Shown here one piece after another: positions 1 through 64,000 of a stretch of 64,000 nt of DNA. The stretch is from the NCBI RefSeq assembly GCF_041886205.1, contig NZ_CP169029.1; one strand, 5' to 3'. The position numbers were made by a program, and so were the translations under genes. Numbering within the stretch: position 1 is the first letter of the stretch; each line of letters starts with the position of its first letter. Source of the stretch: Escherichia coli. Its GTDB lineage: Bacteria; Pseudomonadota; Gammaproteobacteria; Enterobacterales; Enterobacteriaceae. The notes beneath the pieces were generated by a model that was not told the DNA's origin, did no database searches, and saw only the letters and a list, made by a program, of their open reading frames with translations.

Positions 1-17840: not shown

Positions 17841-18653
17841 ATGATTTCACGCCGCCGATTTTTGCAGGCTACTGCCGCGACGATAGCCACGAGCTCAGGT
17901 TTCGGTTATATGCATTACTGTGAGCCAGGCTGGTTTGAATTAATCCGTCACCGCCTCGCCTTTTTTAAAGACAACGCAGCACCATTCAAAATTCTTTTTC
18001 TGGCCGATCTCCATTACTCTCGTTTTGTTCCTTTAAGCCTGATTTCTGACGCGATTGCTCTTGGCATAGAACAAAAGCCCGATTTGATATTACTGGGCGG
18101 CGATTACGTATTATTTGATATGTCGCTGAATTTTTCGGCGTTTAGTGACGTACTCTCCCCCCTTGCCGAATGTGCGCCGACGTTTGCCTGCTTCGGCAAC
18201 CACGATCGCCCTGTTGGTACAGAAAAAAATCACTTAATTGGCGAGACGTTGAAATCAGCGGGCATCACGGTGTTGTTTAACCAGGCTACGGTGATCGCCA
18301 CGCCGAACAGGCAATTCGAACTGGTAGGCACTGGTGACTTATGGGCCGGACAATGCAAACCGCCTCCCGCCAGCGAAGCAAATCTGCCAAGACTGATGCT
18401 GGCACATAATCCCGACAGCAAAGAAGTCATGCGTGATGAACCCTGGGATCTGATGCTGTGCGGCCATACTCACGGCGGGCAACTGCGCGTACCGTTGGTT
18501 GGTGAACCTTTTGCCCCTGTCGAAGATAAACGTTACGTCGCCGGATTAAATGCCTTTGGCGAACGACACATCTACACAACCCGTGGCGTGGGCAGTTTGT
18601 ATGGTTTGCGTCTGAACTGCCGCCCGGAAGTAACGATGCTGGAACTGGTGTAG
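17841..18653 (+). CDS. yaeI: calcineurin-like metallophosphoesterase YaeI (270 aa), Tat-type signal
   Basis: N-terminal RRRFLQATAATIA twin-arginine motif; metallophosphatase motifs (GDYV, GNHD, GHTH). Confidence 0.85.
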   Translation: MISRRRFLQATAATIATSSGFGYMHYCEPGWFELIRHRLAFFKDNAAPFKILFLADLHYSRFVPLSLISDAIALGIEQKPDLILLGGDYVLFDMSLNFSAFSDVLSPLAECAPTFACFGNHDRPVGTEKNHLIGETLKSAGITVLFNQATVIATPNRQFELVGTGDLWAGQCKPPPASEANLPRLMLAHNPDSKEVMRDEPWDLMLCGHTHGGQLRVPLVGEPFAPVEDKRYVAGLNAFGERHIYTTRGVGSLYGLRLNCRPEVTMLELV

Positions 18654-18814
18654 AACGTGAATTTTATCACCACAATAAAGCAGGTAATTTTTTGATTTTT
18701 ACGCCATGATAGAAGTCTGGAAGAAAAAGGCTTTCTGCGATCACAGTCGAGCCGGGCGGGCCAGGCCAAATGCTAAAATAAGCACAATTTACTGACTCAT
18801 TTTGAGGTAACGCT

Positions 18815-19201
18815 ATGTACGACAATCTGAAAAGTCTGGGTATTACCAATCCTGAAGAAATTGATCGTTACAGCCTCCGGCAGGAAGCCAACAACGATAT
18901 TCTGAAAATCTATTTCCAGAAAGACAAAGGCGAGTTTTTCGCCAAGAGCGTTAAGTTTAAATATCCGCGTCAGCGTAAAACGGTCGTCGCTGATGGTGTG
19001 GGTCAGGGTTATAAAGAAGTCCAGGAAATCAGCCCGAATCTACGGTATATCATTGATGAGCTTGATCAAATCTGCCAGCGTGACCGCAGCGAAGTTGATC
19101 TTAAGCGTAAGATCCTCGACGACTTACGTCACCTGGAGTCAGTCGTAACCAATAAGATCAGCGAGATTGAAGCCGATCTGGAAAAACTAACGCGTAAATA
19201 A
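18815..19201 (+). CDS. yaeH: UPF0325 family protein YaeH (128 aa)
   Basis: 128-aa [45 protein letters not shown]...; conserved position between yaeI and cdaR. Confidence 0.85.
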
Positions 19202-19225
19202 TCCCGAATTGACGGTTAACTCGGG

Positions 19226-19259
19226 CATTCCCCTCTCCCCTTCGGGCTGAGGGGAATGA
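19226..19259. terminator. hairpin between convergent yaeH and cdaR
   Basis: 10-bp stem cattcccctc/gaggggaatg with 14-nt loop. Confidence 0.5.
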
Positions 19260-19289
19260 GCCAGCGCCGCCTCAACCTTAACGCATAAC

Positions 19290-20447
19290 CTACCGCTCTT
19301 CATCCAGTTGTAACGCCACATACAGCAGCAACCTGTCATCAAAATTGCCCAAATCAAGCCCGGTCAGTTCCGATATACGATTAAGCCGATACTCCAGGGT
19401 ATTACGATGAATAAACAACGCCTTTGACGTTGCCAGCGGTTGCACATTGTGACGAAACCACGCCGCCAGCGTTCGTCGCAGCAAGCCGTTATTGTCCATC
19501 GCTTTCAGCCGCGCCAGCGGTCGCGCCAGTTCGTTGGCCTGCCAGTCGCCACGCAAACTGTCGAGTAACACAGGTAACATCAGATCCTGATAAAAATAGC
19601 AGCGACTTTCTGGCATCCGCTGTTTACCCACCACCATCGTCGTTTTCGCCGTACGATAGGATCGGGCAATACTGCCAGGACCGGTAAAATAGTTGCCCAG
19701 TGAAACGCGAAAACGCAGCTGGCCGTACTCTTTCATGCGGGTAATCAGTTGTTCAACTCGCTTACGATGATCTTCTGCATCCCAGCGCCCAAAAGAGTTC
19801 AACGCCGGTTTCAACACCACCATTTCGGTCAGCGAGACAATTGCCACCAGATTATTACGCTCGGGCGTAGTCAGCGCGTTTTGCAGTTGTTGTAACTCCG
19901 CCATTGCGCTGTCCACACCAAGCTGACCGCTGTCGACCTCAACAATAGCCACCACTCGCGGTTGATTGAGATCGATCCCCAGCCGTTGCGCCCATTCAGT
20001 AAGTGCGGGAGTATTCTCCTCTGCCTGAATCAGGTTCATCACCAGTTCTTCCCGCAAACGGCTATCCTGCGCCAACAAGTGCATCAACCGCGACTGTTCC
20101 AGCATCATTTCAGCCGTCATGCAGACCAGTTCGCCATATTTACGCAGATTCTCTGGTTCACCTGTCAGGCCAATTACGCCGACAATTTCACCTTCCAGCC
20201 GTAACGGTAGATTAATCCCCTGCCGCACACCGTGCAGATGACGTGCTACCGCGTCATCGATATCGACGACTCGTCCCTGTGAAAGTACCAGCAATGCACC
20301 TTCGTGCAATTCACCAATACGCTCACGATCGCCGCTGCCGATAATTCGCCCACGGGCATCCATTACGTTGATATTGGTATCGATGATGCGCATGGTACGT
20401 GCCACGATATCCTGCGCCATTTTGGTATCAAGATGCCAGCCAGCCAT
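19290..20447 (-). CDS. cdaR: carbohydrate diacid regulator CdaR (SdaR), 385 aa
   Basis: Start taken at MAGWHLDTKMAQDIV... (ATG 20447, GGAGG RBS); C-terminal PucR-type HTH region. Confidence 0.88.
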   Translation of the reverse strand: MAGWHLDTKMAQDIVARTMRIIDTNINVMDARGRIIGSGDRERIGELHEGALLVLSQGRVVDIDDAVARHLHGVRQGINLPLRLEGEIVGVIGLTGEPENLRKYGELVCMTAEMMLEQSRLMHLLAQDSRLREELVMNLIQAEENTPALTEWAQRLGIDLNQPRVVAIVEVDSGQLGVDSAMAELQQLQNALTTPERNNLVAIVSLTEMVVLKPALNSFGRWDAEDHRKRVEQLITRMKEYGQLRFRVSLGNYFTGPGSIARSYRTAKTTMVVGKQRMPESRCYFYQDLMLPVLLDSLRGDWQANELARPLARLKAMDNNGLLRRTLAAWFRHNVQPLATSKALFIHRNTLEYRLNRISELTGLDLGNFDDRLLLYVALQLDEER

Positions 20448-20601
20448 AAGTCCTCCGTTATGCACGGCTTAGCATAAGGAAGTACGTAACGTACGGCATT
20501 GTGCAAATGCCTAAAGGATGATGAAGATGTATGGAGTTGTGGTAAAGTTCACAGATTGTAAGGAGAACCCCTTCCCGTTTTCAGGAAGGGGTTGAGGGAG
20601 A

Positions 20602-22026
20602 TTACTGCATTAACAGGTAGATGGTGCTGTCGCCGCGCTGAATGTTCAGTGCCAGCACAGACGGTTTGCTGTCGAGAACTTTACGCAGTTCAGCGATGTT
20701 TTTCACTGCCTGCTGGTTCGCGCCAATAATCACATCACCTTTCTTCAGGCCGATCTGCGCAGCCGGAGTGCCCGTTTTCACGTTGTTCACTACCACGCCC
20801 TGATCTTTGCCTTTGTTGCTCATCTCAGCACCTTCAATGCCGTTGAAGATGGAGCTGGAATCAACCTGATTCTGGCTGCTCTGCTGCAGTTCCAGATTCA
20901 CGTTGACCTGCTTACCGTCGCGCAGCAAGCCCAGGGTCAGTTTGCTGCCCACCGGCATAGTCCCCACCTGAGCACGCAGTGCGGCAAAGCTGCTGATTGG
21001 CTTACCGTTCAGTGAGGTGATCACATCACCCGCTTTAATGCCCGCTTTTGCAGCGGAGGAATTAGGCAGAACCTGGCTTACGAAAGCACCGCGCTGGGCG
21101 TCAACTTTCATCGCTTTCGCCAGTTCGGAGTTCAGCTCAGTCCCCATAATACCCAGCTCACCGCGTTTCACCTGGCCGTATTCCACCATCTGCGAGGTCA
21201 GGTTTTTCACCATGTTACTCGGGATAGCAAAACCGATACCGATGTTGCCGCCGTCCGGTGCGAGGATCGCGGTGTTGATACCGATCAGTTCGCCGTTCAG
21301 GTTAACCAGCGCACCACCGGAGTTACCACGGTTGATCGCTGCATCGGTCTGGATGAAGTTTTCGTAGTTTTCGGCATTCAGGCCGCTACGCCCCAGCGCA
21401 GAGACAATCCCGGAAGTTACCGTCTCGCCCAGACCAAACGGGTTACCAATCGCTACGGTGTAATCACCCACGCGCAGTGCATCAGAATCCGCCATCTTAA
21501 TTGCGGTCAGGTTTTTCGGGTTCTGGATTTGGATCAGCGCGATATCAGAGCGCGGATCTTTGCCAACCATCTTCGCGTCGAACTTACGGCCATCGCTCAG
21601 TTGAACTTTAATGACCGTCGCGTTATCAACAACGTGGTTGTTGGTGACGACATAGCCTTTATCGGCATCAATGATGACGCCGGAACCCAGCGCCATGAAT
21701 TTCTGTTGCTGGCCGCCACCATTACCGCCCTGGCCACCCTGGCAGAACGGAGAGCTCTGGAACGGAGAACCTTCCTGGCAGAACGGAGAATCATCACCGA
21801 AGAACTGCTGGAAATTACGCGGCATACGCGGCGTATTAACGGTTGTGCTACCTTCTACGTTAATGCTGACCACTGAAGGCATCACCTTTTCGAGCATCGG
21901 TGCAAGGCTTGGCATCTGCTGGGCTGTCGTTGCTGAAGAAGTCTCAGCCGCCGTTGCAGAGAGCGGAGATAACGCCAAACCTAAACTCAGAGCCAGTGCA
22001 CTCAGTGCTAATGTGGTTTTTTTCAT
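20602..22026 (-). CDS. degP: periplasmic serine endoprotease DegP (HtrA), 474 aa
   Basis: Signal peptide, trypsin-like domain with GNSGGAL active site, two C-terminal PDZ domains. Confidence 0.95.
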   Translation of the reverse strand: MKKTTLALSALALSLGLALSPLSATAAETSSATTAQQMPSLAPMLEKVMPSVVSINVEGSTTVNTPRMPRNFQQFFGDDSPFCQEGSPFQSSPFCQGGQGGNGGGQQQKFMALGSGVIIDADKGYVVTNNHVVDNATVIKVQLSDGRKFDAKMVGKDPRSDIALIQIQNPKNLTAIKMADSDALRVGDYTVAIGNPFGLGETVTSGIVSALGRSGLNAENYENFIQTDAAINRGNSGGALVNLNGELIGINTAILAPDGGNIGIGFAIPSNMVKNLTSQMVEYGQVKRGELGIMGTELNSELAKAMKVDAQRGAFVSQVLPNSSAAKAGIKAGDVITSLNGKPISSFAALRAQVGTMPVGSKLTLGLLRDGKQVNVNLELQQSSQNQVDSSSIFNGIEGAEMSNKGKDQGVVVNNVKTGTPAAQIGLKKGDVIIGANQQAVKNIAELRKVLDSKPSVLALNIQRGDSTIYLLMQ

Positions 22027-22071
22027 GTATTTCAGTCTCGATTAACAGATAACGCAAAATTGCTGTGTTCT

Positions 22072-22099
22072 TCAGATTCGTTTTATAGCCTGAAGTTCC
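22072..22099 (-). promoter_or_regulatory. sigma-E-type promoter of degP (-35 GGAACTT / -10 TCTGA)
   Basis: Minus-strand GGAACTT (22099..22093) and TCTGA (22076..22072) separated by 16 nt, about 50 nt upstream of degP ATG; GTAAA pentamers further upstream. Confidence 0.7.
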
Positions 22100-22155
22100 G
22101 AACTAAAGTTTCTGCAAAAGGTAAAAATTTATTGTTCGTCTTTACAAAAGCCTGG

Positions 22156-23673
22156 TTATTGTTCTACGGCCATCAGACGTCGGTATTCATCCCACGCATA
22201 GAGGTCGGTCATACCGCTGATATAATCCTGCAGCAGGCGGCAACGGTAATAATATTCCCATAGCGGAAACTCAGGAGAATCTGACGGTAATTTACTGACA
22301 GCCTCGACATAGGCCAGCCGATGGCGCGTCGAGAGTTTGTGGAATAAGCGCGATTCAATAGGGAAACGTTTCACCCGTTCTTTTTCTACCAGTTCAGTAA
22401 AGTCTGATAACGACAGGCTTAATAAAGGACGATAAGTCTCTAATAATCCGCTAATGACCCGATAGCCCTGCAATTCAAGCTGCTCGACATCTGGATGGCT
22501 AAACACATGTTTTACAGCGACATTTTTATATAGCTTAAGAAGATCGCTGCATTCGCTGGCATCTTCCAATAATGCATGATTAAACGTTCCGGCGAAAATC
22601 GCAGGCAGATTATCAATAAATCGTTGTGCCGCGTAGGGTACCAGTTTATTTAGGGTGTTTACTCGTAAATACATAAAAAACTGATCTTCCGTACTGCGGC
22701 TTAAACTATTTGAGCGTGATTTTTCCCAGGCATTTTCAACCACTAGCGAAAAGAGCGAACCTTTCTCATGCTGGCCCCACGCTTCGTGCAAATGATGATA
22801 AAGCTGCTCAACGGTAAATATTCTTTTCTCTACCGCATCTTCAAGGTCTGCCACACAATAGGAGATGTCGTCGGCAGCTTCCATAATCCACGTTAATGGA
22901 AAACGACTGTAAAGCGCCAAATTAAGTTCTTTACGCAACCGCGCAATATAGGCTTCTTCAGAAAGATAATAACCCGGCTTTTTCATTAAATAGTGATGTG
23001 TCTCAGGCGTTTCGCCACGCCACCACGCCGGACGGGTATATTTTAAAATACCGCCAACCTGTGCCCAGGTGAGATTCATCCGCATCAATGTATGCACCAG
23101 ACGAATGCCTTGTGCATTCCCCTCAAAATGACATAAGTCCTGACGAATCTTGCGCCGCAGCTCGTTAAGCGGTTCTTCCCCGTCCCGTAAACGTAGTGCC
23201 GCCACGCTGCAGCGATCGTCAGTCAGAGGCTGGCTTTCGGCATCTTCCGGGTGCAAACGTTGGCGAAACCAGTCATTTATCGCTGCTTCGCCAAAATGAC
23301 CAAACGGCGGATTGCCGATATCGTGCATCAGGCATGACATCTCAACAATGCTTTCAAAGGGGCCGGTCAGTTCATCCAGGCCGTATGCTTCCAGCAATTT
23401 AAGCTCTTTCAGACGGCTTAAAATTTCTTTGGCGATGTAGCGTCCCACCTGCTGGACTTCCATCGAGTGGGTAAGACGCGTGCGCACGGCGGCATTGCGC
23501 TCCAGTGGAAAAACCTGGGTCTTTTGTTGCAGACGACGAATTGCCGGAGAGTTGATGATACGCCCGCGATCGCTCTCGAAGATCCGCAGGATCTCATGTT
23601 CGGTTTTAACGCCCTGCGGTGAACGGTAACGACGATGCCAGTTTATTTTTTTTCGGAAATCAATCTGTGCCAT
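22156..23673 (-). CDS. dgt: dGTP triphosphohydrolase Dgt (505 aa)
   Basis: HD-domain phosphohydrolase (...[13 protein letters not shown]...); position between degP and mtnN. Confidence 0.95.
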
Positions 23674-23756
23674 GTCCTCTCCCGCGTGAGAAATACGCTT
23701 CCCCGTAAGCGCATGGTAAACTATGCCTTCAAATCGGGCTTATCGCGAGTAAATCT

Positions 23757-24455
23757 ATGAAAATCGGCATCATTGGTGCAATGGAAGAAGAAGTTACGCT
23801 GCTGCGTGACAAAATCGAAAACCGTCAAACTATCAGTCTCGGCGGTTGCGAAATCTATACCGGCCAACTGAATGGAACCGAGGTTGCGCTTCTGAAATCG
23901 GGCATCGGTAAAGTCGCTGCGGCGCTGGGTGCCACTCTGCTGTTGGAACACTGCAAGCCAGATGTGATTATTAACACCGGTTCTGCCGGTGGCCTGGCAC
24001 CAACGTTGAAAGTGGGCGATATCGTTGTCTCGGACGAAGCACGTTATCACGACGCGGATGTCACGGCATTTGGTTATGAATACGGTCAGTTACCAGGCTG
24101 TCCGGCAGGCTTTAAAGCTGACGATAAACTGATCGCTGCCGCTGAGGCCTGCATTGCCGAACTGAATCTTAACGCTGTACGTGGCCTGATTGTTAGCGGC
24201 GACGCTTTCATCAACGGTTCTGTTGGTCTGGCGAAAATCCGCCACAACTTCCCACAGGCCATTGCTGTAGAGATGGAAGCGACGGCAATCGCCCATGTCT
24301 GCCACAATTTCAACGTCCCGTTTGTCGTAGTACGCGCCATCTCCGACGTGGCCGATCAACAGTCTCATCTTAGCTTCGATGAGTTCCTGGCTGTTGCCGC
24401 TAAACAGTCCAGCCTGATGGTTGAGTCACTGGTGCAGAAACTGGCACATGGCTAA
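23757..24455 (+). CDS. mtnN: 5'-methylthioadenosine/S-adenosylhomocysteine nucleosidase (232 aa)
   Basis: [25 protein letters not shown]...; PNP/UDP phosphorylase family. Confidence 0.95.
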
Positions 24456-25248
24456 GTCACTGTTCAGGGCGCTGGTCGCCCTGTCTTTTCTCGCGCCACT
24501 GTGGCTCAACGCCGCGCCGCGCGTCATCACGCTTTCTCCCGCCAACACTGAACTTGCCTTTGCCGCCGGGATCACGCCGGTTGGGGTCAGCAGCTATTCC
24601 GACTATCCTCCACAAGCGCAAAAGATTGAGCAGGTTTCCACCTGGCAGGGGATGAATCTGGAACGCATTGTCGCGCTGAAACCCGATCTGGTGATTGCCT
24701 GGCGTGGAGGTAATGCCGAGCGGCAGGTTGACCAGCTGGCTTCGCTGGGAATAAAAGTGATGTGGGTCGATGCGACAAGCATTGAACAAATTGCCAATGC
24801 GTTACGTCAACTGGCCCCCTGGAGTCCGCAACCGGATAAGGCCGAACAAGCCGCGCAATCCCTGCTGGATCAGTACGCGCAATTGAAAGCGCAATATGCT
24901 GATAAACCTAAAAAACGTGTTTTTCTGCAATTCGGCATTAATCCGCCATTTACCAGTGGAAAAGAGTCGATTCAAAACCAGGTACTCGAAGTTTGTGGCG
25001 GAGAAAACATCTTTAAAGACAGCCGGGTTCCCTGGCCGCAAGTTAGCCGCGAACAGGTGTTAGCACGCTCGCCACAGGCGATTGTCATTACAGGCGGACC
25101 GGACCAAATTCCTAAAATCAAACAATACTGGGGTGAACAGCTCAAAATTCCCGTTATTCCTCTCACGAGTGACTGGTTTGAACGTGCAAGCCCACGTATT
25201 ATCCTCGCTGCACAACAGCTCTGTAATGCGCTTTCACAGGTAGATTAG
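24448..25248 (+). CDS. btuF: vitamin B12 periplasmic binding protein BtuF (266 aa)
   Basis: Start at [22 protein letters not shown] (signal peptide), overlapping the mtnN 3' end by 8 nt; ORF-track start 24421 is an over-extension. Confidence 0.9.
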
Positions 25249-25285
25249 CGCCAGACCTTTTCAGGTGCTCAGTGGGGATTGAACA

Positions 25286-25909
25286 ATGCTCGTCTATTGG
25301 CTGGATATAGTCGGCACAGCGGTATTTGCCATCTCCGGCGTTTTGTTAGCCGGAAAATTGCGTATGGACCCTTTTGGTGTTCTGGTACTGGGCGTGGTAA
25401 CCGCAGTAGGCGGCGGAACAATTCGCGACATGGCGCTGGATCACGGCCCGGTATTTTGGGTGAAAGATCCCACCGATCTGGTCGTTGCAATGGTCACCAG
25501 CATGCTGACCATCGTGCTGGTGCGCCAGCCAAGACGCTTACCAAAATGGATGTTGCCGGTGCTGGACGCCGTTGGTCTGGCGGTGTTTGTCGGCATTGGC
25601 GTGAATAAAGCCTTTAATGCGGAAGCCGGTCCGTTAATCGCGGTTTGCATGGGCGTCATTACTGGCGTTGGCGGCGGGATCATTCGTGATGTACTGGCCC
25701 GAGAGATCCCCATGATTTTACGTACAGAAATCTACGCAACTGCCTGTATTATCGGCGGTATTGTCCACGCTACGGCTTATTACACATTTTCCGTACCACT
25801 GGAAACAGCCAGTATGATGGGCATGGTCGTGACGCTATTGATTCGGCTGGCGGCTATTCGTTGGCATCTTAAGCTACCGACGTTTGCGCTGGATGAGAAT
25901 GGGCGTTGA
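25286..25909 (+). CDS. yadS: UPF0126 inner membrane protein YadS (207 aa)
   Basis: Two internal repeats of a Gly-rich transmembrane module (..GGGTIRD.. / ..GGGIIRD..). Confidence 0.85.
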   Translation: MLVYWLDIVGTAVFAISGVLLAGKLRMDPFGVLVLGVVTAVGGGTIRDMALDHGPVFWVKDPTDLVVAMVTSMLTIVLVRQPRRLPKWMLPVLDAVGLAVFVGIGVNKAFNAEAGPLIAVCMGVITGVGGGIIRDVLAREIPMILRTEIYATACIIGGIVHATAYYTFSVPLETASMMGMVVTLLIRLAAIRWHLKLPTFALDENGR

Positions 25910-25918
25910 AGAGAGAAG

Positions 25919-25945
25919 ATGTGCCGGATAGTTTATCCGGCACAT
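25919..25945. terminator. hairpin between convergent yadS and erpA
   Basis: Perfect 12-bp inverted repeat atgtgccggata-gtt-tatccggcacat. Confidence 0.5.
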
Positions 25946-25955
25946 GAACAACAGA

Positions 25956-26300
25956 TTAGATGCTAAAGGAAGAACCGCAACCGCAGGTGCTTTTCGCGTT
26001 CGGGTTGGTCACGATGAAACGAGAACCTTCCAGTCCTTCGGTGTAGTCAACGGAACCGCCGACCAGATATTGCAGGCTCATCGGATCAACCACCAGGCCA
26101 ACGCCCTGTTTTTCGATGGTCATATCGCCTTCGTTCACCTGATCATCAAAGGTGAAACCATACTGGAAGCCGCTGCAACCGCCACCGGTGATATACACGC
26201 GTAATTTCAGATTCGGGTTATCTTCGTCAGCGATCAGGCTTTTAACTTTGTTGGCTGCTGCGTCGGTAAACTCCAGCGGCAGTGCTACGTCATCACTCAT
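25956..26300 (-). CDS. erpA: iron-sulfur cluster insertion protein ErpA (A-type carrier), 114 aa
   Basis: Start at [11 protein letters not shown] (ATG 26300, GGAG RBS); conserved Cys residues (..GGGCSGF.., ..CGCGSSF) of A-type carriers. Confidence 0.9.
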
Positions 26301-26381
26301 ATTTTGCTCCAAACGACATCGGCAATTGGGCAAATTCTAACCCAATAATAATCGCCATTATCTAATACCCTGGTATTTCGT

Positions 26382-27821
<1,440 letters not shown>

Positions 27822-28027
27822 TCATACAAATAAGATGACGGCATTTTACTCGCACGTTCCATGAAAATCCTTTGCAAAGCGTAATGTTTCAAATGCACAA
27901 AACTTTTATACTCTAAGAAATCAGGATTGCACCAGTACAAGCAGCCTGATGTTTGACGAGTATTTAACTTGTTATGAATAACATAGAATAGCAGCCATTC
28001 ACTTTTTCTACGAATCAGGAACCCTCC

Positions 28028-29308
28028 ATGAGTAAGTCTGAAAATCTTTACAGCGCAGCGCGCGAGCTGATCCCTGGCGGTGTGAACTCCCCTGTTCGCG
28101 CCTTTACTGGCGTGGGCGGCACTCCACTGTTTATCGAAAAAGCGGACGGCGCTTATCTGTACGATGTTGATGGCAAAGCCTATATCGATTATGTCGGTTC
28201 CTGGGGGCCGATGGTGCTGGGCCATAACCATCCGGCAATCCGCAATGCCGTGATTGAAGCCGCCGAGCGTGGTTTAAGCTTTGGTGCACCAACCGAAATG
28301 GAAGTGAAAATGGCGCAACTGGTGACCGAACTGGTCCCGACCATGGATATGGTGCGCATGGTGAACTCCGGCACTGAAGCGACCATGAGCGCCATCCGCC
28401 TGGCCCGTGGTTTTACCGGTCGCGACAAAATCATTAAATTTGAAGGTTGTTACCACGGTCACGCTGACTGCCTGCTGGTGAAAGCCGGTTCTGGCGCACT
28501 CACGTTAGGCCAGCCAAACTCGCCGGGTGTTCCGGCAGATTTCGCCAAACATACCTTAACCTGTACTTATAACGATCTGGCTTCTGTACGCGCCGCGTTT
28601 GAGCAATACCCGCAAGAGATTGCCTGTATTATCGTTGAGCCGGTGGCAGGCAATATGAACTGTGTTCCGCCGCTGCCAGAGTTCCTGCCAGGTCTGCGCG
28701 CGCTGTGCGACGAATTTGGCGCATTGCTGATCATCGATGAAGTAATGACTGGCTTCCGCGTGGCACTGGCTGGTGCACAGGATTATTACGGCGTAGTGCC
28801 AGATTTAACCTGCCTCGGAAAAATCATCGGCGGTGGAATGCCGGTAGGCGCATTCGGTGGTCGTCGTGATGTAATGGATGCGCTGGCCCCGACGGGTCCG
28901 GTCTATCAGGCGGGTACGCTTTCCGGTAACCCAATTGCGATGGCAGCCGGTTTCGCCTGTCTGAATGAAGTCGCGCAGCCGGGCGTTCACGAAACGTTGG
29001 ATGAGCTGACATCACGTCTGGCAGAAGGTCTGCTGGAAGCGGCAGAAGAAGCCGGAATTCCGCTGGTCGTTAACCACGTTGGCGGCATGTTCGGTATTTT
29101 CTTTACCGACGCAGAGTCCGTGACGTGCTATCAGGATGTGATGGCCTGTGACGTGGAACGCTTTAAGCGTTTCTTCCATATGATGCTGGATGAAGGTGTT
29201 TACCTGGCACCGTCAGCGTTTGAAGCGGGCTTTATGTCCGTGGCGCACAGCATGGAAGATATCAATAACACCATCGATGCTGCACGTCGGGTGTTTGCGA
29301 AGTTGTGA
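28028..29308 (+). CDS. hemL: glutamate-1-semialdehyde 2,1-aminomutase HemL (426 aa)
   Basis: [26 protein letters not shown]...; class-III aminotransferase fold. Confidence 0.95.
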
Positions 29309-29315
29309 TGATTTT

Positions 29316-29336
29316 GCCTCGCCCACCGGGCGAGGC
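29316..29336. terminator. hairpin between convergent hemL and fhuB
   Basis: gcctcgccc-acc-gggcgaggc, 9-bp GC-rich stem. Confidence 0.5.
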
Positions 29337-29342
29337 ATTCAA

Positions 29343-31325
29343 TTAACGGCTCTGCTTTCTCAACAAATAGATAAAATATGGCGCGCCGATAAAGGTTGAC
29401 AGCAGCCCCGCCGGGATCTGGAATGGAAACAGCACCATCCGCCCACACCAGTCAGCGAACACCAGCAATAAACCACCCACCAGCGCCGAAATTACGATGT
29501 GCGGCATCGTCCGTCGAAAGCCCATCATCCGCGCAATATGCGGTGCCATTAAACCAACAAAACTCAACGGTCCAATAGTCATCGTCGCGGTCGCCGTCAG
29601 GCAAGCCGCTAACAGCAGCAGCGCAATTCGCGTCGGCGTCAGCGCCATTCCTACGGCTCGGGCGGTATCACCACCCAGCGGTAAAATGGTCAGCCAGCGG
29701 CGGCACAGCGGGGTAATCGCCAGCAAAATCACCATCACAATTCCGGTGCGCCAGACCTGCGCATCGGTCGCGTTGTAGGTCGAACCGGAAATCCAGGTCA
29801 GCACTTGCGCCATTCGCGGGTCACCACTTGCCTGCAACATCATCAAAAGCATGGTGAACGCGGTACTTAACGCCATCCCCGCCAGTAACATGCGGTGTGG
29901 GGAAAATCCACCGCGTCCGGCGGCGATCATAATGATCAACAGCGTCACCGCCGCCCCGAGACTGCCTGCGGGTAACAGCCAGCCAAAGGCATTACCCGGT
30001 ACCAGAAACAGCATTAACACCACACCAAACGCCGCGCCGGAGCTAATCCCCAGCACTTCCGGGCTTGCCATCGGGTTGCCGGTCAGTCGCTGAATAATAC
30101 AGCCCGCTACCGCCAGCATGACGCCCGCAAACAGCGCCGCCATAATTCGCGGCCAGCGCCAGGGCATTAAATCCTCGAGCAACGCCCCGCTCGCCCACGT
30201 CCAGCCGTGCGCATCACGACCAAACGACAGCGCCACCACCACAGCCATCAACAACAGCACGCCGCCCGCGAGGGCAAACGCCAGCACATGTTGGCGTTCA
30301 GTCGCGACACGATCGTTAACCTTCATATCCGGCGCGCTAATGCTGCGTAAACGCGGCAGCAGCCACAGTAGCAGCGGCGCACCGATCAACGCAGTGACCG
30401 AACCGGTGGAAACTTCCATCCACACGCGAGTCAGCCAGAGGATGATTTGATCAGAAAGCCACAGAATTAACGCACCAATCAGCGACGCCAGCATCAACCG
30501 TGGCAACAAACGCCGCGCCCCCAGCATTTTTGCCAGCAGCGGCGCGAACAACCCGATAAAGCCGATAATCCCTACCGCATTCACCAGCAGCGCACTGATG
30601 ACTATCGCCAGCGACAGCGCCGCCAGACGCGCGAGCGACAAGGCCAGCCCGAGATTGCGCGCCACGCCATCATCAAGCCCCATCAGGGTTAACGGGCGAA
30701 GTAGCAATAACGTCAACATCACGCCGCCCAGCAACTGCGGCCATAAACGCTCAACGCCGCCCCAGTCGGTTTGCGTCAGCGTTCCGGTGCTCCACAGGAA
30801 CATGCTTTGCAGCTGGTCGTGATGGAAGATAACCAGTAGCTGATTAATTGCCCCGCAATAAAGGCTCACCACCAGCCCCGCGAGAATAAGCGTAACCGGC
30901 GAAAGCCGTTTCCCCCACGCGACGCCAAAGACGATTAAGCCAACGACACAAGCGCCCACCAGCGCGGCAAACTGGCTCGCCATAGCACCTGGGATCGCCC
31001 AAAGTGTGGTGACGGTAATTCCCAGTTGCGCGCCTGTAGCAACGCCAAGCGTCGTCGGCTCCGCCAGCGGGTTACGCAGCACTTGCTGAAACAGCACGCC
31101 CACCAGCCCCAGGCCCGCGCCCACCAGCAGCGAAATCGCCAGACGCGGCAACAAGCTGTAGTGAAAAATCATCTGCTCGATGACGTCAATATCCGGCGAC
31201 CAGGTGGCCTGCGCCCACTGGCTGCGCGGCAGCGCCTGCGAAAAAGTCATCCAGGTGAGCGCCGTAGCGGCAATCACCAACAGCGCCAGCAATAACGCCG
31301 GAAAAAGCGCAATTCGTTTACTCAC
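29343..31325 (-). CDS. fhuB: ferric hydroxamate ABC transporter permease FhuB (660 aa, internally duplicated)
   Basis: Two homologous FecCD-type permease halves in one 660-aa ORF; 4-nt overlap with fhuD. Confidence 0.95.
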   Translation of the reverse strand: MSKRIALFPALLLALLVIAATALTWMTFSQALPRSQWAQATWSPDIDVIEQMIFHYSLLPRLAISLLVGAGLGLVGVLFQQVLRNPLAEPTTLGVATGAQLGITVTTLWAIPGAMASQFAALVGACVVGLIVFGVAWGKRLSPVTLILAGLVVSLYCGAINQLLVIFHHDQLQSMFLWSTGTLTQTDWGGVERLWPQLLGGVMLTLLLLRPLTLMGLDDGVARNLGLALSLARLAALSLAIVISALLVNAVGIIGFIGLFAPLLAKMLGARRLLPRLMLASLIGALILWLSDQIILWLTRVWMEVSTGSVTALIGAPLLLWLLPRLRSISAPDMKVNDRVATERQHVLAFALAGGVLLLMAVVVALSFGRDAHGWTWASGALLEDLMPWRWPRIMAALFAGVMLAVAGCIIQRLTGNPMASPEVLGISSGAAFGVVLMLFLVPGNAFGWLLPAGSLGAAVTLLIIMIAAGRGGFSPHRMLLAGMALSTAFTMLLMMLQASGDPRMAQVLTWISGSTYNATDAQVWRTGIVMVILLAITPLCRRWLTILPLGGDTARAVGMALTPTRIALLLLAACLTATATMTIGPLSFVGLMAPHIARMMGFRRTMPHIVISALVGGLLLVFADWCGRMVLFPFQIPAGLLSTFIGAPYFIYLLRKQSR

Positions 31326-32212
31326 GCTTTACCTCCGATGGCGTTATCCAGAACGCGCACAAAGTGCATTGCCGAGAGCGTCGCACCATAAAACCAGACT
31401 GCAGGTACGCGCTGAAAGCGTCCGGCGCGGACAAACGGCATGGCCTGCCACAGCGGCGTTGCCATTAGCGCATCCATGTCTTTGCTGTTGTCGTGATCAA
31501 AACAGAGCACATCAACGTCTTTATACGCCGCCAGACGATCGATACTGACGGCGGTACTGCCCCAGAAGTTGGTTTCCCCTTGCCAGGCATTTGGGATGCC
31601 GTACTCATCGAGAATTTCCTGAAACAAGCTGTTTGGACCGAAAACCAGCATATGGCGCGGATCGATAAGCGTCGTCAGCAATAACGGGCGTGCACCACGC
31701 TTCACAAAGCGGGGTTTCATGCTGCGGATAAAGTCTTCATATTGCGCTAAATGCGTTTCTGCTGCGCTTTGCAGGTTAAGTAAATCTGCCATTTCCGTCA
31801 GCGATTTACGCGCCATCGCCAGCGGCTGTTTGCCGTCGCTGAAGTTAAATCCGCGACCCGGTGCAATACGTGCCAGCATTTCTGGTGAAGGGCCATATCC
31901 TGCCGACCAGACCATAAACGACGGTTTCATTTCGGTCAGCAGTTCAAGGTTAGGTTCTGTACGCAAACCAACGTCAATCACTGAGTCCGGCAATAGCGGT
32001 TCGCTGACCCACAGGCGATAGTTGATGGTATCCGCCACGCCGTAAGGCACGATGCCGAGCGCCAGCAGTAATTCCACCGGCAACCACTCCAGCGCCACAA
32101 TACGATTGGGATCAATAGCCACCGCGTGGGCGGTATTAATCTGCCATAACAACGGAGAAAGCGCCATCGCCGTTAACAGTCGACGGCGCGAAATAAGAGG
32201 TAAGCCGCTCAT
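31322..32212 (-). CDS. fhuD: ferric hydroxamate periplasmic binding protein FhuD (296 aa)
   Basis: Start at ATG 32212..32210 (MSGLPLISRRRLLTAMALSPLLW, Tat-like signal); the ORF-track start at 32215 is TTG. Confidence 0.9.
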   Translation of the reverse strand: MSGLPLISRRRLLTAMALSPLLWQINTAHAVAIDPNRIVALEWLPVELLLALGIVPYGVADTINYRLWVSEPLLPDSVIDVGLRTEPNLELLTEMKPSFMVWSAGYGPSPEMLARIAPGRGFNFSDGKQPLAMARKSLTEMADLLNLQSAAETHLAQYEDFIRSMKPRFVKRGARPLLLTTLIDPRHMLVFGPNSLFQEILDEYGIPNAWQGETNFWGSTAVSIDRLAAYKDVDVLCFDHDNSKDMDALMATPLWQAMPFVRAGRFQRVPAVWFYGATLSAMHFVRVLDNAIGGKA

Positions 32213-33009
32213 CAATAAACAAAACTCACAGGTGCAGCACCCGCCGGATGCGGCAAAATACCCATCGGGATGCCATAAATCATTTCGAGGGTTTCGCCGC
32301 GCATAATTTCCGCAGGCGTTCCCTGAGCAATCATTTCACCACCGCGCAGGGCGACCAGATAATCACAGTAGCGTGCCGCCATATTGATATCGTGCAGCAC
32401 GGCAATGACCGTCAGGCCACGTTTCTGACTTAAACGGTGCACCAGCGCCAGCACATCAACCTGGTGGGCGATATCCAGCGCCGAAGTCGGTTCGTCGAGC
32501 AACAGACAACGGCTATCCTGCGCCACCAGCATGGCGATCCACGCCCGTTGACGTTCGCCGCCAGAGAGACTATCGACCAGCCGATGCGCCAGCGGTTTTA
32601 AGCCAACCAGCGAGATAGCTTCCTCGACTTTTTCGCGATCTGCCGCACCAAAGCGCCCCAGCGCGCCATGCCATGGGTAACGACCAATCGCTACCAGTTC
32701 ACGCACGGTCATCCCTTCTGCCGGAGGAAGCTGCTGCGGCAAATAAGCCACTTTGCGGGCAAACGCTTTGCTGCTCCAGCTTTCCAGCGGTTGGGCATCA
32801 AGAAGAATCTCCCCTTCCGACGGCGGCTGATGACGGCCAAGCATTTTGAGCAGAGTGGATTTACCAGAACCGTTGTGACCAATCAGACCGGTCACTTTCC
32901 CGGCAGGAAAGGTTAACGACAGCGGATGCAAAAGCGTGCGCCCGGGCACACGAAAGGAGATATTACGCAGTGCAAAAGTGGTATCGGAATGATTCGTGTA
33001 TTCCTGCAT
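32212..33009 (-). CDS. fhuC: ferric hydroxamate ABC transporter ATPase FhuC (265 aa)
   Basis: Start at MQEYTNHSDTTF (ATG 33009); Walker A GHNGSGKST, ABC signature LSGGERQR, Walker B LLLDEP. Confidence 0.9.
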   Translation of the reverse strand: MQEYTNHSDTTFALRNISFRVPGRTLLHPLSLTFPAGKVTGLIGHNGSGKSTLLKMLGRHQPPSEGEILLDAQPLESWSSKAFARKVAYLPQQLPPAEGMTVRELVAIGRYPWHGALGRFGAADREKVEEAISLVGLKPLAHRLVDSLSGGERQRAWIAMLVAQDSRCLLLDEPTSALDIAHQVDVLALVHRLSQKRGLTVIAVLHDINMAARYCDYLVALRGGEMIAQGTPAEIMRGETLEMIYGIPMGILPHPAGAAPVSFVY

Positions 33010-33059
33010 AACAGCCAACTTGTGAAATGGGCACGGAAATCCGTGCCCCAAAAGAGAAA

Positions 33060-35303
33060 TTAGAAACGGAAGGTTGCGGTTGCAACGACCTGACGTTCTG
33101 CGCCCCAGAAGCAGCCATAAGTGTTAAAGCAGCTGGCGACGTATTCACGATCGAACAGGTTGTTGACATGCAGCGCCACGTTGGAGCCCGCCATGCCGAC
33201 TCGCGCCAGATCATAACGCACTAACGCATCCACGACCGTATAACTTCCCACTTTAAAGGAGTTAGCCGGATCACCATAGCTGGAGCCAGTATAACGACCA
33301 CCGGTGCCCAGCGTCAGACCTGAAAGTGGACCGTCAAAGAAGGTATAGTCAGCCCACAGCGAAGCCATGTGTTTTGGCACCTGTGCAGGCGTATTTCCTT
33401 TGTAGTTGGTGTCAGTGGTGTATTCCGCGTCGGTGTAGGTGTAAGAACCGACTACGTTAACACTCGCCGATAGTGCCGCTTTCGCTTCCAGCTCTACGCC
33501 ACGCGCACGAATCTCACCGCCTTCAACCGAGAAGAAGGAACCCTCAGGGTCCGCCATCAGGTTGTTGGTTTTAGTGAGATTATACACGGCACCAGTAACT
33601 ACAATCGGACGATCTTCCGGTACATATTTCACACCGACTTCATACTGCTTACCCTTAGACGGTGCGAAAATATTACCATCCTTCCCAACTTGCGAAGAAG
33701 GTTCAAACGATTCGCTATAGCTAAAGTAAGGTGTTACGCCATTATCAAACAGGTAGTTAACACCACCACGCCAGGTAAACTGTTTGTCATCACGTTTATC
33801 GGTCGTCCCGGCAACGCGGTTAAGAGATTCTTGATCTGCCCAGTCATAACGACCGCCCAGGGTTACCAGCACTTTATCCCACTGCGCCTGATCCTGAACA
33901 TAAACGCCCGTTTGTTTCTGTTTATTCAGAATGCGGTAAGGGCCGGAGTTTGCCGGATCTTTGGCATTGAAGTCGAAATCGGTATTCACCGGATTGTACA
34001 GATTGAGCAGTGGCACAGAGTCGTCGTAACCAAACCAGGCGTTGATGTCATTACGCATACGCATAAAGTCGACACCGGTCAACAGGGTGTGGTCGATATC
34101 GCCAGTGGCAAACTTGCTCTGCAACTGGGTATCAACGGAGAAGTTTTGCAGCTTCTCATCATCAACGACGTATTTACGTGCCAGATAATGGCCTTTATCC
34201 GCTGGCGCTAATGCCGCACACTGTTTGCTGTAAGCATTCGCCGGATCGGAGCAGACGCCGTAACCATAAACGCTGTTTTGCGAGGTTTTGTTTTCAGCAA
34301 AGCGCAGGTTCTGACGCACAGTAAAGGTGTCGTTAAATTCGTGATCGAAGCTGTAGCCGACCATCTTCTCATTACGAGAATAGGTGTTGTTCTTCGCCCC
34401 TTCATTAAAGTCTGTCGGCAGACGCTTACCGTTCGGCAGCGGCTCAACGGTTCCCTCTTTCGGCAACCAGCCGTAATAACCGGTTTCCGGCTCGTTCTGG
34501 AAGTAAGAAAGGAAGGTGAAATTGGTTTTATCATCCGGACGCCAGGTGAACGCCGGTGCAATAGCATAACGCTGCTCTTCTGACCCTTTCTGCTGGGCAT
34601 TGGCAGAACGCGCAAGACCGGTCAGGCGATAAGAGTAAACGCCGTCATCATCCAGCGCATCGCTAAAGTCAAAACCAGTCTGGAACAGGCTGTCAGTACC
34701 GGCTTTAAACTGAACTTCTTTGAGCGGTTCGGTGGTCGGACGCTTGCTGACCATATTCAACAGACCGCCAGGACTACTTTTACCGTAAAGCACGGAAACC
34801 GGGCCACGCATAATTTCAGCGCGTTCCAGCATATACGGATCAATGACCGCATCGTTATAGAAGTTGCCCTGCAACTTCAGGCCATTCAGATAGTTATTCT
34901 GGCTTTGGCCTTCTGCCGCAAAACCGCGAATGATCAGGTGGTCATAGGTGTTGGATGCGCCACGCGTACCAACAGAGACACCCGGCGTGTAGCTAAGCGC
35001 TTCTTTTACCGACTTCGGCTGATGCAGCGCCATCTCTTCGGCGGTCACAACAGAAATAGACTGTGGCACTTTTTGAATCGGCGTATCGGTTTTAGTGCCG
35101 GTAGCTGACTGTCGCGCCGCAATAGTTGCAGCAGGCCCCCATGCGCTTTCTTGCGGCGCAGGTGCAGCGGTAACGGTGATAGTGTCTTCTTTCGGTTCAA
35201 CCGCTGCCTGTGCATAAACAGACATGCCGCTAACCGCTGTGGCTACTACAACTGCGATTTTACGCAGTGAGTGTTTTGGCTGAGCAGTTTTGGAACGCGC
35301 CAT
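33060..35303 (-). CDS. fhuA: TonB-dependent ferrichrome outer membrane receptor FhuA (747 aa)
   Basis: Signal peptide, TonB box (DTITVTA), plug and 22-strand barrel, C-terminal ...VATATFRF. Confidence 0.95.
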   Translation of the reverse strand: MARSKTAQPKHSLRKIAVVVATAVSGMSVYAQAAVEPKEDTITVTAAPAPQESAWGPAATIAARQSATGTKTDTPIQKVPQSISVVTAEEMALHQPKSVKEALSYTPGVSVGTRGASNTYDHLIIRGFAAEGQSQNNYLNGLKLQGNFYNDAVIDPYMLERAEIMRGPVSVLYGKSSPGGLLNMVSKRPTTEPLKEVQFKAGTDSLFQTGFDFSDALDDDGVYSYRLTGLARSANAQQKGSEEQRYAIAPAFTWRPDDKTNFTFLSYFQNEPETGYYGWLPKEGTVEPLPNGKRLPTDFNEGAKNNTYSRNEKMVGYSFDHEFNDTFTVRQNLRFAENKTSQNSVYGYGVCSDPANAYSKQCAALAPADKGHYLARKYVVDDEKLQNFSVDTQLQSKFATGDIDHTLLTGVDFMRMRNDINAWFGYDDSVPLLNLYNPVNTDFDFNAKDPANSGPYRILNKQKQTGVYVQDQAQWDKVLVTLGGRYDWADQESLNRVAGTTDKRDDKQFTWRGGVNYLFDNGVTPYFSYSESFEPSSQVGKDGNIFAPSKGKQYEVGVKYVPEDRPIVVTGAVYNLTKTNNLMADPEGSFFSVEGGEIRARGVELEAKAALSASVNVVGSYTYTDAEYTTDTNYKGNTPAQVPKHMASLWADYTFFDGPLSGLTLGTGGRYTGSSYGDPANSFKVGSYTVVDALVRYDLARVGMAGSNVALHVNNLFDREYVASCFNTYGCFWGAERQVVATATFRF

Positions 35304-35341
35304 TGGTATATCTCTGATGTAAAGTGAATGATAACGTAAAC

Positions 35342-35376
35342 GAGAATGATTATTATAAAGATAAGATAATATTCGA
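35342..35376 (-). promoter_or_regulatory. Fur box(es) in fhuA promoter region
   Basis: gagaatgattattataaagataagataatatt: overlapping matches (about 14/19) to GATAATGATAATCATTATC consensus upstream of fhuA. Confidence 0.6.
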
Positions 35377-35522
35377 AACGCTGGCGGGTTCGCAAGCGGT
35401 ACGCAATCTGAGCGTTCCTGAAGGGTTAATAAACAACCAGATGAAAAGAAAGGGTTAATACTTTGGGTGGGATGTTATTTTACCGGATGGCAACTCGCCA
35501 TCCGGTATTTCACGCTTAGACG

Positions 35523-38057
35523 TTAATTACTACCAAACATATCTTTAATCCAACCGGCTACACCGTCGCTGTCTTTCTGCTCTTGCTGAGCAGGTTGCTG
35601 TTGCGGCTGTTGCTGCGGCTGAGAAGACTGATCAAACGGATTGCTTGACGGCTGCTGCTGCATCTCACTCTGCTGGCACAGCGATTGCGGATCGCTGGTC
35701 CAGACCGGCAAGACACGCATGCCACCGCTGCAAACAAAGTTGCCGTCGTAGTCCACGCCCATATCTGCAATATCTTCTGGCGGAACAAGATTCAGCGGTG
35801 TTGGCGTCTGGTTAGCCAGATAACGCTGATAAATCGACATTGCCCCGCTGGCTCCATACAGTTTGGTCGGCTGGTTGTTATCACGGCCTACCCAGGTGAT
35901 GGTCACCGTGCTGCCGTCAATGCCCGCAAACCAGGTATCTACGTTATTGTTAGTAGTCCCTGTTTTCCCTGCCAGATGCAGGTTCGGGTATTTCGCCCCA
36001 AGCTGACGACCCGTACCGCGTTGTACCACCTGCTGCATGGTCCATAGTGTCAGATACGCCGCCTGCGCCGGAACAGCGCGTTCCGCCTGCGGGAAGCTCT
36101 GATACAGCACTTTGCCATCTTCCGCGATTACCGAACGCAGCGCAGAAAGCGGTGCACGGTTACCGCCGCTGGCGATGGTCTGGAATGCCTGCGCCACTTC
36201 GATTGGCGTTAAGTTCAACGCCCCCAGCAGCATCGCCGGAACCGGATGCAGCTGATCTTTCGGCACGCCCAGTTTGATCCAGGTCTCCGTAACCGCAGGC
36301 AGCCCCAGTGCCATCCCCAGATTTACCGTCGGCACGTTCATCGAACGGGTCAACGCATCCACCAGCATCACTCTGCCACTTTCGCTATAACGACGATCAT
36401 CGTTCTGCGGTGACCAGACCTGGCCATTCGGCTGACGCAGCGCGATTGGCGCATCCGCAATCCACGTGTTCAGGCGATAGATTTTCGGCTGGCTTAAGGC
36501 AGTCAGATAAGTCGCTGGTTTTGCAAGGGAACCAATCGAACGACGCGCCTGCATCGCACGGTTGTAGCCCGCAAACTGCGGCTCAGAACCTCCGACCATC
36601 GCACGAACTTCACCACTAAAGCGGTCGACGACCACAATCGCGGTTTCCAGATCGCTCAGCTTACGCTGTTTCTTCAGTGCCGGAATGCCTTCCACGGCGG
36701 CTTTTTCTGCCGCGTCCTGGGCCACCGAGTCAAAGGTAGTGAAGATCTTCACGCCGGACAGATCTTTTACCTTATCGCCTAATTTCTCCTGCAACTCCTG
36801 ACGCACCAGTTGCATAAAGGCTGGCTGTGGAGAGATTACCCCACCGCGCGGCTGTACGCCCAGAGGACGCGCGCTGAGCATTTCATACAGTTCACCATCG
36901 ATAATCTGCTGTTGTTGTAGCAAACGCAGCACCAGATTACGTCGCTCCAGCGCCAGTTTCGGGTTACGCCACGGGTTGTAGATGGACGCCCCTTTCACCA
37001 TGCCAACTAACAGCGCCTGCTGGTCAAGGCTCAACTCTTCTACCGGGCGACCAAAGTAGTACAGGCTCGCCAGCGGGAAGCCACGAATTTCGTTGTCGCC
37101 GCTCTGACCGAGATACACCTCATTCATATACAGCTCAAGAATGCGATCTTTGCTGTAACGCGCATCCATGATCAACGCCATATAGGCTTCGTTCGCTTTA
37201 CGCCAGTAAGAGCGCTCGCTGGAGAGGAACAGGTTTTTCACCAGCTGTTGCGTCAGCGTACTCGCACCCTGCACCGTGCGACCTGCGGTCAGGTTTGCCA
37301 GCACCGCACGTCCGATGGAGTAGAGACTGATTCCATCATGCTCGTAGAAATGGCGGTCTTCTGTCGCCAGCAAAGTATCCACCAGCAAATCCGGGAAACC
37401 ACTGCGCGGCACAAACAAACGCTGCTCACCGTTTGGTGAGGAGATCATGGTGATCAGGCGCGGATCAAGACGGAAGAAACCGAACTGACGGTTGTTCTCC
37501 ATATTGACGATCGTCGCCAGATGATCGCCATCAAAGGTCAGACGCGCGCGCACCTGTCCTTCTTTACTGTCCGGGAAATCAAACGGACGGCGAATCATCT
37601 CAATGCTGTTGGCCTGCACGGTAAATTCGCCAGGACGGGTCATTTTTGACACCTGACGATACTGGGTTGCCTCCAGCAGCTTCACCATCTCGTTCTTGCT
37701 GATGGTCATGTCTGGCTCAAGGTTGACCATTCGGCCATAAACTGCCGCAGGCAGTTGCCAGACCTTGCCATCAATACGGCTGCGAATTTTTTGATCGAGA
37801 TAAACGCCGTAAATGGCGATCAGCACGGCAAAAACGATAGCCAGTTTTAACAGCAGCCATAGCCAGCCGCGTTTGCCACGAGGCTTACGCCCTTTGCCTT
37901 TGCCCTTACCTTTGCGCGGCATCGGTTCTTCATCCTCATAGTCATCATAATCGTCGTAATCATCGTCATCTTCGTAACGACGACGGCTTACCTTTTGTTT
38001 GACCGGACGCGTCGGTTTCCCTTTGCGTCCAATTGGCTCGCGGTCATTCCCGGCCAT
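35523..38057 (-). CDS. mrcB: penicillin-binding protein 1B (bifunctional glycosyltransferase/transpeptidase), 844 aa
   Basis: Start at [14 protein letters not shown] (ATG 38057, GGAG RBS); acidic [15 protein letters not shown] tract, glycosyltransferase and transpeptidase motifs. Confidence 0.9.
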
Positions 38058-38153
38058 GCTTTTTCTCCGCAATATTCAGGCGCAAAAGCCCGATTTTCTG
38101 TTCTTCTGTTACAAGACAGAAGAAGATATCTCTCAAAATTTGTGCTCGATCGG

Positions 38154-38242
38154 TCCCCTCTCCCTTAAGGGAGAGGGTTAGGGTGAGGGTGAACGTGCGC
38201 GCTGATGCCCTCACCCCGGCCCTCTCCCACAGGGAGAGGGAG
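38154..38242. repeat. GC-rich palindromic extragenic repeat cluster (boxC/REP-like)
   Basis: Three adjacent dyads: cctctccc-ttaa-gggagagg, gggtgaggg...ccctcaccc, ccctctccc-acag-ggagaggg in the mrcB-hrpB spacer. Confidence 0.6.
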
Positions 38243-38252
38243 AAAACCAACC

Positions 38253-40682
38253 TTACGAATACTTTTTCGTCCGTCGCGTCGGTGCCGTGTTTGCCGGGTC
38301 GTCCGGCCAGACATGTTTGGGATAACGCCCTTTCATCTCTTTTTGCACCTCACGGTACGCTCCTTTCCAGAAGGCGCTCAAATCTCGTGTGATTTGTAAT
38401 GGCCTTTGGGCAGGGGAAAGCAACTCCAGCACCAGCGGCACGCGCCCCTGGGCGATCGTCGGATTGGTGGCCTCACCAAACATCTCCTGCATTCTCACCG
38501 CCAGCGCGGGCGGGTTATCTTCATGATAACGAATGGCGATCCGGCTTCCCGTCGGCACAGTGTAATGCGCAGGCAATTCACTATCCAGACGTTGCTGCAT
38601 TCCCCAATCAAGTAATCCGCGTAGTGCCTGATAAATGTCGAGTGATTTCAGGCCGCGTAGTGAATGCACGCCGGTCATATGTGGCAGCAGCCACGTTTCC
38701 AGCGTCGCCAACAAACTTTCATTATCAACCGCAGGCCAGTCATATTCCGGCAACCACTTTGCGGCGCATAACAAACGCAAGCGTAGCTGTTCCGCTTCCG
38801 CCGTCCAGTTGAGCACGCTTAAACCTTTATCACTAATGCCGTTAAGCATCGCCTGATGCAACTCGTCTTCTGACGGTTTCGCCAGTGGCTGCACTTTCAC
38901 CGTCAGCTGACCGATTTGCAGCCGACGCCAGGCTTTCAGCGTACCTTGCGCGTCATCCCACTCCACAGTGTCAGACTGCTGTACCAGCTGCGGGCAGCGT
39001 TGTACTAACTCATCAATATCGACCGGCAGCGCCAGTAAAATCCGCGCATCCGGCGAGGCGCTGCCCTGCAATAATAACGGTGCGATCAACCATTCGTGGC
39101 GGCTTAGCGCATCGTCGGCATCGAGCATCGCTCCCATGCCGTTTGCCAGTTGATAGCGTCCATCTTGCCCACGGCGATGAGCAATGCGATCGGCAAACGC
39201 CCCGGCAAGTAGCGGCGCGATAAGCGAACTGTCTGCCTCTCCGCCGCGTACGTTTAAGCGTTTTAACAGTTGCTGACTACGTTGCTGCCAGGCTGGTTGA
39301 TTGCGCGAAAACGCCACGCCCAGGTCACTATTGCCCATCCGTGGCGGCTCTTCGAGAATGGCGGCAATTTTTGCCGCGGTAGCAGCTTCGTCGTCGTTCT
39401 TTGCGCTAACCAGCATTGCCGCTAAACGCGGATCGTTACCCAGCGCTGCCATTTTTTGCCCCTGCGCACTAAGCCGTTCACCGTCCAGCGCCCCCAGCAT
39501 CTTTAACAGGCGTTTCGCGGCCAGTAAATTCACTGCTGGCGGTTGATCCAGCCAGCTCATCTGCGCCGGATCGCTGCATCCCCATTGCAGTAATTCCATC
39601 AGCAAACCGGAAAGATCGCTTTGTAAGATCTCCGGTTCACTTTGCGCGGCAGCGCGTTCTGCTTGTTCTTTGGCGATTAAATGCAGGCTGATACCCGGCT
39701 CCAGACGCCCGGCGCGCCCGGCACGCTGCGTCATCGACGCCTGACTGATTCGCTGAGTAATCAACCGCGTAAGCCCTGTTCGCGGATCAAAACGCGCCAC
39801 CCTTTCCTGGGCACAATCCACCACCAGACGAATACCTTCGATGGTTAAACTGGTTTCAGCAATATTGGTCGCCAGCACCACTTTGCGCATCCCTTGCGGT
39901 GCCGGAAGGATCGCTTTTCGCTGATCGTTCAGCGACAACGCGCCATACAGCGGGCAGAGCAACACATCACTGCCGATACGCGAAGCCAGTTGTTCCTGCA
40001 CACGCTGAATTTCTCCGACGCCTGGTAAAAATAACAGTAATGATCCACTTTCCTGACGCAGCATTTCAGCGGTGGCTACCGCAACGGCTTCGTCAAAACG
40101 CTGATGCGCGGGCAGCGGTAAATAACGGCGTTCAACCGGAAACGAGCGCCCTTCTGAGATGACGACGGGCGCTTCTGGTAGCATTTGTTGCAAGCGGTCG
40201 TTGTCCAGCGTAGCCGACATAATCAGCAGTTTAAGGTCATCACGCAGACCTTGTTGCACATCGAGTAACAGCGCCAACGCCAAATCCGCCTGCAAGCTAC
40301 GCTCATGAAATTCATCAAGGATCACCAATCCAACACCGCTCAACTCCGGGTCACGCTGGATCATCCGCGTCAGCACGCCTTCGGTAACTACTTCCAGGCG
40401 GGTATTCGGCCCGACGCAGTTTTGCGCACGCATCCGGTAGCCAACGGTATCGCCTGGCTTTTCGTTAAGCAGCTCCGCCAGCCGTTGCGCGACGTTACGC
40501 GCCGCCAGACGACGCGGCTCCAGCAGGATAATTTTCCCGTTAATGCCGGGATGCGCCAGCAGTTGCAGCGGCAGCCAGGTTGATTTCCCGGCCCCGGTCG
40601 GCGCACTTAATAATACCTGCGGCGCATAATCGAGAGCGGTAAGTAATTCAGGTAAGACGGCAGCAACGGGCAACGACGACAC
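38253..40682 (-). CDS. hrpB: ATP-dependent RNA helicase HrpB (DEAH-box), 809 aa
   Basis: Walker A APTGAGKST, DEFH box; start assigned to GTG 40682..40680 (VSSLPVAAVLPELL..., read as M); the ORF-track start at 40727 is probably too long. Confidence 0.85.
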   Translation of the reverse strand: MSSLPVAAVLPELLTALDYAPQVLLSAPTGAGKSTWLPLQLLAHPGINGKIILLEPRRLAARNVAQRLAELLNEKPGDTVGYRMRAQNCVGPNTRLEVVTEGVLTRMIQRDPELSGVGLVILDEFHERSLQADLALALLLDVQQGLRDDLKLLIMSATLDNDRLQQMLPEAPVVISEGRSFPVERRYLPLPAHQRFDEAVAVATAEMLRQESGSLLLFLPGVGEIQRVQEQLASRIGSDVLLCPLYGALSLNDQRKAILPAPQGMRKVVLATNIAETSLTIEGIRLVVDCAQERVARFDPRTGLTRLITQRISQASMTQRAGRAGRLEPGISLHLIAKEQAERAAAQSEPEILQSDLSGLLMELLQWGCSDPAQMSWLDQPPAVNLLAAKRLLKMLGALDGERLSAQGQKMAALGNDPRLAAMLVSAKNDDEAATAAKIAAILEEPPRMGNSDLGVAFSRNQPAWQQRSQQLLKRLNVRGGEADSSLIAPLLAGAFADRIAHRRGQDGRYQLANGMGAMLDADDALSRHEWLIAPLLLQGSASPDARILLALPVDIDELVQRCPQLVQQSDTVEWDDAQGTLKAWRRLQIGQLTVKVQPLAKPSEDELHQAMLNGISDKGLSVLNWTAEAEQLRLRLLCAAKWLPEYDWPAVDNESLLATLETWLLPHMTGVHSLRGLKSLDIYQALRGLLDWGMQQRLDSELPAHYTVPTGSRIAIRYHEDNPPALAVRMQEMFGEATNPTIAQGRVPLVLELLSPAQRPLQITRDLSAFWKGAYREVQKEMKGRYPKHVWPDDPANTAPTRRTKKYS

Positions 40683-40755
40683 AAAACGCTCCAGAGGGTT
40701 AACATTCTTCGCGCCACATTGTAGCATCGCGGTAATTCATAACCGAGTGCCTCAC

Positions 40756-42005
<1,250 letters not shown>

Positions 42006-42182
42006 TAAAGTAAGTAACTGGTTAATTTACATTCTGGTCGCGTGCGCAAATACGCTTTTCCTCACACAGTTGTCAAGTGTTACGTTTAGATAATTGCTAT
42101 CCGGAAAAGCATCTGCTATTTATAGCGGCCTCATTTTTCCCCCGAACATGGGGATCGATAGTGCGTGTTAAGGAGAAGCAAC

Positions 42183-42638
42183 ATGCAAGAAGGGCAAAAC
42201 CGTAAAACATCGTCCCTGAGTATTCTCGCCATCGCTGGGGTGGAACCATATCAGGAGAAGCCGGGCGAAGAGTATATGAATGAAGCCCAGCTGGCGCACT
42301 TCCGTCGTATTCTGGAAGCATGGCGTAATCAACTCAGGGATGAAGTCGATCGCACCGTTACACATATGCAGGATGAAGCAGCCAACTTCCCGGACCCGGT
42401 AGACCGTGCAGCCCAGGAAGAAGAGTTCAGCCTCGAACTGCGTAACCGCGATCGCGAGCGTAAGCTGATCAAAAAGATCGAGAAGACGCTGAAAAAAGTG
42501 GAAGACGAAGATTTCGGCTACTGCGAATCCTGCGGTGTTGAAATTGGTATTCGCCGTCTGGAAGCGCGCCCGACAGCCGATCTGTGCATCGACTGCAAAA
42601 CGCTGGCTGAAATTCGCGAAAAACAGATGGCTGGCTAA
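42183..42638 (+). CDS. dksA: RNA polymerase-binding transcription factor DksA (151 aa)
   Basis: Start at [19 protein letters not shown] (ATG 42183, AGGAGA RBS); coiled-coil plus C4 zinc finger (CESCGVEI...CIDC). Confidence 0.95.
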
Positions 42639-42666
42639 TTACAGCCGTTCCATCACGTTTACCACA

Positions 42667-42695
42667 GGCGGGAAATGCTCCCGCCTTATTTTTTG
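42667..42695 (+). terminator. intrinsic terminator downstream of dksA, overlapping the gluQ 5' end
   Basis: ggcggga-aatgc-tcccgcc followed by TTATTTTTT; the 42675 ATG lies in the hairpin loop. Confidence 0.8.
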
Positions 42696-43601
42696 TTCAA
42701 AGAGATGACAGACACACACTATATTGGCCGCTTCGCCCCCTCTCCTTCCGGCGAGCTTCATTTTGGTTCTCTGATTGCTGCGCTTGGCAGCTATTTGCAG
42801 GCTCGCGCCCGGCAAGGTCGCTGGCTGGTACGCATAGAAGATATCGACCCGCCTCGTGAAGTTCCCGGTGCCGCAGAAACTATCCTGCGCCAGCTGGAAC
42901 ATTACGGCCTGCACTGGGACGGCGATGTTCTCTGGCAATCGCAACGTCACCACGCCTATCGCGAAGCACTCGCCTGGTTACATGAGCAAGGACTAAGTTA
43001 TTACTGCACCTGCACGCGTGCGCGTATTCAAAGCATTGGTGGTATTTACGACGGTCATTGCCGGGAATTGCATCATGGACCAGATAACGCCGCAGTGCGT
43101 ATCCGCCAGCAGCATCCGGTCACCCAGTTTACTGACCAGCTGCGCGGCATTATTCACGCCGAAGAAAAACTGGCGAGGGAAGATTTTATTATTCATCGCC
43201 GTGATGGTTTGTTTGCCTATAACCTGGCGGTGGTGGTGGATGATCACTTCCAGGGCGTGAGCGAAATTGTCCGCGGGGCAGATTTGATCGAACCGACAGT
43301 GCGGCAAATCTCGCTGTACCAGCTTTTTGGCTGGCAAGTGCCAGATTACATTCATCTGCCGCTGGCGCTTAATCCACAAGGCGCTAAACTTTCCAAGCAG
43401 AATCATGCGCCTGCGTTGCCGAAAGGCGATCCACGCCCGGTACTAATCGCGGCACTTCAATTTCTGGGGCAGCAGGCAGAAGCACACTGGCAGGATTTCA
43501 GCGTCGAGCAAATCCTTCAGTCAGCCGTCAAAAACTGGACGCTGACCGCCGTGCCTGAGTCGGCAATTGTAAATTCAACATTCTCAAATGCGTCATGCTG
43601 A
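42675..43601 (+). CDS. gluQ: glutamyl-Q tRNA(Asp) synthetase GluQ (YadB), truncated GluRS paralog
   Basis: Class-I aaRS catalytic domain ([23 protein letters not shown]). Longest ORF starts at ATG 42675 (308 aa), which lies inside the dksA terminator hairpin; in-frame ATG at 42705 ([10 protein letters not shown], 298 aa) is an alternative start. Confidence 0.85.
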
Positions 43602-43660
43602 GCTATGATTAGCCGCTATTTTTTTGTCCTGAATGATGTTTGACACTACCGAGGTGTACT

Positions 43661-45058
43661 ATTTTTACCCGAGTCGCTAATTTTTGCCGCAAGGTGCTAA
43701 GCCGCGAGGAAAGCGAGGCTGAACAGGCAGTCGCCCGTCCACAGGTGACGGTGATCCCGCGTGAGCAGCATGCTATTTCCCGCAAAGATATCAGTGAAAA
43801 TGCCCTGAAGGTAATGTACAGGCTCAATAAAGCGGGATACGAAGCCTGGCTGGTTGGCGGCGGCGTGCGCGACCTGTTACTTGGCAAAAAGCCGAAAGAT
43901 TTTGACGTAACCACTAACGCCACGCCTGAGCAGGTGCGCAAACTGTTCCGTAACTGCCGCCTGGTGGGTCGCCGTTTCCGTCTGGCTCATGTGATGTTTG
44001 GCCCGGAGATTATCGAAGTTGCAACCTTCCGTGGACACCACGAAGGTAACGTCAGCGACCGCACGACCTCCCAACGCGGGCAAAACGGCATGTTGCTGCG
44101 CGACAACATTTTCGGCTCCATCGAAGAAGACGCCCAGCGCCGCGATTTCACTATCAACAGCCTGTATTACAGCGTAGCGGATTTTACCGTCCGTGATTAC
44201 GTTGGCGGCATGAAGGATCTGAAGGACGGCGTTATCCGTCTGATTGGTAACCCGGAAACGCGCTACCGTGAAGATCCGGTACGTATGCTGCGCGCGGTAC
44301 GTTTTGCCGCCAAATTGGGTATGCGCATCAGCCCGGAAACCGCAGAACCGATCCCTCGCCTCGCTACCCTGCTGAACGATATCCCACCGGCACGCCTGTT
44401 TGAAGAATCGCTTAAACTGCTACAAGCGGGCTACGGTTACGAAACCTATAAGCTGTTGTGTGAATATCATCTGTTCCAGCCGCTGTTCCCGACCATTACC
44501 CGCTACTTCACGGAAAATGGCGACAGCCCGATGGAGCGGATCATTGAACAGGTGCTGAAGAATACCGATACGCGTATCCATAACGATATGCGCGTGAACC
44601 CGGCGTTCCTGTTTGCCGCCATGTTCTGGTACCCACTGCTGGAGACGGCACAGAAGATCGCCCAGGAAAGCGGCCTGACCTATCACGACGCTTTCGCGCT
44701 GGCGATGAACGACGTGCTGGACGAAGCCTGCCGTTCACTGGCAATCCCGAAACGTCTAACGACGTTAACCCGCGATATCTGGCAGTTGCAGTTGCGTATG
44801 TCCCGTCGTCAGGGTAAACGCGCATGGAAACTACTGGAGCATCCTAAGTTCCGTGCGGCTTATGACCTGTTGGCCTTGCGAGCTGAAGTTGAACGTAACG
44901 CTGAACTACAGCGTCTGGTGAAATGGTGGGGTGAGTTCCAGGTTTCCGCGCCACCAGATCAAAAAGGGATGCTTAACGAGTTGGATGAAGAGCCGTCACC
45001 GCGTCGCCGTACTCGTCGTCCACGCAAACGCGCACCGCGTCGTGAGGGTACCGCATGA
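43661..45058 (+). CDS. pcnB: poly(A) polymerase I PcnB (465 aa), AUU start codon
   Basis: Nucleotidyltransferase motif [17 protein letters not shown]; start assigned to ATT 43661..43663 preceded by GAGG, following the published AUU initiation of pcnB; ORF-track TTG start 43640 is 7 codons upstream. Confidence 0.85.
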
Positions 45059-45534
45059 CAGTGGCGTATATTGCCATAGGCAGCAATCAGGCCTCTCCGC
45101 TGGAGCAGGTCAATGCTGCCCTGAAAGCATTAGGCGATATCCCTGAAAGCCACATTCTTGCCGTTTCTTCGTTTTACCGCACCCCACCGCTGGGGCCGCA
45201 AGATCAACCCGATTACTTAAACGCAGCCGTGGCGCTTGAAACTTCGCTCGCCCCGGAAGAGTTACTCAATCACACACAGCGTATTGAATTGCAGCAAGGT
45301 CGCGTCCGTAAAGCTGAACGCTGGGGACCGCGCACGCTGGATCTTGACATCATGCTGTTTGGTAATGAAGTGATAAATACCGAACGTCTGACCGTTCCGC
45401 ACTACGATATGAAAAATCGTGGCTTTATGTTATGGCCGCTGTTTGAGATTGCACCGGAGCTGGTTTTTCCTGATGGGGAGACGTTGGCGACAAGGCTCAC
45501 CAATTTGAACGCCTTATGCCCACAACGCTGGTGA
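45055..45534 (+). CDS. folK: 2-amino-4-hydroxy-6-hydroxymethyldihydropteridine pyrophosphokinase FolK (159 aa)
   Basis: [59 protein letters not shown]...; ATGA overlap with pcnB stop. Confidence 0.95.
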
Positions 45535-45938
45535 ACTTGCTATAGCAAAGAGTAAATTCATTCAGCGTTTTTATTACGTTTTTTTAATATTAATTCTTTC
45601 TCAAATCTAAGCATAATATTTAATAAAACGCATTTCATAGCTTTCGTGTTTTTGTCTGTGCGCTAACTATTCTGACAATAGATTAGTTAAAAAAGTCTTC
45701 ACCACCTTATTGATACATTGAAAGAATAACAGATTTAACAACACAGGCTTTTTAACGTCCAATTAATAAAAATATCACTCAAACAAATAACTAAATATTG
45801 CATATACACACAGTGAATATTATTTATTTTATCGAACTTCACATTCACCAGATCTATTTTTATTCCATTTGTATAAGCTTTATAATTTGCTGAGGTGACT
45901 CTTCTCACCTCTCTATTATTTTTATAAGGACATTAAAT
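45535..45938 (+). promoter_or_regulatory. AT-rich leader/promoter region of the yad fimbrial operon (candidate H-NS target)
   Basis: 404-bp spacer, strongly AT-rich with A/T tracts and TATAAT at 45881..45886; inverted repeat gaggtga-ctcttc-tcacctc at 45892..45911 just upstream of yadN. Confidence 0.5.
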
Positions 45939-46511
45939 ATGTTAAAGAAAAGCGCTATTGCTGCGGCATTAGTTATGTTTACCAGTTCGGCCTTCGCGCT
46001 GGATGGCGGCCAACTGGATTTCGCAGGTTTGGTAAGTGACAACACGTGTATCCTGCACGTCAACGGTGGTGCACAGGATGGACAAATTAACCTGGAAACC
46101 GCAACAACGGCTGAAGTTACAGGTGCTGGCGTAGTCAATGCAGCCAATGTCGGCGCGAAAGCTGAACCGTTCTCTATTACAGTGGATTGCTCAGCAAACA
46201 CGCCTGCCGCCGCTGAAGCCAATCTGAATATGAGCTCAGTTTTCTTCAGTAACAGCCAGGGCACCCTGAATAACGATATGTCCGTAAGCCAGGCGGCAAG
46301 CGGCGTCGCTATTGCCGTTCACTATGTACCAAGCGCCGGCACTTTCGAGCAGGTCAAAATCAATGACAGCACCGATATTAAAAACCTCACGTTAACCAAC
46401 GGTAAAGGGACCTGGAACTTCCAGGCATCTTACGTTAAGCAGGCAGCGTCGATTCCTGTCGTTGCCGGGTTTGTGAAAACCAACGCGGCTTATACGATCA
46501 CTTACCCGTAA
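45939..46511 (+). CDS. yadN: fimbrial major subunit-like protein (YadN-type), 190 aa, signal peptide
   Basis: Signal peptide MLKKSAIAAALVMFTSSAFA; fimbrial subunit features (Cys pair, C-terminal ...AAYTITYP donor-strand motif); first gene of the chaperone-usher operon. Confidence 0.8.
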   Translation: MLKKSAIAAALVMFTSSAFALDGGQLDFAGLVSDNTCILHVNGGAQDGQINLETATTAEVTGAGVVNAANVGAKAEPFSITVDCSANTPAAAEANLNMSSVFFSNSQGTLNNDMSVSQAASGVAIAVHYVPSAGTFEQVKINDSTDIKNLTLTNGKGTWNFQASYVKQAASIPVVAGFVKTNAAYTITYP

Positions 46512-46573
46512 TTCAGATACAGACCAGGCAGTCGATGTCGGGCTGCCTGTATGACTTTAATAAGGACATCATT

Positions 46574-47317
46574 ATGACCAGGACGCGTCAGTTACTCCTT
46601 GCTTCACTTTTCACCTGCGCAGGTGCATTAGCCAGCTTTTCTGCCTGTGCCGATATTGTGCTTTCCGGCACGCGTATTATTTACAACGCAAACCAGAAAG
46701 AAGTCTCCCTGCGTATGGAAAACAAAGGCAGCCGCCCGCTGCTGGTACAAACCTGGATCGATACCGGGAGTGAAAACGCGGATCCCAGCACCATCACCGT
46801 GCCTTTTACCGTCACGCCACCGGTCTCTCGTGTGGACGGTAAACGTGGGCAGACGGTGAAAATCGCCTGGAATACCAGCCAAACGTTGCCCGCCGATCGC
46901 GAAAGTGTTTTCTGGTTCAATGCGCTGGAAGTCCCCCCCAAAATGAGCGAGACCGAGGCTCAGGGGAAAAATATCCTGCAACTGGCGTTCCGCACCCGCA
47001 TCAAGCTGTTTTATCGCCCGGCTAACCTGGTCGGCAGCGCCCCGGACGCCCCCAAACAACTGACCTGGCATCTGCAATCCTCTGGCGGGAAAGTTGTGCT
47101 TCAGGCCACTAACCCAACGCCATTTCACGTCTCTTTCAGCAGCATTAGCCTGATTTCGGGCGGAAAAAAATACGCCGTCGACGCCACGATGGTCTCCCCA
47201 AAAAGCAGCGCTGACATGACAGTGAAAGGTCTGAGCACTGCATCTGCTGGTGCAACGATTGAATATACCGCCATTAATGACTTCGGCGGTGCCATTGAAG
47301 GCAAAGTGAAGCTTTGA
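46574..47317 (+). CDS. yadV: PapD-like periplasmic fimbrial chaperone (YadV/EcpD-type)
   Basis: Start at MTRTRQLLLASLFTCAGALA (ATG 46574, AAGGA RBS); PapD-like two-domain chaperone. Confidence 0.85.
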   Translation: MTRTRQLLLASLFTCAGALASFSACADIVLSGTRIIYNANQKEVSLRMENKGSRPLLVQTWIDTGSENADPSTITVPFTVTPPVSRVDGKRGQTVKIAWNTSQTLPADRESVFWFNALEVPPKMSETEAQGKNILQLAFRTRIKLFYRPANLVGSAPDAPKQLTWHLQSSGGKVVLQATNPTPFHVSFSSISLISGGKKYAVDATMVSPKSSADMTVKGLSTASAGATIEYTAINDFGGAIEGKVKL

Positions 47318-47347
47318 CGCACTGACTAACTACGCAGGGATTGCACA

Positions 47348-49969
47348 ATGACGACGCCTTTCAACGGCACAAAATTTCCCCTCTCTCCACTCGCTTGTCT
47401 GGTGGCGTTCAGTCTGCTGCCCTGCGCCTACAGCGCCATGGCGGCAGAGGAAGCTGTTGAATTTGATAACACCTTCCTGATGGGGGCCGGTGCCAAAAAT
47501 ATCGACGTCAATCGCTACAGTGATGGCAACCCCGCATTGCCAGGCCGTCACGACGTAAGCGTGTTTATCAACAATAAGCCGATCAGCAATCTGTCCATGG
47601 AGTTTATTGAAATAGCGAATAGCCGTAGCGCCAAACCCTGTATCTCTGCCAGCACCCTGCTCCAGCTGCATATTCGCCTGCCGGATAATCTCGACGATAC
47701 GGCGATTTTGCAAAAGCGCGACAGTACCGCGCAGGACTGTCTTAATCTTGAGGTCGCCATTCCCCAGTCCAGCCTCACCTATAACAGTAACGATCAGCGG
47801 ATGGACATTAATGTGCCTCAGCTGTGGTTACAAAAAACTTACGCTAACTATGTGGATCCTTCCCTGTGGGACGAAGGGATCAACGCAGCCATGTTTTCTT
47901 ACACGCTGAATGGCTGGCGCAGTGAATCGCCCGATCAAACCGCAGAGAGTACCTATGCCGGGCTGATGGGCGGCTTTAATTTATGGGGATGGCATTTCCG
48001 TTCGCACGGCAACTATTCATGGGACAAAGAGAGTGGCGGCAGTTTCGAGTTCCAGGACAAGTACCTGCAACGTGATATCACCAGGCTGCGGTCACAACTG
48101 GTTGTCGGTGAAACCAACACTACGGGGGAAACCTTTGATTCCGTTCGTATTCGCGGTGTTCGTCTCTACAGCGAAAGCCGCATGCTGCCACCGACGCTCG
48201 CCTCTTACGCGCCGGTGATCCGTGGGGTCGCGAACTCCAACGCCAAAGTAACAATTACCCAGAACGGCTACAAGATTTACGAAACGACGGTGCCGCCAGG
48301 CCCCTTTGCTATCGATGATTTGTCGCCAGCCGGATTTGGTGCCGATCTCGAAGTCACGGTCACCGAGTCTGACGGCTCACAGCGAACATTCACTCAGGCC
48401 TATTCGTCGGTGATCCAGATGATGCGCCCCGGCGTGGGCAAATGGGACATCAGCGCGGGTGAAATCAAAAAAGATGAGCTGAAGGACAAGCCCAATCTGA
48501 TACAGGGAACGTACTACTACGGGTTAAGTAATACGTTTACCGGCTATACCGGCCTGCAAATGACCGATAACGGCTACTGGGCCGGATTGTTAGGCCTTGG
48601 GATGAACACCTCATTGGGGGCATTTTCTCTTGATGTGACGCAGTCGCACACCGAAATCCCCAACGACAAAACCTATGAGGGCCAGAGCTACCGTATTTCG
48701 TGGAACAAATATTTTGCACCGACCGAAACGTCACTCAACATTGCGGCCTATCGCTACTCGACAAAAAACTATCTCGGTTTGAACGACGCCCTGACGCTGA
48801 TCAACGCTGCTAACCATCCTTATGATGAAGGTTACAAGGGAATCGTCTCCTATGGGCGTATGAAAAACCAGTTCAGCGTCAGCCTCAACCAGACGTTAAA
48901 AAATAGCGAGCGGGATTATGGTTCCTTCTACTTGAACGGGACATGGACGGACTACTGGGCCACTAATGAATCACAGAGTAGTTTTGCGTTTGGTTACAGC
49001 AGCGGCTTTGACTGGGCCAGCTACAGCGTCAGCCTGCAACGTACCTATGACGAAGACAATAACAAAGATGACTCTATCTATCTCAGCCTGACCATTCCGC
49101 TGGACAAACTGTTCGGCAGCGATAGCCGCGAAGGTGGCTTTAGGACACTGAATACCAGCGTCAACAGCGATATGAAGGGCAGTTCGCAATACAACGCTAA
49201 TGCCACCGGCTACAGCCAGGACAACCGCTGGAACTACAGCGTCAACACCTCCTATAACGCATTGAAAGAGACGGAAAGCCTGAAAACCATCAGTGGTTTC
49301 ACCAGCTATGAGTCACCCTGGGACACCCTTTCCGGTTCCGTCTCCGCCAGTAGCGACCACAGTCGTCAGTATGGCGTGAGTACCGATGGCGGCTTTGTGT
49401 TACATCGCCACGGGCTTACGTTCAGTAACGACAGCTTTACCGATTCAGACACGCTGGCGCTGGTCAACGCCCCCGGCGCGAAAGGTGCGCAAATTAACTT
49501 TGGCAGCAGTACCGTGGACCGATTTGGCTACGGGGTAACCAGTGCGCTTTCTCCGTATCATGAAAACACCGTCGCCCTCAACGTGGACAACCTGGATGAA
49601 GATGTGGAACTGAAAAGCACCAGCACCGTCGCGATCCCGCGCCAGGGTGCGATTATCTTCAGCCATTTCGACACCGACACCGGGCGTTCAGCCATTCTTA
49701 ACCTGCTGCGCAGTGATAAGCAGCCCGTACCGTTTGCTTCCGATGTGACAGACAGCAGCGGGCAGTCCATCGGCACAGTTGGGCAAGGGAGCCAGGCTTT
49801 CGTTCGCGGCATTGCCGACGAAGGGGAGCTGGTGGTTTCCTGGTATGAAAAAAATAGCCAGAAACAGTGCCGCATTCACTACCAGATACCGCCCTCTCCC
49901 ACCATGACGGGCAAAACTATCGTATTAAACGCCGTGCCCTGCACCCTGCAATCACAGGAGAGGAAATGA
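47348..49969 (+). CDS. htrE: fimbrial outer membrane usher HtrE (873 aa)
   Basis: 873-aa ORF with signal peptide and usher-size beta-barrel protein between chaperone and minor subunits. Confidence 0.9.
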   Translation: MTTPFNGTKFPLSPLACLVAFSLLPCAYSAMAAEEAVEFDNTFLMGAGAKNIDVNRYSDGNPALPGRHDVSVFINNKPISNLSMEFIEIANSRSAKPCISASTLLQLHIRLPDNLDDTAILQKRDSTAQDCLNLEVAIPQSSLTYNSNDQRMDINVPQLWLQKTYANYVDPSLWDEGINAAMFSYTLNGWRSESPDQTAESTYAGLMGGFNLWGWHFRSHGNYSWDKESGGSFEFQDKYLQRDITRLRSQLVVGETNTTGETFDSVRIRGVRLYSESRMLPPTLASYAPVIRGVANSNAKVTITQNGYKIYETTVPPGPFAIDDLSPAGFGADLEVTVTESDGSQRTFTQAYSSVIQMMRPGVGKWDISAGEIKKDELKDKPNLIQGTYYYGLSNTFTGYTGLQMTDNGYWAGLLGLGMNTSLGAFSLDVTQSHTEIPNDKTYEGQSYRISWNKYFAPTETSLNIAAYRYSTKNYLGLNDALTLINAANHPYDEGYKGIVSYGRMKNQFSVSLNQTLKNSERDYGSFYLNGTWTDYWATNESQSSFAFGYSSGFDWASYSVSLQRTYDEDNNKDDSIYLSLTIPLDKLFGSDSREGGFRTLNTSVNSDMKGSSQYNANATGYSQDNRWNYSVNTSYNALKETESLKTISGFTSYESPWDTLSGSVSASSDHSRQYGVSTDGGFVLHRHGLTFSNDSFTDSDTLALVNAPGAKGAQINFGSSTVDRFGYGVTSALSPYHENTVALNVDNLDEDVELKSTSTVAIPRQGAIIFSHFDTDTGRSAILNLLRSDKQPVPFASDVTDSSGQSIGTVGQGSQAFVRGIADEGELVVSWYEKNSQKQCRIHYQIPPSPTMTGKTIVLNAVPCTLQSQERK

Positions 49970-60233: not shown

Positions 60234-60896
60234 ATGAAAGACATAGATACACTCATCAGCAACAATGCACTATGGTCAAAAATGCTGGTGGAAGAGGATC
60301 CCGGGTTTTTTGAGAAACTGGCACAAGCGCAAAAACCGCGCTTTCTATGGATTGGATGTTCCGACAGTCGCGTTCCTGCAGAACGTTTAACCGGTCTTGA
60401 GCCGGGCGAACTCTTTGTTCACCGTAATGTTGCTAACCTGGTCATTCACACTGACCTGAACTGCCTTTCCGTGGTTCAGTATGCAGTGGATGTACTCGAA
60501 GTTGAACACATTATTATCTGTGGCCACTACGGTTGCGGCGGCGTACAAGCCGCCGTTGAAAACCCGGAACTGGGGCTTATCAACAACTGGCTGCTGCACA
60601 TCCGCGATATCTGGTTCAAACATAGCTCATTGCTCGGCGAAATGCCGCAAGAGCGCCGTCTGGATACCTTGTGTGAACTGAACGTCATGGAACAGGTGTA
60701 TAACCTGGGCCACTCCACCATTATGCAATCAGCGTGGAAACGCGGGCAGAAAGTTACCATTCACGGCTGGGCCTACGGCATTCACGACGGCTTGCTGCGT
60801 GATCTGGATGTCACAGCCACCAACCGCGAAACCCTTGAGCAACGTTACCGTCACGGGATTTCCAACCTCAAGCTGAAACACGCCAACCACAAATAA
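60234..60896 (+). CDS. can: beta-class carbonic anhydrase 2 (Can), 220 aa
   Basis: Beta-CA zinc ligands (CSDSR ... HxxCGG). Confidence 0.95.
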
Positions 60897-60905
60897 AAAT
60901 GCCAT

Positions 60906-60926
60906 GCCGGATGCAACACATCCGGC
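60906..60926 (-). terminator. hairpin between convergent can and hpt
   Basis: gccggatg-caaca-catccggc; on the minus strand followed by ATGGCATTTTTATTT. Confidence 0.6.
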
Positions 60927-60936
60927 AACTTCACAC

Positions 60937-61473
60937 TTACTCGTCCAGCAGAATCACTTTGCCGATATACGGCAGATGACGGTAACGCTGTGCGTAATCA
61001 ATGCCGTAACCCACCACAAACTCATCCGGGATCGAGAAACCGATGAATTCTACCGGGACGTTCACTTCACGACGGGACGGTTTATCCAGCAGCGTACAAA
61101 TCGCCAACGACTTCGGTTCGCGCAGGCTTAAGATCTCACGCACTTTCGACAGTGTATTCCCCGAGTCGATGATATCTTCAACAATCAGCACGTCCTTGCC
61201 ACGGATATCTTCATCCAGATCTTTGAGGATTTTCACATCACGGGTGGTGGACATGCCGCTACCGTAGCTGGAGGCGGTCATAAAGTCGACTTCATGAGAT
61301 ACCTGAACTTCACGGCACAGGTCCGCCATAAACATAAATGAGCCACGCAGCAGACCAACCAGCACCATATCGCTGCCGCTGTCTTTGTAACGCTCAGTAA
61401 TCTGACGACCCAGTTCGGCGATACGCGCTTTAATCTCCGCTTCGGGGATCATTACTTCTACAGTATGTTTCAT
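60937..61473 (-). CDS. hpt: hypoxanthine phosphoribosyltransferase Hpt (178 aa)
   Basis: Start at [22 protein letters not shown] (ATG 61473); PRPP-binding motif [13 protein letters not shown]; an in-frame ATG 4 codons upstream (61485) is an alternative. Confidence 0.9.
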
Positions 61474-61601
61474 ATCTCTAACCATATGATTTAAAAACAA
61501 ATCACTTCGCACGGGCAGGTTTTGGCACCGCAACAAAGCGCAAGACACGCAGTATACCAGTAAAACTATTCATTCGCGGAATCTGTTAATAAAGCTCGAA
61601 T

Positions 61602-61617
61602 TGTGATGACGATCACA
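61602..61617. promoter_or_regulatory. CRP-consensus palindrome TGTGA-N6-TCACA in hpt/gcd divergent region
   Basis: tgtgatgacgatcaca, perfect half-sites, about 62 nt upstream of gcd ATG. Confidence 0.55.
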
Positions 61618-61678
61618 CATGTTAAAACCTATAATTAATTGCTACTAAAATATTAATGAATTGAAATGGTGTCTCTTT

Positions 61679-64000
61679 ATGGCAATTAACAATACAGGCT
61701 CGCGACGATTACTCGTCACGCTAACAGCCCTTTTTGCAGCGCTTTGCGGGCTGTATCTACTCATTGGCGGAGGCTGGCTGGTCGCGATTGGCGGCTCCTG
61801 GTACTACCCTATCGCTGGTCTTGTGATGCTCGGCGTCGCCTGGATGCTGTGGCTTAGTAAACGTGCCGCGCTTTGGCTGTACGCAGCCCTGCTGCTCGGC
61901 ACCATGATTTGGGGCGTCTGGGAAGTTGGTTTCGACTTCTGGGCGCTGACTCCGCGCAGCGACATTCTGGTCTTCTTCGGCATCTGGCTGATCCTGCCGT
62001 TTGTCTGGCGTCGCCTGGTCATTCCTGCCAGCGGCGCAGTTGCCGCACTGGTGGTGGCACTGCTGATTAGCGGTGGTATCCTGACCTGGGCCGGATTTAA
62101 CGATCCGCAGGAAATCAACGGCACCTTAAGCGCCGATGCCACACCTGCGGAAGCTATCTCACCCGTTGCCGATCAGGACTGGCCTGCCTATGGTCGCAAT
62201 CAGGAAGGTCAACGCTTTTCACCTCTGAAACAAATTAACGCCGATAACGTTCACAAGCTGAAAGAAGCCTGGGTGTTCCGTACTGGCGATGTGAAGCAGC
62301 CGAACGATCCGGGTGAAATCACCAATGAAGTGACGCCGATTAAAGTGGGCGACACCCTTTACCTGTGTACCGCTCACCAGCGACTGTTTGCGCTCGATGC
62401 CGCCAGCGGCAAAGAGAAATGGCATTACGATCCTGAGCTGAAAACCAACGAGTCTTTCCAGCACGTAACCTGCCGTGGTGTCTCTTATCATGAAGCCAAA
62501 GCAGAAACCGCTTCGCCGGAAGTGATGGCGGATTGCCCGCGTCGTATCATTCTTCCGGTCAATGATGGTCGCCTTATTGCGATTAACGCTGAAAACGGCA
62601 AACTGTGCGAAACCTTCGCCAATAAAGGCGTGCTCAATCTGCAAAGCAATATGCCAGACACCAAACCGGGTCTGTATGAACCGACTTCGCCACCGATTAT
62701 CACCGATAAAACCATCGTGATGGCAGGTTCAGTTACCGATAACTTCTCAACCCGCGAAACGTCTGGCGTGATCCGTGGTTTTGATGTCAACACCGGGGAG
62801 CTGCTGTGGGCTTTTGATCCCGGCGCGAAAGATCCGAACGCAATCCCGTCTGACGAACACACCTTTACCTTTAACTCGCCAAACTCGTGGGCACCAGCGG
62901 CCTATGACGCGAAGCTGGATCTGGTGTATCTGCCGATGGGCGTGACCACGCCGGATATCTGGGGCGGTAACCGCACACCGGAACAGGAACGTTATGCCAG
63001 CTCGATTCTGGCGCTGAATGCCACTACCGGGAAACTGGCGTGGAGCTACCAGACCGTTCACCACGACCTGTGGGATATGGATCTTCCGGCACAGCCGACG
63101 CTGGCGGACATCACCGTTAATGGTCAGAAAGTGCCAGTTATTTACGCTCCGGCGAAAACCGGCAACATTTTTGTGCTCGATCGTCGTAATGGCGAACTGG
63201 TGGTTCCGGCACCGGAAAAACCGGTTCCCCAAGGTGCTGCCAAAGGCGATTACGTTACCCCTACTCAACCATTCTCGGAACTGAGCTTCCGTCCGACGAA
63301 AGATTTGAGCGGTGCGGATATGTGGGGAGCCACCATGTTTGACCAACTGGTGTGCCGCGTGATGTTCCACCAGATGCGCTATGAAGGCATTTTCACCCCG
63401 CCATCTGAACAGGGTACGCTGGTCTTCCCGGGTAACCTGGGGATGTTCGAATGGGGCGGGATTTCCGTTGATCCAAATCGTGAAGTGGCGATTGCCAACC
63501 CAATGGCACTGCCGTTTGTTTCGAAACTGATCCCGCGTGGTCCTGGCAACCCGATGGAGCAGCCGAAAGATGCCAAAGGCACGGGTACGGAATCCGGCAT
63601 TCAGCCACAGTACGGTGTACCGTATGGTGTCACGCTCAACCCGTTCCTCTCACCATTTGGTCTGCCATGTAAACAGCCAGCATGGGGTTATATCTCGGCG
63701 CTGGATCTGAAAACTAATGAAGTGGTGTGGAAGAAACGTATTGGTACGCCGCAGGACAGTATGCCGTTCCCGATGCCGGTTCCGGTGCCGTTCAATATGG
63801 GTATGCCGATGCTGGGCGGGCCAATCTCCACGGCGGGTAACGTGCTGTTTATCGCCGCTACGGCAGATAACTACCTGCGCGCTTACAACATGAGCAACGG
63901 TGAAAAACTGTGGCAGGGTCGTTTACCAGCGGGTGGTCAGGCTACGCCAATGACCTATGAAGTGAATGGTAAGCAGTATGTGGTGATCTCCGCAGGCGGT
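61679..64000 (+). CDS. gcd: membrane-bound PQQ-dependent glucose dehydrogenase Gcd, N-terminal 774 codons (3' end runs off window)
   Basis: ATG 61679 gives MAINNTGSRRLLVTLTALFAALCGLYLLIGGGWLVAIGG... (N-terminal TM segments) followed by quinoprotein beta-propeller; no stop before window end. Confidence 0.9.
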   Translation, partial: MAINNTGSRRLLVTLTALFAALCGLYLLIGGGWLVAIGGSWYYPIAGLVMLGVAWMLWLSKRAALWLYAALLLGTMIWGVWEVGFDFWALTPRSDILVFFGIWLILPFVWRRLVIPASGAVAALVVALLISGGILTWAGFNDPQEINGTLSADATPAEAISPVADQDWPAYGRNQEGQRFSPLKQINADNVHKLKEAWVFRTGDVKQPNDPGEITNEVTPIKVGDTLYLCTAHQRLFALDAASGKEKWHYDPELKTNESFQHVTCRGVSYHEAKAETASPEVMADCPRRIILPVNDGRLIAINAENGKLCETFANKGVLNLQSNMPDTKPGLYEPTSPPIITDKTIVMAGSVTDNFSTRETSGVIRGFDVNTGELLWAFDPGAKDPNAIPSDEHTFTFNSPNSWAPAAYDAKLDLVYLPMGVTTPDIWGGNRTPEQERYASSILALNATTGKLAWSYQTVHHDLWDMDLPAQPTLADITVNGQKVPVIYAPAKTGNIFVLDRRNGELVVPAPEKPVPQGAAKGDYVTPTQPFSELSFRPTKDLSGADMWGATMFDQLVCRVMFHQMRYEGIFTPPSEQGTLVFPGNLGMFEWGGISVDPNREVAIANPMALPFVSKLIPRGPGNPMEQPKDAKGTGTESGIQPQYGVPYGVTLNPFLSPFGLPCKQPAWGYISALDLKTNEVVWKKRIGTPQDSMPFPMPVPVPFNMGMPMLGGPISTAGNVLFIAATADNYLRAYNMSNGEKLWQGRLPAGGQATPMTYEVNGKQYVVISAGG

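Follow-up and report, generated by a model that had tools for sequence, protein, structure and literature searches.

Of three GC-rich hairpins that lie between genes in a 64,000-nucleotide stretch of Escherichia coli chromosome (the window, which is oriented in reverse relative to K-12), two appear to belong to the long-known BoxC repeat family and the third does not appear to. With a probability of roughly 0.8, we read the hairpins of the yaeH–cdaR spacer (site 1) and the hrpB–mrcB spacer (site 2) as BoxC copies, the first of them decayed, the hairpin after yadH (site 3) as an unrelated, terminator-like stem-loop, and the BoxC hairpin itself as an element that may set RNA 3′ ends. The finding is mostly known biology and adds little as discovery.

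The original prediction had placed hairpins built on the same GC-rich arm at all three sites and had proposed that they form one small repeat family rather than a set of independent terminators. Folding does predict a stem-loop at each of the three sites, and the coordinates given were right to within 1–5 nt (19226–19258, 38156–38240 and 58396–58425), but the arm pair that was named, CCTCTCCC...GGGAGAGG, is present at site 2 only. The arm is not the same throughout: the stem of site 1 lacks GGGAGAGG, and its 8-mer hangs on one SNP in E. coli (K-12 and strain B4103-1 have CCTCTACC there), while site 3 shares only the 7-mer CCTCTCC. We consider the observation partly confirmed and the repeat-family interpretation partly supported, since a common family is borne out for sites 1 and 2, as BoxC, but not for site 3, which gives E 4.3 against a BoxC profile.

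The genes that border the three sites, taken from the open reading frames, are arranged as follows.

18815–19201, plus strand, yaeH, converging on cdaR
19290–20465, minus strand, cdaR
38253 and 38072, both minus strand, end of hrpB and start of mrcB
58432 and 58327, both minus strand, end of yadH and start of yadI

In the window as a whole, the 8-mer CCTCTCCC is enriched (8 occurrences against 0.77 expected), and the arm pair occurs twice where 0 occurrences are expected, both times at site 2 (38157–38176 and 38221–38239). Occurrences of the 8-mer at 23676, in the ribosome-binding region of a 505-aa open reading frame, and at 49893, within an 873-aa open reading frame, are irrelevant here. A simple terminator and promoter scan, which looks for a hairpin plus a T-run, called none of the three hairpins, and Rfam at its gathering thresholds gave no match at any of the three sites and has no family for the BoxC pair. 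The matches that Rfam does return in the window at gathering score are three: CssrA sRNA (136.6 bits; 12116–12225, minus strand), t44 RNA (84.6 bits; 13064–13150, minus strand) and the HtrA 5′ UTR thermometer (77 bits; 22021–22066, minus strand).

BoxC sequences at hrpB–mrcB and yaeH–cdaR

Descriptions of the family as BoxC go back to the 1990s, and work by Bergler and Bachellier in that decade and by Hoyne et al. in 2000 stands behind the names BoxC, PIT (potential intrastrand triplex) and TMECO, under which it has been known for some 30 years. For Holder et al. (2015; PMC4666352), TMECO is one and the same as the 1990s BoxC repeat and Hoyne and Maher's PIT element; they define it by the consensus CCCTCNCCC-N3-6-GGGNGAGGG-N3-GGGNGAGGG, catalogue 23 copies in MG1655 and report its absence from Salmonella. 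In a unit, a C-block of 9–10 nt is followed across a short loop by a complementary G-block and, after a 3-nt loop, by a second G-block; the flanks are loosely conserved and, in the 13 K-12 copies fetched with flanks, read roughly GYGCnCGgaCgGTC (5′) and GAAMa...GCGCAC (3′). Single-stranded BoxC DNA forms a purine-motif triplex in vitro, as seen by CD and NMR for type A and type B oligonucleotides, and a polymerase stop is also reported, but in vivo footprinting did not support a stable triplex (PMC4666352). The sequence around TMECO loci is variable over ~3 kb, and BoxC loci are described as hypervariable (PMC4666352); the same paper cites Hoyne and Maher as having found promoter or terminator activity absent for these elements in reporter tests.

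By its sequence, site 2 is an intact inverted BoxC pair that has already been catalogued. Its two units are the following.

38156–38190, plus strand, BoxC/TMECO unit of type A, CCCTCTCCC-TTAA-GGGAGAGGG-TTA-GGGTGAGGG-T (38136–38205 with flanks)
38207–38240, minus strand, BoxC/TMECO unit of type B, CCCTCTCCC-TGT-GGGAGAGGG-CCG-GGGTGAGGG-C (38189–38255 with flanks)

The type B unit, which starts 12 nt past the hrpB stop codon, is inverted relative to the type A unit. The three-block consensus has two exact matches here (38156–38189 on the plus strand and 38208–38240 on the minus strand), with 0 expected by chance; against a profile that includes the flanks, the two units reach E values of 4e-16 and 2e-10, and the type A unit scores 54.1 bits with flanks and 32.4 bits against the published cores. 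Except for one loop base, the sequences are entries 1 and 2 in Table 1 of Holder et al. (2015), the type A unit being TMECO no. 2 of MG1655 (164631–164597) and the type B unit TMECO no. 1 (164547–164580); the pair carries no RefSeq annotation. Over 106 nt, the two strands fold at −66.7 and −69.4 kcal/mol (z −6.6 and −7.1), and the terminator scan found no T-run, on either strand, after the hairpins of sites 1 and 2. Used as a query, the 96-bp pair has matches in 4524 of 5426 complete E. coli genomes; the median number of places per genome is 8 and the maximum 22.

Four states of the hrpB–mrcB spacer (window positions 38073–38252) occur among E. coli genomes. The A/B BoxC pair is the state of the window, K-12 and EDL933, and is covered to at least 80% in 3535 genomes; in ~1890 others, EC958 (ST131) being an example, the element is absent and 11 unrelated nucleotides, CTTTGGTCTTC, stand in its place. 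In an O111:H8 strain, the loss of 64 nt between the pair's two CCCTCTCCC blocks has left just a plain hairpin, CCCTCTCCC-ACA-GGGAGAGGG, and strain GF3-3, together with 31 other genomes, has a non-identical pair in the opposite orientation, with a B unit on the left and, on the right, a type A unit with one stem mismatch; because the flanks and loops differ, this is not a simple inversion. No target-site duplications and no clean empty-versus-filled junctions were definable at hrpB–mrcB or at the Enterobacter yaeH loci, and the alternative hrpB–mrcB alleles look more like the outcome of cassette replacement than of simple insertion.

At site 1, between the convergent genes yaeH and cdaR, we see what is probably the remaining hairpin half of a BoxC type A unit, beside a second, smaller hairpin.

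19226–19258, plus strand, site 1 hairpin, putative hairpin half of a decayed BoxC type A unit, CATTCCCCTC-TCCCCTTCGGGCT-GAGGGGAATG
19203–19225, minus strand, small hairpin called by the terminator scan, terminator-like for cdaR and followed by ATTATTT

With its BoxC-like flanks, the wider relic spans ~19218–19271. The stem, CATTCCCCTC/GAGGGGAATG with an inner CCC/GGG, folds at −25.5 kcal/mol on the plus strand (z −2.0; as DNA, z −5.1). The three-block BoxC consensus has no match at 19226–19258, where only the C-block and one imperfect G-block (GGGCTGAGGGG) are present, and BLAST against the 5426 E. coli genomes finds no second copy of the spacer, with one place per genome even at E 10. With a profile built from only the 23 published cores, the site is not separable from noise (6.8 bits, E 0.64); against a profile of the 13 K-12 copies with 22-nt flanks, it matches at 19218–19253 with 13.7 bits and a modest E of 0.0015, the flanks having doubled the score relative to the core-only profile, and the sequences at either side of the hairpin, GCTCGGGCAGTC and GCCAGCGC, are similar to BoxC flanks. 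With the same flank profile and search space, the E. coli copies of B4103-1 and K-12 score 12.8 bits and only 9.7 bits (E 0.054), respectively. The small hairpin, which alone in this spacer was called as terminator-like, lies directly against the stop codon of yaeH, and its right arm overlaps the 5′ flank of the relic; it has one mismatch each in the window and in K-12, at different positions (AATT...AACT versus AACT...AATT).

The assignment of site 1 to BoxC rests mainly on a series of orthologues whose surroundings are clearly homologous to the E. coli yaeH–cdaR spacer. Against the flank-including profile, the orthologue of E. whittamii (CAGTCCCCTCTCCCC-TTC-GGGAAGAGGG-TGAGGGG), which had no part in building that profile, reaches 30.3 bits (E 2e-8), that of Escherichia sp. 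MOD1-EC7003 (CTCCTCTCCCC-TTC-GGGGAGAGGG-TGAGGGG) 26.5 bits (E 3e-7) and that of Escherichia sp. E1V33 (CCCCTCTTCCC-TTC-GGGGTGAGGGG) 21.4 bits (E 1e-5). In alignment with the canonical type A unit, with the row of the fimH–gntP copy set aside, E. whittamii and MOD1-EC7003 are short by 6 nt and E1V33 and E. coli by 12 nt, and 12 nt is exactly one period of the direct repeat formed by the BoxC G-blocks; a BoxC copy downstream of yaeH in Lelliottia nimipressuralis also has a 12-nt deletion. Site 1 would have lost one such period, made up of a G-block and the second loop, slippage of one G-block direct repeat on the other being the most likely route. Because the canonical form is multi-copy and the flanks match, we infer that the direction of change was decay and not growth. 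Having no third block, the site therefore cannot form the intrastrand triplex. Site 1 is not among the 23 TMECO copies of the published K-12 list, and the genes yaeH, cdaR and yadH do not appear in the part of its supplement available as text; as far as that text shows, the site is an uncatalogued, degenerate member of the family.

The yaeH–cdaR spacer (19202–19289) is itself dimorphic. An 88-bp allele with the BoxC relic is found in 3565 E. coli genomes, and an alternative 53-bp allele with an unrelated GCCGGGT...ACCCGGC hairpin and a T-run in ~1780, ST131 included; the 53-bp type is shared with E. albertii, the 88-bp type with E. whittamii and two further Escherichia species, and the polymorphism therefore crosses species boundaries. 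Both BoxC loci of the window are polymorphic, with variants such as recombination or slippage among the repeats of the element itself would be expected to produce, and the polymorphism at hrpB–mrcB and yaeH–cdaR fits the published picture of BoxC loci as hypervariable (PMC4666352).

Comparison of yaeH loci from 80 species places a BoxC-profile match no more than 200 nt downstream of yaeH in 13 of them. This slot has been refilled repeatedly: Pseudocitrobacter has inverted BoxC pairs in it, Enterobacter has type B units that stand singly, REP-like units take the place of BoxC in the yaeH–cdaR spacer of Citrobacter and some Enterobacter species, and other species have plain hairpins. Upstream of yaeH, at a distance of ~120 nt, a match to the BoxC hairpin half is found in two Kosakonia, Enterobacter sp. 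Bisph1 and Phytobacter massiliensis.

The hairpin downstream of yadH

Site 3 is not BoxC, and nothing in its sequence beyond base composition links it to the family. The features at this site are a hairpin and, beyond it, a promoter-like sequence.

58396–58425, minus strand, site 3, a predicted 12-bp CT/GA stem-loop that starts 6 nt past the yadH stop codon
58366–58393, minus strand, promoter-like site upstream of yadI, TTGACG-16 nt-AACAAT, from a consensus scan only

The site has no match to the three-block BoxC consensus, lacking both the CCCTCNCCC block and the third block, and its score against the flank-including BoxC profile is at noise level (2.7 bits, E 4.3; E 2.2 with the core-only profile). 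BLAST against the 5426 E. coli genomes found no second copies of its spacer, and one place per genome even at E 10. Site 3 shares only a short CT-rich arm with the others, extended similarity being absent, and is single-copy, which is the outcome that the original prediction itself had named as speaking against its membership in the family.

The arms, TCCTCTCC(TCT)/(GGG)GGAGAGGA, fold at −21.1 kcal/mol on the minus strand (z −2.6). After the stem the sequence reads UUUUGACG, with UUUU (58395–58392) and then a conserved TTGAC; this U-tract has four U only and falls under the scan threshold of 5 T in 8, and the −35 hexamer of the promoter-like site upstream of yadI overlaps it. The yadH–yadI spacer is at least 94.6% identical in 5424 genomes. 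Among orthologous loci obtained via relatives of YadI, all 11 have a hairpin a few nucleotides past the yadH stop codon, in a spacer of 103–122 nt, and the hairpin is followed by (T)TTTGAC and a conserved ATCAC. In Escherichia-like genomes, Salmonella and Citrobacter the stem is CT/GA-rich, and 4 of its 8 consensus pairs have undergone double (compensatory) changes; in Klebsiella, Enterobacter bugandensis, Yokenella and Pseudescherichia the hairpin in this place is GC-rich and unrelated in sequence. A hairpin conserved in position, with compensatory changes in its stem, leads us to read site 3 as a vertically inherited structural element, which looks most simply like a candidate weak intrinsic terminator or attenuator for yadGH. 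The K-12 Term-seq data of Adams et al. (2021; PMC7815308) list no RNA 3′ end at site 3, and searches of the open-access literature on the repeat family and on yadH/yadI terminators yielded nothing further than Holder et al. (2015) and Petrillo et al. (2008).

One related record is anomalous. At a locus labelled Enterobacter hormaechei (CP169086.1, positions 484–610), the yadH–yadI spacer is identical to that of E. coli and the adjoining YadI is only 80% identical to the YadI of the window, which points to recombination at the locus or to a record that is mislabelled or chimeric.

RNA 3′ ends at BoxC hairpins

RNA 3′ ends were taken from the curated Term-seq data of Adams et al. (2021; PMC7815308, Supplementary files 1 and 2), which describe K-12 and not the strain of the window. 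The sequence column of these files comprises 50 nt upstream, the 3′ end and 10 nt downstream, as we checked on the dapD and adk terminators and on K-12 coordinates. Two of the listed ends have equivalents at the BoxC sites of the window.

19261, plus strand, equivalent of the dominant yaeH RNA 3′ end (MG1655 183649, minus strand), 3 nt after the site 1 hairpin
38151, minus strand, equivalent of an RNA 3′ end at site 2 (MG1655 164636, plus strand), 5 nt after the hairpin of the type A unit

The first of these, 183649(−), is entered twice in the three-condition table, with scores of 70972 and 131285, and a Rho termination region lies 66 nt downstream of it, at 183583 (Rho score 5.05, p 1.9e-7; PMC7815308). 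The second, 164636(+), has a score of 987, is classed as 'orphan' and lies 94 nt upstream of mrcB (PMC7815308); its equivalent at 38151 lies at the base of the long hairpin into which the whole site 2 pair folds. Elsewhere in K-12, the end at 3781065(+), downstream of lldD, falls 4 nt after the hairpin of TMECO no. 17, and that at 3959467(−), downstream of ppiC, 4 nt after the hairpin of TMECO no. 20. By a rough estimate (48 three-nt windows, ~3100 listed 3′ ends and 9.3 M stranded positions), ~0.05 such coincidences would arise by chance. Most K-12 BoxC loci have no 3′ end listed in Adams et al. (2021), and for this reason the role of BoxC at 3′ ends is context-dependent and may be incidental; transcripts of adk read past their BoxC copy and stop 60 nt further on, at a canonical terminator, and transcription of gcvP terminates ahead of its BoxC pair. 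In the fepB leader, one strong 3′ end lies 12 nt beyond a BoxC inverted pair (MG1655 624567(−), score 50301) and another 4 nt ahead of it (624680(−), scores 103563/243213); these ends could reflect processing of the pair's long hairpin, for example by RNase III.

REP hairpins shield upstream mRNA from 3′–5′ exonucleases, and the ends described above suggest that BoxC has a REP-like role in setting mRNA 3′ ends. The BoxC unit would be transcribed as part of a 3′ UTR, Rho-dependent termination would occur further downstream, and the BoxC RNA hairpin, by analogy with REP, would then block 3′–5′ exonucleases and so leave an RNA 3′ end 3–5 nt after the C-block/G-block hairpin, without itself acting as a classical U-tract terminator. 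For Rho-terminated transcripts in general, Adams et al. (PMC7815308) cite hairpins as the barrier to 3′–5′ exonucleases, and a BoxC hairpin that is an exonuclease barrier and not a terminator agrees with the earlier negative terminator assays. Because the barrier role needs the hairpin only, we propose that a relic with just the hairpin half can persist. We found no paper that ties the E. coli BoxC repeat to RNA 3′ ends in the open-access literature, coverage of which is incomplete, and we claim no priority.

Alternative readings and known systems

Could all three sites nevertheless descend from BoxC, site 3 being an old relic cut to its hairpin half, like the O111:H8 allele? We judge this improbable. 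That allele demonstrates that a BoxC pair can collapse to such a hairpin, and the site 3 orthologues of Citrobacter rodentium (TCCTCTCCC-TGCCGC-GGGAGAGGA) and C. freundii (CTTCCTCTCCCGG-ACC-GGGAGAGGAAG) are very like a BoxC hairpin core; yet site 3 itself scores at noise (2.7 bits, E 4.3), BoxC flank similarity and any trace of a third block are absent from every one of its orthologues, the length of the spacer and the downstream TTGAC...ATCAC are conserved, genera with sequence-unrelated stems have a hairpin at the same position, and the element is present in Salmonella, where TMECO is reported absent (PMC4666352). The opposite view, that these are three independent, locus-specific terminators whose CT-rich arm arose by chance or by a convergent preference for polypyrimidine/polypurine stems, with no repeat family at all, has very little to recommend it. 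It would accord with the single-copy state of sites 1 and 3 in 5426 E. coli genomes, with the SNP on which the 8-mer of site 1 depends and with the core-only BoxC profile (E 0.64 for site 1 and E 2.2 for site 3), but site 2 is unquestionably multi-copy and catalogued, which refutes it there, orthologues of site 1 reach E 2e-8 against a BoxC profile built without them, and the hairpin-plus-T-run scan called none of the three.

What the BoxC hairpin does is a separate matter. It is possible, though we are inclined to doubt it, that BoxC matters at the DNA level only, a transient triplex or cruciform stalling replication and giving rise to deletions and rearrangements, with the RNA 3′ ends a by-product of any stable hairpin and without a selected role. 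The triplex and polymerase stop seen in vitro and the ~3 kb of variability around TMECO loci (PMC4666352) are in keeping with this, as is the polymorphism of both BoxC loci of the window, in four states at hrpB–mrcB and two alleles at yaeH–cdaR; in vivo footprinting, however, argues against a stable triplex (PMC4666352), and the site 1 relic lacks the third block of the triplex and yet occurs in 3565 genomes with a strong RNA 3′ end. The DNA-level view is also compatible with an RNA-level reading.

Under our preferred reading, with BoxC copies at sites 1 and 2 whose hairpins set RNA 3′ ends, the ends 3–5 nt after the BoxC hairpin at four loci would give BoxC a testable role at the RNA level. 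A tentative extension, which we would not yet call probable, is that BoxC hairpins make up a second, REP-like class of elements that define and stabilise mRNA 3′ ends, with the hairpin half under selection; this would explain the frequent persistence of relics that lack the third block, such as the yaeH–cdaR copy, with strong 3′ ends, and the refilling of the same 3′ UTR slots by BoxC, REP or plain hairpins across lineages. More speculatively, BoxC may be a non-autonomous mobile element that prefers such 3′ UTR slots, as hinted by the opposite, non-identical hrpB–mrcB pair in 32 genomes and by the 13 of 80 species with BoxC downstream of yaeH. The routes of decay encountered here—loss of 6- and 12-nt periods, and the collapse of pairs to plain hairpins—would mean that consensus-based censuses undercount the family and that some apparently orphan CT-rich hairpins of E. 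coli are BoxC relics.

Set beside known systems, site 2 conforms to BoxC/PIT/TMECO as an intergenic, GC-rich and multi-copy inverted pair of a type A and a type B unit. Site 1 shares with the family the C-block, the first loop, part of the G-block and both flanks, but with two of the three blocks and a single copy it qualifies only as a diverged relic. As with Rho-independent terminators, each of the three stem-loops follows closely on a stop codon, and site 3 combines a 12-bp stem with UUUU; unlike such terminators, sites 1 and 2 have no U-tract, their 3′ ends lie 3–5 nt after the stem, and a Rho region lies beyond site 1. REP/BIME elements resemble BoxC in being short, GC-rich palindromic repeats in 3′ UTRs or between convergent genes, often in inverted pairs, but they have no sequence relationship to it, and the REP core GCCKGATGNNNCG, the GCC(G/T)GATG...CG palindromic unit, has 0 matches in the whole window; we know of no RAYT-type transposase for BoxC. 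In function, by the analogy drawn above, REP/BIME would be the closest analogue of BoxC.

Follow-up and report, generated by a model that had tools for sequence, protein, structure and literature searches.

The 129 bp between dgt and degP (htrA) in Escherichia coli raise the question of whether an envelope-stress control region can be recognized, and its promoter placed, from the letters of the DNA, and of which parts of such a region would answer to sigma-E, to CpxR and to temperature. The question was addressed in a stretch of 64 000 nt from E. coli (contig NZ_CP169029.1), referred to below as the window, in which positions 22027-22155 are the dgt-degP intergenic region and degP lies on the minus strand. 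Our analysis indicates that this is almost certainly the classical control region of E. coli degP (htrA). Within it, sigma-E RNA polymerase would bind GGAACTT (-35) and TCTGA (-10), set 16 bp apart, and would start transcription at A22066 to give a 40-nt leader. Phosphorylated CpxR would boost transcription from upstream, most likely from a conserved block at -83..-46 that contains GTAAAGACGAACAAT. In the leader, a fourU hairpin may pair UUUU with the Shine-Dalgarno GAGA and so add a temperature-sensitive step to translation, which has been shown in Salmonella and which we infer, and predict to be weak, in E. coli.

The locus and the sigma-E promoter

The coordinates of the control region and its neighbours are collected in Table 1. 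A 601-bp query centred on the dgt-degP gap was identical (100 %) to many complete E. coli genomes; it was present in 5424 of 5426 genomes and was annotated there as dgt | degP. Across the control region the minus strand reads ...TTCGGAACTTCAGGCTATAAAACGAATCTGAAGAACACAGC... and a scan of positions 21800-22500 found no intrinsic terminator after dgt, so that read-through from dgt into degP is possible. A separate intergenic sigma-70 promoter is not supported, as a consensus scan over the same positions gave no site on the degP strand.

Table 1. Features of the dgt-degP control region and the adjoining genes, in coordinates of the window
Feature	Position	Strand	Evidence or remark
dgt (dGTPase) CDS, 505 aa, upstream neighbour	22156..23673	-	NCBIfam NF003429, 895 bits; RefSeq annotation
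Published CpxR box 'degP2', GTAAATTACCGTCAG, inside dgt (-229..-215)	22281..22295	-	PMC9600279 Table S1; outside 22027-22155
dgt-degP intergenic control region	22027..22155	-	Between dgt stop (22156-22158) and degP ATG (22026-22024)
Conserved upstream block, 38 bp (-83..-46), TTTTGTAAAGACGAACAATAAATTTTTACCTTTTGCAG	22112..22149	-	At least 90 % identity at most columns; 106 unique sequences, about 25 genera
Published CpxR box 'degP1', GTAAAGACGAACAAT (-79..-65)	22131..22145	-	De Wulf 2002 via PMC9600279 Table S1; strongly conserved across species
Second GTAAA, inverted (TTTAC on degP strand, -59..-55)	22121..22125	+	At least 90 % conserved; A/T-rich tract, UP-element distance
Sigma-E -35 element GGAACTT (-33..-27)	22093..22099	-	Exact consensus match; at least 80 % conserved per position in 106 unique orthologous sequences
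Spacer, 16 nt	22077..22092	-	First 4 nt (CAGG) variable; CTATAAAA (22088..22081) conserved; TAAAAC at 22085..22080
Sigma-E -10 element TCTGA (-10..-6)	22072..22076	-	3 of 5 positions match TCAAA consensus; T, C and final A kept
degP transcription start, +1 = A	22066	-	MG1655 TSS 180844; also position 1 of Rfam leader model match
degP 5' leader with RF02700 match	22021..22066	-	77 bits against gathering score of 52, E = 1e-14, model positions 1-46 of 46
fourU hairpin in leader	22062..22033	-	UUUU 22059..22056; Shine-Dalgarno GAGA 22039..22036
degP (htrA) CDS, 474 aa	20602..22026	-	NCBIfam NF008189 equivalog, 935 bits; RefSeq annotation

One E. coli strain, 2017-19-1CC (NZ_AP027854.1), carries a 768-bp IS1 directly after the dgt stop, flanked by a 9-bp target duplication, TAACCAGGC (22150-22158 in the window). 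The insertion falls exactly within non-conserved bases and leaves the conserved degP block (22149 downward) intact, while separating the degP control block from dgt and from the CpxR box inside it.

A preliminary description of this DNA had placed a sigma-E promoter pattern, GGAACTT-N16-TCTGA, at 22099..22072 on the minus strand, and the pattern is present there exactly as described, with the right coordinates. The 64-kb window holds a single copy, and 100 dinucleotide-preserving shuffles yielded none. When the pattern was relaxed to GGAACTT-N16-TCNNA with one mismatch allowed, six matches were found in the window against 3.2 expected, the degP site being the only perfect one.

The same description had pointed to the mapped transcription start site (TSS) as the check on these hexamers. 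For MG1655, degP has a single entry, at position 180844, with a 40-nt leader and the -50..+1 sequence TGCAGAAACTTTAGTTCGGAACTTCAGGCTATAAAACGAATCTGAAGAACA (Kim et al. 2012, PMC3415461 supplement). This published 51-mer matches 22116..22066 of the window exactly, which sets +1 at A22066; the start thus falls five bases past TCTGA and agrees with the hexamers. The discriminator between TCTGA and +1 is AGAAC, 5 nt long, and the start is a purine. Sigma-E promoters combine a -35 GGAACTT and a -10 TCAAA with a strongly preferred 16-nt spacer (range 15-19), a discriminator of 5 or 6 nt and a purine start (Rhodius et al. 2006, PMC1312014), and the 16-nt spacer and 5-nt discriminator of degP have this geometry. 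Against the fit stands the -10 element, in which TCTGA agrees with TCAAA at only three of five positions, yet TCTGA is the conserved form at degP. The start at A22066 also coincides with that of the Salmonella transcript with a 40-nt 5' UTR, which is seen under stress (PMC5602114).

Conservation was assessed in loci retrieved from contigs of one genome per species by a degenerate DNA pattern for the DegP N-terminal peptide. This gave 120 loci, sampling about 25 genera of Enterobacteriaceae together with Serratia, and 107 of them had a usable orthologous upstream region. The motif nGAACnn-N16/17-TCnnA was found at the same distance from the ATG in 104 of the 107, and exact GGAACTT-N16-TCTGA in 69; among the 104 orthologues with the motif, the spacer was 16 nt long in 101 and the -10 element was TCTGA itself in 94. 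A column profile of the 106 unique sequences showed conservation of the -35 and -10 elements, of CTATAAAA and of most of the leader, with variation in the first four spacer bases and in the 6 bp that follow the dgt stop (22155..22150). Taken with the upstream block, this profile is a clear phylogenetic footprint of a composite control region.

The motif as searched was absent from only three of the 107 loci. Two of these are from Buttiauxella and carry GGAACTT-N17-TCTAT, in which the final A of the -10 element is replaced; in the third, a Pluralibacter metagenome-assembled genome, the leader is preceded by unrelated, G+C-rich sequence, and this points to a rearrangement. Where the spacer begins (22089-22092), at positions that are not conserved, the window, which is K-12-like, and MG1655 (Kim 2012) have CAGG; the GTDB representative of E. 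coli, E. albertii, E. whittamii and Escherichia sp. E1V33 have CGCG, and this is a polymorphism. A contig labelled Chryseobacterium sp. 18061 (CACSKA010000010.1) carries a dgt-degP locus typical of Enterobacteriaceae, with a promoter and leader nearly identical to those of Citrobacter sp. 18056 from the same project; contamination or a mislabelled assembly is likely.

The dependence of degP transcription on sigma-E is supported by the sequence, by the mapped TSS, by conservation and by published regulon data: degP belongs to the core sigma-E regulon (PMC1312014), and overproduction of sigma-E raises it 56-fold, the strongest induction of any gene (PMC2731931). The preliminary description had regarded the region as the expected envelope-stress control region and as a positive control for regulatory calls. 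Our results bear this out, since this is the textbook degP region with its promoter placed to the base. With the degP call confirmed by a mapped start and by conservation across about 25 genera, promoter calls of this kind in the window can be trusted.

The window also holds a sigma-E-like site close to consensus, GGAACTA-N16-TCGAA, at 6033-6060 on the minus strand, inside the open reading frame 5154..6551. By its position beside an 806-aa, BamA-sized open reading frame (2704..5124), this frame is presumably rseP. Judged by its motif, the site at 6033-6060 might be a candidate internal promoter for bamA.

The upstream block and the action of CpxR

The preliminary description had further placed GTAAA pentamers, as CpxR-type half-sites, upstream of the promoter at about 22121..22147. 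Both pentamers exist, but on opposite strands (minus at 22141-22145, plus at 22121-22125): they lie 15 bp apart and face each other, an inverted arrangement with no tandem GTAAA-N5-GTAAA. The placing of CpxR-type half-sites upstream is broadly correct: the distal pentamer lies in a published CpxR box, but the other lies in no listed box. GTAAA alone is uninformative, with 172 copies in the window and about 0.35 expected per 129 bp. With up to two mismatches allowed, GTAAA-N5-GTAAA was not found in the intergenic region, and the window as a whole gave 79 matches against 49 expected.

Two CpxR boxes have been published for degP, one upstream of the promoter (degP1) and one inside dgt (degP2); PMC9600279 Table S1, which lists both, gives De Wulf 2002 as their source. 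To score them, a CpxR position weight matrix (PWM) was built from the 39 non-degP sites of that table, for which the median score is 13.8 bits. The degP1 box scored 6.2 bits and ranked 177 of 128k positions, a score that arises about once per 360 bp. Compared with GTAAA-N5-GTAAA it has three mismatches, all of them within the second half-site (ACAAT). The box inside dgt reached 12.2 bits, rank 11 in the window, and the plus-strand 15-mer that begins at 22121 with the inverted GTAAA reached only 1.2 bits. The support of the PWM for the intergenic box is weak, and the motif alone is insufficient to identify degP1.

Across the 106 unique sequences, nearly every position of GTAAAGAC, of ACAAT and of TTTTTAC is at least 90 % conserved. 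The second half of the degP2 box is not conserved across species, and conservation at third positions is 0.50 within the box against 0.53 outside it; a conserved dgt-internal CpxR box was rejected, its conservation being no greater than coding constraint gives. In the upstream block, GTAAA, ACAAT and TTTAC follow one another at exact 10-bp intervals on one face of the helix, a spacing that suits a regulator of the OmpR family.

Published expression data place degP under Cpx control. Activation of Cpx raises degP 27-32-fold (PMC9600279 Table 1), and knockout of cpxR changes it by a log2 of -2.2 to -2.5, a drop of about 4-6-fold (PMC7657598 supplement). Overproduction of CpxR alone did not induce degP, which its authors attribute to sigma-E dependence (PMC2731931). 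Later papers cite Pogliano 1997 and De Wulf 2002 for direct binding of CpxR-P to degP; the CpxR ChIP-exo 'direct targets' in PMC7657598 do not include degP. Control of degP by CpxR is shown in the literature, and it is the exact contacts that we infer.

The first alternative concerns these contacts. The A/T-rich conserved block, and the inverted GTAAA (TTTAC at -59..-55) in particular, may be an UP-like element for the C-terminal domains of the alpha subunits of EsigmaE and not a CpxR site, with CpxR acting through the distal half-site, through the box inside dgt or indirectly. We regard this as rather unlikely, though it has points in its favour. Upstream of sigma-E promoters, Rhodius and co-workers described UP sequences rich in A/T that peak at -48/-49 and -57/-58, and alpha subsites are centred at -43, -53 and -63; AATAAATTTTTACCTTTT covers -67..-50. 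In -65..+20 constructs of the same authors, degP was among the promoters that showed activity at basal sigma-E levels. The score of only 1.2 bits at 22121 and the lack of a reported CpxR ChIP-exo peak at degP also count in its favour. However, the conserved block reaches to -83, past the range of UP elements, and takes in a perfect GTAAA with conservation of at least 90 %; the exact 10-bp periodicity of GTAAA, ACAAT and TTTAC suits an OmpR-family regulator; and the direct binding of CpxR-P credited to Pogliano 1997 and De Wulf 2002 in later papers also speaks against it. We prefer the block as the probable site of CpxR action; within it, TTTAC at -59..-55 could either serve CpxR as a half-site or belong to an A/T-rich UP-like element for the alpha subunit of the polymerase.

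The best CpxR-PWM score of the whole window was obtained elsewhere, by GTAAATCTATGAAAA (16.4 bits) at 23749-23763 on the plus strand. This site lies in the divergent region beside the dgt start (23673), where the neighbour is mtnN in the annotation of locus L001, and it is listed as a predicted CpxR site of dgt at -76 (PMC9600279).

The spacer hexamer and additional starts in related species

The spacer of the sigma-E promoter contains a conserved TATAAAA. In Salmonella, htrA has a second start that gives a 47-nt leader, as well as a start inside dgt that gives a 215-nt leader (PMC5602114). K. pneumoniae has two mapped degP TSSs, of which the start with a 51-nt leader is the stronger. The Salmonella 47-nt and Klebsiella 51-nt leaders both begin at the G of TCTGA, and in both species TAAAAT stands at -12..-7 from that G. 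For E. coli, the TSS table of Kim 2012 (PMC3415461) contains no further degP starts near -47 or -215.

A census of the spacer hexamer in 105 orthologues found TAAAAT in 33 and TAAAAC in 29. The E. coli hexamer is TAAAAC, without the T at -7 of a sigma-70 -10 element. We tentatively suggest, as a possibility that deserves somewhat less than even credence, that TAAAAT (-12..-7) is the -10 element of a second, overlapping promoter of the sigma-70 type that starts at the G of TCTGA, and that Escherichia and some Citrobacter, which carry TAAAAC, are without the critical T at -7. The single start of E. coli would fit the loss or weakening of such a promoter in Escherichia. If this is true, a single change explains why degP has one sigma-E-dependent start in E. 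coli, as against sigma-E-independent expression in its relatives, and the difference between TAAAAT and TAAAAC might also be relevant to which polymerase CpxR assists in a given species. In 2009 Lewis and co-workers reportedly described htrAp2 as a promoter that probably depends on sigma-70, and set Salmonella against E. coli, whose gene has a single promoter.

A second alternative, that the hexamers are a chance match and that another promoter in the region, used by the housekeeping sigma-70 polymerase, drives degP, could draw on the extra sigma-E-independent starts of Salmonella and Klebsiella, 7-9 nt upstream and inside dgt, and on the conserved TATAAAA in the spacer, but it is effectively refuted and hardly credible: the map gives E. 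coli a single TSS, A22066, where the sigma-E hexamers predict it, the TAAAAC of E. coli has no -7 T, the motif is unique in the window and conserved across genera, and sigma-E induces the gene 56-fold. The sigma-E promoter accordingly remains the preferred reading.

Two further observations concern this part of the locus. Escherichia sp. MOD1-EC7003 has TAAAAT, not TAAAAC, in its spacer. Inside dgt, a TATTAT on the minus strand (22254..22249) lies 7 nt upstream of G22241, the equivalent of the Salmonella htrAp1 start, and Salmonella shares TATTAT-N7-G. This TATTAT is at least 80 % conserved, including the third codon positions of two Tyr codons, and the E. coli-specific degP2 CpxR box lies directly upstream, centred at about -47 from G22241; Kim 2012 lists no E. 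coli TSS at G22241.

The leader and comparison with known systems

The HtrA fourU RNA thermometer (Rfam RF02700), which is absent from the preliminary description, fills the 40-nt degP leader. At 30 C the fourU hairpin of Salmonella htrA masks the Shine-Dalgarno sequence, and it unfolds between 35 and 37 C, as shown by SHAPE and reporter work (PMC5602114). The E. coli leader was compared with it by minimum free energy (MFE) and pairing probabilities; the energy of the Rfam-consensus hairpin for E. coli was discarded, as it forces an A-C pair. At 37 C the E. coli leader has an MFE of only -3.0 kcal/mol, which does not improve on that of shuffles (z = +0.94). Predicted pairing of the Shine-Dalgarno sequence is 0.3-0.5 in E. 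coli and 0.96 in Salmonella, and at 30 C the corresponding values are 0.26-0.58 and 0.98-0.99. Covariation of the hairpin gave no signal above shuffles in 77 unique leaders, under an alignment that was not structure-aware, and 74 % of cells were paired, the same as in shuffles. We found no experiment on the E. coli leader in the literature. By sequence the leader is a member of RF02700, and its thermometer activity is predicted by these folding models to be much weaker than that of Salmonella.

Two other RNAs in the window matched Rfam above the gathering score, both on the minus strand: the CssrA sRNA (RF02798, 137 bits) at 12116-12225 and t44 RNA (RF00127, 85 bits) at 13064-13150.

The degP control region, including its sigma-E promoter, is an already known and ordinary feature. 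Its value here is as a calibration point, in that a textbook promoter for an alternative sigma factor was located to the exact base from raw sequence. For annotation, it is useful to record that the CpxR half-sites are not in tandem, that a second published CpxR box lies in dgt and that the leader holds a curated thermometer family. It is also useful to record the conserved -10-like hexamer of the spacer, which differs by one base between E. coli and the species with a second mapped start.

The locus can be set against four known systems. The first is the E. coli degP sigma-E promoter itself, which with rpoH P3 is one of the founding members of the RpoE regulon: the locus and the sequence are the same, and so is the geometry of -35 element, spacer, -10 element and start, with no substantive difference. 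The second comprises cpxP, ppiA, yccA and spy, which are activated by CpxR and carry tandem GTAAA-N5-GTAAA. Like them, degP depends on Cpx for its expression, has a perfect upstream GTAAA half-site and is listed among the known CpxR sites. In contrast to them, it has a degenerate second half-site (ACAAT), and the next perfect GTAAA stands in inverted orientation at a distance of two helical turns; the motif score is low, and the promoter that is activated is a sigma-E and not a sigma-70 promoter.

The third system is the thermometer of Salmonella enterica htrA. The 40-nt leader of E. coli begins at the same base and shares the UUUU:GAGA pairing, the bulged C, the upper stem and the 5-nt loop. 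It differs in having C instead of U at model position 32 (22035), which turns an A-U into an A-C and breaks one pair of the lower stem, and in having U instead of C at model position 38. The fourth comprises the Salmonella promoters htrAp1, p2 and p3 and the two TSSs of K. pneumoniae. The sigma-E promoter (p3) and the 40-nt leader are conserved in E. coli, whereas E. coli has one TSS in the available map, and its p2-type hexamer is TAAAAC where theirs is TAAAAT.

Follow-up and report, generated by a model that had tools for sequence, protein, structure and literature searches.

Two alleles of the hemL-fhuB junction in Escherichia coli: a conserved hairpin in the short spacer and a REP cluster in the longer spacer of K-12

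The y and z2 palindromic units of REP/BIME-2 were reportedly described by Gilson and Bachellier, and polymorphism of BIMEs among E. coli strains is said to have been treated by Bachellier et al. in 1997 (Genetics 145:551). An E. coli REP is an imperfect palindrome of 30-40 nt in which a GTAG on the 5' side of the foot is conserved (PMC3333891). Convergent gene pairs are the setting of about 60% of E. coli REPs, and a REP is present in about 30% of such pairs; what REPs do at these sites is still debated (bioRxiv 10.64898/2026.03.23.713779). It has also been reported that REP locations differ between strains (bioRxiv 10.64898/2026.03.23.713779) and that BIME length polymorphism has been noted, with a citation of Bachellier 1997 (PMC2817692). 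The literature that we searched contained no description of the hemL-fhuB junction considered here, and nothing on Term-seq with REPs between convergent genes.

We compared this junction, as it occurs in a 64-kb stretch of E. coli DNA (the window, by which we mean the whole stretch analysed), with K-12, with other complete E. coli genomes and with other Enterobacterales. Our best explanation as a whole, to which we assign a probability of about three in four, is that the window carries an ancestral junction whose hairpin is a putative terminator, that REPs have replaced this hairpin in a second allele, and that the two alleles have been shuffled within the species.

A 634-nt query across the junction found matches in 5,424 of 5,426 complete E. 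coli genomes, one record being 100% identical, and the names hemL and fhuB come from the annotation of the features under matches in records identical or near-identical to the window. The spacer, TGATTTTGCCTCGCCCACCGGGCGAGGCATTCAA, is exactly 34 nt long. An earlier note on this DNA had read the same gap between the convergent stops, and the ORF list agrees, with gene ends at 29308 and 29343 (Table 1). The single GC-rich hairpin which that note had seen in the spacer (gcctcgccc-acc-gggcgaggc) is likewise present, at 29316..29336, and an outer T-A pair extends it to a stem of 10 bp around a 3-nt loop. It starts 7 nt past the hemL stop, and on the far side 5 nt remain between its end and the complement of the fhuB stop. 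Eight of the ten stem pairs are G-C, and the hairpin alone has a predicted energy of -19.8 kcal/mol (about -20). As RNA on the hemL strand, a 54-nt region has a predicted energy of -26.4 kcal/mol, where shuffled versions give -12.2 +/- 2.8 (z = -5.2), and none of 200 shuffles equalled it; on the fhuB strand the fold gives z = -3.8 against shuffles.

Table 1. Features of the hemL-fhuB junction in the window
Feature	Coordinates	Strand	Basis
hemL (glutamate-1-semialdehyde 2,1-aminomutase), 426 aa	28028..29308	+	ORF list and annotation of 100%-identical record (634 nt)
hemL stop codon TGA	29306-29308	+	
Convergent spacer, short allele, 34 nt	29309..29342	none	Window sequence, ORF list
Stem-loop TGCCTCGCCC-ACC-GGGCGAGGCA, 10 bp with 3-nt loop, putative hemL terminator/3'-end hairpin	29315..29337	+	Fold, covariation
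Tail TTCAATTA 3' of hairpin, weak U-tract in hemL direction, overlapping complement of fhuB stop	29338..29345	+	
fhuB (ferric hydroxamate ABC transporter permease), 660 aa	29343..31325	-	ORF list and annotation of matching records
fhuB stop codon TAA	complement of 29343-29345	-	

As a stable GC-rich stem-loop just 3' of the hemL stop on the sense strand, the element has the arrangement of a terminator, and judging from its sequence it is most likely a putative one-directional intrinsic terminator of hemL, a stabiliser of the 3' end, or both. Across five short haplotypes of E. coli, 0 of the 20 stem positions vary, compared with 4 of the 14 spacer positions outside the stem (Fisher p = 0.02). 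The variable part of the tail reads ATTCAA in the window, ATTCTA in HS, 2012C-4606, GPEC1446 and PSJ-32-1, and ATTTTA in O157; the corresponding tail forms are UUCAAUUA in the window and UUCUAUUA and UUUUAUUA in the other two variants. A simple terminator scan, which needs at least five T in eight positions, fails on the window tail TTCAATTA, one short with four, and calls the O157-type tail TTTTATTA as a terminator on the hemL strand. The approximate d'Aubenton-Carafa score is +2.9 for the window in the hemL direction, +13.6 for the common form TTCTATTA and +35 for O157. Tails in this direction are U-rich in all variants, and the U-tract of the window is the weakest that we saw. Given this poor U-tract, termination in the window could be inefficient or Rho-dependent.

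A near-perfect palindrome that is placed close to the midpoint between the two stops and folds on both strands might also be expected to serve as a bidirectional intrinsic terminator, for the hemL and the fhuACDB transcripts alike, and many E. coli convergent pairs share such terminators (bioRxiv 10.64898/2026.03.23.713779). We consider this unlikely here, because what comes after the stem on the fhuB strand is AAAAUCAUCA, which is no U-tract (T-score 0.24, approximate d about -29), and the scan called no minus-strand terminator in any variant. The versions of the hairpin in Citrobacter and Enterobacter, described below, likewise lack a U-tract on the fhuB side. Transcripts of fhuB presumably end otherwise, by Rho inside antisense hemL.

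The hairpin might instead be a solitary or degenerate REP-like element, or a palindrome bound by a protein at the DNA level, and in either case no RNA terminator. The same spacer recurrently houses REP-like repeats in other genera, and the hairpin of Enterobacter sp. Bisph1 is preceded by GTAG overlapping the foot of its stem. The E. coli hairpin itself is of another kind: it has no GTAG/CTAC tag beside it on either strand, and with a perfect 10-bp stem and a length of 23 nt it differs from the 30-40-nt imperfect palindrome of a REP. Nor is it seen to be dispersed: allowing as many as three mismatches, the 64-kb window has a single copy of its 21-mer (chance expectation 0), none was found in 49 kb of K-12, and the 70-nt short junction is always present once per genome. 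An Rfam scan of 28900-29800 returned no match at E <= 1. We regard a REP-like or protein-binding identity of the hairpin as highly improbable and keep to the reading of a one-directional hemL element.

The junction of K-12 is built differently. The earlier note had supposed a longer spacer there and had taken an identical 34-nt spacer as the finding that would speak against it; comparison with MG1655 (NC_000913.3) gives a fhuB end at 173444, a hemL end at 173602 and thus a spacer of 157 nt, so that the supposition was correct. The layout is TCCAGCATGGTTT-(GTCGGATGCGGCGTGAACGCCTTATCCGACCTAC)-GATTCGGGGCCGTTT-(GTAGGCCCGATAAGACGCGCCAGCGTCGCATCGGGCA)-TCCGTT-(GTCGCGTAAACGCTTTATCCGTCCAGGCGTAC)-AGGGCCGTTATATGGAAAAA, where parentheses enclose three REP-type units. 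These fold as separate hairpins of 32-37 nt, the first with the internal mismatch typical of REPs. Unit 1 (spacer positions 14-47; ...CCGACCTAC) ends in CTAC, unit 2 (positions 63-99; GTAGGCCCGATAAG...) starts with GTAG, and unit 3 (positions 107-137) ends in GTAC and is further decayed in a second long haplotype. By the REP consensus sequences, we take the units to be an inverted y, a z2 and a degenerate y, respectively. Unit 3 with its linker GGGCCGTT can be aligned with unit 1 and its linker. The allele therefore has the architecture of REPs, with GTAG/CTAC-tagged imperfect palindromes in alternating orientation and short linkers, and from its sequence the cluster amounts to about 1.5 BIME-2 units, a y followed by an inverted z2 and then by a degenerate y, the linker being repeated.

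The K-12 cluster also has the dispersed, extragenic and repeated distribution of REPs. For its y-z2 part (query positions 28-117), the other matches in a genome number 9 in the median and 20 at most, at ~80-91% identity, and none of those elsewhere, among the matches listed, falls under an annotated feature; one example lies between cpsB and cpsG. The copy of NC_000913.3 used here lists no repeat features over 150-199 kb, and the REP label is accordingly ours. The earlier note had proposed presence/absence of a REP/ERIC-type element, and of this the REP part holds. An ERIC/IRU identity was rejected, as the spacer forms three separate hairpins where an ERIC would form one palindrome of ~127 bp, and it matches REP pairs elsewhere; this judgement was made from the fold and the REP matches.

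The idea of a simple insertion or deletion does not hold either, since the hairpin is missing from the long allele. A search of that allele for the short-allele hairpin, with up to three mismatches, gave no match, and we rejected on this ground a decayed hairpin within it. Of the spacer sequence, just the opening base and the final two are common to both alleles. The difference is a replacement and not a clean insertion.

Which allele is older can be judged from other genera. Our outgroups came from a HemL scan with one genome per species, in which 80 Enterobacterales loci were listed, with no E. albertii, E. fergusonii or Salmonella among them. At 51 of the 80 loci listed, fhuB is convergent to hemL and less than 1 kb away. 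Among these 51, the spacer is at most 60 nt in 17, nearly all with a single strong predicted hairpin, and GTAG-tagged palindromes occur in 15; others have CCCTCTCCC-type repeats. The spacers of Citrobacter sp. Cu233 and FP75 are 36 nt long and contain the stem GCCTCGCC/GGCGAGGC, also written CGCCTCGCC(T)/(A)GGCGAGGCG; that of Enterobacter sp. Bisph1 is 33 nt long and contains GCCTCTCCC/GGGAGAGGC, also given as AGCCTCTCCC/GGGAGAGGCT. The 3' end of hemL in Cu233 is only 85% identical to that of the window. To judge from their sequences, these stems are clearly the same hairpin as that of E. coli.

Comparison of the stems bears this out. In an alignment of five distinct hairpins, 98% of cells are paired, against 37-58% with slid partners, and three of the ten stem pairs show compensatory change on both sides. 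The covariation score over these five sequences is 0.34, against 0.04-0.09 for slid partners, and was reached by 1 of 500 shuffles; from so small a sample, covariation is supporting evidence and not proof. Because Citrobacter and Enterobacter carry the stem in the corresponding place, it is the hairpin that is the older state, and by this sequence comparison the window has lost nothing, the short allele being both ancestral and the majority form in E. coli. The earlier note was thus right that the window is without a repeat present in K-12; this is no loss in the window strain.

An opposite history, in which the short spacer is derived and the window lineage deleted a REP/BIME cluster ancestral in E. 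coli, would fit with an old long allele, the two long haplotypes being ~8-9% apart, and with the variation of BIME copy number by gain and loss (PMC3333891). Deletion of REPs cannot, however, create a hairpin which the long allele is without, and the shared, compensated stem of Citrobacter and Enterobacter stands at the same position. The short allele is also found in O157:H7, in HS and in PSJ-32-1, the most divergent among the short-allele genomes listed. It occurs, moreover, in strains that presumably belong to phylogroup B2, which also counts against deletion. We consider this history very unlikely and already largely refuted, and retain the hairpin junction as the ancestral one.

Three other Citrobacter (L005, L007, L076) hold REP pairs in a different arrangement, without the hairpin, and the K-12 flanking and linker sequences are shared by no outgroup spacer among the loci listed. 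On these sequences, replacement of the hairpin by REP-type repeats is an event that has occurred more than once in the family.

Two further observations concern the outgroup spacers. The Bisph1 hairpin (locus 3782-3814) looks REP-tagged, the GTAG overlapping its stem foot being part of CCTGTAGCCTCTCCC...; this may be chance, or may be a hint of kinship between terminator hairpins and REPs. In the spacers of Pseudocitrobacter, Buttiauxella, Superficieibacter and Pluralibacter (L013, L017, L026, L012, L025 and others), a palindrome of the form CCCTCTCCC-loop-GGGAGAGGG occurs between one and four times, with GGGTGAGGG motifs close by; this is a repeat family different from the GTAG-tagged REPs.

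Within E. coli, the hemL-fhuB site is essentially biallelic. A 70-nt query centred on the spacer found the short allele in 3,713 of 5,426 complete genomes by blastn and in 3,697 by megablast, the 70-nt junction being identical to that of the window in 1,730 genomes. The long allele was found in 1,701 genomes with a 193-nt K-12 spacer query (at least 80% covered), and a query from the second long haplotype again gave 1,701; the identity bands of these queries mix full-length with partial REP matches, so that exact counts per long haplotype are not given. Short and long alleles together make up 5,414/5,415 genomes with a full-length junction (68% short, 31% long). Genomes with the short allele include O157:H7, HS, O111:H8, UM146, ATCC 25922 and NRG 857C, while MG1655, BL21(DE3) and BW-type laboratory strains are among those with the long one, and the second long haplotype occurs in genomes including a strain named ST648. 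We take HS and K-12 to belong to phylogroup A, the UM146 group to B2 and ST648 to F; if so, both alleles cross phylogroup lines.

The flanks are compatible with a long history of exchange. The two long haplotypes are of equal length and differ at 12-14 of 157 sites (~8-9%), and their coding flanks (300 nt) differ by 1.7% and 2.7-4%. The flanks of the short allele in the window and of the long allele in K-12 differ at 5 of 600 sites, and over wider flanks divergence is patchy, with anything between 0 and 30 differences per 500 nt. Allele state is thus not tied to flank divergence, which fits an old polymorphism whose alleles have moved between backgrounds by recombination. As for the long allele, the equal length and alignability of its two haplotypes, rather than a tree, suggest a single origin.

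The comparison with K-12 showed several other differences. In fhuB, 1-2 kb into the gene (window 30343-31342, covering the 5' half of fhuB and the end of fhuD), there are 29-30 differences per 500 nt, and a further bin 4-4.5 kb away (window ~33341-33841) has 25, with 2-13 in neighbouring bins. This patchiness suggests recombination patches in the fhu operon. The pyrH-frr spacer of the window (10277-10279) is without a K-12 insert of ~146 nt (NC_000913.3 ~192,632-192,777) that is strongly self-pairing (-53.8 kcal/mol) and single-copy. The insert is present in 3,513 of the 5,426 E. coli genomes and has no relation to the REPs of the hemL-fhuB junction. Collinearity with K-12 ends at window 45493 (K-12 157,295, between folK and yadN), and beyond this point K-12 150,000-157,295 gave no megablast match to the yad fimbrial region of the window. 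No REP was found across the whole 64-kb window, either with the classic consensus (three mismatches) or with the K-12 REP cluster by blastn-short, and in 49 kb of K-12 (150,000-199,000) the hemL-fhuB cluster is the only REP-like match. One E. coli genome departs from both alleles: in strain FDN-24 (NZ_CP158147.1, locus 1486-4371), hemL and fhuB are 3'-truncated, abutting and annotated as pseudogenes, a deletion that takes the spacer and both gene ends. Loss of hemL would be surprising, and an assembly error is possible.

Taken as a mechanism, our explanation would run as follows. The 34-nt spacer would be the ancestral, minimal hemL/fhuB junction, and its stem-loop, transcribed at the end of the hemL mRNA, would both terminate transcription independently of Rho and keep out 3'-to-5' exonucleases. 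Towards fhuB, the stem-loop might at most make the polymerase pause or protect a 3' end made otherwise. In one early E. coli lineage, a REP cluster would have replaced the hairpin and given rise to the 157-nt K-12 allele, and both alleles would have segregated in E. coli since, moved between backgrounds by recombination. The data show how the junction is built, how frequent each allele is, that the hairpin is homologous across genera and covaries, and that the K-12 allele consists of REPs; the terminator or stabiliser function, the single origin of the long allele and the manner of replacement are the steps that we infer.

Both alleles probably do the same basic job. The RepRanger paper lists, from RNA-seq of K-12, a putative 76-nt RNA, AC0173 (NC_000913:173,549-173,624, minus strand), labelled 3'UTR fhuB/hemL (PMC12306157 Table S1), and this interval covers the last 23 nt of hemL and the spacer to 6 nt past the first REP. 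AC0173 has the look to be expected of a REP-protected 3' fragment of hemL, and as it ends just past the first REP, that REP is suggested to have the same role as the hairpin. By analogy, the REPs may add effects on both strands, which have been proposed for REPs between convergent genes (bioRxiv 10.64898/2026.03.23.713779).

A more specific idea is that RAYT-mobilised REP pairs land preferentially at the hemL terminator hairpin and take the place of the terminator, and that the allele changes the insulation of hemL. Among the loci listed, the hairpin is missing wherever REPs occur, in K-12, in three Citrobacter and in about a dozen other genera. We regard the idea as speculative and quite unlikely. 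If true, BIMEs would spread by structure-directed replacement of intrinsic terminators, and the alleles would form an old, recombination-shuffled polymorphism that could affect how far hemL, and with it haem synthesis, is protected under iron shortage against read-through arriving from the convergent, Fur-controlled fhuACDB operon.

K-12 is in the minority state at this site: in about two thirds of E. coli, what follows hemL is a plain conserved hairpin in place of REPs. This is of use for annotation, and for picking natural allele pairs with which to test what REPs add over a simple terminator. As a clean and nearly biallelic locus, with flanks less than 1% different between the window and K-12, the junction offers a natural experiment on REPs between convergent genes.

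Set against known systems, the difference at hemL-fhuB is ordinary REP/BIME polymorphism, of a kind already known. The window junction resembles the Rho-independent terminators of enterobacterial genes in its GC-rich 10-bp stem, its 3-nt loop, its place 7 nt past the stop codon, its U-containing sense tail and its compensatory change across genera, whereas its U-tract (UUCAAUUA) is poor and continues into the fhuB stop codon. The K-12 allele is like REP/BIME-2 elements with y and z2 units (PMC3333891) in being tagged, alternating, joined by short linkers, extragenic, placed between convergent genes, dispersed and polymorphic between strains; unlike them, the window has no REP, and the K-12 cluster is small, with a degenerate third unit (GTAC). 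As in other cases of BIME presence/absence and length polymorphism (PMC3333891; bioRxiv 10.64898/2026.03.23.713779), an intergenic region differs between strains by a REP cluster, but here the allele without REPs has a conserved hairpin of its own, which is missing from the allele with REPs.

Follow-up and report, generated by a model that had tools for sequence, protein, structure and literature searches.

Overlapping stop and start codons of fhuC, fhuD and fhuB in Escherichia coli: conservation, start-site anatomy and a probable role in translational coupling

Do the overlapping stop and start codons of fhuC, fhuD and fhuB in Escherichia coli tie the synthesis of the three proteins together, and do they by themselves identify the start codons? 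We considered both questions in a window of 64,000 nucleotides, meaning the whole stretch of DNA analysed. The three genes lie 3' of fhuA on the minus strand and are co-directional; their spacings of -1 and -4 leave not a single untranslated base between neighbours and so no space for an intervening promoter or terminator. For co-transcription we follow the literature, which speaks of the 'fhuACDB operon'. The genes, their junctions and three further overlaps in the window are located as follows.

32212..33009, minus strand: fhuC coding sequence, 265-aa ABC ATPase, ATG 33009..33007 and TGA 32214..32212 (translation, NCBIfam, RefSeq and K-12 annotation)
31322..32212, minus strand: fhuD coding sequence, 296-aa periplasmic binding protein, ATG 32212..32210 and TGA 31324..31322 (translation, NCBIfam, annotation)
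29343..31325, minus strand: fhuB coding sequence, 660-aa fused double permease, GTG start 31325..31323 (translation, NCBIfam)
32210..32214, minus strand: junction 1, fhuC/fhuD, TGATG; one A is common to stop and start (-1 spacing, 1-nt overlap)
31322..31325, minus strand: junction 2, fhuD/fhuB, GTGA; TG is common to the fhuB GTG and the fhuD TGA (-4 spacing)
31332..31336, minus strand: fhuB Shine-Dalgarno (SD) sequence GGAGG, 6 nt 5' of the GTG, within Gly-Gly codons of fhuD
32213..32229, minus strand: SD-poor, U-rich run-up to the fhuD start (GTGAGTTTTGTTTATTG), with a weak anti-SD duplex and low opening energy
45055..45058, plus strand: pcnB/folK ATGA overlap, identical in K-12
49966..49969, plus strand: usher (htrE-like)/yadM-like ATGA overlap, allele-specific, replaced by a 16-nt spacer in K-12
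59199..59202, minus strand: yadG/yadH ATGA overlap, identical in K-12; it reads ATGATG, so that a second in-frame ATG makes a -1 overlap too

The three products belong to the Fe(3+)-hydroxamate ABC importer FhuCDB, each matching its NCBIfam equivalog model end to end and above the curated cutoff (FhuC, 577.6 bits vs 433, residues 1-265 aligned to 1-265; FhuD, 548.5 bits vs 252, full-length alignment; FhuB, 1416.6 bits vs 1107, residues 1-660 aligned to 1-660), and the RefSeq product names concur. The original fhu sequences were reportedly published by Koster and Braun 1986, Burkhardt and Braun 1987, and Coulton et al. 1987. Our coordinates equal those in the RefSeq/PGAP annotation of NZ_AP045833.1, a near-identical genome with 8 mismatches over the 64 kb, and the K-12 MG1655 counterparts are fhuC 169778-170575, fhuD 170575-171465 and fhuB 171462-173444. 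The comparison with curated annotation that a preliminary description of this DNA had asked for yielded identical fhu starts and stops in RefSeq and K-12 MG1655. A search for terminator-like patterns near junction 1 found a single one, inside the fhuC coding sequence, with a match number not above that in shuffles, and an Rfam search across the fhu operon gave no match at E <= 1. A hairpin between fhuA and fhuC might act as an attenuator.

Read on the minus strand, junction 1 runs ...TTT GTT TAT TGA, then TG, and both this sequence and the annotation bear out the TGATG that the preliminary description had placed at 32210..32214. Junction 2 reads GGAGGTAAAGCGTGAGT; here the 4-nt overlap proposed at 31322..31325 stood, but its assignment to the ATGA type did not, given that the motif is GTGA with a GTG start. 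The range given there for the fhu overlaps ended at 33009, the A of the fhuC ATG. The same description had regarded the overlaps as expected operon features, and we agree: stop/start overlap in fhuCDB is known biology, an ordinary and published operon feature that leaves current understanding unchanged. The cryo-EM paper that describes the fhuCDB operon (Hu and Zheng 2021; PMC8660799) notes that the genes share nucleotides and reports a stable holo-complex, FhuD-FhuCB; it contains no comparative or SD analysis, and the contrast between the junctions and their conservation in 81 sequences are documented here.

In taking the overlaps to establish true start codons where open reading frames over-extend, the preliminary description went too far. 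By chance, NTG overlaps occur at about one quarter of stops: ATG, GTG or TTG overlapped 14 of the 57 stops in the window at -4, four of these being real starts, and ATG overlapped 7 of 57 at -1, one being a real start, so that the two sets together held only five real starts. Because the bare motif is this cheap, overlaps alone do not fix start codons; reading frame context and conservation do. Moreover, the motif is ambiguous at two junctions. An in-frame TTG at 32215..32213 also makes TTGA at junction 1, so that TTGATG holds two candidates sharing a frame, TTG at -4 and ATG at -1; ATGATG at yadG/yadH likewise holds one ATG at -4 and another at -1. With two in-frame candidates at each, the overlap cannot pick between them. 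For fhuD, the ATG is settled as the start because it is present in 81/81 enterobacterial sequences, whereas the TTG at 32215, present in only 32/81, was ruled out. No in-frame start candidate exists 5' of the fhuB GTG at 31325. These results confirm the fhuD ATG at 32212 and the fhuB GTG at 31325 as start codons, and the fhuC start is ATG in all 81 species sequences. The largest over-extension of an open reading frame was that of fhuC, by 14 codons, at a site that is not at any overlap.

As a gene spacing, -4 is nevertheless non-random, being found at exactly this value in 4/45 same-strand pairs of the window (P ~0.002 against a uniform distribution over -10..+30, and ~5e-6 over the whole range). 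Spacings from -8 to +6 accounted for 10/45 window pairs (22%), and for 707/2,987 co-directional pairs (24%) in the E. coli genome (PMC10666635), where -4 is the commonest spacing, followed by -1 and -8 (PMC10666635; PMC12548453). Encoding a heteromeric ABC importer and having one junction at -1 and one at -4, fhuCDB is a typical member of this short co-directional overlap class and does not differ from it.

Across 80 enterobacterial species (81 sequences, >20 genera), the junction architecture was fixed. Junction 1 was T[GA]ATG in 81/81 (56 TGATG, 25 TAATG), with the fhuD ATG always kept and its frame uninterrupted as far as the FhuD match; the fhuC stop is TGA in some sequences and TAA in others, but the A that it shares with the ATG never changes. 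Junction 2 was [AG]TGA in 81/81 (45 ATGA, 36 GTGA), fhuB starting with ATG or GTG at this position throughout. Despite this architecture, the 81 sequences differ in the stop (TGA/TAA), the start (ATG/GTG), the flanks and the opening residues of FhuD and FhuB. Conservation of the junctions is, however, partly forced and to that extent limited as evidence for coupling: any indel there disrupts one or other of the overlapping genes, and a gene that loses its start is inactivated, coupled or not.

The first Gly codon of the fhuB SD was GGA in 70/81 sequences, GGG in 11/81 and GGC or GGT in 0/81, GGA thus making up 86% here vs 9.4% of Gly codons elsewhere in fhuCDB. The last fhuD Ala codon was GCA or GCG in 78/78 Ala codons, although GCC or GCT is used for 33% of Ala in the rest of fhuCDB. 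Such codon choice maintains GGAGG and the purine of the fhuB start. At the end of fhuC, the Val codon at -5 was only GTG or GTA, and the Phe codon at -3 was TTT in 77/81. Synonymous entropy at the key junction codons was low, yet other codons of the same genes reach comparable values. The idea of a synonymous constraint spanning the region ahead of the junctions was rejected: averaged over the final 8 codons, normalised entropy hardly fell below that of the preceding 37 (fhuC 0.61 vs 0.65, fhuD 0.54 vs 0.62), and only individual codons stood out.

The two fhu junctions differ in their initiation sites. The fhuD start is SD-poor, open and U-rich, with an anti-SD duplex of -2.2 kcal/mol (rank 56 of the 57 genes of the window) and a predicted opening energy of its initiation region of 3.9 kcal/mol (rank 45/57). 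The fhuB start combines a strong SD with a structured context, its anti-SD duplex being -10.8 kcal/mol (rank 2/57) and its opening energy 13.6 kcal/mol (rank 2/57), which places the E. coli site among the most base-paired initiation regions predicted in the window. Pairs coupled at a stop/start overlap typically, though not always, carry an SD motif within the upstream gene; here there is GGAGG for fhuB and practically no SD motif for fhuD. As a group, overlapped starts were more occluded than others (median 8.3 vs 5.1 kcal/mol, p=0.03, n=7).

Given that fhuD has almost no SD, that the junction architecture is kept in 81/81 and that reporter experiments revealed strict coupling in 4/5 native E. 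coli -4 pairs (PMC6728339), we infer that the most probable function of the overlaps is to couple translation of fhuC, fhuD and fhuB by termination-reinitiation. By sequence, both junctions (TGATG and GTGA) fall within the class of stop/start-overlap pairs. A ribosome finishing fhuC would halt at UGA with the fhuD AUG one base off (UGAUG), and this ribosome or its 30S subunit would re-initiate on the spot; most FhuD would be made in this way because the fhuD AUG has no usable SD and lies in an open U-rich stretch. A ribosome finishing fhuD would in turn halt at the UGA of GUGA, and re-initiation at GUG would be aided by GGAGG 6 nt 5'. Since the fhuB site is predicted to be highly base-paired, ribosomes on fhuD would probably also open it, and entry of free 30S subunits would be poor. 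The output of all three subunits would then be tied to one initiation event at fhuC, favouring assembly of the FhuC2-B-D complex. Genome-wide, subunits of heteromeric complexes are enriched 4.5-fold among pairs with short spacing (PMC10666635). A literature search for experimental coupling or start-site data on fhu returned nothing specific, and neither of the coupling papers PMC6728339 and PMC12548453 mentions fhu.

Alternatively, fhuB and perhaps fhuD could be initiated mainly de novo by free 30S subunits, with overlaps that are incidental to tight packing. The fhuB SD, second-strongest of 57 genes and well spaced, could permit initiation like that of bioBF, one of the five tested E. coli pairs, which initiates de novo despite its ATGA overlap (PMC6728339); the open, U-rich fhuD site can support SD-independent entry, and we found no selected masking structure. 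Independent initiation nevertheless seems unlikely to us in view of the near absence of an SD at fhuD (56/57), the cost of opening the E. coli fhuB site (13.6 kcal/mol) and the strict coupling of four of the five tested -4 pairs. Coupling through RNA unfolding alone, a model established for other pairs (PMC12548453), would draw on this same high fhuB opening energy and on the E. coli centroid fold, in which the fhuB GGAG and GUG pair with fhuB codons 5-9; a CU-rich stretch occurs 15-25 nt into fhuB in many species. We rejected, however, a conserved hairpin that would mask both the SD and the start of fhuB. Junction folds were not more stable than shuffles (z = -0.25 and +0.19), RNAalifold returned no consensus structure at the junctions, the E. 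coli SD-masking hairpin had no covariation support (69.4% of cells paired vs 69.6% in shuffles), and an alignment-free test of opening energy against codon-shuffled controls found no excess of SD occlusion (40/77 species). Of the features expected of a stable conserved structure masking the downstream SD or start, only the high opening energy of E. coli fhuB was found. Given that the fhuD start is predicted to be open, unfolding alone cannot explain junction 1, and we consider it very improbable as the full account.

The overlaps might also have arisen by drift of stops and starts and persisted without any regulatory role, as undoing them damages a gene. The frequency of the motif by chance, at about one quarter of stops, and the necessarily deleterious effect of indels within the overlap are compatible with such neutral lock-in, and at the yad usher/yadM junction one allele has an overlap where another has a 16-nt spacer. 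However, synonymous choices keep a strong SD 6 nt 5' of the fhuB start (GGA at 86% vs the 9.4% background), the A of the ATG is retained while the fhuC stop alternates between TGA and TAA, and -4 and -1 spacings are in excess genome-wide, with enrichment for complex subunits (PMC10666635), and we consider neutral lock-in very improbable.

The termination-reinitiation proposed for fhu has parallels among gene pairs studied by experiment. Like fhuC/fhuD, trpB-trpA of the E. coli trp operon has TGATG at -1 spacing between genes for subunits of one complex, and it is the founding example of translational coupling (PMC6728339, PMC12548453). There coupling was demonstrated experimentally, and the title of a study cited in PMC12548453 indicates that efficient coupled expression requires a ribosome-binding sequence; in contrast, fhuD is almost without SD. 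As trpB-trpA reportedly has this need, SD-less fhuD may simply be poorly translated. Like fhuD/fhuB, the pairs of Huber et al. 2019 (hyfHI, astDB, ydbH-ynbE, menDH and the exception bioBF) have -4 NTGA with an SD in the upstream gene, and termination-reinitiation was deduced from premature-stop reporters (PMC6728339). Unlike these ATGA pairs, fhuB starts with GTG in E. coli (ATG in 45/81 relatives), and fhu lies outside their tested set.

More tentatively, the two junctions might be distinct devices, with SD-independent reinitiation at UGAUG and SD-assisted reinitiation at GUGA together setting FhuC:FhuD:FhuB ratios, although we regard this as doubtful. As part of such an arrangement, the conserved GUR-AGY-UUU run-up to fhuD could be a non-SD reinitiation or standby element. 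Most ABC importers make their binding protein in excess; two devices, if real, would mean fixed ratios for a transporter that keeps its binding protein docked.

The practical value of these observations is limited to confirmation of starts, caution in mutant design and a test pair. Any in-frame deletion or insertion made in fhuC or fhuD has to leave the final codons and the junctions intact if polar effects on the downstream subunits are to be avoided, and the contrasting natural pair within one operon (SD-less at -1, strong SD at -4) offers a possible test case for the SD need of reinitiation.

Elsewhere in the window, 8-nt overlaps at mtnN/btuF and yadW/erpA were absent from the preliminary list. 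The ATGA overlaps that it did name at pcnB/folK, htrE/yadM and yadG/yadH are all present in this strain, but that at htrE/yadM does not extend to K-12, where the htrE stop and yadM start are 16 nt apart; YadM of the window is 32% identical to K-12 YadM, and the overlap holds for this strain's divergent allele.

The window is E. coli chromosome; apart from 8 mismatches over its 64 kb, it equals NZ_AP045833.1 727891-791890 in reverse complement. The range 31322-33009 covers the minus-strand genes fhuC and fhuD. An annotation comparison showed that the gene positions in the preliminary description coincided exactly with those of PGAP and the curated K-12 MG1655 record.

Genes of the ferric-hydroxamate importer, as placed by PGAP on a near-identical genome and by the curated K-12 MG1655 record
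32212-33009, minus strand, fhuC (ATPase)
31322-32212, minus strand, fhuD (periplasmic binding protein)
29343-31325, minus strand, fhuB (fused permease)

Translation yielded full-length FhuC (265 aa), FhuD (296 aa), and FhuB (660 aa), each aligning over its whole length with its NCBIfam equivalog model and exceeding the curated cutoff. The segment occurs in 5,424 of the 5,426 complete E. coli genomes.

The overlapping stop and start codons previously proposed for fhuC-fhuD-fhuB were borne out by sequence and annotation, with small corrections. At the first junction, the coding strand reads GTT TAT TGA, then TG, and the fhuC TGA (32214..32212) and fhuD ATG (32212..32210) have one base in common. 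At the second (GGAGGTAAAGCGTGAGT), the fhuB start (31325..31323) and fhuD TGA (31324..31322) have two bases in common, resulting in a 4-nt gene overlap. Because fhuB starts with GTG, this junction is GTGA rather than the literal ATGA with which it had been grouped; in this strain, pcnB/folK, htrE/yadM, and yadG/yadH do overlap by ATGA. The arrangement is a textbook configuration and already known: trpB-trpA has the same TGATG motif as fhuC/fhuD, NTGA is the commonest gene spacing in prokaryotes (PMC12548453), and a cryo-EM study of FhuCDB remarked on the overlapping nucleotides, proposing that co-translation should favour holo-complex assembly (PMC8660799). No experiment testing fhu coupling directly turned up in our literature search.

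Chance expectation was evaluated over the 57 complete genes of the window. A 4-nt overlap (-4) by ATG, GTG, or TTG occurred at 14 of 57 stops, four of them annotated starts, and a 1-nt overlap (-1) by ATG at seven, one of them annotated; as a bare motif, the overlap is thus not beyond chance. As gene spacing it is, with exactly -4 in 4 of 45 co-directional pairs (P ~0.002, assuming a uniform spread over -10..+30). Spacings of -8 to +6 accounted for 10 of the 45 pairs (22%), near the published 24% for E. coli (707/2,987; PMC10666635). Given that the motif is frequent by chance, overlaps alone do not fix start codons, and the assertion that they do was over-stated: at fhuC/fhuD, TTGATG contains a -4 TTG and a -1 ATG that share a frame, and at yadG/yadH, ATGATG offers two candidate ATGs. 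No overlap is involved where the fhuC ORF is over-extended by 14 codons.

A single scan across species-representative genomes recovered 80 fhuD loci with FhuD 71-97% identical, belonging to Escherichia, Citrobacter, Salmonella, Klebsiella, Enterobacter, Kosakonia, Kluyvera, and others; together with the window, this gave 81 sequences. The first junction was TGATG (56) or TAATG (25) and the second ATGA (45) or GTGA (36) in 81/81. Given that FhuD and FhuB are highly variable in their initial residues across these loci, this invariance does not reflect mere overall similarity. For fhuD, all 81 sequences have an uninterrupted reading frame from the overlapped start into the protein match; for fhuB this holds in 80/81, with a homopolymer frameshift in one assembly. 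This 1-nt shift, in Leclercia adecarboxylata NCTC13032 (locus L053, ~3500-3515), falls in G/C homopolymer runs close to codon 38 of fhuB; an assembly error is the probable cause, a pseudogene the alternative. TTG directly preceded the fhuD ATG in no more than 32/81, evidence for ATG as the start rather than the upstream TTG. The Gly codon at fhuD -4 was GGA in 70 and GGG in 11 of the 81 sequences, never GGC or GGT, while GGA makes up 9.4% of Gly codons elsewhere in the fhu genes. Codon choice at this position preserves GGAGG, and that of the last fhuD Ala codon (GCA or GCG only) the ATG/GTG start of fhuB, with the caveats that the 81 sequences share descent, that overlaps are mechanically difficult to undo, and that synonymous entropy is equally low at a few other codons.

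Citrobacter youngae, C. gillenii, and C. portucalensis (L010, L012, L015) carry a 75-nt in-frame insertion at the 5' end of fhuB, directly after codon 4 (~3400-3475 of each locus), resembling an inverted REP element pair (GCCGGATGGCGGCG...CGCCTTATCCGGCCTAC plus inverted copy), with the GTGA overlap and Shine-Dalgarno (SD) sequence intact. These species would have either a FhuB with a 25-residue REP-encoded N-terminal insert or a start shifted downstream.

The fhuD start has the second-weakest anti-SD pairing of the 57 genes (-2.2 kcal/mol) and lies in an open, U-rich stretch (opening energy 3.9 kcal/mol); the obvious source of initiation would be a ribosome that has just terminated at the UGA, a single base from the AUG. 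The fhuB SD is the second-strongest (-10.8 kcal/mol, 6-nt spacer), and its initiation region ranks second for occlusion in E. coli (13.6 kcal/mol). These features are consistent with SD-assisted re-initiation and limited access for free subunits. The structural side of this model is weak: junction folds were no better than shuffles, no consensus structure or covariation was found at the junctions, and occlusion across 77 species was not higher than in codon-shuffled controls. The main rival is independent initiation, chiefly for fhuB. In reporter assays, four of five native E. coli -4 pairs were strictly coupled and one was a de novo exception, with a variable role of the SD (PMC6728339), and short-spacing pairs are 4.5-fold enriched for complex subunits (PMC10666635). 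Based on these reporter results and this enrichment, we consider translational coupling in some form at both fhu junctions quite probable; its earlier proposal, though inferred, was reasonable.

The 50-nt fhuA-fhuC spacer (33010-33059) contains a hairpin at 33029-33048, minus strand (GGGCACGG, loop ATTT, CCGTGCCC), which folds better than shuffles (z = -2.0), is present in 64/64 distinct enterobacterial sequences, and shows compensatory changes at 2/7 pairs (15 sequences have G-C in place of A-U, and 5 have A-U in place of G-C). A U-run follows it in most species, the E. coli tail being weaker (AUUUCA), and Rfam contains no matching family. The hairpin resembles an intra-operon attenuator or 3' stabiliser, which would raise fhuA output over fhuCDB. 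A stable ~700-nt 3' fhuA fragment has been described in a pcnB mutant (PMC5389530).

Two 8-nt overlaps, mtnN/btuF (24448-24455, plus strand) and yadW/erpA (26293-26300, minus strand), are annotated in K-12 too and were absent from the preliminary description. K-12 has 16 nt between htrE and yadM, and the YadM-like protein of the window is only 32% identical to K-12 YadM; therefore, the htrE/yadM overlap is a property of a divergent fimbrial-cluster allele. This cluster (46574-52973, plus strand; yadN-htrE-yadMLKC in K-12) also differs in gene spacings and in its usher (2622 vs. 2598 nt in K-12). At yadG/yadH (59197-59202, minus strand), the two ATGs are successive and in frame, at -4 and -1 to the yadG TGA, and the first is the annotated yadH start. 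The annotated pcnB start (43661, plus strand) is a non-canonical ATT, a known oddity of this gene and invisible to a mechanical ORF list.

Follow-up and report, generated by a model that had tools for sequence, protein, structure and literature searches.

The mrcB-fhuA spacer of Escherichia coli: an established Fur-controlled promoter and a probable protective 3′ stem-loop that resembles a REP relic

Intrinsic termination by E. coli RNA polymerase requires a U-tract, which provides the weak rU-dA hybrid that permits release. REPs protect the mRNA that precedes them from 3′ exonucleases, and together with Rho they can attenuate transcription. For Rho-dependent transcripts of E. coli, Dar and Sorek (2018, NAR 46:6797) found that the steady-state 3′ ends lie directly after stable stem-loops, which are low in U, have no upstream A-tract, and are followed by RNA in which C exceeds G. 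In their reading, the stem-loops protect the message against PNPase and RNase II, and the rut site lies just beyond.

In a study by Chen et al. (2007; PMC2189734), clustered Fur sites were reported to follow one another at intervals of exactly 3 or 6 bases. The fhuA cluster was described in the same paper as three overlapping sites over 31 bp, and it was gel-shifted with 150 nM Fur. Its strongest site (19.5 bits) is at position 167439 of K-12, 45 nt before the ATG, which is 35348 in the coordinates used here. The intergenic promoter between mrcB and fhuA has been given as TTGCGA-18-TATTAT (Shimada et al., 2014; PMC3946193), and a PfhuA-lacZ fusion was found to be repressed by Fur (Beauchene et al., 2015; PMC4676285).

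Here, the mrcB-fhuA spacer is analysed within a 64-kb stretch of E. coli DNA, referred to as the window. Both genes are on the minus strand, separated by a spacer of 219 bp (35304..35522), and the gene identities and the spacer length are the same as in E. coli K-12. According to the RefSeq annotation of identical DNA, the mrcB gene (PBP1b) extends from 35523 to approximately 38057, with its TAA stop codon at 35523..35525, and fhuA occupies 33060..35303, with its ATG at 35301..35303. The corresponding K-12 positions are 167,264 for the end of mrcB and 167,484 for the start of fhuA; the K-12 coordinate is 202,787 minus the window position. The best explanation for the spacer is that it holds two independent and ordinary elements, a Fur-controlled fhuA promoter and a hairpin at the 3′ end of mrcB. 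The hairpin is best read as a REP-derived 3′-terminal protective stem-loop, probably of the Rho-dependent type. We give this reading, both parts taken jointly, a probability of roughly 0.55.

The two hexamers of the fhuA promoter were located by a promoter scan. On the minus strand, the -35 hexamer TTGCGA is at 35390..35395 and the -10 hexamer TATTAT at 35366..35371, with 18 bp between them, and this is the promoter listed by Shimada et al. (2014). The -35 region is conserved across genera as CTTGCnA. No 19-mer anywhere in the window matches the Fur consensus GATAATGATAATCATTATC with three or fewer mismatches, and a mismatch profile and shuffled sequences were therefore used instead of a strict match. 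The top match in the spacer is CTTTATAATAATCATTCTC (35360..35342, minus strand), which agrees with the consensus at 14 of 19 positions and is the joint best in the whole 64 kb. Additional matches are found at 35336, 35339, 35345 and 35348, in steps of 3 or 6 bp. Together these overlapping 19-mers form a cluster on the minus strand at 35325..35360, which adjoins the -10 hexamer on its downstream side and spans the predicted transcription start together with the first part of the 5′ UTR. Dinucleotide-preserving shuffles, either of the whole spacer or of its A+T-rich 80 nt, gave P = 0.017-0.025 for the best match and P = 0.005-0.007 for the number of matches. From sequence statistics alone, the cluster is thus suggestive and modestly significant.

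The comparison with other species adds to this. The 32-nt block ATAATAATCATTCTCGTTTACGTTATCATTCA, corresponding to 35356..35325, hardly varies among about 55 enterobacterial species. Most columns of this block (ATAATAATnATTcTCGTTTACGTTATCATTCA) are at least 90% conserved in the 56 loci compared, which come from about 20 genera of enterobacteria, and the -35 and -10 hexamers are also nearly invariant there. The distance from the best Fur 19-mer to the fhuA ATG in these 56 loci is 50-63 nt, and in nearly all of them it is 55-60 nt. This conservation across genera argues for a functional Fur core at the predicted start of transcription and in the early 5′ UTR.

A preliminary description of this DNA, made from the sequence, had placed overlapping Fur matches at 35342..35376. 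The cluster is real, as judged by the 14/19 match and the shuffles, but the range needs adjusting. The Fur string quoted there is 32 nt long (35342-35373) and not 35, the conserved core at 35356..35325 lies about 15 bp nearer to fhuA, and positions 35361-35376 consist of the -10 hexamer and promoter spacer. The same description proposed that fhuACDB is repressed by iron, in agreement with the gel shift of Chen et al. (2007) and the PfhuA-lacZ fusion of Beauchene et al. (2015). Repression of fhuACDB by Fur and iron through 35325..35360 is established, published knowledge. The arrangement is that of a sigma-70 fhuACDB promoter followed by overlapping Fur sites over the predicted start and early 5′ UTR. 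When iron is sufficient, Fe2+-Fur occupies these sites and blocks RNA polymerase, as the literature shows.

At the mrcB end of the spacer, a perfect 10-bp dyad, accggatggc-aactc-gccatccggt, had been reported at 35482..35506. It is indeed present, and one extra T-A pair lengthens it to a stem of 11 bp. Read as minus-strand RNA, this is the hairpin UACCGGAUGGC-GAGUU-GCCAUCCGGUA (35481..35507), which has a perfect 11-bp stem (arms at 35481-35491 and 35497-35507) and a 5-nt loop, and begins 15 nt past the mrcB stop codon. The free energy of the stem-loop is -20.1 kcal/mol. A 66-nt context folds with -23.2 kcal/mol, compared with -10.4 +/- 2.8 for shuffled sequences (z = -4.6), and none of 200 dinucleotide shuffles folded as well. 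An Rfam scan of 33000-38200 with E <= 1 returned no RNA family, either at the hairpin or elsewhere in that region. The K-12 record has no annotated feature in the spacer, which is uninformative because the same record leaves the repeats in the hrpB-mrcB spacer unannotated too. The repeats in that spacer are of the Box C type and not REPs.

On the transcribed strand, the tail 3′ of the stem is AAAAUAACAUC. It has no U-tract, in agreement with the preliminary description, and there is a single U in the first 8 nt (AAAUAACAUCCCACC). Tails were scored with our own implementation of a d'Aubenton-Carafa-type sum, in which an all-T tail gives 7.15 and a tail with no T gives the floor value of 1.5. 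The mrcB tail scores 1.68, or 2.35 when only the GC-closed core is taken as the stem. A simple terminator scan called no terminator at this hairpin. It therefore has the G+C-rich stem of an intrinsic terminator and clearly lacks the U-tract, and because of this lack the hairpin alone probably does not release the polymerase.

The same position was then compared in other Enterobacteriaceae, using the C-terminal half of MrcB to recover 80 loci, with one genome per species. In nearly all of the 80 species, the mrcB stop codon is followed at 0-25 nt by a strong hairpin, with energies of -13 to -30 kcal/mol; in a few, the strongest hairpin begins as late as about 70 nt past it. In most of these loci fhuA follows 215-320 nt downstream. 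The stem sequences at the mrcB end are unrelated between genera. The tail score is at least 3.5, indicating a canonical U-tail, in 49 of the 80 species (median 4.6), and Enterobacter, Klebsiella, Raoultella, Kosakonia, Kluyvera, Lelliottia and many Citrobacter have an A-tract, a G+C stem and 5-9 U at this place. Given that hairpins occupy this position in nearly all of the 80 species, we infer that there is selection for a structure that ends the mrcB unit. The position of the E. coli hairpin likewise supports the view that it marks the end of the mrcB unit and sets it apart from the fhuA promoter. The earlier suggestion that the hairpin terminates or pauses mrcB transcription, and so insulates fhuA, therefore stands as far as its location at the end of the unit is concerned, but not for a self-acting mechanism, where the U-tract test fails.

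The hairpin may instead be a weak, non-canonical intrinsic terminator or pause site that acts on the polymerase without Rho, which is what the preliminary description had in mind. Its stem is perfect and very stable (-20 kcal/mol), it stands in the same place as the canonical terminators of 49 related species, and a short A-rich stretch, GAAAUA, lies just upstream of it. On the other hand, its tail score is near the minimum, and the second hairpin allele found in Escherichia, described below, likewise has no U-tract. On balance we consider this mechanism unlikely, although it deserves to be kept in mind.

An indication of where the hairpin came from is provided by Salmonella enterica (arizonae and diarizonae) and Citrobacter amalonaticus, which have a BIME, composed of two inverted REPs, at the mrcB-end position. 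The E. coli 3′ arm with its flank, GCCATCCGGTAAAATAACAT, can be aligned with the terminal part of the second REP together with the flank of that REP (GCCATCCGGTAATG...; GCCATCCGGCAAAT...AAATAACATT). The alignment is short, and it fits two derivations, one in which the second REP was shortened and one in which the outer arms of the pair were brought together by a collapse between them. The E. coli 5′ arm, CCGGATGGCG, is one mismatch away from REP arms. The hairpin is not a REP by definition, being 27 nt long, perfect, flanked by AAAT...AAAA, and devoid of GTAG/CTAC. It also shows no REP-like dispersal, with a 53-nt query finding at most three places per E. coli genome. Elsewhere in the 64-kb window there are essentially no REPs. 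The mrcB hairpin looks like a shortened and perfected REP/BIME relic, possibly one that has been domesticated.

Variation within Escherichia was analysed in an alignment of ten spacers, comprising the most divergent among 4,849 hairpin-bearing E. coli genomes together with three other Escherichia species. The 22 stem columns are all invariant, while three of the five loop columns and 50 of the 192 other spacer columns do (Fisher P = 0.003 for stem against loop, and 0.002 for stem against the other spacer columns). The loop is found as GAGTT, GAGTA, GAGCA, GAGCT or GAATT. Since the stem never changes within Escherichia, it shows no covariation, and the structural support consequently comes down to invariance and to replacement by other hairpins at this position. 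Hairpins in the other genera lack homology to the Escherichia stem, which precludes a covariation test across genera.

The hairpin is absent from about 570 of 5,426 complete E. coli genomes (approximately 10%). In the hairpin-less genomes examined (L001, L002 and L004), a four-gene chaperone-usher fimbrial operon sits between mrcB and the fhuA promoter, and the fhuA promoter and Fur box are retained. In L004, the one genome examined at the mrcB side, mrcB is followed by another perfect 10-bp hairpin, CGCTCTCCGC-TTAT-GCGGAGAGCG, with no U-tract, and the same alternative hairpin is found in E. albertii. The DNA after it (in E. albertii L008) is AT-rich and not C-rich, with 4 C and 6 G. Counting in favour the z value against shuffles, the invariance of the stem and the replacement hairpins, we consider that the hairpin is probably a selected RNA structure.

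These observations also bear on a simpler view, that the hairpin is a functionless, decaying REP/BIME relic, and that mrcB transcription stops elsewhere or reads through. Such a relic would account for the REP pair at the orthologous position in Salmonella and C. amalonaticus, and the hairpin is evidently dispensable because it is missing in about 10% of E. coli genomes. It would also agree with Adams et al. (2021), whose Term-seq and bicyclomycin tables contain no 3′ end or Rho region at 167.2-167.5 kb of K-12; mrcB is weakly expressed, and for this reason the blank is regarded here as uninformative and not as a negative result. However, a decaying relic would be expected to have acquired mismatches in the stem, and yet it is the loop and flanks that vary and not the stem. 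In addition, the palindrome is perfect and its pairing is better than that of real REPs, the hairpin-less genome examined at this spot has another perfect hairpin there, and every genus has some hairpin. A relic that has lost all function is therefore a doubtful explanation, which we rate as decidedly unlikely.

The palindrome has a second copy in E. coli, TACCGGATGGC-GAGT-GCCATCCGGTA, which takes up the 37-bp spacer that separates two convergent genes, ygiD and ygiC, and lies 5-6 nt from the stop codon of each. In three alleles of this copy the 10-bp core is invariant, and the loop and the 11th pair vary. E. coli-type metagenome contigs with the palindrome show it in the mrcB and ygiD/ygiC contexts only. 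A metagenome scan with the 10-bp palindrome returned about 45 mrcB-fhuA contigs and about 17 ygiD/ygiC contigs, and the rest were from unrelated organisms, where many of the matches are ordinary A-stem-T terminators. The stem alone thus recurs by chance in a very large database. A large dispersed family of hairpins was considered and ruled out, on account of the few places per E. coli genome and the unrelated nature of the other metagenome matches.

The pair of palindromes could be taken further, as an undescribed two-member element, with a common 10-bp core and GAGT(T) loop, that is kept by selection because one particular ligand recognises it, such as an RNA-binding protein or an sRNA co-regulating message stability. 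Alternatively, it could be a conditional terminator that couples mrcB read-through to iron-independent expression of fhuA. We think either proposal highly unlikely. A further thought is that a dimeric protein binds the palindrome as DNA, since it is a perfect 11-bp inverted repeat and nearly the same sequence occurs at two unlinked loci. The spacer between the arms is however 5 nt at one locus and 4 nt at the other, the central bases vary freely, other genera substitute unrelated hairpins that are mostly plain terminators, and the location is at gene 3′ ends and not at promoters; a DNA site of this kind is extremely improbable.

The closeness of both copies to stop codons brings to mind an effect on translation, in which the hairpin stalls the terminating ribosome and lowers the output of MrcB by trans-translation, as REPs near stop codons do. 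The mrcB stem begins 15 nt after the stop codon, and the ygiD/ygiC copy is closer still, at 5-6 nt from both stop codons. The distance over which REPs down-regulate in this way is said to have been defined by Liang, Rudd and Deutscher in 2015, and 15 nt is reportedly at the edge of their range. But a gap of 15 nt puts the stem at or past the ribosome footprint, and the distance is not fixed in other genera, where hairpins are found at 0-25 nt. Ribosome stalling is accordingly a most improbable role for the mrcB hairpin.

The hairpin may also be read on the opposite strand. There, UUUCACGCUU comes after the stem and gives a tail score of 3.61, where 2.5 is the usual cut-off, and there is a promoter-like match on the plus strand at 35328-35356. 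The hairpin could on this basis be an intrinsic terminator for antisense transcripts that arise near the fhuA promoter, sparing mrcB from them. We know of no antisense transcript at mrcB-fhuA. The T-run is polymorphic within E. coli (ATTTCACG, ATGTCACG, ATATCACG), no T-run accompanies the alternative Escherichia hairpin on the plus strand, and the plus-strand promoter is only a 9/12 match to the consensus in DNA that is A+T-rich. These points leave a plus-strand terminator as very improbable.

The 78 nt after the hairpin on the minus strand (35403..35480) form a C-rich, G-poor untranslated tract, a candidate rut region. Its base counts are 21 C to 9 G overall, and 12 C to 1 G in the first 40 nt. 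Set against every 78-nt stretch of the 64 kb, it falls in the bottom 0.4% for G count and in the top 0.5% for C/(G+1). The GC skew reaches 0.86, with a C content of only 27%. The tract has stop codons in every frame and no start context. Within it there is an 11-nt direct repeat, TATTAACCCTT, on the minus strand. Its first copy, at 35450..35460, belongs to a block conserved in Escherichia, Salmonella and Citrobacter, and its second, at 35421..35431, is the box TTCTTAAnCCCT that is conserved across genera upstream of the fhuA -35. C exceeds G in the tract in 54 of the 56 species loci, and the excess is equally marked in genera that have a canonical mrcB terminator. The tract cannot therefore be tied specifically to a hairpin that lacks a U-tract, and it may be a conserved fail-safe, or part of the fhuA promoter or upstream region.

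Because the mrcB hairpin has the anatomy described by Dar and Sorek (2018), we propose a sequence of events of the Rho type. RNA polymerase would pass the hairpin and enter about 80 nt of untranslated C-rich, G-poor RNA. Rho would load on this tract, leading to termination before or within the fhuA promoter region, and 3′-to-5′ exonucleases would then shorten the transcript as far as the base of the hairpin, by which the mrcB message would be shielded. The net effect would be to keep constitutive mrcB transcription out of the iron-regulated fhuA operon. A preprint on metagenome terminators has no entry for mrcB or fhuA, and a literature search on mrcB with terminators or Rho-dependent termination found nothing relevant.

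The importance of these observations beyond annotation is small. The Fur half is already published, and the hairpin is a further, unremarkable example of the known class of U-less 3′ stem-loops, in this case probably Rho-associated and REP-derived. The mrcB unit of E. coli probably has a Rho-type end, and most relatives have a classic terminator at the same spot, so that the mrcB end is a clear case in nature of terminators being exchanged while their position stays the same. There is also a practical aspect: where the spacer is engineered or deleted, as in work on fhuA as a phage receptor or in mrcB constructs, altered mrcB mRNA stability and Fur-independent read-through into fhuA may be expected.

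The spacer can finally be set against the systems that it most resembles. The Fur cluster is of the kind found at the iron-uptake promoters of E. coli (fepA-fes, fhuF, cir and tonB; Chen et al., 2007), including Escolar-type GATAAT arrays. It shares with them the overlapping sites in 3/6-bp steps, the overlap with the -10/+1 region of a sigma-70 promoter, the gel shift by Fur, and derepression in fur mutants or low iron. Nothing of substance differs, apart from the modest 14/19 agreement of the best 19-mer with the classical consensus, and a conserved core that lies mostly downstream of the -10, over +1 and the 5′ UTR, and not over the -35/-10.

The hairpin can be compared with three known systems. 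With the canonical intrinsic terminators of the related genera it has in common its position (0-25 nt from the stop codon), its stem energy and the fhuA promoter as a neighbour, whereas those terminators have A-tracts, 5-9 U and tail scores of 3.5-6.4; the Escherichia hairpins have neither tract, and the stems are unrelated. With REPs and BIMEs it shares the arms CCGGATGGCG / GCCATCCGG and an extragenic site just past a stop codon, and by position and flank it is orthologous to the two-REP BIME of Salmonella and C. amalonaticus. REPs are however about 35 nt long, with an internal mismatch, GTAG/CTAC and hundreds of copies, whereas the hairpin is 27 nt long and perfect, lacks GTAG/CTAC, and is found at two loci. 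The third system is that of the protective stem-loops of Dar and Sorek (2018), which have in common with the mrcB hairpin a stable stem near the stop codon, little U, no real A-tract, and an untranslated tract with C over G. The mrcB hairpin differs from them in being known from its sequence anatomy, and in having a C-rich tract that is also present in relatives with an intrinsic terminator.

The hairpin is missing from about 570 of 5,426 complete E. coli genomes. In all three of the hairpin-less genomes that were examined (loci L001, L002 and L004), mrcB and fhuA are separated by a chaperone-usher fimbrial operon, which has four genes encoding a fimbrial protein, a chaperone, an usher and a second fimbrial protein (4985-10450 in L004). 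The segment that it replaces, corresponding to window 35382-35522, comprises the hairpin and a part of the spacer that varies in extent, and the fhuA -10 and Fur box are retained beside the operon in all three. The mrcB side was checked in L004 only; there mrcB is followed by a different perfect hairpin that also has no U-tract, CGCTCTCCGC-TTAT-GCGGAGAGCG, and the same hairpin is found in E. albertii (L008).

A second copy of the hairpin, essentially the same as that between mrcB and fhuA, occurs outside the window at an unlinked E. coli locus, the spacer between ygiD and ygiC (L003, 1505-1530; TACCGGATGGC-GAGT-GCCATCCGGTA). These two genes are convergent, and the copy fills the 37-bp gap that separates their stop codons. 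It was found in 3,915 genomes. In three alleles of it the 10-bp core is unchanged, and the loop is either GAGT or GAAT.

As to mrcB itself, the mechanically called reading frame (window 35523-38072) starts at a TTG at 38072; the annotated K-12 start (164,730) is the ATG at window 38057. PBP-1Bgamma is the product of an internal start of the gene. Upstream of mrcB, in the hrpB-mrcB spacer, there are two Box C-like palindromes on the minus strand (CCCTCTCCCTGTGGGAGAGGGCCGGGGTGAGGGC and its partner, window 38150-38250), and two Enterobacter species (L057, L062) have similar Box C-type hairpins 3' of the gene. The window also holds further near-consensus Fur-like 19-mers, with 5-6 mismatches, at 13308-13332, 26344-26362 and 27578-27596; these are candidate sites by sequence match, and one such 19-mer is the palindromic GAGAATCATTCTG around the start of the map gene (K-12 about 189.47 kb).

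At the mrcB-fhuA loci of relatives (L011-L084), a short inverted repeat, CCCCT...AGGGG, is present in most of the other genera (for example L023 and L041). It lies close to the fhuA -35, about 20-45 nt upstream of it, at a place equivalent to window about 35400-35425. The Leclercia version (L041) is CCCC/GGGG, apparently a compensatory change. E. coli does not have the inverted repeat, and the sequence there is AACCCTTCAGGAACGC. Within the C-rich tract, also upstream of the fhuA -35, E. coli has an exact 11-nt direct repeat on the minus strand, TATTAACCCTT, with copies 29 nt apart at window 35421-35431 and 35450-35460. Salmonella, Citrobacter and Enterobacter spacers carry two or three TTAACCC-type boxes at similar spacing. 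These boxes and the TATTAACCCTT repeat could be rut elements, or binding sites for some factor.

Follow-up and report, generated by a model that had tools for sequence, protein, structure and literature searches.

The window, by which we mean the whole 64,000-nucleotide stretch of Escherichia coli DNA that was analyzed, contains on its minus strand an open reading frame whose translation is an 844-residue protein (Table 1). Its Pfam domains follow the order PBP1_TM (residues 1–79, 88 bits), UB2H (113–197), Transgly (209–379) and Transpeptidase (473–714), which is the architecture of PBP1b, and the orthologous position between hrpB and fhuA together with near-identity to E. coli mrcB place the gene as the one for PBP1b. 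RefSeq labels the matching region mrcB in 5,424 of 5,426 complete E. coli genomes, again with hrpB and fhuA as neighbors. The first 198 nt of the window gene show no difference from K-12 MG1655, and the LHM10-1 genome is 100% identical to the window over a 601-nt query. PDB chains of PBP1b align to residues 53–804, the solved structures starting at residues 53–58.

Ahead of the membrane-anchor helix lies a tail of alternating charge. Residues 1–14, including R6, P8, I9, G10 and R11, match K-12, and judged by sequence the window protein would carry the reported FtsA-binding peptide; the motif of this peptide is conserved in the Enterobacterales hits. The acidic tract that follows is a run of 17 uninterrupted Asp, Glu or Tyr residues, far beyond chance. 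Its composition recurs in 106 Enterobacterales species (D 48%, E 28%, Y 13%), among which its length varies from 10 to 29 residues with a median of 16. Despite 85 distinct tract sequences in the species comparison, both the D/E/Y composition and the +8/−13/+8 charge layout are conserved. Among the hits, the tract is missing from the Vibrio, Pasteurellaceae and Buchnera homologues. The recent study of the alpha tail (PMC13423804) does not discuss the acidic tract (the word 'acidic' occurs 0 times), no specific role of the acidic Asp/Tyr tract was addressed in the literature searched, and a search on phosphotyrosine and mrcB, that is, on tyrosine phosphorylation of Asp-Asp-Tyr motifs, returned nothing relevant.

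Table 1. Features at the 5′ end of mrcB in the window. Allele counts refer to 5,424 complete E. coli genomes.
Feature	Position	Strand	Basis or remark
mrcB (ponB) CDS, alpha PBP1b, 844 aa + stop	35523..38057	−	Translation, RefSeq annotation of identical or near-identical DNA, Pfam domains
Shine-Dalgarno (SD) GGAG for alpha, 7 nt ahead of the primary start ATG 38057..38055	38065..38068	−	Anti-SD duplex scan, −6.6 kcal/mol
Codons 1–14, conserved alpha-only N-terminal peptide, reported FtsA binder	38016..38057	−	Identical to K-12; function from PMC13423804
First basic segment, residues 11–27	37977..38027	−	Residues 1–27 net charge +8
Acidic Asp/Glu/Tyr tract, residues 28–44, net charge −13	37926..37976	−	DNA is an imperfect repeat of 9-nt period
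GATGAT (Asp32-Asp33)	37959..37964	−	One GAT lost in 179 genomes, and in 11 more together with the Lys-Gly deletion
9-nt Asp-Tyr-Asp unit GATTACGAC	37953..37961	−	Deleted in one genome, CFS3292
UGAGGAU, SD-like element of the internal start, formed by the acidic-tract codons Tyr40-Glu41-Asp42	37932..37938	−	Anti-SD scan; same or stronger element in other genera
ATG of Met46, start codon of gamma PBP1b	37920..37922	−	Sequence and literature; start codon kept in 100/107 species
Second basic, Lys/Gly-rich juxtamembrane segment, residues 47–64, common to both isoforms	37866..37919	−	Residues 45–64 net charge +10
GGCAAAGGCAAA	37893..37904	−	One GGCAAA (Lys-Gly pair) lost in 132 genomes, and in 11 more together with the Asp deletion
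CCUCGU (Pro59-Arg60 codons), predicted partner of the internal SD	37878..37883	−	Prediction only
Membrane-anchor helix, about residues 65–87	37797..37865	−	Hydrophobic run; Pfam PBP1_TM match on residues 1–79

From codon 2 to codon 77 the reading frame holds a single ATG, GTG or TTG, namely codon 46. At −16 to −10 from this ATG stands the SD-like UGAGGAU, with a duplex energy of −6.1 kcal/mol against the anti-SD; 11 nt separate its GAGG core from the ATG, a spacing longer than optimal. The gene has the arrangement of a dual start, with an in-frame internal start codon and an SD-like element upstream of it. Because the amino-acid sequence alone nearly guarantees such a match, which does not exceed that in 47% of synonymous resamples, the element says little about whether the SD is under selection in E. 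coli itself. A weak test for an internal promoter of a gamma-specific transcript found no sigma-70-like or terminator-like site in 37800–38400. The first-pass annotation of this DNA had described an N-terminal acidic tract followed by Met46 and a Lys/Gly-rich stretch in mrcB, and had suggested that in-frame initiation at Met46 would give the shorter PBP1b isoform. The layout is as described (codons 28–44 are acidic, and KGKGKGKG follows Met46), the ATG lies at exactly the position given, and the suggestion agrees both with the UGAGGAU element and with a published Ribo-RET peak and M46L mutant. Where it had allowed that an initiation signal at Met46 might be missing, we find one that compares in duplex energy with that of the primary start.

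We retrieved 120 species loci using the N-terminal peptide motif as the search pattern and compared 107 species representatives. A start codon stands at the acidic/basic boundary in 100 of these 107 Enterobacterales species (ATG in 69, GTG in 27, TTG in 4), the counts being over species that are not phylogenetically independent, with most GTG cases in Erwiniaceae. Two of the seven exceptions are algorithm misses, and five species (loci L053, L058, L118, L142 and L145) are apparently without any boundary start codon. Of 28 boundary Val codons, 27 are GTG (6 of 6 in a first, smaller comparison), whereas elsewhere in the gene GTG makes up 53% of Val codons; where Leu serves as the start, in four species, it is encoded by TTG. 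SD complementarity exceeds that of synonymous-codon resamples in 82 of 100 species and is strongest ahead of the non-ATG starts, at −9.0 kcal/mol for GTG and −8.9 kcal/mol for TTG against −6.0 kcal/mol for ATG. Among these related species, conservation of the internal start goes further than the protein sequence would demand.

The DNA of the tail is repetitive, though imperfectly. Tandem Repeats Finder reports a repeat at 37930–37977 (period 9, 4.0 copies, 77% matches, score 44; at period 18, score 54) and, within the Lys-Gly tract, a repeat of period 6 at 37891–37915 (4.2 copies, 78% matches). Perfect repeats are short, GAT twice and GGCAAA 2.3 times, and synonymous third-position changes distinguish the units. 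Each length variant in Table 1 has lost, in frame, a single copy of a short direct repeat, and the indels spare both start codons and the SD. The reference length is present in about 94% of the 5,424 genomes (5,089 have it with at most one SNP), about 12 genomes are without an assigned tail allele, and alleles expanded by 9, 6 or 3 nt are absent from the whole set. Outside its 9-nt deletion, the CFS3292 allele has 0 SNPs relative to K-12. The first-pass annotation had called this DNA a near-tandem GAT/GAC/TAT repeat, a fair label because Tandem Repeats Finder confirms an imperfect repeat of period 9, and had expected it to be prone to slippage and length variation. Repeat length is indeed not invariant among the complete E. 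coli genomes, about 6% of which carry one-unit in-frame losses; the variation is modest and runs only toward loss, and the Asp-Asp-Tyr repeat to which attention had been drawn lost its 9-nt unit once, being changed in only 1 of 5,424 genomes.

The Lys-Gly deletion occurs on mrcB alleles that are 122–130 SNPs apart, and reference-length alleles lie 6–25 SNPs from deletion alleles. The mrcB backgrounds that lack one GGCAAA are divergent and number at least two and probably three, a distribution that fits recurrent slippage. It could also reflect recombination of a short 5′ segment, and the single-gene neighbor-joining tree is not robust.

The two forms of PBP1b have a long history. Kato, Suzuki & Hirota (1984) and Broome-Smith et al. 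(1985) gave the original accounts of alpha and gamma from two start codons, and Ribo-RET evidence on the K-12 isoforms comes from Meydan et al. (2019). The Ribo-RET data place mrcB among the E. coli genes with a previously characterized internal start and show a peak there (10.1101/520783). In Salmonella mrcB the internal start also shows a Ribo-RET peak, both forms are conserved, and the extension is 42 aa (PMC11005335). Gamma PBP1b initiates at the second start codon, Met46, and the M46L substitution removes gamma and leaves alpha only; two PBP1b bands are seen, at 94.2 and 88.9 kDa, and the alpha-specific septal recruitment of PBP1b depends on R6 and FtsA (PMC13423804, 2026). Initiation at Met46 in the strain studied here is supported by these published K-12 and Salmonella data together with sequence identity.

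We consider it about 95% probable that E. coli mrcB, whose 5′ end lies here, is translated from two in-frame starts on one mRNA to give alpha and gamma PBP1b, that codons of the acidic tract supply the SD-like element for gamma, and that rare alleles arise by in-frame slippage. Initiation at codon 1 would produce alpha PBP1b, with a 64-residue cytoplasmic tail that is in turn basic (+8), acidic (−13) and Lys/Gly-rich basic (+10). Initiation at Met46 would produce gamma PBP1b, which would keep the juxtamembrane segment only, so that, going by the published work, it would be without the FtsA-recruiting peptide. The GA-rich codons of the acidic tract would themselves provide the SD-like GAGGA for the internal start, and the tract most likely serves in addition as a disordered spacer of negative charge that holds the FtsA-binding peptide apart from the basic segment near the membrane. 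The short imperfect repeats occasionally drop one unit by replication slippage, giving rare in-frame alleles with both starts intact.

A quite different origin of the short form would be proteolytic loss of the first 45 residues of alpha, with Met46 incidental. A third PBP1b form, beta, is attributed to proteolysis by OmpT acting during sample preparation, and the junction between the acidic and basic segments would be a plausible protease site. However, this origin of the short form is already largely refuted: a Ribo-RET peak has been published at the internal start (10.1101/520783), M46L was used to obtain alpha alone (PMC13423804), and the retention of a boundary start codon across species, its GTG/TTG bias and the stronger SD at non-ATG starts form the pattern of a start codon rather than of a cleavage site. 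We regard proteolysis as hardly credible here. The Asp-Tyr and Lys-Gly repeats might also be taken for a hypermutable contingency locus that switches or tunes PBP1b expression between strains, since they are short tandem units inside coding DNA, vary in length in about 6% of genomes and, for the Lys-Gly deletion, do so on divergent backgrounds. Against this stand the absence of long perfect tracts (2 to 2.3 perfect copies, in units that differ at synonymous sites), losses that are confined to single in-frame units with neither expansion nor frameshift, the near-uniform allele carried by most genomes, and the fact that the indels leave both starts and the SD untouched. With about 94% of genomes at one length and only a few in-frame losses, slippage is real but low-level, and a contingency locus is very improbable.

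Within E. coli, the first 198 nt of mrcB stand out as a marked island of nucleotide conservation, and this bears on whether the acidic tract is kept mainly at the nucleotide or RNA level, as the gamma ribosome-binding region and as one element of an mRNA fold controlling the alpha:gamma ratio. Besides the island, this proposal can draw on the SD being made of Glu and Asp codons and on the −39 to +200 segment, which folds with z = −4.07 relative to dinucleotide shuffles and in which predicted helices pair AUG1 with nt 192–200 and the gamma SD with the downstream CCUCGU (a 111-nt local fold gives z = −1.54). Downstream of the internal start, CCTC is found in 35 of 92 sequences against 13.1 expected, and CCT makes up 38% of Pro codons, the background being 12%. 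Yet about 6 nt suffice for an SD, whereas the tract has 51, and what the 85 distinct tracts have in common is composition and charge, not nucleotide or amino-acid sequence. Other 240-nt windows of mrcB reach z of −3.0 to −3.3, and over 44 species the stability of the tails does not exceed that of synonymous-codon resamples (mean z +0.18); we do not regard a selected 5′ RNA structure as established. The duplex between the SD and the downstream element shows no overall trend across species (mean z −0.27), standing out only in the Escherichia/Salmonella/Citrobacter/Klebsiella group (z −1.7 to −2.6). Cross-genus codon identity in the tail is only slightly raised, at 0.71 against 0.65, and cross-genus synonymous constraint on the tail was rejected on this ground. 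Searches against known RNA families gave only sub-threshold hairpin hits, all in the intergenic palindrome. Maintenance of the tract mainly at the RNA level seems improbable to us. It is tempting to speculate that the first ~200 nt of mrcB are under nucleotide-level purifying selection, synonymous sites included, through an RNA element that sets the alpha:gamma ratio, the candidate pairings being AUGAGG (nt 119–124) with CCUCGU (nt 175–180) and AUG1 with nt 192–200; this too is doubtful. If it were true, translation would be a point at which to tune how much of the PBP1b is targeted to the septum, and the alpha:gamma ratio might differ in the natural alleles with the Asp or Lys-Gly deletion.

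The two-start interpretation of mrcB is textbook biology, and its appearance here is a rediscovery rather than a new lead: the two start codons were recognized 40 years ago and later confirmed by ribosome profiling, and a 2026 publication gave the alpha-only tail its function, septal recruitment through FtsA. As a discovery it carries little weight; its value is as a calibration, in that a real dual-start site was recognized from raw sequence. Three small quantitative results are left, namely the spectrum of tail alleles in 5,424 E. coli genomes, the retention of the internal start across Enterobacterales even where Met is replaced, with GTG or TTG and a stronger SD, and the conservation island over the 198 nt that encode the tail.

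Several known systems share parts of this arrangement. Like the simple-sequence contingency loci of Haemophilus and Neisseria, mrcB has short tandem units in coding DNA and length differences between strains; unlike them, its repeats are imperfect (at most 2.3 perfect copies), variants occur in about 6% of genomes, and the changes are in-frame single-unit losses with no on/off switching. In the Gram-positive class A PBPs that bind GpsB, a short cytoplasmic tail likewise directs division-site localization through a divisome-associated protein (PMC13423804). The partner there is GpsB, whereas for PBP1b it is FtsA, and the tail sequences are unrelated. We know of no dual start or acidic tract in those GpsB-binding tails. 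infB (IF2 alpha/beta) and clpB share the mechanism, two N-terminal proteoforms from one ORF by way of an internal SD and start, as seen by Ribo-RET (10.1101/520783). Their proteins are unrelated to PBP1b, and in mrcB the two forms differ by 45 residues of disordered cytoplasmic tail, carried by a membrane enzyme, instead of by a folded domain.

The closest systems are the mrcB genes of K-12 and Salmonella Typhimurium. With K-12 the window shares the hrpB-mrcB-fhuA synteny, both start codons, the SD-like element, the acidic tract and the Lys-Gly tract, whereas downstream its allele differs by 83 SNPs over 2,316 compared sites; the amino-acid differences are few, such as Ser in place of Gly in the C-terminal QQQPS(S/G)NPF, and none falls in the tail. 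Salmonella Typhimurium MrcB (PMC11005335) differs in its shorter acidic tract DDDYDDDYEDEE, its alpha-only extension of 42 aa as against 45 and its having one Lys-Gly unit fewer, but shares with the window the internal ATG, the identical upstream context gatgactatgaggatgaagaaccgATG and the basic-acidic-basic tail.

The gene encodes PBP1b. Essentially all complete E. coli genomes carry an mrcB annotation (bifunctional glycosyl transferase/transpeptidase) on the same DNA with hrpB and fhuA as neighbours, one on each side, and the window protein has the Pfam architecture of PBP1b (PBP1_TM, UB2H, Transgly and Transpeptidase). Translation confirmed the acidic tract and the Lys/Gly-rich stretch after it, which the first-pass annotation had described in the N-terminus, and the position given there for the Met46 ATG is exact. 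All solved PBP1b structures begin at residue 53-58, so the tail is never visible in them.

Positions of features in and around mrcB.
Feature	Window position	Strand	Basis or detail
mrcB ORF, 844 codons	38057..35523	minus	translation
Acidic tract, codons 28-44	37976..37926	minus	translation
Met46 codon ATG	37922..37920	minus	translation
Lys/Gly-rich tract	directly after Met46	minus	translation
Conservation island, first 198 nt	37860-38057		
Imperfect arrays, period 9 and 18	37930-37977		Tandem Repeats Finder
Imperfect array, period 6	37891-37915		Tandem Repeats Finder
Possible 10-bp hairpin, CDS nt 73-97	37961-37985		CGUCGUCGUU with GAUGACGAUG
Acidic tract, +1 frame	37930-37975		many ATG codons, from GATGAC...
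Insertion in HCM-28C-2, codon about 74	about 37835-37837		3 nt
Gln/Pro-rich C-terminal tract, residues 796-843	about 35529-35672		
Spacer palindrome	38154-38242		GC-rich, imperfect
Palindrome arms	38169-38189 and 38208-38228		86% complementary
Palindrome outer arms			CCCTCTCCCT / AGGGAGAGGG

The same annotation had proposed that the repeat could be prone to slippage and length variation, to be checked by comparison across strains. We searched 5,424 complete E. coli genomes with the reference allele and each variant allele. Tail length is not invariant: one GAT of GATGAT (one Asp) is missing in 179 genomes, one GGCAAA (one Lys-Gly pair) in 132, both in 11, and the 9-nt Asp-Tyr-Asp unit in 1 (CFS3292); about 12 genomes fall outside these classes. 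Every length variant preserves the reading frame, both start codons and the Shine-Dalgarno element (SD). In-frame one-unit losses are thus real, but they are a minor feature: 5,089 genomes have the reference length, as their identity to the reference over the first 198 nt is 99% or higher. A query with 9 and 6 additional nt matched nothing better than the reference allele in the 5,424 genomes, so none of them carries an expanded allele. We rejected the idea that the repeats form a contingency locus, given that perfect repeats reach at most 2.3 copies and one length prevails in 94% of genomes.

Among 18 full-length alleles, the Lys-Gly deletion lies on backgrounds 122-130 SNPs apart. HM670, of reference length, differs from deletion strains by 6-8 SNPs, LD93-1, a deletion strain, differs from the window allele by 25, and the CFS3292 allele is identical to K-12 apart from its 9-nt loss. 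This pattern favours recurrent one-unit slippage as the probable origin of the length alleles, with short-tract recombination the less favoured source of the recurrent deletions.

An unexpected by-product of this survey is a 5' island of nucleotide conservation, in which E. coli genomes vary far less than in the remainder of mrcB. Identity to the window over nt 1-198 is 99% or higher in 94% of genomes (5,089/5,424), but over two internal 198-nt mrcB segments this holds for only 6% (339/5,423) and 4.5% (246/5,423). Among the 18 alleles, nt 1-198 contain 4 variable sites, whereas 198-nt stretches of the remaining gene contain 12-37 and those of the 3'-terminal 594 nt of hrpB 23, 14 and 23; it is synonymous variation that the island lacks. 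We tested RNA structure as a possible cause of the island. The segment from -39 to +200 folds with z = -4.07, its predicted helices pairing AUG1 with nt 192-200 and the SD of the short isoform with a downstream CCUCGU, and CCTC and the CCT Pro codon are enriched. However, z also reaches values near -3 in other segments of mrcB, 44 species showed no excess stability over synonymous resamples, and codon identity across genera is only slightly raised. The test of the SD-to-downstream duplex reached significance only among Escherichia, Salmonella, Citrobacter and Klebsiella.

Outside the tail, the window mrcB is unusually divergent from K-12 (83 SNPs in 2,316 sites), and within a segment of the transpeptidase domain 1,044 genomes share only 80-90% identity with it, which suggests that E. 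coli mrcB has deeply diverged or recombinant allele classes. The Gln/Pro-rich C-terminal tract also varies in length, AGR5151 lacking 9 nt (GCAACAGCC) there; the C-terminal 48 residues score 23.6 bits against Pfam FtsA_C, below the cut-off of 27.4. In HCM-28C-2, an insertion in the transmembrane segment gives a protein of 845 aa.

The hrpB-mrcB spacer contains a palindrome in 3,897 of 5,425 genomes, measuring 195 nt with it and 93 nt in the other genomes sampled. The palindrome has further copies at other genomic sites (median 2 places per genome), and an Rfam search returned only sub-threshold hairpin matches. Its features suggest an intergenic repeat, presumably box C-like.

Met46 is the sole in-frame ATG, GTG or TTG in codons 2 to 77 of the window mrcB. 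Upstream of it, UGAGGAU (-16 to -10), encoded by the acidic tract's own Tyr-Glu-Asp codons, pairs with the 16S 3' end at -6.1 kcal/mol; the GGAG upstream of the primary start reaches -6.6 kcal/mol. In E. coli, 47% of synonymous resamples do at least as well as the native element, whose presence is therefore almost ensured by the acidic residues. We compared mrcB 5' ends of species representatives, fetched with a degenerate DNA pattern for the conserved N-terminal 13-residue motif. At the acidic-to-basic boundary, the 107 usable species, which are related, have in frame ATG (69), GTG (27, mostly Erwiniaceae), TTG (4, including a Leu codon in Rosenbergiella and Tatumella morbirosei) or none (7, two of them misses by the window rule used). 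Val at the Pro-Val-Pro position is encoded by GTG in 27/28 cases (6/6 in an initial smaller comparison), vs 53% for Val codons elsewhere in these genes. Upstream SD complementarity beats synonymous-codon resamples in 82/100 species (-6.9 vs -5.2 kcal/mol) and is clearly strongest at the weaker start codons (GTG -9.0, TTG -8.9, ATG -6.0). At the sequence level, this is the pattern of a used start site; start-codon retention, the GTG bias and the stronger SD at non-ATG starts would not be expected of a cleavage site. Five Enterobacteriaceae loci (L053, L058, L118, L142 and L145, including Pseudescherichia vulneris and Escherichia sp. ESNIH1) have Ala-Pro-Ala-Pro, Lys-Pro-Arg-Ser or a GTA Val at the boundary, without ATG, GTG or TTG, and may make only the long isoform.

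The acidic tract spans 10-29 residues (median 16) in 106 species, with 48% Asp, 28% Glu, 13% Tyr and usually 2-3 aromatic residues. Because it has 85 distinct sequences yet a stable tail charge layout of about +8 / -13 / +8 (E. coli +8 / -13 / +10), composition and charge, rather than sequence, are conserved. Among the matches, the homologues from Vibrio, Pasteurellaceae and Buchnera have no acidic tract, their tail being basic only or missing. The tract would fit a disordered acidic spacer that separates the FtsA-binding peptide from the juxtamembrane basic segment, a role not addressed in the PBP1b isoform literature examined, PMC13423804 included. Its first Asp codons (GAUGACGAUG) could form a hairpin with the preceding Arg-Arg-Arg codons (CGUCGUCGUU; local fold z = -1.54), whose last pair the common Asp deletion takes away. 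Frameshifted database proteins reading MTMKTMRMKNR... through the tract (matches P0016, P0027 and P0067) probably arose from errors in sequencing or assembling the repeat.

The dual-start biology of mrcB is already established, as is the acidic tract/Met46 arrangement. The proposal that internal initiation yields a shorter isoform is supported by the SD-like element, by M46L (Met46 to Leu), which produces alpha (long) PBP1b alone (PMC13423804), and by ribosome profiling, the check suggested for it: Meydan et al. (10.1101/520783) count mrcB among the E. coli genes whose internal start had been characterised before, and give its Ribo-RET (initiating-ribosome) profile. The coding regions of alpha and gamma (short) PBP1b overlap (Kato et al. 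1984 and Broome-Smith et al. 1985, as cited in PMC13423804). A 2026 Nature Microbiology paper (PMC13423804) found septal enrichment limited to alpha PBP1b, requiring its N-terminal peptide (R6) and probably also FtsA. Since nt 1-198 are identical to K-12 MG1655, these isoform results should carry over to the window mrcB. Salmonella has the same mrcB proteoform pair, with an extension of 42 aa (Fijalkowski et al., PMC11005335).

Follow-up and report, generated by a model that had tools for sequence, protein, structure and literature searches.

The hrpB–mrcB spacer of Escherichia coli as a probable mosaic of a BoxC inverted pair and a conserved mrcB promoter block

The spacer between hrpB and mrcB in Escherichia coli is most probably a mosaic of two unrelated parts, a BoxC inverted pair (~38141–38252) and the mrcB promoter and leader (38058–38136), a reading to which we give a probability of roughly 70%. 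Coordinates refer to the window, which is the whole 64,000-nucleotide stretch of DNA that was analysed. The window is E. coli DNA, and a 501-bp query around the locus finds matches in 5,425 of 5,426 complete E. coli genomes, with mrcB and hrpB annotated. On the minus strand, mrcB starts at 38057 and hrpB ends at 38253; the spacer (38058–38252) is 195 bp long, as it is in K-12, and with no indels between the two sequences, positions convert as window = 202787 − K-12. The features of the spacer are listed below from hrpB towards mrcB.

38253–38255, minus strand: hrpB stop codon TAA, from the table of open reading frames and the annotation of identical E. coli records; coding sequence enters from higher coordinates.
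38241–38252, minus strand: tail of the type B unit, AGAAAACCAACC on the plus strand; in the long hairpin it pairs weakly with the flank on the other side.
38207–38240, minus strand: BoxC/PIT/TMECO unit of type B, CCCTCTCCCTGTGGGAGAGGGCCGGGGTGAGGGC; its G-rich part is HPG2 (#5) and it is identical to TMECO no. 1 (K-12 164547–164580).
38191–38206, no strand: centre between the two inverted units, GAACGTGCGCGCTGAT; it lies at the apex of the long hairpin.
38156–38190, plus strand: BoxC/PIT/TMECO unit of type A, CCCTCTCCCTTAAGGGAGAGGGTTAGGGTGAGGGT; its G-rich part is HPG1 (#6) and it corresponds to TMECO no. 2 (K-12 164631–164597).
38151, minus strand: published 3' end of hrpB-sense RNA (K-12 164636), 5 nt beyond the final G of the stem, from the Term-seq data of Adams 2021 (supplementary files 1 and 3).
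38141–38155, minus strand: tail of the type A unit, GACCGATCGAGCAC in the sense direction; GGGGAC(C/T)G... is conserved at other copies.
38122–38135, minus strand: invariant 14-mer TGAGAGATATCTTC (−48 to −35), a candidate RcsB box; TNRGAN4TCY in 81 of 81 species.
38101–38124, minus strand: perfect dyad TTCTTCTGT-CTTGTA-ACAGAAGAA (sense), −37 to −14 relative to the transcription start site (TSS); conserved, covarying and hairpin-capable.
38093–38098, minus strand: −10 hexamer GAAAAT, six bases upstream of the TSS; family consensus nA(G/A)AAT, invariant in 81 species.
38088–38092, minus strand: GC-rich discriminator CGGGC, directly after the −10 hexamer.
38087, minus strand: primary TSS of mrcB, 30 nt before the ATG, from Cappable-seq of EDL933 (TSS 169023, mrcB start 169053).
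38058–38086, minus strand: 30-nt mrcB leader, with the Shine–Dalgarno sequence GGAG at 38065–38068 and the start codon at 38055–38057.

An earlier note on this DNA had described a perfect dyad beside three consecutive GC-rich hairpins of a boxC/REP type, and both the dyad and the hairpin motifs lie where it had placed them. The GC-rich part consists of two tripartite units in inverted orientation with a 16-nt centre between them. Hairpins built from CCCTCTCCC and GGGAGAGGG occupy 38156–38177 and 38220–38240, and the arms GGGTGAGGG and CCCTCACCC occupy 38181–38189 and 38208–38216. The unit on the plus strand (38156–38190) reads CCCTCTCCC-TTAA-GGGAGAGGG-TTA-GGGTGAGGG-T, and the unit on the minus strand (38240–38207) reads CCCTCTCCC-TGT-GGGAGAGGG-CCG-GGGTGAGGG-C. 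Both follow the tripartite BoxC order, CCCTC(T/G)CCC - loop - GGG(G/A)AGAGGG - (TTA or CCG) - GGGTGAGGG, and they obey the BoxC pairing rule, with a type A unit (TTA loop) and a type B unit (CCG loop) inverted on opposite strands. Relative to K-12, unit B is exact and unit A carries a single loop SNP (TTGA to TTAA) with respect to TMECO no. 2. The AGAAAA tail that follows unit B recurs in the inverted allele described below and in other genera. The pattern CCCTCWCCC-N0-12-GGGWGAGGG is matched twice against an expectation of 0.00, far beyond chance, and 6 of the 8 matches to GGGWGAGGG in the 64-kb window (0.54 expected) fall at this locus. A BoxC copy also lies upstream of fabI/envM; BoxC was reportedly first seen next to envM, with the original descriptions said to be those of Bergler 1992 and Bachellier.

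The locus is already in the literature under several names. Holder 2015 equates the TMECO triplex motif with the BoxC repeat of the 1990s and with the potential intrastrand triplex (PIT) element of the Maher laboratory (Hoyne/Maher 2000), counts about 23 units in 18 intergenic K-12 loci, and lists exactly the present locus in Table 1 as TMECO 1 and 2 (164547–164580; 164631–164597). Kaplan 2016 catalogues the hrpB>mrcB locus for both HPG1 (#6) and HPG2 (#5), and the sequences GGGAGAGGGTTAGGGTGAGGG (38169–38189, plus strand) and GGGAGAGGGCCGGGGTGAGGG (38232–38208, minus strand) are HPG1 and HPG2 exactly; HPGQ, a G-quadruplex/hairpin/duplex switch, interprets this DNA in other structural terms, in a paper that mentions BoxC 0 times. 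A survey of stem-loop families describes BoxC as 56 bp long with 32 copies, and CD and NMR data (triplex or G-quadruplex) have been published for BoxC-family consensus oligonucleotides; the structures computed here for the pair are Watson–Crick folds only. An Rfam scan of 37000–39500 (E ≤ 10) gave no family match; microRNA models produced noise on the GC-rich hairpin, at no more than 26.5 bits against gathering scores of at least 74 bits, and nothing was returned on the dyad. The GC-rich cluster is a BoxC/PIT/TMECO element (HPGQ in the other nomenclature), with each sequence-level defining feature present, and was known at this locus. It shares with the family the C9-loop-G9-loop-G9 units, the inverted A and B pair, the intergenic site and the instability from strain to strain, and nothing essential differs. 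Two observations go beyond the BoxC literature: hrpB-sense RNA ends at the base of the hairpin, here and at other copies, and the pair is present in the spacer in either orientation, depending on the lineage.

Of the family assignment in the earlier note, the BoxC half is therefore borne out, by the TMECO/BoxC and HPGQ catalogues in which the locus is printed and by dispersal. The repeat is dispersed: BLAST with the 97-nt element places it at 45,355 sites across 4,524 E. coli genomes (median 8 per genome, maximum 22), almost all of them chromosomal and 39 on plasmids. At the locus itself the repeat is polymorphic, and at least 80% of the 501-bp query is covered in only 3,535 of 5,426 genomes. 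BLAST with the empty and inverted alleles gives no exact frequencies, as flanking matches are joined, and the frequencies here are those of an evenly spaced sample of the ranking: the full pair is present in roughly 60–65% of genomes, and a BoxC-free spacer of 93 bp is found in about one third of E. coli, O25:H4-type strains included. The sample and an alignment of representative alleles also contain a 64-bp deletion, bounded by direct CCCCTCTCCC repeats, after which one hairpin remains, slippage deletions of 6 bp and 12 bp within unit A, and a rare form in which the whole pair is reversed and its junctions differ (the ABW_A19 type, which at least 11 genomes match at 100% identity). The instability that Holder 2015 reported for the family matches these alleles. 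Among 80 other Enterobacteriaceae species, 19 have full units, between one and five of them, in the 500 nt that precede mrcB; these units occur in both orientations and often stop about 11 nt before the conserved promoter block. The spacer has therefore been colonised repeatedly. The absence of the element from a third of E. coli genomes means that neither hrpB nor mrcB needs it and that any function for the host is non-essential.

In RNA of the hrpB and mrcB sense, units A and B are predicted to fold back on each other as a long hairpin, at −75.5 kcal/mol and z = −8.1 when the flanks are included. The three consecutive hairpins of the earlier note exist as motifs; a better description is a pair of inverted tripartite units that folds as a single long hairpin, given −66 kcal/mol for the whole pair against −57 kcal/mol for three separate hairpins. 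Term-seq places a curated RNA end at K-12 164636, at the end of the sequence ...GGGAGAGGGGACCG, and the same table has ends at the equivalent offset of the BoxC copies 632098, 3781065 (the primary lldD end) and 4231270, as well as ends close to the copies 847200 and 3959467 (Adams 2021). The sequence that follows the hairpin is GACCGAUCGAGC and not the U-run of an intrinsic terminator, and a simple terminator scan of 37900–38450 on both strands detected no terminator-like site and no U-tract after the hairpin. Reporter tests of PIT elements by the Maher laboratory, in the summary given by Holder 2015, showed no terminator or promoter activity. The missing U-tract, the inactive reporters and the absence of the element from a third of strains together disfavour a true terminator, so that of the hrpB terminator proposed in the earlier note what stands is an RNA 3' end 5 nt past the base of the hairpin, with likewise placed ends at other copies.

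The BoxC pair is transcribed as the tail of the hrpB RNA, in which its units are predicted to pair into a GC-rich hairpin of roughly 90 nt. This hairpin may act as an inefficient stop for RNA polymerase; more likely, it bars the way to 3'-to-5' exonucleases in the manner of REP elements. By analogy with those elements, we infer that the hairpin may define or protect the 3' end of hrpB RNA. REP/BIME elements that stabilise mRNA 3' ends have in common with the present pair that they are extragenic GC-rich palindromes after a stop codon with an RNA end at the hairpin base; the sequences are unrelated, BoxC having a tripartite purine/pyrimidine-mirror design, and a stabilising role for BoxC would be a working analogy. 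We know of no RAYT-type transposase for BoxC. The pair, a non-coding insertion between the hrpB stop codon and the mrcB promoter, is dispensable for both genes and, at the DNA level, prone to slippage, deletion and inversion. The hrpB 3' end may also be a by-product of a stable hairpin.

At a little short of even odds, the BoxC pair has no RNA or regulatory role at all, and is a selfish or accidental non-B-DNA repeat (triplex or G-quadruplex) that does no more than make the genome locally unstable, the RNA 3' end being incidental. Triplex formation by TMECO in vitro, a much higher level of rearrangement near TMECO loci than near control loci, and neighbouring genes without a bias in functional class (Holder 2015) all fit such a repeat, as do the equilibrium between hairpin and G4 forms measured on the same BoxC sequences (Kaplan 2016) and the empty, partly deleted, slipped and inverted alleles at the locus. 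Against it stand RNA 3' ends at the same hairpin offset at six or more BoxC loci and a pair that is nearly unchanged (98–100% identity) in about 60% of E. coli genomes, neither of which is proof of a selected function. The published reading at the DNA level, of triplex or G4 and instability, is compatible with a role of the hairpin at the hrpB 3' end.

For the other part of the mosaic, we compared the mrcB loci of 80 Enterobacteriaceae species with the window (81 sequences), and found the promoter and leader (38058–38136) conserved in 81 of 81. Between genera the sequence is unrelated up to TTGAGAGAT(A/T)TCTTCTT and is then conserved to the ATG in all 81, with a sharp onset at TTGAGA and no conserved promoter upstream of it in these sequences. 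Cappable-seq of EDL933, in which the sequence is identical to that of the window, gives a single mrcB TSS that is the same in all eight conditions, and an RNA polymerase holoenzyme SELEX peak lies in the spacer at K-12 164658 (window 38129). The published start, at 38087, is 14 nt downstream of the dyad and is the only mapped primary TSS, which leaves the 5' UTR structure that the earlier note had proposed unsupported for the main transcript. The evidence on starts is not unanimous: Kim 2012 reports a weak mrcB TSS 495 nt upstream, inside hrpB, with a Klebsiella counterpart at −296, and 5'-RACE has given an end at −9.

The mrcB promoter has no recognisable −35 hexamer. Its order is an invariant TGAGAGAT(A/T)TCTTC at −48 to −35, a gap of 23 bp, the −10 hexamer GA(G/A)AAT, the discriminator and the TSS at 38087. 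A simple promoter scan returned no candidate at the locus, the supplements of Ettwiller 2016 list no coordinates near 1646xx–1647xx, and a literature search for a description of the mrcB promoter returned plasmid names only. Several other arrangements were rejected. The published predicted promoter TTGAGA-17-TGTAAC has its −10 in the variable loop of the dyad, where it lacks the key A2 and T6, is unconserved and misfits the TSS. An extended −10 at TGaGAGAT was dropped, and the dyad as a 5'-terminal mRNA hairpin abandoned, once the TSS had been located. A second RNA hairpin, C(A/G)GGC...GCCUG, shows no double changes and straddles the TSS.

The invariant 14-mer at the upstream edge of this block agrees with the RcsB box TN(G/A)GAN4TC(T/C)NA at 7 of 8 specified positions in 81 of 81 species, the last base being C and not the A of the consensus. 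Its placement is that of PrprA, the reference RcsB-activated promoter, in which a box likewise lies just upstream of the −35 position and a good −35 is absent: the PrprA box TGAGACGAATCTGA spans −49 to −36 and the candidate mrcB box −48 to −35, the two share the TGAGA-N4-TCT core, and the gap between box and −10 (TACTAT in PrprA) is 23 bp in both. In mrcB, unlike in PrprA, the gap holds a conserved hairpin-capable dyad. A match to the pattern is not significant in itself, as the relaxed RcsB pattern has 6 matches in the window against 17 expected by chance. From its position and conservation, we treat the 14-mer as a tentative lead to an RcsB box, with chances appreciably below one half. The mrcB promoter was active in all conditions sampled, and RcsB binding is putative. 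Few transcriptional regulators of the E. coli peptidoglycan synthases are known, according to a review; that review also records a roughly 2-fold Rcs-dependent rise of mrcB seen by Ferrieres and Clarke 2003 and calls it the only mention of its kind.

The dyad fills −37 to −14 of this promoter, with 9-nt arms (38101–38109 and 38116–38124) that are 100% complementary around a 6-nt loop. The window holds 11 perfect 9-bp inverted repeats against about 2 expected from Markov simulations; a single one is unremarkable on its own, and the significance of the dyad comes from its conservation. Across the 81-sequence alignment, a helix of 10 pairs has 91.5% of its cells paired, compared with 46–60% in slid controls. 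Double changes occupy 92 cells compared with 33.8 in shuffles, a value that none of 500 shuffles reached, and six pairs have changed on both sides. RNAalifold recovers the same helix, and the hairpin is more stable than its own shuffles in every species (mean z = −4.6, mean −11.2 kcal/mol). The inner stem occurs in 54 distinct variants, most of them fully paired, and the loops are unconstrained. Mismatches are asymmetric, with 78 G.T or T.G cells against 18 C.A or A.C cells overall; for the four inner pairs the counts are 57 and 3. This excess implies that only the mrcB-sense strand keeps its pairing, as a single strand. Such sense-strand pairing fits poorly with a dyad that lies upstream of the main TSS.

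Covariation, a free loop and strand asymmetry argue for a single-stranded nucleic-acid hairpin over a palindrome read by protein, and compensatory changes have preserved the capability to form a hairpin within the promoter that lacks a −35. The hairpin could form in transcripts that read through or carry a long leader, or in DNA, on the template of the lagging strand; correction by template switching is a further candidate for what maintains it.

Of these, an RNA hairpin in the mrcB leader of long-leader or hrpB read-through transcripts, controlling stability or translation, is possible, if on the unlikely side. The covarying stem with its free loop is what such a hairpin would show, the wobble bias (78 against 18) keeps pairing on the mrcB-sense strand only, and the far-upstream starts of Kim 2012 in E. 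coli (−495) and Klebsiella (−296) would supply the transcripts. The single Cappable-seq TSS downstream of the dyad in eight conditions speaks against it, as do the lack of a conserved promoter upstream of TTGAGA, the lack of an Rfam family match and published Term-seq tables that record no 3' or 5' end at the dyad hairpin. As an example of how such a leader could act, the dyad might sequester a CU-rich UUCUUC that is complementary to the Shine–Dalgarno region GGAGAA.

We consider it unlikely that the dyad is an operator, as the earlier note had proposed, at which a dimeric regulator on the outer half-sites TTCTT/AAGAA would repress or remodel the promoter. What holds of that proposal is the position, since −37 to −14 is typical of repressors and of regulators that bind the promoter spacer; the outer arms are also at least 90% conserved in sequence and the RNA polymerase SELEX peak overlaps the dyad. 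The inner-stem positions, however, vary freely as long as they are complementary (GC, AU, UA and CG at pair 26:35), strand-asymmetric mismatches are unexpected for protein read-out of duplex DNA, and no known regulator motif was matched; the covarying stem, free loop and asymmetric wobbles resemble a nucleic-acid hairpin instead. LexA, for which the spacing appears wrong, and EvgA, whose site appears not to be conserved, were set aside.

It is less probable again that the complementarity is kept by mutation, through quasi-palindrome template switching in replication, with the outer arms conserved for other reasons. Paired changes of both arms are the expected product of template-switch correction, and the mrcB-sense strand, judging from gene orientation in K-12, is the lagging-strand template on which such hairpins form, but the process would have to operate continuously in 81 lineages and does not by itself predict that G.T should exceed C.A by 19:1 in the inner pairs. 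Finally, a REP/BIME element or a canonical intrinsic terminator of three independent hairpins, the other half of what the earlier note had suggested for the GC-rich cluster, has next to no chance of being right and is refuted at the sequence level: the cluster is extragenic, palindromic, GC-rich and just after a stop codon, but 38058–38252 contains no REP consensus (of the GCCGGATG...CATCCGGC type, about 35 bp), the REP-like GCCGGAT palindromes of the window sit elsewhere (25919, 35481 and 60905), there is no T-run or terminator-like site in the scan, and the long hairpin is favoured over three local ones by about 9 kcal/mol.

The GC-rich cluster brings nothing new in kind: its position has been published, and the pair is BoxC/PIT/TMECO in textbook form. 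RNA 3' ends that recur at BoxC hairpins suggest a REP-like role, which earlier papers, centred on DNA, had not considered. More is gained from the anatomy of the mrcB promoter, in which an invariant RcsB-box-like site in PrprA geometry and a covarying dyad lie beside a mapped start. The literature searched holds no description of a conserved mrcB promoter block, of an RcsB-like box with PrprA geometry or of a covarying dyad, and we regard the block, the possible Rcs link and the dyad as new but modest additions. That the dyad and the invariant block together form an undescribed, family-wide control element of PBP1b synthesis, a promoter with an RcsB box and no −35 whose 23-bp gap holds a compensatory sense-strand hairpin, is a doubtful proposition at present. 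If true, a core promoter would contain a structured element that depends on single strands, or a hairpin would act on read-through RNA as it enters the promoter, and the Rcs envelope-stress response would have a direct link to mrcB. If control by RcsB were confirmed, envelope stress would act directly to increase PBP1b, the synthase on which cell-wall repair and β-lactam tolerance depend.

Full BoxC/triplex-type units, one to five in each and in both orientations, lie upstream of mrcB in 19 of 80 Enterobacteriaceae species (90–500 nt from mrcB, which is placed at position 1501 of each locus; fetched loci L023–L077). This distribution, together with the fact that the units often end about 11 nt short of the conserved TTGAGA block, indicates that the site upstream of mrcB has been colonised by BoxC units repeatedly. 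Some E. coli genomes, a minority, have in the hrpB–mrcB spacer a BoxC pair that is opposite in orientation to that of the window and has different junctions:

Window 38141–38252: BoxC pair, inverted type A and type B units
L006 (E. coli ABW_A19) 228–487, and also L012: BoxC pair in the opposite orientation

The tail of the B unit, AGAAAACCAACC, when inverted resembles the 'empty' spacer of E. albertii (L011). Orientation, junctions and this likeness point to either independent insertions or an inversion of the whole segment.

The curated Term-seq data of Adams 2021 (supplementary file 1) place RNA 3' ends at the 3' base of further BoxC copies or close to it, typically as ...GGGGAC(C/T)G, with the 3' end after the final G:

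K-12 632098, 847200, 3781065, 3959467, 4231270: BoxC copies with RNA 3' ends

Their recurrence suggests an RNA 3'-end role common to the whole BoxC family, of which we found no discussion in the BoxC, PIT and TMECO papers covered by our literature comparison. In the mrcB–fhuA spacer, 16 nt past the mrcB stop codon, the perfect 11-bp hairpin TACCGGATGGC-N5-GCCATCCGGTA (35481–35507) is probably a 3'-end structure of mrcB.

Solo GGGAGAGGG-type motifs occur in the window outside the hrpB–mrcB spacer, at 19225–19255, where the motif is part of CCCCTCTCCCCTTCGGGCTGAGGGG, a stretch that may be a degenerate hairpin, and at 49892–49900, which looks like chance. Perfect, REP-like GCCGGAT-type palindromes at 25919–25945 and 60905–60927 indicate true REP elements in the window, separate from the hrpB–mrcB spacer repeats.

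The mrcB −10 hexamer is separated from the TSS by a GC-rich discriminator, CGGGC (38088–38092), whose form among the species compared is C(A/G/T)GGC. Promoters sensitive to ppGpp/DksA typically have a GC-rich discriminator of this kind. Farther upstream, Kim 2012 assigned to mrcB a weak TSS inside hrpB (495 nt upstream; K-12 164235, window ~38552) and, in Klebsiella, a TSS 296 nt upstream. If these TSSs are real, long mrcB transcripts would carry both the dyad (38101–38124) and the BoxC pair.

Follow-up and report, generated by a model that had tools for sequence, protein, structure and literature searches.

An intrinsic terminator between dksA and gluQ of Escherichia coli and the start codon of gluQ

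In E. coli the gene for glutamyl-queuosine tRNA-Asp modification, gluQ (gluQRS), lies directly behind dksA, and the short region between them holds a terminator-like hairpin whose loop carries an in-frame ATG of gluQ. This arrangement raises the question of how gluQ is transcribed past the hairpin and from which ATG it is translated. We addressed this question in a stretch of E. coli DNA of 64,000 nucleotides (hereafter the window), in which positions 42100-43700 comprise dksA-gluQ-pcnB, all on the plus strand. This region is 100% identical to that of E. coli strain 6EVA (the RefSeq annotation of the 100%-identical genome is NZ_CP138428.1) and 95-99% identical to that of nearly all of 5424 complete E. 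coli genomes, 4477 of which carry the 100-nt terminator region at 99% identity or above. The dksA coding region (42183-42638, RefSeq annotation) specifies 151 amino acids with the Pfam domains DksA_N and zf-dskA_traR and ends with TAA at 42636-42638. Read from the second of its two candidate ATGs, gluQ extends from 42705 to 43601, specifies 298 amino acids and ends with TGA at 43599-43601. An antisense ORF of 104 amino acids is present on the minus strand (42639-42953); the annotated genes here are all on the plus strand.

The dksA stop codon is followed by a spacer of 27 nt (42639-42665), which varies in sequence and length between genera, and then by the hairpin (42666-42686), in which AGGCGGGA (42666-42673) pairs with TCCCGCCT (UCCCGCCU in RNA; 42679-42686) around the 5-nt loop AATGC (AAUGC in RNA; 42674-42678). 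The stem consists of 8 bp, six of them G-C, and has an energy of -14.5 kcal/mol. The U-tract UAUUUUUUGUU (TATTTTTTGTT in DNA) occupies 42687-42697, with seven U residues among its first 9 nt. The first in-frame ATG (ATG1, 42675-42677), from which the legacy K-12 annotation reads a protein of 308 aa, lies in the hairpin loop, and the second (ATG2, 42705-42707) lies in the same frame 30 nt from it and 18 nt 3′ of the stem. A first-pass annotation, made from the sequence alone, had described a hairpin and U-tract after dksA with ATG1 in the loop and ATG2 at 42705, and our coordinates agree with it; it was right to place a terminator after dksA but not to call its position immediate, as the hairpin starts 28 nt past the stop codon.

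Intrinsic terminators are G+C-rich stem-loops of about 5-14 bp, with a loop of 3-8 nt and a U-rich tract immediately 3′. Both the G+C-rich stem-loop and the U-rich tract 3′ of the stem are found at 42666-42697. The hairpin was the top terminator-like site of a local scan, which by itself is non-discriminating (6 sites found versus 4.7 expected). The 72-nt region has a folding energy of -18.5 kcal/mol (z = -2.7; one of 200 shuffled sequences was as stable), and the hairpin was retained in the minimum free energy (MFE) and the centroid folds of both this region and its 201-nt context. The hairpin motif occurs once in the 64-kb window, and membership in a REP-like repeat family was rejected on this ground. 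On the minus strand, no U-tract follows the hairpin; thus, the terminator is unidirectional. In the MFE fold of the 72-nt region, the U-tract (UAUUUUUU) also pairs with AAGAGAUG, which includes ATG2 (42687-42707). We considered this second hairpin non-functional, since it consists of A-U and G-U pairs only, is marginal in stability (about -4 kcal/mol) and is unconserved in other genera.

We then compared the region across the Enterobacteriaceae. A genome scan with the 298-aa protein provided 80 loci, one per species, from the 80 closest species, and thus 81 sequences with the window included. In essentially all 80 species, the dksA-gluQ intergenic region contains a hairpin of the form GGCGGGA(G)-loop-(C)UCCCGCC, so that the structure is kept in relatives, as is looked for in a terminator. 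The loop and the upstream and downstream spacers diverge in sequence and length, and outside the hairpin neither the 80-species comparison nor RNAalifold on 25 genera revealed conserved columns or a conserved alternative structure. The core GCGGG/CCCGC and, in a count by pairs, the six core pairs are invariant or nearly so in the 69 distinct sequences. Compensatory changes occur at loop-proximal pairs (A-U to G-C in four sequences and G-C to A-U in six) and also at the stem base. Paired cells amounted to 85%, versus 48-59% in controls in which the partner had been slid by 1-3 columns; pairing-preserving double changes were seen at 5 of the 11 pairs, only marginally more than in the controls. 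Since the stem hardly varies, the support from covariation is weak. Support for the stem thus comes more from its conservation than from covariation, and we take conservation to be the decisive evidence against chance.

The tail is less uniform than the stem. The loci of Enterobacter, Lelliottia and Yokenella keep the invariant stem with a poor tail, UUGUUACC, containing only 3-5 U residues; ATG2 is only 12-14 nt downstream in the Enterobacter/Lelliottia clade, and 10-12 nt past the stem when the stem is taken in its extended form (poor-U-tract loci L030, L039-L044, L052, L053, L057, L059-L061, L065, L071, L073 and L078; about 1470-1500). Termination in the Enterobacter clade may therefore be weak, and the conserved stem might serve another role there. 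A decayed stem (GUCGGGG...CCCGUA, -6.7 to -8.1 kcal/mol) with no U-tract is found in four loci (L023, L025, L029 and L058) of Phytobacter, Kosakonia sp. S29 and UBA3516, and the stem is altered in L064 and L081. Four Kosakonia loci (L047, L048, L050 and L064) possess an extra strong hairpin, of up to -24 kcal/mol, just upstream of the conserved one.

Published experiments on S. flexneri bear directly on the function of the element. Caballero et al. 2012 (BMC Microbiol 12:226, PMC3542578) found co-transcription of dksA and gluQ-rs. When the dksA promoters were left out of a lacZ fusion, activity was at baseline under standard growth conditions, the only ones used; in these conditions, therefore, gluQ lacks its own promoter (PMC3542578). 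Reporter activity was 10-fold higher once the dksA/gluQ intergenic region had been deleted, and point mutations in the stem increased downstream lacZ activity more than 2-fold (PMC3542578). In stationary phase, the RT-PCR product spanning the intergenic region rose 20-fold, versus 1.3-fold for the dksA and gluQ amplicons, as judged by end-point RT-PCR, which is semi-quantitative (PMC3542578). The authors left riboswitch-like or protein-mediated control possible, and their search with a riboswitch server was negative (PMC3542578).

The 3′ end of the upstream transcript has been mapped in E. coli K-12. Term-seq by Adams et al. 2021 (eLife 10:e62438, PMC7815308) placed a 3′ end at 160097 on the minus strand, with an average read count of 3,097,035 (LB, OD 0.4), far above the other table entries seen. 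Its Rho score, from bicyclomycin data, was 1.16 and non-significant, and its intrinsic terminator score was 7.47 against a threshold of 3 (PMC7815308). DirectRNA-seq reads in 800-nt windows around this position numbered 250 upstream and 62 downstream, and 250 and 72 with bicyclomycin (PMC7815308). The K-12 sequence is identical to that of the window across the region, and 160097 corresponds to window position 42690, inside the U-tract. Adams et al. label this end 'internal to gluQ, +15' (PMC7815308), because the K-12 MG1655 record (NC_000913.3) keeps gluQ as a 308-aa gene from ATG1 (159186-160112). With the corrected gluQ start established below, it is the primary terminator of dksA, or a 3′ end in the gluQ 5′ UTR. 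The Term-seq experiment that the first-pass annotation had proposed was thus already in print, and its reading of the hairpin as an intrinsic terminator is upheld by this dominant Rho-independent 3′ end in the K-12 U-tract together with the conservation of the stem in 80 species. Its further claim, that gluQ is expressed by terminator read-through from the dksA promoters, is likewise sustained by the lack of a separate promoter and the reporter increases in S. flexneri (PMC3542578).

The same K-12 data set contains two other 3′ ends near dksA. One, 160387 on the minus strand (about window position 42400), lies inside dksA and is much weaker: it has 29,202 reads and an intrinsic score of 1.04, and its Rho score is non-significant (PMC7815308); it is probably a processing product. 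The other, 160652 on the minus strand (window position 42135), was classed as 'orphan', with 48,011 reads in one condition (PMC7815308), and coincides with a terminator-like hairpin, CTGCTATTTATAGCGG followed by CCTCATTTTT, at 42113-42139. This hairpin is situated upstream of dksA, about 130 nt past the sfsA stop codon and near or over the proximal dksA promoter region.

Which of the two ATGs begins GluQ had been called ambiguous in the first-pass annotation, which also took the annotated start to lie within the hairpin. The latter is true of the legacy K-12 MG1655 record and not of genomes annotated by PGAP, which uses the 298-aa start in every non-K-12 genome that we inspected, identical and related genomes alike. 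The former has been settled, and the N-terminal sequencing that had been proposed as a check was already published. Edman sequencing of the His-tagged S. flexneri protein, expressed with its native intergenic region, gave T-D-T-Q-Y-I-G-R-F-A-P, from a protein that had been over-expressed from a T7-driven plasmid and so at other than native levels (PMC3542578). This sequence begins after the second Met; therefore, translation started at the second AUG and the protein has 298 amino acids (PMC3542578). Caballero et al. also noted that the first AUG lies inside the terminator loop and that E. fergusonii lacks it (PMC3542578). Apart from this 2012 paper, no start-site profiling or N-terminomics of GluQ turned up in a literature search.

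The comparison of species points to the same codon. ATG2 is present in all 81 sequences, aligned with the motif M-x-x-x-x-Y-[IT]-G-R-F. The loop ATG is found only in the window, Escherichia sp. E1V33, E. albertii and Escherichia sp. MOD1-EC7003, the last of which has a 1-nt deletion in the spacer that puts the loop ATG out of frame, so that it runs into a TAA. It is absent from E. whittamii (loop AATAC, or AAUAC in RNA) and E. coli AF16 (ATTAC, or AUUAC), in both of which the stem, U-tract and ATG2 are unchanged, and the 80-species comparison found it in no genus other than Escherichia. In addition, the spacer indels among species are not multiples of three. In view of its losses with the stem, U-tract and ATG2 intact, ATG1 is an unselected accident of the loop sequence. 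Protein data agree: the chains of the YadB/GluQ-RS crystal structures (PDB 1NZJ and 4A91) have 298 amino acids and begin with MTDTQYIGRF, and the Pfam tRNA-synt_1c match covers the 308-aa form only from residue 19 onwards (profile position 5), so that the ten extra residues of that form fall outside the catalytic domain. ATG2 stands just before the RFAPSPSG...HxGS class-I motif, at a start that is conserved in orthologs, as expected for the N-terminus of a GluQ-RS. Because the Edman sequence, conservation, the Pfam boundary, the 298-aa crystallised protein and PGAP all agree, we conclude that the functional GluQ start is ATG2 at 42705, that the start is not truly ambiguous and that the K-12 reference record places the start of gluQ (b0144) 10 codons too far upstream.

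Translation signals of the two candidates differ from those of the neighbouring genes. The predicted anti-Shine-Dalgarno (anti-SD) duplex is -9.2 kcal/mol at the dksA start, which has the strong Shine-Dalgarno AAGGAG, and -7.2 kcal/mol at the AUU start of pcnB, which has the good Shine-Dalgarno GAGGUG. ATG1 is preceded by the SD-like 5′ arm of the stem, at -6.3 kcal/mol; since these bases form the stem, they are not free. ATG2 reaches -1.7 kcal/mol and has no Shine-Dalgarno, and random window positions have a median of -2.2 kcal/mol. A Shine-Dalgarno before ATG2 was found in none of the 80 species (median +0.6, best -4.0 kcal/mol). Since the median of the 80 species is +0.6 compared with -2.2 kcal/mol at random positions, the lack of a Shine-Dalgarno before gluQ is conserved. 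The pcnB start lies at 43661-43663 (ATT, according to PGAP), and this non-canonical AUU start is the published means of limiting pcnB translation. Two adjacent genes, gluQ with its SD-less start and pcnB with its AUU, therefore have expression-limiting start signals. Caballero et al. likewise noted no obvious Shine-Dalgarno ahead of the real gluQ-rs AUG (PMC3542578). Both termination and a weak SD-less initiation would thus restrict the output of GluQ-RS.

Given these results, we consider it very probable that a constitutive, leaky Rho-independent terminator ends most dksA transcripts and keeps gluQ expression low, with translation from 42705. The structure, its conservation, the 3′ end, its Rho-independence, the lack of a separate promoter and the N-terminus are established; the following course of events would connect them. 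RNA polymerase starting from the dksA promoters upstream, which would also drive gluQ, would run past the dksA stop codon and transcribe the hairpin and then the U-tract. Most transcripts would be released in the U-tract, with a 3′ end at about 42690, yielding an abundant monocistronic dksA mRNA, and a minority would read through and carry gluQ, probably continuing towards pcnB. Read-through would amount to some 10-25%, as estimated from the 10-fold reporter difference and the 62/250 ratio of downstream to upstream reads. On the read-through RNA, ATG1 and its SD-like sequence would be locked in the hairpin, and ribosomes would begin, presumably weakly, at ATG2, 18 nt past the stem in an A/U-rich stretch free of structure, and with no Shine-Dalgarno. 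The outcome would be a double limit, transcriptional and translational, on the 298-aa GluQ-RS. Against so simple a terminator stands the modest effect of the stem mutations, about 2-fold compared with 10-fold for the intergenic deletion (PMC3542578); therefore, either the stem was incompletely disrupted in the mutant, or part of the effect comes from the U-tract or from elsewhere in the intergenic sequence.

Other readings of the locus have to be weighed against this one. Transcripts typically end 7-9 nt past a terminator stem, and the end mapped here lies only 4 nt past it, a short offset that counts against a terminator and that is probably due to exonuclease trimming. The same offset would be expected if the chief role of the hairpin were to stabilise the dksA mRNA at its 3′ end or to stop its processing, with exonucleases trimming to the stem, and the clades that retain the stem with a poor U-tract could be read in this way as well. 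We nevertheless regard this role as very unlikely in E. coli, where the U-tract is good (seven U in 9 nt), the intrinsic terminator score is well above threshold, read density falls 4-fold across the site (PMC7815308) and reporter activity rises upon stem mutation or deletion of the region, which is unexpected for a pure stabiliser (PMC3542578). It is similarly improbable, to a high degree, that gluQ has its own promoter in or after the terminator region, with read-through as a minor source. Caballero et al. mention a sigma-24 site predicted for gluQ in RegulonDB (PMC3542578), and a sigma-70-like sequence, TTCAAA-18-TATATT, is present at 42696-42725; however, no match to the sigma-E consensus GGAACTT-N15-17-TCAAA with three or fewer mismatches was found at 42000-42760, and the construct without the dksA promoters gave baseline lacZ activity, albeit under standard growth conditions only. 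The sigma-70-like site was rejected as a gluQ promoter, since such matches occur at chance frequency (3 found versus 3.0 expected) and this one would initiate transcription downstream of ATG2. Least credible to us is the idea that ATG1 is a genuine start, alone or together with ATG2, producing a 308-aa isoform when read-through or translation melts the hairpin. It is in frame, has an SD-like sequence where ATG2 has none and serves as the start in the K-12 MG1655 annotation, and the Edman data come from an over-expression construct (PMC3542578); but the N-terminus at ATG2 was the sole one detected there, ATG1 and its SD-like sequence both lie within the -14.5 kcal/mol hairpin, and the losses and frame shifts of ATG1, the spacer indels and the position of the ten extra residues, which are missing from the crystallised form, all speak against it.

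What the constitutive terminator leaves unexplained is that the intergenic RT-PCR product rose 20-fold in stationary phase. This rise, set against the 1.3-fold change of the flanking amplicons, is what would be expected of a regulated attenuator, whether riboswitch-like, protein-binding or sensitive to DksA/ppGpp, in which growth phase or stress switches read-through; the control that Caballero et al. left possible and a stem that stays unusually invariant from genus to genus, including those with a poor U-tract, fit the same idea. The search of 41900-43800 against Rfam, however, returned no family at E <= 1 except a chance snoRNA match inside dksA, RNAalifold on 25 genera recovered the terminator helix alone, with no antiterminator pairing or aptamer, and the spacer 5′ of the stem is unconserved in sequence and length. 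The hairpin moreover persists when the 201-nt context is folded, in the MFE as in the centroid structure, the riboswitch server search by Caballero et al. was negative, and the 20-fold figure comes from a semi-quantitative assay. We therefore judge an attenuator to be unlikely. Because of the invariant stem despite a decayed U-tract, the SD-depleted gluQ start and the 20-fold RT-PCR rise, we leave a small chance that read-through is modulated by growth phase or stress, perhaps through DksA/ppGpp or a factor that recognises the invariant stem. [quoted passage not shown]

The terminator, the part it plays and the codon at which gluQ truly starts are already known and published, and the scientific weight of finding them again is accordingly small. 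The practical value of the analysis is in annotation: the 308-aa start in K-12 makes genome-wide studies class the dksA terminator as internal to gluQ (PMC7815308), and the 80-species data, in which conservation extends to the stem and ATG2 but not to ATG1 and a Shine-Dalgarno is lacking, provide independent support for a 298-aa reference start. They also indicate that the low-expression design of gluQ is conserved in the Enterobacteriaceae.

The closest known system is the dksA/gluQ-rs terminator of S. flexneri (PMC3542578), which is the orthologous element, with the same hairpin, the first AUG in its loop and a second in-frame AUG downstream. The two also share the lack of a gluQ promoter, terminator-limited expression and the lack of an obvious Shine-Dalgarno. 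They differ in that the S. flexneri paper gives the spacing of the AUGs as 27 nt (PMC3542578), whereas it is 30 nt here, and in that GluQ of the window has His5 (MTDTH) in place of Gln5 (MTDTQ); the regulatory element itself is unchanged. The E. coli K-12 terminator (PMC7815308) is identical in sequence to that of the window and differs in having been classed as internal to gluQ. More distant parallels are the terminators upstream of dnaG, in rpsU-dnaG-rpoD, and in recA-recX, which are likewise leaky, lie within operons and result in a low ratio of distal to proximal product, but which have no sequence relationship to the element described here. This comparison rests on the discussion of Caballero et al., who cite the dnaG and recX terminators as analogues and give a read-through of about 10% for recX (PMC3542578).

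Follow-up and report, generated by a model that had tools for sequence, protein, structure and literature searches.

The pcnB gene of Escherichia coli very probably starts at an AUU codon that is conserved across Enterobacteriaceae

Introduction

Where does translation of pcnB, the gene for poly(A) polymerase I (PAP I), begin? Gene callers ignore ATT, and the identical protein appears in public databases with five N-termini. We consider this question for a stretch of 64,000 nt of Escherichia coli DNA (the window). A first-pass annotation, made from its letters, had placed the start at an ATT codon and had called other assignments a common annotation error. That description is apt: the same E. 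coli protein has been deposited as 465, 472, 454, 437 and 414 aa, and the 465-, 472- and 454-aa versions are each found on 1000 contigs or more.

In E. coli, initiation of pcnB at AUU was established by Binns and Masters (2002; Mol Microbiol 44:1287), as cited in PMC3561954, PMC5499595, PMC9764084 and PMC8496165. The AUU start is already known, having been published in 2002 and entered in the reference annotation, and the window adds no discovery in this respect. Hecht et al. list no confirmed non-canonical starts of E. coli besides those of infC and pcnB, and they measured initiation at AUU at 1–2% of that at AUG. In PMC3561954, AUU is said to limit PAP I to about 30–50 molecules per cell, with overexpression being lethal; the introduction of that paper calls the pcnB start “UUG”, and its discussion “AUU”. 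The main text of a Ribo-RET preprint (10.1101/520783) does not mention pcnB.

Results

Identity and reading frame of pcnB

On the + strand of the window the genes run sfsA-dksA-gluQ-pcnB-folK-yadN. The features needed to follow the argument at the start of pcnB are:

43634..43636, + strand: in-frame TGA at position -27, the nearest upstream stop of the pcnB frame
43640..43642, + strand: TTG, the rival start of the 472-aa form; in frame at -21, without a Shine-Dalgarno (SD) sequence
43651..43656, + strand: SD sequence GAGGTG, matching the 16S anti-SD over 6 nt; a variable 4-nt spacer separates it from the ATT
43661..43663, + strand: very probable AUU initiation codon of pcnB; the RefSeq start (K-12, LHM10-1), ATT in 80/80 species, and the start given in the literature
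43661..45058, + strand: pcnB coding sequence (PAP I), 465 codons plus TGA, identified by NCBIfam, Pfam and K-12 identity
45055..45534, + strand: folK, whose ATG overlaps the pcnB stop (ATGA, 45055–45058)

The product matches the NCBIfam PcnB equivalog NF008634 with 997 bits (cutoff 702), profile positions 1–468 of 469 lying on residues 1–464, and the first profile position falls on the first residue of the ATT-started protein. It also carries, above cutoffs, the Pfam domains PF01743, PF12627 and PF12626 (PolyA_pol, PolyA_pol_RNAbd and PolyA_pol_arg_C), and it matches the poly(A) polymerase structures PDB 3AQK–3AQN with E = 1e-283 or better.

The first-pass annotation had proposed the K-12 annotation as a check on the start, and the two agree. 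The coding sequence of the K-12 reference gene b0143 (157729..159126, 1398 nt) begins at the base equivalent to 43661 and reads ATTTTTACCCGA; K-12 and the window are alike in the ATT, the SD sequence, the protein and the order sfsA-dksA-gluQ-pcnB-folK. From 43557 to 43800 the two are identical, and the complete coding sequences differ by 13 synonymous changes, none of them at the start site, with no amino acid differences. PGAP likewise begins the gene at ATT 43661 (465 aa) in strain LHM10-1, which is identical over the 701 nt compared. Among 5,426 complete E. coli genomes, 5,424 have a match to these 701 nt around the pcnB start, six of the strains listed being at 100%.

The neighboring genes provided two further observations. 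The overlap between the pcnB stop and the folK ATG makes co-transcription of the two genes probable, and their translation may be coupled as well. Annotations of gluQ disagree about its start, with 927 nt (308 aa, ATG 42675) in K-12 versus 897 nt (298 aa, 42705) from PGAP in LHM10-1.

A strong Shine-Dalgarno sequence precedes the AUU codon

The sequence upstream reads TGA(43634) TGT TTG(43640) ACA CTA CCG AGG TGT ACT ATT(43661), and continues from the ATT with TTT ACC CGA GTC GCT AAT TTT TGC CGC AAG GTG(43694). The positions and reading frame first claimed for the ATT, the GAGG upstream of it and the TTG at 43640 are therefore correct. As the nearest in-frame stop is the TGA at 43634–36, only the TTG at -21 and the ATT can precede the conserved N-terminus. 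The program-made open reading frame (43640..45058) takes the former and has 472 codons; counted from the ATT there are 465.

The gap between GAGG (43651–54) and ATT is 6 nt, or 7 if counted from G to A. The duplex of GAGGUG with the anti-SD has an energy of -9.8 kcal/mol, better than at any of the 34 long-ORF starts in the window (median -4.65). The TTG, which had been described as having no good SD, yields only -2.3 kcal/mol, equivalent to none. The pcnB SD sequence is thus strong, against the “poor ribosome-binding site” repeated in several papers, a wording apparently better suited to the earlier assignment to UUG than to AUU. The bare motif GAGG-N6-ATT shows no enrichment in the window (3 matches versus 6.3 expected), so the motif alone proves nothing, and the signal lies in its context and conservation.

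If translation instead began at TTG 43640, the product would have 472 residues and the ATT would simply encode an isoleucine within the protein. Bacteria do use TTG as a canonical start, and no other canonical codon here would preserve the conserved N-terminus. The 472-aa form is also widely deposited (on at least 1000 contigs, and as a RefSeq MULTISPECIES entry), and the introduction of PMC3561954 speaks of UUG together with a poor ribosome-binding site. However, the TTG lies on the upstream side of the GAGGUG, from where this SD sequence cannot bring it into the P site, and both the reference annotation and the literature chose AUU rather than TTG. Together with the species comparison below, this makes the TTG highly improbable as the pcnB start, although a minor 472-aa product might conceivably be made from it in E. 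coli.

An out-of-frame mini-ORF of 8 codons without an SD sequence (43654–43680; GTG TAC TAT TTT TAC CCG AGT CGC TAA) overlaps the ATT. It is kept in all species because the block that contains it is invariant.

The ATT codon does not vary across Enterobacteriaceae

A single scan of species-representative genomes yielded 80 loci, all from Enterobacteriaceae, with protein identities of 86–100%; 79 sequences entered the alignment of the start region and 81 the count of upstream starts. The pcnB start codon was ATT in 80 of 80 species and never ATG, GTG or TTG, whereas the start of the neighboring folK toggles between ATG (38) and GTG (31). There are 19 conserved isoleucine-type columns in pcnB, and ATT and ATC interchange in 18 of them; codon 1 alone is monomorphic, a difference from every other conserved isoleucine codon that argues against its being an internal one. 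GAGGTG was invariant in all 79 aligned sequences, followed by 4 nt that vary in sequence at fixed length, and then by the ATT and about 30 nt that are almost invariant.

The region upstream is quite different. TTG occurs at -21 in just 27 of the 81 sequences and ATG in 2, and 43 of them lack any ATG, GTG or TTG in the interval from the upstream in-frame stop to the ATT. Three sequences (L051, L063 and L077) carry TAA at -15, and some have stops at -18, -21 or -24. The seven extra codons of the TTG form are not conserved as protein.

The two ATG codons at -21 (1480–1482 in L022 and L023, Salmonella enterica subsp. diarizonae and arizonae) are in frame and have no SD sequence. Gene callers will almost certainly choose them, adding 7 residues.

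Codons 1–9 are invariant within Enterobacteriaceae and so carry no coding signal; the argument for translation there rests on codons 10–17 and on distant lineages. At codons 10, 11, 13, 15, 16 and 17 the amino acid is constant but synonymous codons alternate, Leu13 being encoded by six different codons. Because codons 10–17 vary in this manner with their amino acids conserved, the stretch must be translated. Combined with the upstream stops, this places the start between -12 and codon 9, where ATT is the only plausible initiator.

Distant lineages and the downstream start codons

Outside the family, the SD sequence and ATT are both kept in L083 (67% identity, same synteny), which reads GAGGTGtaccATT, and in L085, a reduced genome of 1.08 Mb (62% identity), which reads GAGGTGtcctATT and in which the gene is called at the ATT. 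The metagenomic sequence L084 (55% identity) has GAGG-N8-ATT ATT ACA. In L087 (54% identity; 1114–1203), a TAG is followed by CTG GGA CGG ACC ACT ATC AGA CGC GTT..., and the conserved helix is reached without any ATG, GTG or TTG after the TAG; judged from this sequence, the start is probably the ATC (1129) or the CTG. Across the distant lineages codons 2–11 are conserved as protein, with conservative changes and no frame shifts. In distant homologs that do begin with a canonical Met, this Met lies no more than about 4 residues away from the E. coli ATT position, and the same basic amphipathic segment is present. In E. coli, the N-terminal 18-residue helix has a hydrophobic moment of 1.46, versus 0.71 ± 0.35 in shuffles.

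Two peculiarities of these distant loci were seen in passing. In L083 (1501–2998, GCA_014218195.1) pcnB is split into ORFs of 316 and 150 aa, by a frameshift or pseudogene formation or through an assembly error. In L087 the gene caller cut the protein back to an ATG 24 codons downstream.

The first-pass annotation had seen neither an ATG nor a GTG that was suitably placed. Such codons do in fact occur in frame further downstream, at the following positions:

43694..43696, + strand: GTG codon 12, source of the 454-aa annotation; conserved in 80/80 species, without an SD sequence, and not a credible start
43745..43753, + strand: GTG codons 29 and 31; codon 29 (43745) is the source of the 437-aa annotation, and codon 31 is at 43751
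43814..43816, + strand: ATG codon 52, the start first proposed by Liu and Parkinson (414-aa form)

The remark was thus too strong: these codons are present, and what makes them unsuitable is that they either have no usable SD sequence or would remove conserved residues.

A start at GTG 12 would give 454 residues and would turn the stretch from the ATT to codon 9 into a conserved untranslated leader. The conservation of this GTG in every species, the nucleotide invariance of the preceding stretch, which a regulatory leader could also show, and the deposition of the 454-aa form on at least 1000 contigs all speak for such a reading. Against it, there is no SD sequence before codon 12 (-0.1 kcal/mol), codons 10 and 11 change at third positions only, and the codon itself is GTC in L085, GTC in L087 and TTA in L084, none of which can initiate, in lineages where codons 2–11 evolve conservatively as protein. 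The amphipathic helix shared with homologs that have a canonical Met, and its hydrophobic moment above that of shuffles, point the same way, as does the curated model NF008634, which includes the residues before codon 12; codon 12 is a valine within the conserved helix. We therefore give a start at GTG 12 almost no credence.

A principal start at GTG 29, GTG 31 or ATG 52 is just as hard to credit, since it would drop 28–51 residues when residues 1–18 and 31–51 are highly conserved. ATG 52 was the original proposal and has a sigma-S promoter, pS1, ahead of it within the coding sequence, but pS1 is active under unusual conditions only, and codon 52 is ATG in 23 of 80 species and a leucine codon in the other 57. 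Codon 29 is ATG in 73 species, GTG in 4 and ATT in 3; it has no conserved SD sequence, and that in E. coli has an energy of -4.5 kcal/mol.

The same codons might instead serve a minor, E. coli-specific short PAP I isoform without the N-terminal helix. Anti-PAP I western blots show two bands, which others have interpreted as a possible sign of alternative starts, and ATG 52 has been discussed in the literature as a possible start for a short form expressed from pS1. Crystallized active PAP I cores begin at residue 28, and within 43743–43753 an SD-like AGGTGA (-8.2 kcal/mol) comes shortly before GTG 31, which makes this GTG a possible source of the second band. Yet GTG is found at codon 31 in merely 7 of 80 species, and we consider such an isoform rather unlikely.

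Two further ideas were considered and set aside. Codon 29 was rejected as a conserved internal start, the alternation of Met, Val and Ile without a conserved SD sequence being an ordinary hydrophobic exchange. The crystal structures are uninformative about the N-terminus, as the constructs begin at residue 28.

Taken together, the position of the start, its SD sequence and its conservation argue that pcnB translation very probably begins at the AUU at 43661–43663, the identification of the start in E. coli itself coming from the literature. The description of AUU initiation at PAP I as an established finding is borne out by the K-12 and PGAP annotations, by the citing papers and by the comparative data.

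Codons 2–9 are nearly devoid of synonymous variation

Immediately after the AUU codon lies a block that hardly varies even at synonymous positions:

43664..43687, + strand: codons 2–9 (TTT ACC CGA GTC GCT AAT TTT TGC), with near-zero synonymous variation; taken as part of the initiation region

Among the 80 species, codons 2–9 have a mean synonymous entropy of 0.054 bit versus a gene mean of 0.95, tied for the lowest of 320 windows along the gene. There are 14 monomorphic codons in pcnB, and seven of them fall within codons 1–12. The neighboring genes gluQ and folK have no comparable dip in synonymous variation at their 5' ends.

RNA structure was rejected as the cause: the block folds no better than shuffles (z = +1.1), contains no inverted repeats, and matches no Rfam family better than E = 7. 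A direct repeat, ATTTTTACC / ATTTTTGCC (43661 and 43680), is short, has two copies and is possibly due to chance. The most economical reading may be stabilizing selection on every base of an initiation region whose output, from a weak codon, is low but not zero. It is also conceivable, although we think it unlikely, that GAGGUG-N4-AUU and the next 27 nt (43651–43690) form a dedicated cis-regulatory module, either a tuned initiation region or a binding site for a trans-acting RNA or protein. If so, a trans-acting factor at 43651–43690 would set the level of PAP I, for instance by tying this level to growth rate by way of IF3.

Synonymous variation is also low (about 0.25–0.3 bit) in a second block, codons 36–48 (43766–43804), just upstream of ATG 52. 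It is located where the published pS1 promoter and the SD sequence of Liu and Parkinson must be, and a link between these elements and the block is putative.

Promoters upstream of pcnB

A single promoter-like site was found between 43350 and 43900:

43581..43609, + strand: sigma-70-like promoter with TTCTCA and TATGAT 17 nt apart, within the last part of gluQ; conserved across the 79 aligned sequences

It implies a 5' UTR of about 45 nt and may be pB, the major promoter described in the literature. For a second published promoter, pS2, PMC2939334 locates the start sites 263 to 265 nt upstream of the ATT and gives TAAACT as the -10 element. In the window, TAAACT occurs at 43385–90, just upstream of 43396–98, which is -263 to -265 counted from ATT 43661; this fit cross-checks the published numbering.

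Discussion

Two features of the class of AUU starts represented by infC and pcnB are seen here: an N-terminus that is conserved and translated upstream of any usable canonical start, and a conserved AUU with an SD sequence at functional spacing, the latter likewise in L083, L085 and L084. Experimental evidence for a native protein that begins at the AUU, and for higher expression after a change to AUG, comes from Binns and Masters (2002) as cited by others. A mechanism can be proposed on this basis. The strong and invariant GAGGUG at 43651–56 would position the 30S subunit, and the initiator tRNA would then be left to pair with AUU, which is only near-cognate and would be subject to discrimination by IF3; for the IF3 step we draw on what is known of AUU starts and on the cited papers, PMC5499595 treating rejection of non-canonical starts by IF3 as a general property of AUU starts. 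Because of this discrimination, only a small fraction of binding events would yield protein, namely the 465-residue PAP I beginning (f)Met-Phe-Thr-Arg-Val. PAP I would thereby be kept very scarce, which presumably matters because an excess is toxic: according to PMC3561954, excess PAP I polyadenylates tRNAs and kills the cell.

The AUU codon had also been called an autoregulatory feature that keeps the enzyme low. Low expression is upheld, but autoregulation is not, the term having conflated pcnB with infC and IF3. Like pcnB, infC (which encodes IF3) has a non-canonical, phylogenetically conserved AUU start of the kind that IF3 discriminates against. Unlike pcnB, its product is the discriminator itself, so that its AUU gives true negative autoregulation. 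PAP I is not an initiation factor, and any regulation of pcnB would come through IF3 rather than PAP I. The two proteins also differ in abundance, IF3 being present at about 5500 molecules per cell (PMC5499595) versus about 30–50 for PAP I (PMC3561954). PMC3561954, PMC5499595, PMC9764084 and PMC8496165 describe limitation of expression only and no feedback of PAP I on pcnB translation, and for this reason we do not place pcnB in translational autoregulation of the infC type. On our analysis, the mechanism at pcnB is one that would limit expression and depend on IF3, probably with no feedback of PAP I on its own mRNA. A further parallel is ebpA of Enterococcus faecalis, where, according to PMC4447247, a rare ATT start also attenuates expression and the gene was also misannotated at a downstream ATG, although gene and organism are unrelated to those considered here.

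The practical value of these results is in annotation, and the frozen codons 2–9 and the strong SD sequence are small points for specialists. The invariant GAGGTG, the 4-nt spacer and the ATT provide a comparative rule by which pcnB starts can be corrected in Enterobacteriaceae and beyond. The underlying biology is established: the AUU start helps to keep the PAP I content of a cell down to a few tens of molecules.

Follow-up and report, generated by a model that had tools for sequence, protein, structure and literature searches.

A rare YadN-like fimbrial allele of Escherichia coli carries a conserved dyad predicted to form a 5′-terminal mRNA hairpin

Hairpins at the 5′ end stabilise E. coli mRNAs and impede RppH, the classic cases being ompA and papA, and bla mRNA with an appended hairpin is likewise stabilised (PMC3997798, whose references 92-95 include Emory, Bouvet & Belasco 1992, Arnold et al. 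1998 on ompA hp1, and Bricker & Belasco 1999 on papA). Recent work links Yad fimbriae to the colonisation of bloodstream and tissues by ExPEC, and H-NS represses the yad promoter in K-12, CFT073 and EC958, a repression that is relieved in serum and in tissue (PMC13245861). We describe here the leader of a major-subunit gene at the yad locus, in which a dyad close to the start codon proves to be a genuine and conserved cis element, familiar in kind; the fimbrial operon is a cryptic one and the allele rare. The analysis narrows the control region of this one rare allele from 404 bp to ~140 bp and predicts its transcription start. It invokes no new mechanism, since stabilising 5′ hairpins, CRP operators and the silencing of fimbrial promoters by H-NS are each well established.

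The window, by which we mean the whole 64-kb stretch of E. coli DNA that was analysed, contains pcnB, folK, a fimbrial subunit gene, a chaperone gene, an usher gene, four further fimbrial genes, panB and panC, in that order. Between the end of folK at 45534 and the start of the subunit ORF at 45939 lies the 404-bp spacer that is studied here (Table 1). The locus position and operon architecture are those of the K-12 yadN-yadV-htrE-yadMLKC operon, and the likeness to the yadN region of K-12 and ExPEC includes the placement of the seven-gene chaperone-usher operon between pcnB-folK and panB-panC and the long AT-rich spacer; for K-12 yadN, a hairpin is also predicted at an equivalent distance from the start codon. 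The sequences differ, however. The subunit shares 51% amino acid identity with K-12 YadN, GGTGA-N6-TCACC is absent from K-12, and comparison of the leader with the K-12 folK-yadN spacer detected no DNA homology, a forced alignment being without real similarity.

Searches of 5426 complete E. coli genomes (blastn, near and distant modes) found the leader in eight, of which seven match at ≥99% and one (GF4-3) at 93%, and returned no match to any genome with a K-12-type leader. The names “yadN” and “folK-yadN spacer”, which the earlier note had used, imply the K-12 locus and do not fit these figures. Because the leader lacks homology to the common yad leader, K-12 data are not transferable to it. 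Similarity of folK to its K-12 counterpart ends at codon 144, which puts the left junction at ~45486, inside the folK 3′ end, and makes the last 15 folK codons part of the replaced segment. The nearest subunits are those of Pseudocitrobacter (75-85%) and E. albertii (71-75%). Judged by sequence, the gene is a rare YadN-like replacement allele at the yad locus, not K-12 yadN.

The replacement appears to be wider than the leader: the whole yad-locus fimbrial operon (window 45480-53000) is a replacement allele, with the last 15 folK codons, the leader and the subunit resembling Pseudocitrobacter or E. albertii. An E. albertii-like leader type occurs in another 15 of the 5426 complete E. coli genomes. 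A scan of GTDB genomes with the subunit protein yielded a single locus, in P. faecalis, and tblastn against plasmids retrieved only K-12-like yadN, on chromosomes mis-filed as plasmids.

Table 1. Features of the spacer and subunit gene, in window coordinates; numbers with a minus sign are relative to the predicted transcription start.
Feature	Position	Strand	Remarks
Whole folK-to-subunit spacer	45535..45938	+	404 bp, 27% GC; conserved among related leaders only in the last ~140 bp
Upstream block A, ATATACA-cacag-TGAATAT	45802..45820	+	Conserved; imperfect dyad with ATTCA/TGAAT-like half-sites; about -91 to -73
Block CATTCACC	45842..45849	+	All lineages have TTCACC starting 37 bp upstream of TATAAT; about -51 to -44
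TATTTTT tract over the -35 region	45855..45861	+	Conserved; poor match to TTGACA, at most 3/6
TTATAAT, predicted sigma-70 -10 element	45880..45886	+	Position invariant; variants TATACT and TATGAT
Predicted transcription start	45892..45894	+	6-8 nt past the -10 element; invariant N7 between TATAAT and GGTGA
Dyad GAGGTGA-ctcttc-TCACCTC	45892..45911	+	Core GGTGA 45894-45898 and TCACC 45905-45909; predicted 5′-terminal stem-loop or CRP-like operator
U/A-rich unstructured linker, hairpin to ribosome-binding site	45912..45924	+	12-15 nt in all lineages
Shine-Dalgarno block TAAGGACATT	45925..45934	+	Conserved; core AAGGA, 8 nt before ATG; common even to distant Yad-type leaders
Fimbrial major subunit gene	45939..46511	+	190 aa, PF00419; opens a seven-gene chaperone-usher operon between folK and panB

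The earlier note, made from the sequence alone, had described the spacer as an AT-rich leader with H-NS-type tracts, a TATAAT hexamer and a perfect 7-bp dyad. Its coordinates are exact (a 404-bp spacer, TATAAT at 45881-45886, the dyad at 45892-45911 and 27 nt from dyad to ATG), and the AT-richness that it noted is real: the spacer has a GC content far below the 52% of the window, holds the lowest-GC 404-bp stretch in the whole 64 kb and contains ten A4+/T4+ tracts. Silencing of this AT-rich upstream DNA by H-NS, as at other yad alleles, is plausible; for the rare allele it is an analogy, since K-12, CFT073 and EC958 carry a non-homologous leader. The minus-strand sequence TCGATAAAAT at 45826-45835 matches nine of the ten positions of the high-affinity H-NS motif TCGATAAATT. 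Matches to this motif with ≤2 mismatches are not enriched in the leader, as many being found in 17 of 158 other 404-bp tiles.

The dyad consists of GAGGTGA (45892-45898), a ctcttc loop (45899-45904) and TCACCTC (45905-45911), the arms being perfect reverse complements. Perfect 7-bp inverted repeats with a 3-10 nt loop turn up in 37% of the leader's dinucleotide shuffles and number 88 in the window, and the repeat by itself is insignificant against the shuffles; repeats with ≥4 G/C per arm arise in only 0.36% of them. What makes the dyad more than chance is its core, which is found at a fixed distance from TTATAAT in all leaders of its type in other genera while the neighbouring bases are randomised. 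The description as a perfect 7-bp repeat is correct for the window, but the outer 2 bp are lineage-specific and the conserved core is the inner 5 bp. A second exact GGTGA-N6-TCACC (GGTGACGGAGTTCACC) lies at 41199-41214 of the window, inside the thpR coding region, and is probably a chance occurrence.

Comparison of the DNA upstream of graded homologues of the subunit, every one of them downstream of folK, revealed a module of ~140 bp with the order CATTCACC, 5 variable bases, TATTTTT, ~18 variable bases, TTATAAT-N7, GGTGA-N6-TCACC, linker, TAAGGAYATT, 3-4 bases and ATG. It is carried by E. coli GF4-3, Pseudocitrobacter faecalis, a P. corydidari-like locus, Escherichia of the E. albertii type and metagenome contigs. 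Among these carriers the N7, the loop and the linker vary freely in sequence, and the leader upstream of ~45800 is unrelated between lineages. Of the 404-bp leader, conservation is limited to the last ~140 bp. In E. coli VE-T9 (L063 1749-2446), an IS1 is inserted in the non-conserved upstream part of the leader, at about window position 45606, and the 140-bp module is intact. Pseudocitrobacter corydidari-like loci and locus L012 have the subunit gene in duplicate, and there the module precedes the second copy, in a spacer of 200 bp headed by a covarying terminator-type hairpin. Lying behind a terminator hairpin, the module would act as an independent promoter/UTR unit. A metagenome scan whose pattern fixed the flanks and allowed any arm sequence returned 44 stretches, four of them genuine loci; all four have identical arms, and no new arm variants were found among them.

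The TATAAT hexamer picked out in the earlier note has the marks of a genuine -10 element: it never changes position, and the only two variants (Table 1) retain A-11 and T-7, the bases of greatest weight for sigma-70. A consensus promoter scan left this promoter uncalled because of its poor -35 region, and made a single call, a weak minus-strand site. We infer from the sequence a real promoter that would be weak or activator-dependent. Since the length of the N7 stretch between TATAAT and GGTGA is invariant, the stem always begins at the predicted +1/+2. A literature search found no mapped transcription start for yadN or for any other yad allele. TTCACC as a -35 element would require a -10 hexamer 17 bp downstream, which is not conserved, and was rejected on that ground. 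Block A lies ~40 bp upstream of CATTCACC and may be an activator site; the second-gene leader of L005 has a perfect ATTCA-N5-TGAAT version. ATTCA/TGAAT motifs are repeated in the two upstream blocks (45802-45820 and 45842-45849), which together are likely to form a putative activator-binding site. In the leaders of a distant gene, the Salmonella and Citrobacter first subunit gene (L014/L015 1150-1175), ATTCACC-N3-TATTTTT recurs only ~30-50 nt before the ATG, which leaves no space for a -10 element and a hairpin.

That the dyad is an element in its own right next to the start codon, as the earlier note had suggested, is borne out by this comparison, in which a core of fixed spacing stands among randomised surroundings and is probably functional. 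The 20-mer is predicted to fold at -9.3 kcal/mol (z = -2.5), and every predicted orthologous UTR has the hairpin in its minimum-free-energy fold (-5 to -9 kcal/mol), the stem being short and weak outside the window's lineage (-5 to -7 kcal/mol); z-scores for folds of whole UTRs are not significant. The second-gene leader of L012 has the arms GATGA-agagtt-TCATC, a compensatory change from G-C to A-U. In L010 ([Enterobacter] lignolyticus), GGGTGA, a 9-nt loop and TCGCC disrupt the palindrome at the DNA level as well as the 6-bp spacing, and the arms pair only via a + strand G·U. The stems of L007 and L012 are lengthened by G·U pairs. Formally, covariation gives the stem little support: identity at the five core pairs is 11/12, a single change is truly compensatory, and covariation shuffle controls are unremarkable. 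Eight lineages otherwise share the same arms and a loop of constant length, 6 nt, a constraint that exceeds the needs of pairing and is the pattern expected of a protein-binding site.

Distant and paralogous Yad-type leaders have unrelated hairpins at an equal distance from the Shine-Dalgarno sequence, three of them after a -10-like hexamer: TATAAA-N7-GAGTTCATAAT-ttt-ATTATGAGCTC in L013 (Salmonella enterica; -10.6 kcal/mol), GATAAT-N8-AATCTC-attttca-GAGATT in L062, and TATAAC-N6-GAGAAATA... in the first-copy leader of L005. The K-12 yadN leader has TAGTCA...TGACTA. In most types the leader is at its most structured in the 36-nt segment from -58 to -23 relative to the ATG, as measured by how many other 36-nt segments of the same leader are at least as stable: 0/103 in the leader of the window, 0/106 in L007, 0/100 in L013, 0/74 in L062, 1% in K-12, 2% in the first copy of L005, and 4% in L004 and L008. 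The first-gene leaders of L014 and L012 have little or no hairpin. Combined by Fisher's method over seven types, excluding the type used to choose the segment, p = 1.4e-4, to which base composition near the promoter may contribute. These results suggest that Yad-type major-subunit leaders, that of K-12 yadN included, commonly place a hairpin at the 5′ end of the mRNA. The earlier note had left the dyad as either a stem-loop or a regulator site. The stem-loop is the better supported of the two, through one compensatory change, changes that G·U pairing tolerates and the unrelated hairpins in the same place; the regulator reading is possible, as the core fits CRP geometry.

We give an even chance to the explanation that we favour, in which the dyad is a 5′-terminal mRNA stem-loop of the ompA/papA stabiliser type, with TATAAT as the -10 element and a start at ~45892-45894. 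The last ~140 bp of the spacer would be a self-contained promoter and 5′ UTR for the major-subunit gene. RNA polymerase is predicted to start 6-8 nt downstream of TTATAAT, so that the mRNA would begin directly with the dyad, which would fold into a stem of 5-7 bp with a 6-nt loop and 0 or 1 unpaired 5′ nucleotide. The paired 5′ end would hinder both pyrophosphate removal by RppH and 5′-end-dependent attack by RNase E, and the subunit mRNA, whose product would be required in large excess over the other operon products, would therefore live longer. The U/A-rich linker and the strong AAGGA site would remain single-stranded for ribosome loading.

The predicted UTR resembles those of ompA and papA in having a short hairpin within a nucleotide or two of the (here predicted) 5′ end, with unstructured A/U-rich sequence and then a strong ribosome-binding site after it, and resembles papA further in that the gene downstream of the hairpin encodes a fimbrial major subunit, required in excess. 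It differs from both in that its 5′ end is predicted from a -10 element and its stem is shorter, at 5-7 bp. The papA 5′ end arises by RNase E processing of the papBA transcript, whereas that of the yad allele would be the end of a primary transcript.

The same dyad could be read at the DNA level, as an operator for a CRP/FNR-type dimer, possibly cAMP-CRP, that would cover +2 to +17, block RNA polymerase and repress; this reading, which is compatible with the hairpin, we consider possible though on the unlikely side. GGTGA-N6-TCACC has the exact geometry of the CRP site TGTGA-N6-TCACA, with two inverted 5-bp half-sites exactly 6 bp apart, G5, T6, G7 and A8 kept, and only position 4 deviating, with G for T in both half-sites. 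In selected CRP sites, position 4 varies without loss of affinity and positions 5, 7 and 8 are extremely conserved (PMC2504297). Arms of invariant sequence and a 6-bp spacer of invariant length but free sequence, in eight lineages, are the classic footprint of a dimeric protein; the conserved CATTCACC block holds a third copy of TCACC, and GTGA-N6-TCAC occurs only five times in the 64 kb. The CRP-critical bases and the 6-bp spacing are kept in all but two module-type leaders, across several genera, and these two speak against CRP: L012 alters the critical G5 symmetrically in both half-sites, so that pairing is kept and a CRP site would be lost, and L010 changes both half-site and spacing (9 nt) with the RNA hairpin retained. 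The G at position 4 is, moreover, fixed in every GGTGA/TCACC-armed half-site of the module type, though CRP prefers T, and the distant Yad leaders have hairpins at this position without CRP-like sequence. A site centred at ~+9.5 from the predicted start would lie outside all CRP activation classes, including I and II, which would leave repression only. The operon has no regulator gene, and a literature search found no regulator that binds the GGTGA/TCACC palindrome. A CRP site serving as class II activator of a minus-strand promoter was discarded, since the -10 region that it needed falls in a non-conserved stretch. It is doubtful that the dyad works at two levels, as a DNA operator for CRP or a CRP/FNR-type dimer at +2 to +17 and as a protective RNA hairpin, within a portable ~140-bp promoter/UTR cassette that moves with Yad-type subunit genes between Escherichia, Pseudocitrobacter and relatives and is reused before a second subunit copy.

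Other readings accept the RNA hairpin and assign it another role, or deny it any. Recognition of the stem-loop by an RNA-binding protein, by sRNA/Hfq or by the ribosome, for control of translation instead of stability, would account for arm conservation beyond the pairing requirement; the U/A-rich stretch beside the hairpin is reminiscent of Hfq-type sites, and of the two arms the left, GAGGUGA, looks like a Shine-Dalgarno sequence and the right, UCACCUC, reproduces the 3′ end of 16S rRNA. The left arm has, however, no start codon at a usable distance, the actual Shine-Dalgarno sequence lies 13-15 nt from the hairpin and is unpaired in all folds, and distant leaders use unrelated hairpin sequences, which makes such a role quite improbable. 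A CsrA site was rejected because, except in L012, the arm has no GGA motif, and a leader peptide because no start codon follows the SD-like arm, the 31-aa TTG ORF at 45798-45893 looking spurious. An Rfam scan of 44800-46800 at a permissive E-value gave two chance-level matches, the better being DUF2815 RNA at 18.6 bits against a gathering threshold of 41.2 (E = 3.2). The hairpin and the T-rich sequence after it also recall a Rho-independent terminator, here an attenuator against read-through from pcnB-folK or from spurious leader promoters: the G/C-containing stem at 45892-45911 followed by TCTATTATTT was flagged by a loose consensus scan for terminator-like sites, as the sole + strand site downstream of folK. 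The number of such sites does not exceed that in shuffles (3 found vs 1.9 expected), and the orthologue stems, 5-6 bp long and of the stability given above, are too short and weak; their first 8 nt after the stem are not U-rich (e.g. CCCAUUAA in L008), the U5 run coming 8-10 nt from the stem instead of adjoining it. Duplicated loci already have a strong terminator ahead of the module. We hold termination here to be highly improbable. Attenuator pairing between the upstream TCACC block and GGTGA was dismissed, there being no covariation between them. Finally, the dyad might be a functionless chance palindrome riding in a recently shared promoter segment, as the commonness of perfect 7-bp repeats in the shuffles and the window and the lack of conservation of its outer 2 bp would allow. 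The invariance of core and spacing across genera, with adjoining positions saturated with changes, the rarity of G/C-rich arms in the shuffles and the preservation of pairing by those arm changes that do occur make this very unlikely.

In the loci with a duplicated subunit gene, a strong hairpin follows the first subunit copy in L005 (~1790-1825), L006 (~1790-1825) and L012 (~1785-1815), and its arms covary between lineages (GTACGGTA/TACCGTAC, GCACGGTA/TACCGTGC and GCACGGCAC/GTGCCGTGC); from its sequence, it looks like an intercistronic terminator or stabiliser.
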